17,342 nt of DNA from Octopus sinensis. Lineage: Eukaryota. The notes beneath the pieces were generated by a model. It did no database searches and was not told where the DNA came from. It saw only the letters and a list, made by a program, of their open reading frames with translations. Where the stretch lies: the NCBI RefSeq assembly GCF_006345805.1, contig NW_021824908.1:1-17342 (forward strand), written 5' to 3'. Shown piece by piece: positions 1 to 17,342 of the stretch (the first letter of the stretch is position 1; each line of letters starts with the position of its first letter). The position numbers were made by a program, and so were the translations under genes.

Positions 1-448
1 ACTTACTGTCTGCCTACATCTATCTCTATCAATCACTCAATCAACCAATCCATGTATCTATCTATCTATCTATCTATCTATTTATATTTTTGTGTATATA
101 CACATGTATGCATAAATGTATATATGCACAGATGGGAGTGCCTTGCATATATGGTTTCGTCTGATAAAACTATGAAAAGTCAAATACAACTTCTGACAAT
201 GAAAGAACGACGATGTCATCAAATACAACACACACATCTCGCTCTCGTCCATCGCCGCCACCGACATCATCATCGTCAACATCATAAGCATCAGCAACAT
301 CAGTAGTAGAAGCAAGATTTGTATTTCATACTAATAAGCCCCGCCAGCCAATTGGAATGGATTTTTAAACTGCATTGTCCTCAATTTTGGTGTAATTTTA
401 ACATGTTAATTATTTTTTCAATATCCATTTTCTATACCAATCAGACCC

Positions 449-717
449 CTCCACACACAAACATATACACGTACGCACACACACAAACACACACACACAT
501 ACACAAACAACACACACACACACACGTATACACGCATGTACACACACACGTACATACACACAACCACATACACGTGCACACAGGCACTAGTAACACATAC
601 ACACACTCACGCACATGCACACACACACACAAAAATACGCACCTACACATACACACTCACACACACACACTCACACACAAGCACACACACACACATATAC
701 ACCTGAGCACGCACACA
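449..717. repeat. Degenerate (CA)n-rich microsatellite tract
   Basis: Interrupted CA/CACG/CATA repeats; source of the His/Thr and Val/Cys ORFs in the track. Confidence 0.95.
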
Positions 718-835
718 GCCGTCAACACATTCATAAACTGTGGAGTAGGAAAGCGATGTTAAAAATCTTAACACAAATACCGTAACAACCACCAGTTCGG
801 CTAAACGATTACACCAATATTGATAAAATAATAGC

Positions 836-867
836 GGTGGTGGTGGTGGTGGTGGTGGTAGTGGTGG

Positions 868-898
<31 letters not shown>

Positions 899-935
899 AA
901 TGATGATGATGAGAATGGTGATGATGATAATGATT

Positions 936-984
<49 letters not shown>

Positions 985-1339
985 GAATGATGATGATGAT
1001 GATAATGATTATGATTATGATGATGATGATGATGATGATGATGAGAATGATAAGAATGATTATGATGATGATGATAGTGATGGTGATGATGATGATGAGA
1101 ATGATGATGATGATGAGAATGATGATGATGATGATGATGATGGTGATGGTGATGATGATAATAATGATATTGGTGGTGATGGTAATGATGGAGATGATGA
1201 CAATGGCAATGATGATGACGATGATGATGGGGACGGCGATGATGATGATGATGATCATGATTATGTTGATGATGATGATGCCGAATTTGACGACAATAAT
1301 GTCTCTGATGACGATAGTCATGATAATGATAATGATAAT

Positions 1340-1407
<68 letters not shown>

Positions 1408-1424
1408 GAAGAAGAAGAAGAAGA

Positions 1425-1483
<59 letters not shown>
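836..1483. repeat. Compound trinucleotide microsatellite (GGT)-(GAT)-(AAT)-(AAG)-(AAT)
   Basis: Directly visible in-register blocks; produces the poly-Met and poly-Ile ORFs. Confidence 0.97.
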
Positions 1484-1533
1484 TGTTTCACTGCCTCCGG
1501 GTGTGACACTTAATGATGAGGAATAAGTAGGCC

Positions 1534-1598
1534 GTGCGTGTGTGTCTGTGTGTGCGTGGATGTACGTGTGTGCATATGTGTGCGTGTGTGTGTGTGTA
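1534..1598. repeat. Degenerate (GT)n microsatellite
   Basis: Interrupted GT repeats. Confidence 0.9.
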
Positions 1599-1738
1599 AC
1601 ATAAAGCAGTTCAGATTTGTGGATGTTCATTAGAGAGATTAACTATTCCGGCCATGGCCATGGTGGAGCACTGCCTTCCAGGAAAGAGCAAAATTTATTA
1701 GTGATACCAGAAATTGCAACACGAATAATAATGGTAAC

Positions 1739-2098
1739 AACAAGAGCACTCAGGGATTGCAAACCTCCGCCAAGGCAACACCAACGACCTCTCAGCGATT
1801 AGCCAGGGATGAATTTTATAATGAGAATATCTGAAATAATCTCGACTGCTCTCATAACGAGAATACTAAAAGTGCACCCGACGTCTCTCAAAAATTAAGT
1901 AAAATAAAGCAGGAAAATTATCCAGTATCCTTGTCCGGTACCGGATCGATCCCAAAATCTAACAAATTTGTGCCAGTCACGAGGTCAAACAACTCTGAAA
2001 GTTTCATTTGAATCCATCCAGTGGTTTTTGAGATATCCTGTCAACGGTCAAACAAACGCGACTGAAGACGATACCCCTGCCTTTGCTTAGGCGGGCGA
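1739..2098 (-). mobile_element. Non-autonomous Helentron-associated (HINE/DINE-1-like) element
   Basis: CCTCCGCC sub-terminal motif at 1764-1771; related hairpin CCTGCCT-ttgctt-AGGCGGG at 2076-2095; short (CAAA) repeat near that end; core AAAGTTTCATTTGAATCCATCCAGTGGTTTTTGAGATATCC resembles metazoan HINE cores. No coding capacity. Family assignment is by recalled resemblance. Confidence 0.65.
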
Positions 2099-3265
2099 GA
2101 ACTCATCTCAAAATGTCCTTCGTGTAGTTAGTGGATGTCCGAATCTTGCCTCAACAAAAAAATACAGGATACTCTGTGAAAAATTTGCCCGTCTAGTAGA
2201 GATATGCAGGAGGGTGGGGCTGTACGGAACAGAAAATAAGGACAAACCTTGCTTATCAAAGAGAATAATCAACTGAAACGCGCGTGGGATTTGTCAATAC
2301 ATTTACAGATCAGAAACTACAAATTAGTGGACCAGATATTACTCTCCTATGGCACTCCATAGGTCAAAGAACAGATCAGCATTTGTATAGCAGTACTGGC
2401 AGGTCAGATCATTGAGGAGCCCGAGAATGAGAAATCTCAAAAGTATGTAGAACCAAGATGTTAGATAGTGAGTGAGATATATGTTGTGATTAAATCAGTG
2501 CCATCTCCAGGAGCCTGAATTTCCAGTTCTCATTGGGAGAGAGGGTTGGTGGTCTTCCTCGAAAGAGCACTTGCGTTGAGGAAATGTTGGCATCTCTAAG
2601 CTGCTGGAAGGAGCTGGGACATCTCATAATTAAATCAGAAGAACTTCAAAACTACAGAGGATCCTGTTTGTAATAAGAGCAACAGTGTCTGGTTTAGGAG
2701 CAATGACAGTAATTTTGAGGGAAGGTGGTTAGTTGGCTTCTGATCTTAACTGATTGGAAGTGTTATCATGTACATTGTTTTGTCTTGGTATAAAAGATGG
2801 GCTACAGCAAATATTCTGCTCAATACCACAGATTTGCTTGTCAGTTGTTTGACCATAACCAGTTGAGCATGTCCCTTAGTGGCTGAAGATATGTGCATCT
2901 CTGATCAGGAGCAGAAGTAGTGGGGGAGCATCATAGCCATGTGTTGAGAGGGATTCTTTGGGGTTTGAATAATTCACCTCTGGAAACATGGGTAGTTCTT
3001 TCAACATCCTCAAACAACCCTTATTCAGGGACCTTTTGAGCGGGATGGGCTACTCAACCTGAAGAAAATGCTAACTGGGCCCCACCTGCAAGGTCATGTG
3101 CTGTTTATCTTGATATGAGATCACCATGTCGCGCACATATGGTTGTGATGCATGTGCCTGGTGTACCCTTATCAGACGGGTAGTCATGATGGGTATATTG
3201 GGCTTCGTATATTTTACCCCAGTGTCACTTTGATGGCATGAACTGCTCTCTCACTCAATAATAAT
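2099..3265 (+). mobile_element. 5'-truncated, degenerate non-LTR retrotransposon with restriction-like endonuclease (R4/Dong-like): ORF end, 3' UTR and (AAT)n tail
   Basis: Hand translation across frameshifts gives NVLRVVSGCPNLASTKKYR..., AWDLSI, TDQKLQISGPDITL, IAVLAGQIIEEPENEKSQKY, PVLIG and RATVSGLGAMTVILRE. These follow the CCHC-end / RH / PD..D / EK..KY / PVVIGALG / LQK..LLGT..ILR layout of RLE ORFs. Ends in AATAATAAT at 3257-3265. Confidence 0.8.
2113..2733 (+). pseudogene. Frameshifted C-terminal zinc-finger/PD-(D/E)xK endonuclease remnant of the RLE LINE
   Basis: Motifs as above, interrupted by several stops and frameshifts; the zinc-finger His reads as Arg (CGT). Confidence 0.75.
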
Positions 3266-3294
3266 AGGAGTAGGAGTAGGAGTAGTAGTAGTAT

Positions 3295-3333
<39 letters not shown>

Positions 3334-3378
3334 AAGAAGAAGAAGAAGAAGAAGAAGAAGAAGAAGAAGAAGAAGAAG

Positions 3379-3408
<30 letters not shown>
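3266..3408. repeat. Compound (GTAGGA)-(GTA)-(GAA) microsatellite, about 25 pure GAA units
   Basis: Directly visible; abuts the LINE tail. Confidence 0.97.
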
Positions 3409-3409
<1 letters not shown>

Positions 3410-3454
3410 TTTGTGGTAGGAGCTTAGTCGTTTACTTCGTTCCCATTGCTAAAG

Positions 3455-3570
3455 GGTACAAATTTCTTCGACCAAGAAAGATGAAATCAAGTTGCCCTCG
3501 ACGGAATTTGAACCTAAGTACCGACGAAATGCCGCTAGGCATTTTGCCCGTATTCTACCAGCACACCGCT
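3455..3570 (-). mobile_element. Old fragment of SINE family B
   Basis: Reverse complement contains GCTGGTAGAAT..GGGCAAAATGCCTAGCGGCATTTCGTC..GTTCAAATTCCGTCGAGG..TTTCATCTTTC..GGTCGA..GTACC, collinear with the copy at 8787. Confidence 0.75.
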
Positions 3571-3572
3571 CT

Positions 3573-3663
3573 GATAATGATGATGAGGAGGATGAAGATG
3601 ATAATGACGACGACGACGACGACGATGACAATGATAATGATGATGATGGCGATGATGATGATG
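3573..3663. repeat. (GAT)/(GAC) trinucleotide microsatellite
   Basis: Directly visible. Confidence 0.9.
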
Positions 3664-3737
3664 GTAAGAATATTTTTTATACATATATACAATATATTCT
3701 TTTATCGTCAGGAGGCGTACAGTTTTTGTCTCGTACT

Positions 3738-3811
3738 TGTGTGTATGTGTGTATATGTATATATATATATATGTATATATATATATACGCACATACACAC
3801 ACACACACACA

Positions 3812-3865
<54 letters not shown>
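3738..3865. repeat. Compound (GT)-(TA)-(CA) microsatellite
   Basis: Directly visible. Confidence 0.92.
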
Positions 3866-4130
3866 TACGTTTATATATTTGTTGTGCAAATGAAGACACA
3901 TACAATAGAAATACAAAATGGCTGACGGATAGTAAGGAGAGACACAAATAAGAAAGAAGAAAGCAAAGGACCACTGATGCGGTCACAGGAGTGTGACGAT
4001 AGAACTCTGACCGAAATAAGTTTAAGATTAATGTAAAAAATAAATAACACTGAAGCAAAGTAACACCAAATATATAGTGCGTGTGTTTTTATTGGCTAAA
4101 CTGGCAAAATGACCATTCCGAAATACAACA

Positions 4131-4142
4131 ATATATATATAT

Positions 4143-4207
<65 letters not shown>

Positions 4208-4260
4208 CATATTAATGTATATATTACACATAGCATACACAAACATACACACATGGACCC
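4131..4260. repeat. (TA)n microsatellite with degenerate CA/TA tail
   Basis: Directly visible. Confidence 0.9.
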
Positions 4261-4487
4261 TCATACATACGCATACACATACATAGAATTGAAAAGATAC
4301 CATTGGGAAAATAAGAGGTCACCTTGAAATGATAGCGTGGCAATCCCTTCACTTAACCTTAGATTATTCTGACTTAAGTTAAATACTTCTCATAGATTTT
4401 GCCTCCACCCCACAGCCGCACAGTTAATTTGTGCGAATTTAGCCAGTTTTGTTTCGCCACTTGCATCCAAATATTTTAAAATTTTAC

Positions 4488-4572
4488 CGGAGGGTAACAC
4501 CTTCCCCAGTACCTTCAATTAAACTTTTCAAGTCGTACTTAAAGGTTTTGACTTGTGATGTACAAGAAAATC
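4488..4572 (-). CDS. Candidate 85-nt internal coding exon of an unidentified host gene ((G)FSCTSQVKTFKYDLKSLIEGTGEGVTL(R))
   Basis: Long pyrimidine tract ending TTTTCTACAG, only one of three frames open, and possible donors (GAAG|GTACTG, GAAG|GTGTTA, CCG|GTAAAA). No homology recognised. Confidence 0.3.
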
Positions 4573-5035
4573 CTGTAGAAAAGGCATGATGGGAGAAGTT
4601 GAATTAATGGAGAGCAAACTAAGAGATTATATAGGAGAAACGGGAAGAAGAACAAAACGAGCGATAATGAATGAATGAATGAATAAATGAATAAATAAAT
4701 AGATAAATAAATGGATGAATGAGTGAAAGTAAAAAAGAAAGAAACGAGTTGAAAGAAGTATAAATGGGATGAAAAAGGTGCGGCAAAGCACCCTCACCAG
4801 TGAAAGAAAATGTGATTTATCATATACGAAGAAAATAATTTGAATGGTTTCGGAGCTGTACCATTGTGTCATGGAGGACAGCGGAACAGGAAATCAGCAA
4901 GCTGGTTTTGACGAAGGGGAAACGGGTTTCATAATGATGTATTAATATTACGATGTGATATTTTCTAAAATACGTACACGACAGAAATGTGCAGGAAGAT
5001 ATGAAGCGAGTGCACTCTATAGAACACGCTATTTG

Positions 5036-5154
5036 AGTACTACTACAGTGTATCGACCCCGAAGGATTGTAAGGCAACGCAGACCACAGTCGGGTTTGAA
5101 CTCAGACCATAAAAAAACCGATGCAAATTAAGTGAGGCATAATGTCTGATGCTA
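5036..5154 (-). mobile_element. Old fragment of SINE family B
   Basis: TCGACCCCGAAGGATTGTAAGGCAA...TTTGAACTCAG is the diverged reverse complement of the B-box and central domain of the 8787 copy. Confidence 0.7.
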
Positions 5155-5324
5155 TGAGATATTTGCTATGTTTTCTATGAAAGACTCAAAACCAGAAATC
5201 TGACGGTTTCCAAATATTTGTATTTTAATTTGTCTACAACGTAGATATAAAAGCCAAAGTTGAAATCGCTACGGTTTGGCCTGTGAAAATTAAGAAATGA
5301 TGAAAGCCTTTTTTCTCTGTCACC

Positions 5325-5720
5325 CTCTTTTACTTGTTTCAGTCATTTGACTGCGGCCATGCTGGAGCACCGCCTTTAGTCGAGCAAATCGACCCCGGGA
5401 CTTATTCTTTGTAAGCCTAATACTTATTCTATCGGTCTCTTTTGCCGAACCGCTAAGTGACGGGGACGTAAACACACCAGCATCGGTTGTCAAGCAATGC
5501 TAGGGGGAGAAACACACACACACACAAACACACATATATACATATATATACATATATACGACAGGCTTCTTTCAGTTTCCGTCTACCAAATCCACTCACA
5601 AGGCATTGGTCGGCCTGGGGCTATAGCAGAAGACACTTGCCCAATATGCCACGCAGTGGGACTGAACCCGGAACCATGTGGTTGGTTAGCAAGCTACTTA
5701 CCACACAGCCACTCCTTCGC
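5325..5720 (-). mobile_element. Full-length tRNA-head SINE, family A (CORE-SINE-like)
   Basis: Minus strand: A box TGGCTGTGTGG, B box GGTTCAGTCCC, TGGGCAAGTGTCTT CORE-like segment, internal TA/TG microsatellite, 3' end GACTGAAACAAGTAAAAGAG. Homologous to four other copies in the window. Confidence 0.92.
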
Positions 5721-5945
5721 TAGGGAGGCAAGTCTGGACATCTTTTGAACTTATTTGACATCATCGGCGAAGTATAGATTTCTTTGCATCTGCTGAAGTA
5801 GGGATGACGGAATCCCTTACAAAATGTAGAAAATTGTACATTACTAAGTGTAAAGAGATCATAATTGGGATACTGCAGCCTGGGTAGATTTCCGTCCGGG
5901 AAATAAATAAATAAATAAATAAATAAATAAAAAACGTCGCATCCT

Positions 5946-6003
<58 letters not shown>

Positions 6004-6110
6004 GTTGCTGCTGCTGCTGCTGCTGCTACTACTACTGCTACTGCTGCTGCTACTACTACTACTACTACTACCTCACTCCCATACCCCCACACCACCACCA
6101 CTACCACCAA

Positions 6111-6144
<34 letters not shown>
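5946..6144. repeat. Compound (TAC)-(TGC)-(CAC)-(TAC) microsatellite, preceded by (AAAT)n at 5901-5930
   Basis: Directly visible; explains the poly-Leu and poly-Val ORFs. Confidence 0.95.
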
Positions 6145-6146
<2 letters not shown>

Positions 6147-6224
6147 AGCGCAGCCAAGCTTATTGTCAGATTTACTTTAGAGAAGACTTAAAACCTGTAG
6201 ATATTTTCGCATCAACGACGTGTT

Positions 6225-6530
6225 TGTCGACCCATGTAATAATTATTCACTGTATAGCCTAGTACTTTATATATCAGTCACATTTGCCGAAGCACTAAGT
6301 TACGAGACGTAAACATACCAACACCGATTGACCAGCGCTGACGGGAGACAAACACAGACACAGATATATACATATACGACGGGATTCTTTCAGTTTTCCT
6401 CTAAGAAATCCACCCACAAGGTTGTAGTCCGTCCATAGTAGGAGACATTTTCCCAAAGCGCCACACAGTGGGACGGAGCCTGGAGCCACATGGTTAGGAA
6501 GCAAACTTCATACCACACAGCCACTCCCTG
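6225..6530 (-). mobile_element. Older, 3'-eroded SINE family A copy
   Basis: Collinear diverged match to 5325-5720, ending ...ACCACACAGCCACTCC at the tRNA head. Confidence 0.85.
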
Positions 6531-6707
6531 TACATCAGACCGAGTCTGAAAATCTGATCAGGCTGCAGACATGGTTTCCATATTGTGAACTGCATTATTC
6601 AATATCGGTTTCCACTTTATGTTTGGAGACAGCAGTCTGTGATTTGAGAGAATATTTGATTGTTAGTTTTAGTACGTTGAAGAAGAGATTTGAATACATA
6701 GATACAA

Positions 6708-7080
6708 GTGCAGGGGTGGCTGTGTGGTAAGACTCTTTCTTCCAAACCACATGGTTCATGGTTGAGTCCCATCACGCAGCACCTTGGGCAAGTGTCTTTT
6801 ACTGTAGCCTCGGGCCGAACAAAACCTTGCGAGTGGATTTGGTAGGGGGGAAACTAAAAGAAGCTCGTCTTATATATGTGTATGTGTGTCTTTGTGTCCG
6901 TGTTTGTTCCCCACTACCGCTTGACAACCCGTGCTGATGTGATTGCCTCCCAGTAAACTAGCGGTTCGGCAAAAGATAGTGATAGAATTAAGTACTGGTG
7001 TCGAATCATTAGATTAAAATTTAAGGCGGTGCTCTAGCAGGGCCGCAGTCTAATGACTGAAGCATGCAAAAAATAAAATA
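6708..7080 (+). mobile_element. Diverged full-length SINE family A copy
   Basis: GGTGGCTGTGTGGTAAG A box, GGTTGAGTCCC B box, CACCTTGGGCAAGTGTCTT, ...GCGGTTCGGCAAAAGA...AAGGCGGTGCTCTAGCAGGGCCGCAGTCTAATGACTGAA, then an A-rich tail. Confidence 0.88.
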
Positions 7081-8080
7081 TAAAAGACATACTACAAATC
7101 GCATGCAAGATATAGAAGAACGATTATGAAAGAATGAAAGAATGAAAGAATGAATGAGCAGATTCCAGAATGAAGGAATAACTAATGGTGGTAATTATTT
7201 TGGTCACACATTGCCATGACGAATGGTAGAAGTAGACAACAATCTGAAATGAAATTAAATGGCGCAATTGTTTTCCTGCTTTTCAGGCAAAAAAAACCAA
7301 AAAACAATTGAGTTAAGCCATATGAAAGTTGAATTTTACTTACGTTGAAATATAATTGTTTAAAATAATTAGTTACCTAATTAATATAATTTTGGCTTCC
7401 TGCGCATGTGTGTAACTATTTTCATGTTGCTTCTTTTAGCAAAACAGAAGTAATTTTATGATTTAATAAGTTGACGAGCAAATATCTGTTTTGTTGCCTT
7501 CTACACTTATCAATGGCCAGACACATAATTCACCAGTGAGCAGAGCAGCTAAGTGTAAATATGTGTAGCTAAATTTATTGATTTGAAATTTTGACGTTGT
7601 GCTACGAGTTGAAGGTGTCGTCTGTTAGCTTGCAATTCTGGAAACAGTTTACACGCGGCTGAAAATGTTATATGAAGAGGAAGAACTCAGACATATCTTT
7701 GAAACTCAACCAGTACTTATCAACTAAAGAATGTGTGTGTACGTGTATATTTCCGTTAGTTTACTGTAGTTGTAAAATTTGTCTTCAGATTCAGGTTTGA
7801 GTGTAACGCAGAGTTTATGTCTGAAACGAAAAAAAAAAAACACGAGAGACTTTCTATCAGATATTTAGTTGCACTAACTTACATACATTTCATTAGCATA
7901 AGGTGAATAATAATTACCTACTGCAAATTATAATTCAAGACTTGATGTCGAATTGTGAAAGAACTTAATATCATATCTATTGGTCTGTCTGTTTATCTAC
8001 TTATTCATCTGTCTATCTATCTTTCTATAAATTTATCTATCTATTTTTCTATCTATCTACCTGTCTGTTTGTCTGTCTTC

Positions 8081-8510
<430 letters not shown>

Positions 8511-8786
8511 TATCCTCTTTACCATTAATCATACTTCTGTTTTTTTACTACATATATAGAGTCTTCAACCTGCTTTGATATAAGCGGCTTTGTTACCCCT
8601 TACAACAAATATTCCTTATTTACTAATTTCCGCTACGTTCATTAACGGTTTTTTTTACTTAAAATGACCATCCTTTTGCTTTTGAAATTAACTGACCAAT
8701 AATCTCCTCTTAACTGACCTTCAGAATTGGGTCAATACAGTATGTTTTTACCAAGACTAAGAAATAAGCATACACATAATTATCAA

Positions 8787-9227
8787 AGCAGCGAGCTGGC
8801 AGAAACGTTAGCACGCCGGGCGAAATGCTTAGCAGTATTTCGTCTGCTGTTAAGTCCTGAGTTCAAATTCCGCCGAGGTCGACTTTGCCTTTCATCTTTT
8901 CGGGGTCGATTAAATAAGTACCGGTTACGCACTGGGGTCAATAAAATCGACTTAATCCGTTTGTCTGTACTTGTTTGTCCCCTCAGTGTTTAGCCTCTTG
9001 TGGGTAGTAAAGAAATAGGTATTTCGTCTGCCGTTACGTTCTGAGTTCAAATTCCGCCGAGGTAGACTTTGCCTTTCATCTTTTCGGGGTCGATTAAATA
9101 AGTACCAGTTACGCACTGGGGTCAATATAATCGACTTAATCCGTTTGTCTGTACTTGTTTGTCCCCTCTGTGTTTAGCCTCTTGTGGGTAGTAAAGAAGT
9201 AGGTATTTCGCCTGCCATTATGTTCTG
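8787..9227 (+). mobile_element. SINE family B: tRNA-like head followed by a 184-bp unit repeated about 2.1 times
   Basis: A-box-like TGGCAGAAACG; B-box-like GAGTTCAAATTCC at 8859 and 9043; units start at 8835, 9019 and 9203; units 1 and 2 differ at 8 of 184 positions by hand alignment. Confidence 0.88.
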
Positions 9228-9230
9228 CCG

Positions 9231-9252
9231 TTATTATTATGATTATTATTAC

Positions 9253-9293
<41 letters not shown>

Positions 9294-9490
9294 TATTATT
9301 ATTATTATTATTATCATCATCACTGCTTGGAATCGAATTCTGAATCTTGGGTCTAGTAGCCCGCTCTCTTAACCACTACGTAATATGCCCGTGGGCATAT
9401 GGCGTGTTAACAACAAACAAGATGAGGACAAATATCCGTCAAATGTAAGTAATGTAAATAATTTCTCATCTCTTAAATATAGAACTGTAT
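9231..9490. repeat. (TTA)n tract, reverse-oriented tRNA-like segment, fold-back junction and AT-rich tail (possibly a Penelope-like pLTR derivative)
   Basis: Minus strand of 9322-9392 reads CGTAGTGGTTAAGAG..GGGCTACTAGACCC..AATTCGATTCC (A-box, anticodon-arm and B-box like). Hairpin ACGTAATATGCCC-GT-GGGCATATGGCGT at 9378-9405. The Penelope link is by recollection only. Confidence 0.5.
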
Positions 9491-10171
9491 TTTACGTTTA
9501 TGTTTTGTAGAATTATATGATAAGTCTTGATTGCTCCTTTTATCACGTGCGCAAAATAGAAATATTTTGCATTCCAGTTTAATTAATTTATTTTTTCGGT
9601 TTTAAAATGCTCCTCATTTAATCTAATTACACTAATCGATGAGGAAATTATCGATAAACAACTTATGGGTAACTGTTTATCATATTAAGTTCCGTAACTC
9701 GCGGTATTTTTACTTTTTATTTTTTATTTTAAGACCTAACGAAAATTCTCCAACAGTATTATATATTCAACTGACCCCGGTAGTAGCCTTCCTCACTGCC
9801 CCGTAGATAGGCATGTACCACTAATTATTATAACTACTCTAATTGTATTAATAAATATTTCAGTCGGTCGAAAGGGATTCAGGGAGATTCAGCCTGTGAC
9901 ATCAATTGGTATATCCTTATTTTCTCAATTTCTCTCCCTTCTTTTCTTTTTCTTTATTTTCCCACTCTGATGAAGTTTCCCATATTTAAGTTGGTATAAT
10001 TATTCACAGTGATAATAATAATAATTATTATTGTAATAATTAAGACTGATTATGTCCAAAATTACGCAAGCAGAAACAGCTGTTAGATGAGCTAGTGTCT
10101 TTTTTTTGTAATCAAGAAATAATAATTGATGTTGATCAATTATCAATTTTATCTTCATTTTCTTATTTTTC

Positions 10172-10226
10172 CTTATATATACATATATATACATATATAA
10201 GATAGATAGATAGATATAGATATATG

Positions 10227-10262
<36 letters not shown>

Positions 10263-10275
10263 CATACATACATGC

Positions 10276-10306
<31 letters not shown>

Positions 10307-10440
10307 ATATACATACATACATACATACATATCATATATCTATATACATATACATATATATATATATTATATATATATATTATATATATATATGTACGCG
10401 CATACACCCCATCACCCAGACACACACACACACGCACACA
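10172..10440. repeat. Compound (TA)/(TAGA)/(TACA)/(CA) microsatellite
   Basis: Directly visible. Confidence 0.93.
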
Positions 10441-10542
10441 TGTTCCTGCTCTTTTATGCTATCAATATAATGGTTTTCCAGTGGTGAAAAGCGCAGCATT
10501 AATTTCTGTTCATGTTTCTTTCTCGTTGTGACCTAATATAAT

Positions 10543-10640
10543 ATGGCCGAGTCATCATGGTGTGAAATGCACAGTCTTACTGTAATGCTTCTGGCTCTGA
10601 ATTCAAATATCTCCGATGTCAACTTTGCCTTTCGAGGTCA
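10543..10640 (+). mobile_element. Highly eroded SINE family B fragment
   Basis: CTGAATTCAAATATCTCCGATGTCAACTTTGCCTTTCGAGGTC resembles CTGAGTTCAAATTCCGCCGAGGTCGACTTTGCCTTTC..GGGGTC. Confidence 0.55.
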
Positions 10641-10654
10641 AGTCTTTGACTGCC

Positions 10655-10822
10655 TGTTTTATTTGGTTTCTAGGACTCAGCTATCGTCTTCCTTGCGAAG
10701 CGAAATAGCCTTCCCTGGATCTAAAATGTTCGTGGTGCACTGCATAGCACGATGGTAGCCCGACTAGGCTAAACAAAGGCATGGTCTGTTACAAATTGTG
10801 TACACAAAAGATGGTTGTTATT

Positions 10823-10894
<72 letters not shown>

Positions 10895-11470
10895 CTAAAG
10901 TCGTAAGACACCCGCTGTTTTTGTCCTGTTATTACTATTATTGTTTTTTGTATTTTATTCGTGTGGCATCGTCCGTTTTTCGGTCCGTTTTTTTCGTATA
11001 CATTCGATCCTTTTTCCAAGAAATCTAATACTCGTAGCTTAGTTTTTTCTTGGGGCTGGCCGGATCGGAGCGATCTCAAGATTAATCAGCTGAAATTGCG
11101 AGGATGATCCGGTTCTTGACTGAAGATTGGAGGCTTCGAATGACCCGTCCGGCTTTTTGTGTCGTCTATTTGAGGTTTGCATTCTTGTCCCAATTTGTAT
11201 TTTTATAATTATTTTTGTATACATATATCTAATTATATATATATATATATATATTATATATGAAAGAGAGAGAGAGGTAGAGGAGATGAGAGGGGGGGAA
11301 AGAGAGTAAATATTATTTGCAAATCTAATGTGGCAGTCCTACTTAGGACGATTGTTTCTGTTATTTAGACCCAGAGAACATCGTCTCCAGCTGGCTATAC
11401 GACACATAAGCTTTTCGTGGTGCTCGTCATAGCACGATGGTAGCCCGAATAGGTATTCAGATGTTGTGGT
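10655..11470. repeat. Composite repeat: two diverged direct repeats bracketing (TA)n-core-(TA)n
   Basis: 40-bp blocks at 10729-10768 and 11414-11453 are 36/40 identical; (TA)n arrays at about 10824-10890 and 11218-11260 flank a ~330-bp core. Confidence 0.55.
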
Positions 11471-11813
11471 ACCAAGGTAAGACTATAAAATACAGCATAT
11501 CTATCCTTAACAAAATCTCTGTGTTTTAACATCGGTTTCAAATTTTGTCAGAAGGCTTCTCATTGATTAATTACTCATCACTCATCCAGCCCCTCCATCA
11601 TATACCACCCCAGTTACTTTACCTATCATTTCTTTGGTCAAAATATATAGTTTCAGGATGCAATGCCTTATGTAAGGTTTATTGACTGGACCGGATATTT
11701 AGCTTGTTTTGAGGAAAATGAGGTTGATCTTTTCACTTAACAAAAACGTATTGAAATCACGGGACAAATATTAAGCGCAAGAACGATTTCGAAATAATTG
11801 TAAAATATCGATA

Positions 11814-12217
11814 CTCTCTTTTCTCTTTTTACTCTTTTAGTTGTTTCAGTCATTTGACTGCGGCTATGCTGGAGCACCACCTTTAGTCGAGCAAATCGAC
11901 CCCGGAACTTATTCTTTGTAAGCCCAGTACTTATTCTATCGGTCTCTTTTGCCGAACCGCTAAGTGACGGGGACATAAACACACCAGCATCGGGGGACAA
12001 ACACAGACACACAAACACACACGTACACACATAATACATATATATATATACATATATATAGACATTATACATTATACGACGGGCTTCTTTCAGTTTCCGT
12101 CTACCAAATCCACTCACAAGGCATTGGTCGCCCGAGGCTATAGCAGAAGACACTTGCCCAAGGTGCCACGCAGTGGGACTGAACCCGGAACCATGTTGGT
12201 TGGTTAGCAAGCTACTT
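11814..12217 (-). mobile_element. Young SINE family A copy (body), interrupted inside its tRNA head
   Basis: Roughly 95% identical to 5325-5720 over the tail region (7 differences in ~160 nt). It stops at GTTAGCAAGCTACTT, exactly where the missing head resumes at 14521. Confidence 0.93.
12203..12217. repeat. Target-site duplication, left copy (GTTAGCAAGCTACTT)
   Basis: Identical 15-mer at 14506-14520; occurs once in the intact SINE at 5325-5720. Confidence 0.95.
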
Positions 12218-12519
12218 TATTTCAAAAATTTGCCATAAAGGCAGTACATAGAGTAAGTTAGCTTTGCGGGCTGGACGAGGACATTAATGAAGTGAATGAT
12301 AATGAAAGAAAGATGATGGGGATGGGAGAAGACAAAAAGCGCCCGCCGACTTCTGCTTCCCTAAAACATTGTTCTTTTTAAAGACAAACACAAAACGAGG
12401 TATTAAACCTCTTACAATTTTTTAAATTTTTGGACCTAGCAGTCCATTACTAATAACAACATAGTTCAATAATTACATATATAAATACAATACACAAAGC
12501 CCCTCCTCCCAGACCTGGC

Positions 12520-13092
12520 TTACACTTCCCTTAGGAATGCGCCAGCTCTAGGTCGGGGCCCCTCAAGTCGTATCACAATTTGACTCGTCCTCGAAATAAC
12601 TTGTGCCCGCGCCTCCACCATCCACACCACGCCTCCCTCAAACGTAATCGTTCCGAGTTAGCGTCGCCCGGGACCAAGCTATAATCTTCATTGAGCTCCT
12701 TCAGCCCAAGCGTCACGTCGAACCCCACGGCCTCCACAGCTACCTGCGGAGGCCTTCGGGGCCTGTGTGAAGGCTAAAGGTGCTCCCTTGTGGTGCTTTT
12801 CCATCACCTTTTCAATTTCTCCGCCTCTATAGAAGAGGATCAATACGTTCAATTCTTTCGTTGGCGGCACAGTTCCCGCCAACGGTATTTCTCCTCCTGT
12901 CGGTGACACAACCCCAACCGACGTAGTTCCGGGACATTCCGGTGCTATATCACCGACAGCCGGTAATGTCCCGTTTCTCTTCCTCTTTTCTTTTTTTCCT
13001 TTTCAACTGAGGGAGGGTGCGTCTCCTCCGTGGCCGGAAGATTCGCCTTTCCTCCTCATCCCTAGTATCCTTTGGTGAGCACCCATTGTTGC
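12520..13092 (-). pseudogene. Frameshifted C-terminal continuation of ORF1
   Basis: GC-rich coding-like blocks in changing frames: EGEQQWVLTKG, ANLPATEETHPPSVEKEKKKR, TLPAVGDIAPE...ELNVLILFYRGGEIEKVMEKHH, VAVEAVGFDVTLGLKELNEDYSLVPG, GTITFEGGVVWMVEARAQVISRTSQIVIRLEGPRPRAGAFLREV*. Stop at 12520-12522, after which the sequence becomes AT-rich. Confidence 0.6.
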
Positions 13093-13806
13093 TCACCTTC
13101 CTCTTTCGGCCTCTGTTTGAGGGCCCTCTGCTTCCTCGGCCGTTATCATTCCCTCTTCTACAGGGGTTTCACTTAACTGTTCCGGGATCCTATTTTGCCT
13201 GAGGACAGTCCTTCTTATGTGGCCGGACTCCAAGCACCGATGACACTTAGGGGGGCGACCCTCAAGCATCATCGGGTACCTGCACCCGGCCATTTTCAAA
13301 AAATCTGGAAGAACCAGATTGGCTGATTGGGTCCAAAGGGTCAAAATTGCTTTTGACCCAACCCAAGCAGCCGCAGGAAGAGCTTTTACATTAAGGAGCT
13401 TAGTTTCGCTGCTACCCAGACCCCGGCGGATAGTCTCCTCTATCCACTCGGGTTCTATCCCGGGTGGCAGCCCGCAAATCCAAGCTTTCGTCAATTTCTT
13501 TTTTTGGTACGTGGGCAGGAATAAAATTTCCTTACCCTCCAGTGGTTTGCTAGCAAATTTGCAAGCCTCTTCAGGGGTGTCAAACAGCAACCTCACCGTT
13601 GCATATTTGACACCCCTGGAAATGAATTTAATTGTTGGCAAATACTCTGCCAACTCCTTTTCAATTGCCGTCTTTTCGAATAGGGCGATGGTGTCGAGTG
13701 CCTTGGAGTAGGTTCTCAACACCACCGTCCTATCTTCACGGTCTTTTAACCACTTTTTAGGCGGTATGATCTCCCATTCCAAAATTTTGTTATTTTTCAT
13801 TGCCAT
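13093..13806 (-). CDS. Gag-like/ORF1p nucleic-acid-binding protein (RRM-like region plus CCHC zinc knuckle EGRPPKCHRCLESGH), intact N-terminal 237 codons
   Basis: Longest non-repetitive ORF in the window; A-rich leader before the ATG; C-x2-C-x4-H present, with the fourth Cys available by a one-base shift (GACTGTCCT = DCP). Confidence 0.8.
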   Translation of the reverse strand: MAMKNNKILEWEIIPPKKWLKDREDRTVVLRTYSKALDTIALFEKTAIEKELAEYLPTIKFISRGVKYATVRLLFDTPEEACKFASKPLEGKEILFLPTYQKKKLTKAWICGLPPGIEPEWIEETIRRGLGSSETKLLNVKALPAAAWVGSKAILTLWTQSANLVLPDFLKMAGCRYPMMLEGRPPKCHRCLESGHIRRTVLRQNRIPEQLSETPVEEGMITAEEAEGPQTEAERGR

Positions 13807-14456
13807 GTTTTTTTGTTTTTTTTTTTAATATATTCAATTTAAACTTAAAAAGCGAGAAAAAAAGTTCAAAAGTCCAAATAAAATTTGATAGATTTTGAAA
13901 AACAAAAAGGAGAAAGCACAACAGAGGGAAGAAATCAACGGAAAGTCGCAATAAACAAAAAAAAAAACAAAGGGGGAGTTAAATGAAGTTCAAAAGAAAG
14001 TTAATAAACAGAAAAAACACAGCAAAAATCTTCTGGCCTTACGGTACTCCCGGCCTGAGTTGAACCTGGAACGCCGCAACTGAACACAACCCCACAAAAA
14101 TGGGTCCGAAAGGTAATCCAAAATGGCTTATTTTTATAATTTTCTTGCGAAGTACTCTGACAAGGGAATAATCAACAAACCCAAACACAGCACTGGCTAC
14201 CGCCAACGGTATTTTAACAGTAACTGTATTGGGTTCCGAGGATAGACCCCTCCACTGTTTTTTTTTTTTTTTCAATAAACACAAAAACAAAGCAGCCGCC
14301 GAGAGCAGGCGAAATTGTCTCAGAGTTGGACACAACTTACTGAAATAATAATTGGCACGCAATAAATTGTGCACAACTCACAATAAACAAAATCACTCAC
14401 CTCAACAACTCTCTGTTTTTGGTCTTTTTTCTATAAATGGACGGAGCTGGTAAACT

Positions 14457-14495
14457 CACGTCCACTCTGGCTCAACAGGAAGCAACTGACTAACT
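14457..14495 (-). promoter_or_regulatory. Putative internal Pol II promoter (Inr-like TTAGTCAGTT plus DPE-like GGACGTG)
   Basis: Element 5' end reads ACACATGCGCAGTTAGTCAGTTGCTTCCTGTTGAGCCAGAGTGGACGTGAG. GGACGTG lies at +29 from the A of TTAGTC (canonical DPE is +28). Confidence 0.5.
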
Positions 14496-14505
14496 GCGCA
14501 TGTGT

Positions 14506-14540
14506 GTTAGCAAGCTACTTACCACACAGCCACTCCTGCG
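14506..14540 (-). mobile_element. Right TSD copy (14506-14520) plus displaced 5' head of the split SINE A (14521-14540)
   Basis: GTTAGCAAGCTACTT-ACCACACAGCCACTCCTGCG continues the SINE exactly as in 5685-5720. Confidence 0.93.
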
Positions 14541-15011
14541 ATGTGCATCTAATATAATTATATTATCTGAAATTACATTACTTAAAAATTACATCGTTGT
14601 TTTACGATTGTTGGGTAAACTGGTATATCTTGGAATGGTATCAGAAGGTACGGTTGCAATTTGTATAAAGAAAAATCGTGAGGAGAAGCGAAAAATAAGA
14701 GATAGTAAAAGAAAATGAAAGAGAAACGAGTGAGCGAAAGAGTGTGGGAGGGAAGTAGAGAGAGGCTGCAAACTCTGATACTGAGGGAAATCGTTTGTTT
14801 TCCTGATGGCTGTCTTGTTTGTGAAGCAATAGTGAATAACCTCCGCTTTTCTTCCAAAATTTTTGATGATTGGTGAGTTCCTTGACGTGTTGAAGACGGA
14901 GAGAGAAACAGAGGTGAAGGAGGGAGAAAGAGAAAGATAGAAGAGGCGGGATGCATACTCACATATATACCTAGAAGAAGACAAAGTAAGAGATAAAAAG
15001 AAAGACAGGTT

Positions 15012-15046
15012 GATAAATAGATGGATAGATAGATAGATAGACGGAT

Positions 15047-15121
<75 letters not shown>

Positions 15122-15153
15122 CAGATATAATATATATATATATATATAGAATA

Positions 15154-15190
<37 letters not shown>

Positions 15191-15206
15191 AGATAGATAG
15201 ATAGAC

Positions 15207-15242
<36 letters not shown>

Positions 15243-15309
15243 TATATAGATAGATAGATAGATAGATAGATATACAGATATATATATTATATATATATAT
15301 ATAGATATA

Positions 15310-15342
<33 letters not shown>

Positions 15343-15360
15343 ATAGATAGATAGATAGAC

Positions 15361-15394
<34 letters not shown>

Positions 15395-15414
15395 TATTAG
15401 ATAGATGCATAGAT

Positions 15415-15506
<92 letters not shown>
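15012..15506. repeat. Long (GATA)n array with embedded (TA)n
   Basis: About 500 bp of GATA units; source of the 366-aa YLSI ORF. Confidence 0.97.
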
Positions 15507-15861
15507 GGAGGGTGAGATAATGAGAGCGTGGAAGAGCAAAAAGCACTTATGAGAGATTGACTTCGACAAATTATTCATTAACTTTACTAACTGATAAATT
15601 AATTTTGAAACTAATATTACTGAGGGAATTGCCGCATGAATAAAAGAGAGAGAAGAAAATAATAAGAAAATAATATTCAAATTGATCAAACCGATCAGAA
15701 TATTAAGATGAAATAAACTGAATTATTTTTCCAAAATTTCATTTTTAATATTGTTTCTTTGCATTTGACAGAATTTCTGCTCTTATATCTATTTAGTTGT
15801 AGTAATATTCACAGGAAAAATAATATATTCAACATTTCAAACGAGTACGTGTTTACACCCG

Positions 15862-15955
15862 TACACACGCACACACACAAGCATACACACGCTCACAAGC
15901 ACACACAGACATACATACAGAGAGAGACACACACACACCACACACACACTGAGAC
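15862..15955. repeat. Degenerate (CA)n tract
   Basis: Directly visible. Confidence 0.85.
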
Positions 15956-16044
15956 GAATAGACACTGGAATACGCATATACATACATGAGTATGCATCTA
16001 TATGCATATTGATGTACGAAGGTAGGTGTGTGTGAGCGCATATA

Positions 16045-16906
16045 CGAGGCTTGATCAATAAGTATCCGGACTGTTGCAATAGTAATGAAGCTACAGTACA
16101 CAGAGGGAAGCCGCTTGGTATAGATTGACTTTGAACTCTGCTGTGCATGCGCACTGAGTTTTAACGTTCTGGCTCAATTCCGCTGTTTACAGCAGTGTTT
16201 GGCAGGAAGGTGTCTAGCGTGTGATTGTCGCACTGACCATGACAGAGAAAGATGTCATGGTAATACCAGCTCAGAGGCCTGCAGAAAGAGTATGGAGAGG
16301 AGTGTATGAGACACACACAAGTGTACACGTGGTTCACACTTTTCCAAGATAGTCGAAAAATGTCGATATTCTGCAACCAGTGAAACTGAGGAAAGCATCG
16401 CAGATGTTGTGAGCAGCCGTGAGGGGAAATCATCGAATCACAATCAATGAGTTATCAGAAGATGTGTAGATTAATTACGGTTCAGTTCAGTCCATTATCA
16501 CTGAAAATTTAGGTATGAGACGCGTGTCTGTCAAGTTTTTCCCAAAACTGCTTTCAGCTGACCAAAATGACACATAGGTTTCAGTTGCACAAGATCTCCT
16601 TGATTGTGTCGAGAACGATGAAGACTTTTTGAAAACTTTGTGTAGGCCTTGAGCAGATATCGCTAAGCTTTTGACAAAATTTGATGCAGATTCTCTGCTC
16701 AAATTTCTGTGATGGTCAATGTGGCGATCACACGCTACACACTACTCTTCTAAGAACTGCTGTAAACAGAAGTGAGCTAGAACATTAAAACTCTGTGCGC
16801 CTGCAGAGCACAGTTCAAGATTAAACTGTGCCAAGCGGCTTCACTCTGTGTACTTTAGCTTCGCTACTATGGCGACATACCGGATACTTATTAATCAGAC
16901 CCCTTG
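16045..16906 (+). mobile_element. Internally deleted mariner (Tc1/mariner) element with long inverted arms, TA-flanked
   Basis: TA|CGAGGCTTGATCAATAAGTATCCGG ... CCGGATACTTATTAATCAGACCCCTTG|TA; inverted similarity continues for more than 200 bp; the interior encodes transposase N-terminal remnants. Confidence 0.9.
16239..16640 (+). pseudogene. Mariner transposase N-terminal (HTH) remnant; catalytic DD34D domain deleted
   Basis: LQKEYGEECMRHTQVYTWFTLFQDSR..., HRITINELSEDV*INYGSVQSIITENLGMRRVSVKFFPKLLSADQ (WVPxxL-like motif), VAQDLLDCVENDEDFLKTL; stops and frameshifts present. Confidence 0.85.
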
Positions 16907-17084
16907 TACACTGCTGGATGTTAATCTATTATCCGAATTCCGAATATATAACTTCAAACATCCCATCTCTCTTTCGCTCTCTCTTTCTCTCTGTATATAT
17001 GTATATTTAACACACACACACACATTTACACACATATATACAAAAATCAGTGTATATATATATATGCATACAGGTATGTATGTG

Positions 17085-17342
17085 TGGAAGTGATCGGTTA
17101 CAGGGATCATGGATAGGTCCTTGAACTCCTCCATCAGAGATATCTGAGACATTTTGAAATTCTGAACGTCGGCTGGTGTTTACGGATTAGTCAAACAGTA
17201 GTCTTGATGGGAGTCAACATCCTGAGCATTGAGGCGATGCGGCGGAAGCATCGGTTATGGTTGACTGGACACATTGTTCGAATGAGTGACCAGAGAGTTT
17301 CTAAACAGATGCTCTATGGTGGACTGGTTTGTGAAAAGTGCC
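17085..17342 (+). mobile_element. RTE-clade LINE ORF2 fragment (post-RT region), runs off the window
   Basis: YRDHG*VLELLHQRYLRHFEILNVGW..RIS..VL..VNILSIEAMRRKHRLWLTGHIVRMSDQRVSKQMLYGGL matches the RTE pattern LERFHQRCLR..IL.I.W...SIEA...LRW.GHV.RM...R.PKQ.LYGEL. Confidence 0.85.

What the first reader, a model, noticed from the sequence alone, without database searches (positions are those of the whole stretch)
12203..14520. Apparently complete ORF1-only retrotransposon (half-L1/Tx1-like) with a perfect 15-bp TSD
Seen: both halves of the split SINE, identical 15-bp flanks, a promoter-like 5' end, one gag/ORF1-like gene, and a 3' UTR ending at AATAAA with no ORF2. Known: 10-20-bp TSDs indicate TPRT by APE-type LINEs, and ORF1-only HAL1 elements have been described as L1 derivatives. 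Inferred: a non-autonomous element that supplies its own RNA chaperone and borrows ORF2 in trans; I do not know of a description in cephalopods. Because the host SINE is young (~95% to its sibling), the insertion is recent.
Basis: partly seen in the sequence, partly recalled or inferred. Interest (0 to 1): 0.9.

Follow-up and report, generated by a model that had tools for sequence, protein, structure and literature searches.

The report
Dead ORF1-only retroelement homing to SINE
This is a decayed copy of an abundant 2.3-kb octopus jumping gene that encodes only an RNA-binding protein and no copying enzyme, and nearly every copy sits at one exact nucleotide inside a common short repeat (SINE), so it is a site-specific parasite that must borrow its machinery from a related full-length LINE.

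Summary
A 2,288-bp element lies on the minus strand at 12218-14505, between perfect 15-bp repeats, and splits a tRNA-headed SINE. It has one ORF1-like gene and no ORF2.

Three corrections apply:
- The copy is coding-dead. It has at least 10 frame-breaking indels, and the intact family ORF is 414 aa: two RRM-like domains plus a CCHC knuckle.
- The AATAAA straddles the element/target junction, and there is no poly(A) tail.
- The host SINE is not incidental, because it is the target. All 53 distinct genomic copies fetched are ORF1-only, 2.0-2.4 kb, and end at the same SINE nucleotide. Genome-wide, 186 of 203 exact 3' ends abut AAGWAGC.

ORF1 evolves under purifying selection between subfamilies (dN/dS about 0.3, dS up to 1.5).

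One stack (L037) carries an ORF2 C-terminus (zf-RVT) whose 3' end shares the terminal 38 nt and the same target. That LINE family has at least 40 copies at 98-99% identity at the same SINE site, which makes it the likely RT/endonuclease donor.

The 5' copy of the 15-mer is often element-borne, which suggests an RNA leader.

This is a new variant of known kinds (HAL1, HeT-A, target-specific Tx1). The scan had already noted this family elsewhere in this genome.

The parts
12218..14505 (-). ORF1-only retroelement, structurally full length (2,288 bp), coding-dead copy
   Evidence: Matches at least 11 other genomic copies over query positions 1-2288 at 91-95% identity, with identical ends.
14506..14520 (-). 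5' copy of the 15-mer AAGTAGCTTGCTAAC (upstream target-site duplication, possibly rewritten from an RNA leader)
   Evidence: Sequence. All 48 exact type-A 5' junctions in the genome carry GCTAAC.
12203..12217 (-). 3' copy of the 15-mer (downstream target-site duplication, original target DNA)
   Evidence: Sequence. The same junction TGAAATA|AAGTAGC is seen in every locus with the junction present.
13807..14505 (-). 5' UTR (699 nt), 'type A' 5' end ACACATGCGCAGTTAGTCAG
   Evidence: The ORF starts at element position 700. The 5' end is shared by 48 exact junctions.
12572..13806 (-). ORF1-homologous region. Only the first 237 codons remain open (13093-13806), and at least 10 frame-breaking indels follow from codon 197 on
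   Evidence: Alignment to the intact 414-aa ORF of L028: 94.9% nucleotide identity, with the indels listed. ORF list.
13501..13767 (-). RRM-like domain 1 (aa 14-102)
   Evidence: AlphaFold model with pLDDT above 85. VIA match to the La RRM: Z 9.2, rmsd 2.5 over 82 aligned residues. Foldseek finds tandem-RRM proteins with probability 1.0.
13252..13500 (-). RRM-like domain 2 (aa 103-185)
   Evidence: VIA match to U2AF65 RRM1: Z 8.1, rmsd 2.6 over 73 aligned residues.
13201..13248 (-). CCHC zinc knuckle, broken here by a 1-nt deletion at codon 197 (intact copies read CHRCLESGHIKKNC)
   Evidence: Pfam zf-CCHC E=0.008 on the intact ORF. The family profile hits retroviral nucleocapsid knuckles at E of about 5e-7. 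Indel located.
12218..12571 (-). 3' UTR without a poly(A) tail. Its last ~155 nt are conserved (77-80%) in subfamilies whose ORF1 is only ~47% identical
12218..12255 (-). Terminal 38-nt box CTCTATGTACTGCCTTTATGGCAAATTTTTGAAATA, shared with an ORF2-bearing LINE
   Evidence: 82% identity to the 3' end of the LINE in L037. The box is conserved in 32 distinct tails.
14521..14541 (-). 5' part of the host SINE head (A-box-like TGGCTGTGTGGT)
11822..12202 (-). Rest of the host SINE (B-box-like GGTTCCGGGTTCAGTCC, body, microsatellite, tail)
5325..5719 (-). Sibling SINE with an unoccupied target site (single 15-mer at 5685-5699)

Best explanation
The stretch is a decayed, structurally full-length copy of a non-autonomous, site-specific non-LTR retroelement family of an octopus genome.

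Intact members are 2.0-2.4 kb. They encode only a 414-aa ORF1 protein with two RRM-like domains, one CCHC knuckle and a poorly ordered basic/acidic C-terminal half. They have no endonuclease or reverse transcriptase.

Shown:
- Copies insert at one nucleotide of the tRNA-like head of an abundant SINE, just 3' of the A-box-like motif, with a 13-15-bp target-site duplication.
- Repeated hits at the regenerated site build head-to-tail stacks separated by exactly one 15-mer.
- ORF1 is under purifying selection along the lineages that produced the subfamilies.

Inferred:
- The RNA is packaged by its own ORF1p and is copied by target-primed reverse transcription by the ORF2 protein of a related L1/Tx1-type LINE.
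- That LINE's endonuclease is taken to cut this SINE site and its RT to recognise the shared terminal ~38-nt 3' box.
- Full-length RNAs begin upstream of the element, within the upstream 15-mer. The cDNA end then anneals to the cleaved target, and the 3' part of the upstream duplication is rewritten from the RNA.
- The AATAAA that straddles the 3' junction may send cleavage into the downstream 15-mer, which would give the RNA terminal redundancy.
For: Family and ends:
- At least 30 DNA matches and at least 100 protein matches in the own genome, with 3,133 and 15,364 first-look candidates.
- All 53 distinct copies fetched (60 loci) are ORF1-only and have fixed ends.

Site specificity:
- Wherever the 3' junction is present it reads TGAAATA|AAG(T/A)AGC... 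in the SINE head. Two copies depart: in L009 the flank is a variant SINE (AGGTAG...), and L035 has lost its 3' end.
- Sequences outside the SINE are unrelated between loci.
- 186 of 203 exact 23-nt 3' ends are followed by AAGWAGC.
- There are 462 exact occupied junctions against 58,934 exact empty sites.

True target-site duplication: local SINE variants appear on both sides in L012 (5'-truncated), L038, L046 and L048.

Independence from the flank: element distances and SINE-flank distances are uncorrelated (Mantel r=0.17, 442 of 5000 permutations reach it).

Protein:
- zf-CCHC.
- Two RRM folds.
- dN/dS is 0.27-0.45 between subfamilies, and 0.1-0.35 in the RRMs and knuckle.

LINE kinship: the distant ORF1 homologues P0007 and P0015 are the ORF1s of full LINEs with Exo_endo_phos, RVT_1 and zf-RVT.

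Candidate donor:
- L037:3-548 encodes an open ORF2 C-terminus, 59% identical to that of the LINE in L062.
- Its 3' UTR ends in the same 38-nt box and the same 15-mer.
- This LINE 3' part has at least 40 copies at 98-99% identity.
- 7 of the 11 copies on C1-C3 coincide to the base with SINE-junction 27-mers listed.

Leader:
- 48 of 48 type-A 5' junctions carry GCTAAC.
- By contrast, 3' flanks are 42 A to 58 T and empty sites 57 A to 43 T in the first 100 rows listed.
- 5 of 27 type-A loci have a non-A 3' copy next to an A-type 5' copy.
Against: - The donor's endonuclease, RT and ORF1 were therefore not seen. Its link to the ORF1-only family rests on a shared 38-nt end, a shared site and one stack.
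- No RNA evidence was obtained. The runs available were contigs of uncertain kind, so the transcription start, the leader and the 3' read-through are inference.
- The constant GCTAAC could partly reflect a preference of type-A elements for A-type SINEs.
- The C-terminal 200 aa of ORF1p fold with low confidence.
- The SINE's own tail shows no significant similarity to the element's tail.
Confidence: 0.78

Rival explanations
1. The mobile unit is the composite. One ancestral SINE acquired the insert, and 'SINE head + insert + SINE body' was then retrotransposed as a whole, so the identical junctions are inherited and not re-created.
For: Many loci share the same SINE subtype (GCTAAC, CATCTTGGG, CCCCGGG, CAATGCC) around the insert. 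The 5' 15-mer is constant.
Against: - SINE flanks belong to several subtypes and ages, and their distances do not track element distances.
- Local variants of the 15-mer occur on both sides in L012, L038, L046 and L048.
- Four different 5' UTR types and an ORF2-bearing LINE use the same junction.
- Stacks have varied composition.
- Pol III could not read through, since T-runs occur within about 115 nt. A transcript from an internal Pol II promoter would not include the SINE head.
Confidence: 0.05
2. The insert spreads between SINE copies at the DNA level, by ectopic gene conversion or recombination using the SINE arms, with no reverse transcription.
For: The insert is flanked by homologous SINE sequence. 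Conversion tracts could carry the donor's GCTAAC into recipients.
Against: - The left arm is only about 35 bp.
- A 5'-truncated copy has its own junction and a local duplication (L012).
- ORF1 is under purifying selection.
- The 3' end is conserved across subfamilies and is shared with a LINE.
- A LINE with 98-99% identical copies sits at the same site.
Confidence: 0.04
3. The family is mobilised by an unrelated RT (another LINE clade, or several promiscuously). The LINE seen in L037 merely shares the landing site.
For: - The donor's RT and EN were not read.
- The genome holds tens of thousands of RT candidates, many of them intact.
- L009 has a different RT fragment next to the SINE.
Against: Exact-nucleotide specificity and the shared 38-nt terminal box argue for one dedicated endonuclease and RT. 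The 3' end is as conserved as the coding region across old subfamilies.
Confidence: 0.1
4. It is a retrocopy or a dispersed host gene family (a CCHC/RRM protein), not a transposon.
For: RefSeq annotates relatives as 'uncharacterized protein LOC...' in Octopus sinensis.
Against: There are thousands of copies with fixed non-coding ends, no introns, no poly(A), one fixed insertion site and most copies decayed.
Confidence: 0.02

Closest known systems
HAL1 ('half-L1') of mammals (Smit 1999; Bao & Jurka 2010, as cited in PMC5753468)
   Same: A non-autonomous LINE derivative that keeps only ORF1 and depends on a related LINE's ORF2p. It forms multi-copy families and has arisen and persisted over long periods.
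   Different: - HAL1 encodes a type II (Transposase_22) ORF1p, has L1-type A-rich tails and inserts without site specificity.
- Here ORF1p is RRM+RRM+CCHC, there is no A-tail, and insertion is at one nucleotide of a SINE.
- Derivation from the partner by loss of ORF2 was not shown here.
HeT-A of Drosophila telomeres (PMC5537684)
   Same: It encodes only Gag/ORF1, takes RT from a relative (TART/TAHRE), is target-restricted, forms head-to-tail arrays, and starts transcription outside the element's own 5' end.
   Different: HeT-A targets chromosome ends without a need for nicking, has oligo(A) and belongs to the Jockey group. Here the target is an internal, dispersed SINE site with a 15-bp duplication.
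Target-specific Tx1-clade LINEs: Tx1L in Tx1D, Keno in U2 snRNA genes, Tx1-Mar in Mariner-N4_AMi (PMC4494074)
   Same: They insert at a fixed place in a multicopy sequence, including other transposons, and non-autonomous partners use the same site. The type I ORF1p is consistent with Tx1 (PMC5203782). zf-RVT is present in the related LINEs.
   Different: Those elements carry their own APE and RT. A SINE head as target, and an ORF1-only lineage with that specificity, were not found in the papers searched. Clade membership by RT phylogeny was not tested.
R1/R2 rDNA elements
   Same: Exact-site insertion, a fixed-length duplication (R1: 14 bp, from my own knowledge), and use of target sequence co-transcribed with the element to fix junctions (discussed in PMC4494074).
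   Different: They belong to different clades, are autonomous and target rRNA genes.

Membership tests
L1/Tx1-group non-LTR retrotransposon | ORF2 with APE endonuclease and reverse transcriptase | tested here: not met
   No ORF2 in the window copy or in any of the 53 distinct copies fetched (60 loci). tblastn with two LINE ORF2s hits only neighbouring elements.
L1/Tx1-group non-LTR retrotransposon | Type I ORF1p (RRM plus CCHC knuckle), homologous to the ORF1 of bona fide LINEs | tested here: met
   zf-CCHC and two RRM folds. The homologues P0007 and P0015 lie directly upstream of APE+RVT_1+zf-RVT ORF2s.
L1/Tx1-group non-LTR retrotransposon | TPRT signature: target-site duplication, 5' truncation, fixed 3' end | tested here: met
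   A 15-bp duplication, a fixed 3' end TGAAATA, and a 5'-truncated copy (L012) with its own local duplication.
Tx1 clade specifically | RT phylogeny placing the element, or its donor, within Tx1 | not testable with these tools
   The element has no RT. Only 182 C-terminal residues of the donor were held, and no reference set was available.
HAL1-type ORF1-only derivative | Only ORF1 retained, multi-copy, with individual duplications | tested here: met
HAL1-type ORF1-only derivative | 3' end shared with an autonomous LINE that supplies ORF2p | tested here: inconclusive
   The last 38 nt are 82% identical to the 3' end of an ORF2-bearing element at the same site. The rest of that LINE (APE, RT, ORF1) was not read.
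HAL1-type ORF1-only derivative | L1 type II ORF1p (Transposase_22) | tested here: not met
   No Transposase_22 hit in Pfam. The fold is RRM-RRM-CCHC.
Sequence-specific non-LTR elements | Insertion at one fixed nucleotide of a repeated target in independent loci | tested here: met
   The fetched loci share the same junction while their outer flanks are unrelated; L009 (variant SINE flank) and L035 (3' end lost) depart. 186 of 203 exact ends abut AAGWAGC, against a chance expectation of about 1e-4 per end.
Sequence-specific non-LTR elements | Specificity encoded by the element's own endonuclease | tested here: not met
   No endonuclease is encoded, so specificity must come in trans or from RNA-target pairing (inference).
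HeT-A-like Gag-only array builders | Head-to-tail arrays of Gag-only and RT-bearing relatives | tested here: met
   Stacks separated by one 15-mer in L004, L007, L010, L015, L030, L037 (with the LINE), L050 and L060.
HeT-A-like Gag-only array builders | Telomeric location and role | not tested
   Copies are dispersed on many contigs at internal coordinates. Chromosome ends were not examined.
Processed pseudogene / retrocopy | Poly(A) tail, random sites, parent gene with introns | tested here: not met
   No A-tail and a fixed site. The annotated relatives found are uncharacterised intronless ORFs; no search for an intron-bearing parent gene was made.

The most novel reading that the evidence does not exclude
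The 15-bp target duplication works as a terminal redundancy. Transcripts start in the upstream 15-mer and end in the downstream one, because the AAUAAA straddles the junction. Both ends of the RNA can then pair with the cleaved SINE site, which would fix both junctions and help to select the target. This would let an RT-less, ORF1-only lineage keep exact-site homing for a long time (dS above 1.5 between subfamilies), as a third-order parasite: an ORF1-only element living on a LINE, which lives in a SINE.
Probability: 0.3. Interest if true: 0.8.

Novelty: new variant of a known kind. Interest (0 to 1): 0.58.

Why it matters
ORF1-only LINE derivatives are known (HAL1, HeT-A), and so are Tx1-group elements that home to other repeats. 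An abundant, long-lived ORF1-only lineage that homes to one nucleotide of a SINE head combines the two, and no paper I could search describes it in cephalopods.

- It shows that exact-site integration can be borrowed in trans.
- The selected ORF1 in an RT-less element is a natural test of what ORF1p does in cis.
- Each insertion separates the A and B boxes of a SINE by 2.3 kb. The family therefore disables copies of the most abundant repeat of octopus genomes, where about 59,000 exact target sites are still empty.
- The element-borne upstream 15-mer is a testable clue to how 5' junctions form in target-primed reverse transcription.

For genome annotation, these elements are currently called as 'uncharacterized protein' genes.

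Tried and rejected
- Rfam scan of the window: only simple-repeat 'miRNA' hits below the gathering score, and no ribozyme in the element.
- Pfam on the truncated window ORFs: nothing.
- ARAGORN: calls no tRNA in the SINE heads.
The candidate donor LINE could therefore not be read beyond L037:1-782.
- Own-genome search with the L062 ORF2: swamped by that LINE's own orthologues at 80-97% identity, so it says nothing about the donor.
- Own-genome search with the RT fragment of L009: a separate abundant family at 93-94% identity, with no place shared with the donor's list, so it is uninformative.
- The search for homologous proteins: only 2 hits.
- P0004 context: withheld as the window's own genome.
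- P0010 context (L061): a solitary distant ORF1-like gene that is not in this SINE.
- Sequencing runs: all were contigs whose RNA status is a guess. Depth is huge on the SINE parts and low on the element, with no starts or ends, so there is no evidence either way on expression.
- Tail sharing between this SINE and the element or LINE: the best local alignment is reached by about 45% of shuffles, so it is not supported.
- A 4-bp hairpin TGCC-N5-GGCA in the terminal box: the stem hardly varies, so structure cannot be shown.
- Composite-unit, gene-conversion and retrocopy readings: rejected, as set out under the rival explanations.
Full report
WHAT IS IN THE WINDOW. The element lies on the minus strand. 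Read that way, the order is as follows:
- the 5' part of a tRNA-headed SINE (about 14541-14521);
- the 15-mer AAGTAGCTTGCTAAC (14520-14506);
- a 2,288-bp insert (14505-12218);
- the same 15-mer again (12217-12203);
- the rest of the SINE (12202 to about 11822).

Joining the two SINE parts with one 15-mer gives a sequence that aligns end to end with an uninterrupted SINE in the same window. That sibling lies at 5719-5325, is 88.6% identical, and carries a single 15-mer at 5699-5685. The split SINE and the perfect 15-bp duplication are therefore real.

The insert has one ORF of 237 codons (13806-13093). It has no second ORF and no RT or endonuclease similarity. It ends ...TTTTTGAAATA with no A-run.

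IT IS A FAMILY, AND THIS COPY IS DEAD.
- A DNA search of the window's own 2.7-Gb genome returned 108 matching pieces from 40 scored places, out of 3,133 first-look candidates. Eleven copies span query positions 1-2288 at 91-95% identity, and many more span the whole unit with a rearranged repeat block in the 3' UTR.
- A protein search gave 106 matches out of 15,364 candidates. Identities run from 100% down to 60%, many without stops, and all lie in open frames of about 410-480 aa.
- Naturally intact copies (for example L028 and L029) have a 414-aa ORF with a proper CX2CX4HX4C knuckle.
- Against that ORF the window copy is 94.9% identical in DNA. It carries at least 10 frame-breaking indels, the first at codon 197 inside the knuckle.
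- The copy is therefore 'complete' only in its ends.
- No copy among the 60 loci (53 distinct) has anything between ORF1 and the 3' UTR.

- In every fetched locus where the junction is present, the 3' end reads ...TGAAATA | AAG(T/A)AGC..., followed by the SINE body. In L009 the flank is a variant SINE (AGGTAG...), and in L035 the element's 3' end is deleted.
- Wherever the 5' end is not another element, it is preceded by ...GGAGTGGCTGTGTGGT + 15-mer.
- Beyond the SINE's 5' end the flanks are unrelated, so these are different genomic places.
- Genome-wide, 203 copies keep an exact 23-nt 3' end and 186 of them (92%) are followed by exactly AAGWAGC. Chance would give about 1e-4 per end.
- There are 462 exact occupied 27-mer junctions against 58,934 exact empty sites.
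- The site lies just 3' of the A-box-like TGGCTGTGTGGT and upstream of the B-box-like GGTTCCGGGTTCAGTCC. Each insertion thus separates the two promoter boxes of that SINE copy. This last point is an inference from the known pol III type 2 promoter layout.

INDEPENDENT INSERTIONS, NOT AN AMPLIFIED COMPOSITE.
- The flanking SINEs belong to several subtypes and ages.
- Pairwise distances of 32 elements (mean 6.4%) and of their SINE flanks (mean 8.7%, sd 7.3%) are not significantly correlated (Mantel r=0.17; 442 of 5000 permutations reach it).
- Local variants of the 15-mer appear on both sides in L012 (a copy 5'-truncated at about position 330, AAGTAGCTTTCTT), L038, L046 and L048. This is what a true duplication of the local target gives.
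- At least four unrelated 5' UTR types meet the SINE at the same nucleotide:
  - A: ACACATGCGCAG...
  - B: (A)GGTTGCTTCTGCGCATGTGCGAG...
  - C: CAGACAGACGTG...
  - D: GGTTCCGGTCGTG..., in a SINE subtype whose 15-mer reads AAGAAGCTTGCTTCC.
- Eight loci hold head-to-tail stacks in which successive elements are separated by exactly one 15-mer. This is expected if the duplication regenerates the site.

THE PROTEIN.
- Pfam sees only a weak zinc knuckle. A profile of 30 homologues hits retroviral nucleocapsid knuckles.
- The AlphaFold model is confident for residues 10-205 (pLDDT mostly above 85) and poor beyond.
- Foldseek matches tandem-RRM proteins (hnRNP A1 UP1, HuR, SFPQ) with probability 1.0.
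- VIA-align splits the confident region into two RRM-like domains. Residues 14-102 match the La RRM at Z 9.2, rmsd 2.5 over 82 residues. Residues 103-185 match U2AF65 RRM1 at Z 8.1, rmsd 2.6 over 73 residues.
- RRM(s) plus CCHC is the 'type I' ORF1p of Khazina and Weichenrieder, which is said to fit Tx1-group elements in animals (PMC5203782).
- Between subfamilies dN/dS is 0.27-0.45, with dS from 0.05 to about 1.6. It is 0.1-0.35 in the RRMs and knuckle and 0.4-0.7 in the linker and C-terminal part.
- The protein has thus been needed for propagation over a long time, although the element has no enzyme of its own.

WHERE THE ENZYMES PROBABLY COME FROM.
- HMMER against 1.8 billion representatives found 55 relatives, of which only P0001 exceeds 31% identity over more than a short stretch (P0005, 83% over 47 residues, carries an integrase-core Pfam domain). 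Of the ten looked up, the six with a named source are octopod (Octopus sinensis, O. bimaculoides, O. vulgaris, Argonauta hians); the other four come from Logan, ENA or JGI assemblies without an organism.
- Two of these relatives are the ORF1s of complete LINEs. P0007 lies in a 5.28-kb O. vulgaris LINE, and P0015 in an Argonauta LINE. In both, ORF1 is followed by an ORF2 with Exo_endo_phos, RVT_1 and zf-RVT.
- Using those ORF2s as probes on the loci already held, L037:3-548 turned out to encode an open ORF2 C-terminus (182 aa, 59% identical, with the zf-RVT cysteines).
- That C-terminus is followed by a 234-nt 3' UTR that ends ...CTCTTTGTAAATGCCTAAATGGCAAATTATATGAAATA, then the 15-mer, then an ORF1-only element.
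- The last 38 nt are 82% identical to the ORF1-only 3' end.
- This 782-bp LINE end has at least 40 copies at 98-99% identity (3,566 candidates). Of the 11 copies on contigs C1-C3, 7 end exactly where one search lists a SINE junction 27-mer, for example C2:81762179 with 81762173 and C1:8284088 with 8284082.
- So a very young ORF2-bearing LINE with the same terminal box occupies the same SINE nucleotide.
- I take it as the likely donor of endonuclease and RT.
- The terminal ~155 nt of the 3' UTR are conserved at 77-80% even between subfamilies whose ORF1 is about 47% identical. This fits a cis-acting recognition signal.

A MECHANISTIC CLUE AT THE 5' JUNCTION.
- Empty SINE sites are about 57% GCTAAC and 43% GCTTAC, and the 3' flanks of inserted elements are about 42% to 58% (first 100 rows).
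- Yet all 48 exact type-A 5' junctions read GCTAAC.
- In my loci, 5 of 27 type-A copies have a non-A 3' copy next to an A-type 5' copy (L006, L018, L028, L039, L041), and none shows the reverse. Type B shows the same bias.
- Differences cluster in the last ~6 nt of the upstream 15-mer. Variants further 5' stay local.
- The 5'-truncated L012 keeps the local variant.
- The simplest reading (inference) is as follows. Full-length RNA starts upstream of element base 1 and carries the 15-mer of its source copy. After top-strand cleavage 15 nt downstream of the bottom-strand nick, the target's 3' end anneals to the cDNA, and its mismatched tip is replaced by copying.
- Co-transcribed target sequence is known to sharpen junctions in R2- and R1-type elements (discussed in PMC4494074), and HeT-A also starts outside its own 5' end (PMC5537684).
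- No RNA data could test this. The runs offered were contigs of uncertain kind.

COMPARISON AND NOVELTY.
- In function the family resembles HAL1 (ORF1-only, trans-dependent; PMC5753468) and HeT-A (Gag-only, arrays, RT in trans).
- In targeting it resembles Tx1-group LINEs that home to other transposons or small-RNA genes.
- It fails the defining test of an autonomous LINE, because it has no ORF2, and it lacks HAL1's Transposase_22 ORF1.
- Searches for octopus, SINE, Tx1 or site-specific elements found no description of ORF1-only or SINE-homing elements. A 2026 repeat annotation of O. vulgaris lists 13 recently active L1-Tx1 families and does not mention them.
- I class it as a new variant of known kinds.
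- The scan itself has already noted this family many times on other pieces of this genome, including a Tx1-like LINE at the same site. I reached the site specificity before reading those notes, and I found the L037 LINE by my own probe. The notes agree with both results.
- One note's claim of a shared SINE-LINE tail was not reproduced for this SINE.

VERDICT. The window copy is an ordinary dead member, about 5% from its nearest relatives, of a family that is interesting in itself.

Noticed in passing
L062:4445-18500 (Octopus vulgaris OX597840.1): A 5.28-kb L1/Tx1-like LINE (ORF1 = P0007, ORF2 with APE+RVT_1+zf-RVT) stands as at least three head-to-tail units, 99-100% identical, joined ...AAAACACTGATAA|GGACGTTAC and not inside this SINE. 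A second LINE of the group therefore also builds arrays.
   Followed up: partly
L061:9971-11140 (O. vulgaris OX597833.1): P0010, a 379-aa distant relative of the ORF1 (30% identity), stands alone with no ORF of 150 aa or more that could be an ORF2 within about 7 kb. It is not in this SINE, so it may belong to another ORF1-only lineage with another target.
   Followed up: partly
Element positions ~1921-2120 (window ~12386-12585) and L013-L030: Subfamilies differ by a rearranged block of about 70-105 bp in the 3' UTR. Most young copies lack query positions 1922-2025 and repeat positions ~2050-2119.
   Followed up: partly
5' ends of types A and B and of one element in L060 (window 14486-14505): Otherwise unrelated 5' UTRs share a GCGCATG(C/T)GCG-like palindromic motif within the first 30 nt, which is possibly a promoter element. 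It resembles an NRF1-type site (from memory, untested).
   Followed up: no
L009:3-1157 (minus strand): A 5'-truncated RT fragment (55% identical to the L062 ORF2, aa 530-908) begins right after the end of the SINE that hosts the ORF1-only element. Its family has about 4,900 candidates at 93-94% identity.
   Followed up: partly
window 14589-15689 and 786-1642: Long 'ORFs' here are translated microsatellites (SIYLSIYL..., poly-V/M), not genes. The mir-297 and mir-466 Rfam hits at 3736-3826 and elsewhere are (TG/TA)n repeats below the gathering score.
   Followed up: yes
window 6367-6527 and 6710-7087: Two older, diverged SINE copies of related subtypes (target region AAGACTCTTTCTTCC and GAAGTTTGCTTCC), both unoccupied.
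   Followed up: no
L053, 3' flank: One copy is followed by the 15-mer AAGTAGCTTCCTTAC and then non-SINE sequence. This is either a later deletion or an insertion into a bare target-like site.
   Followed up: no
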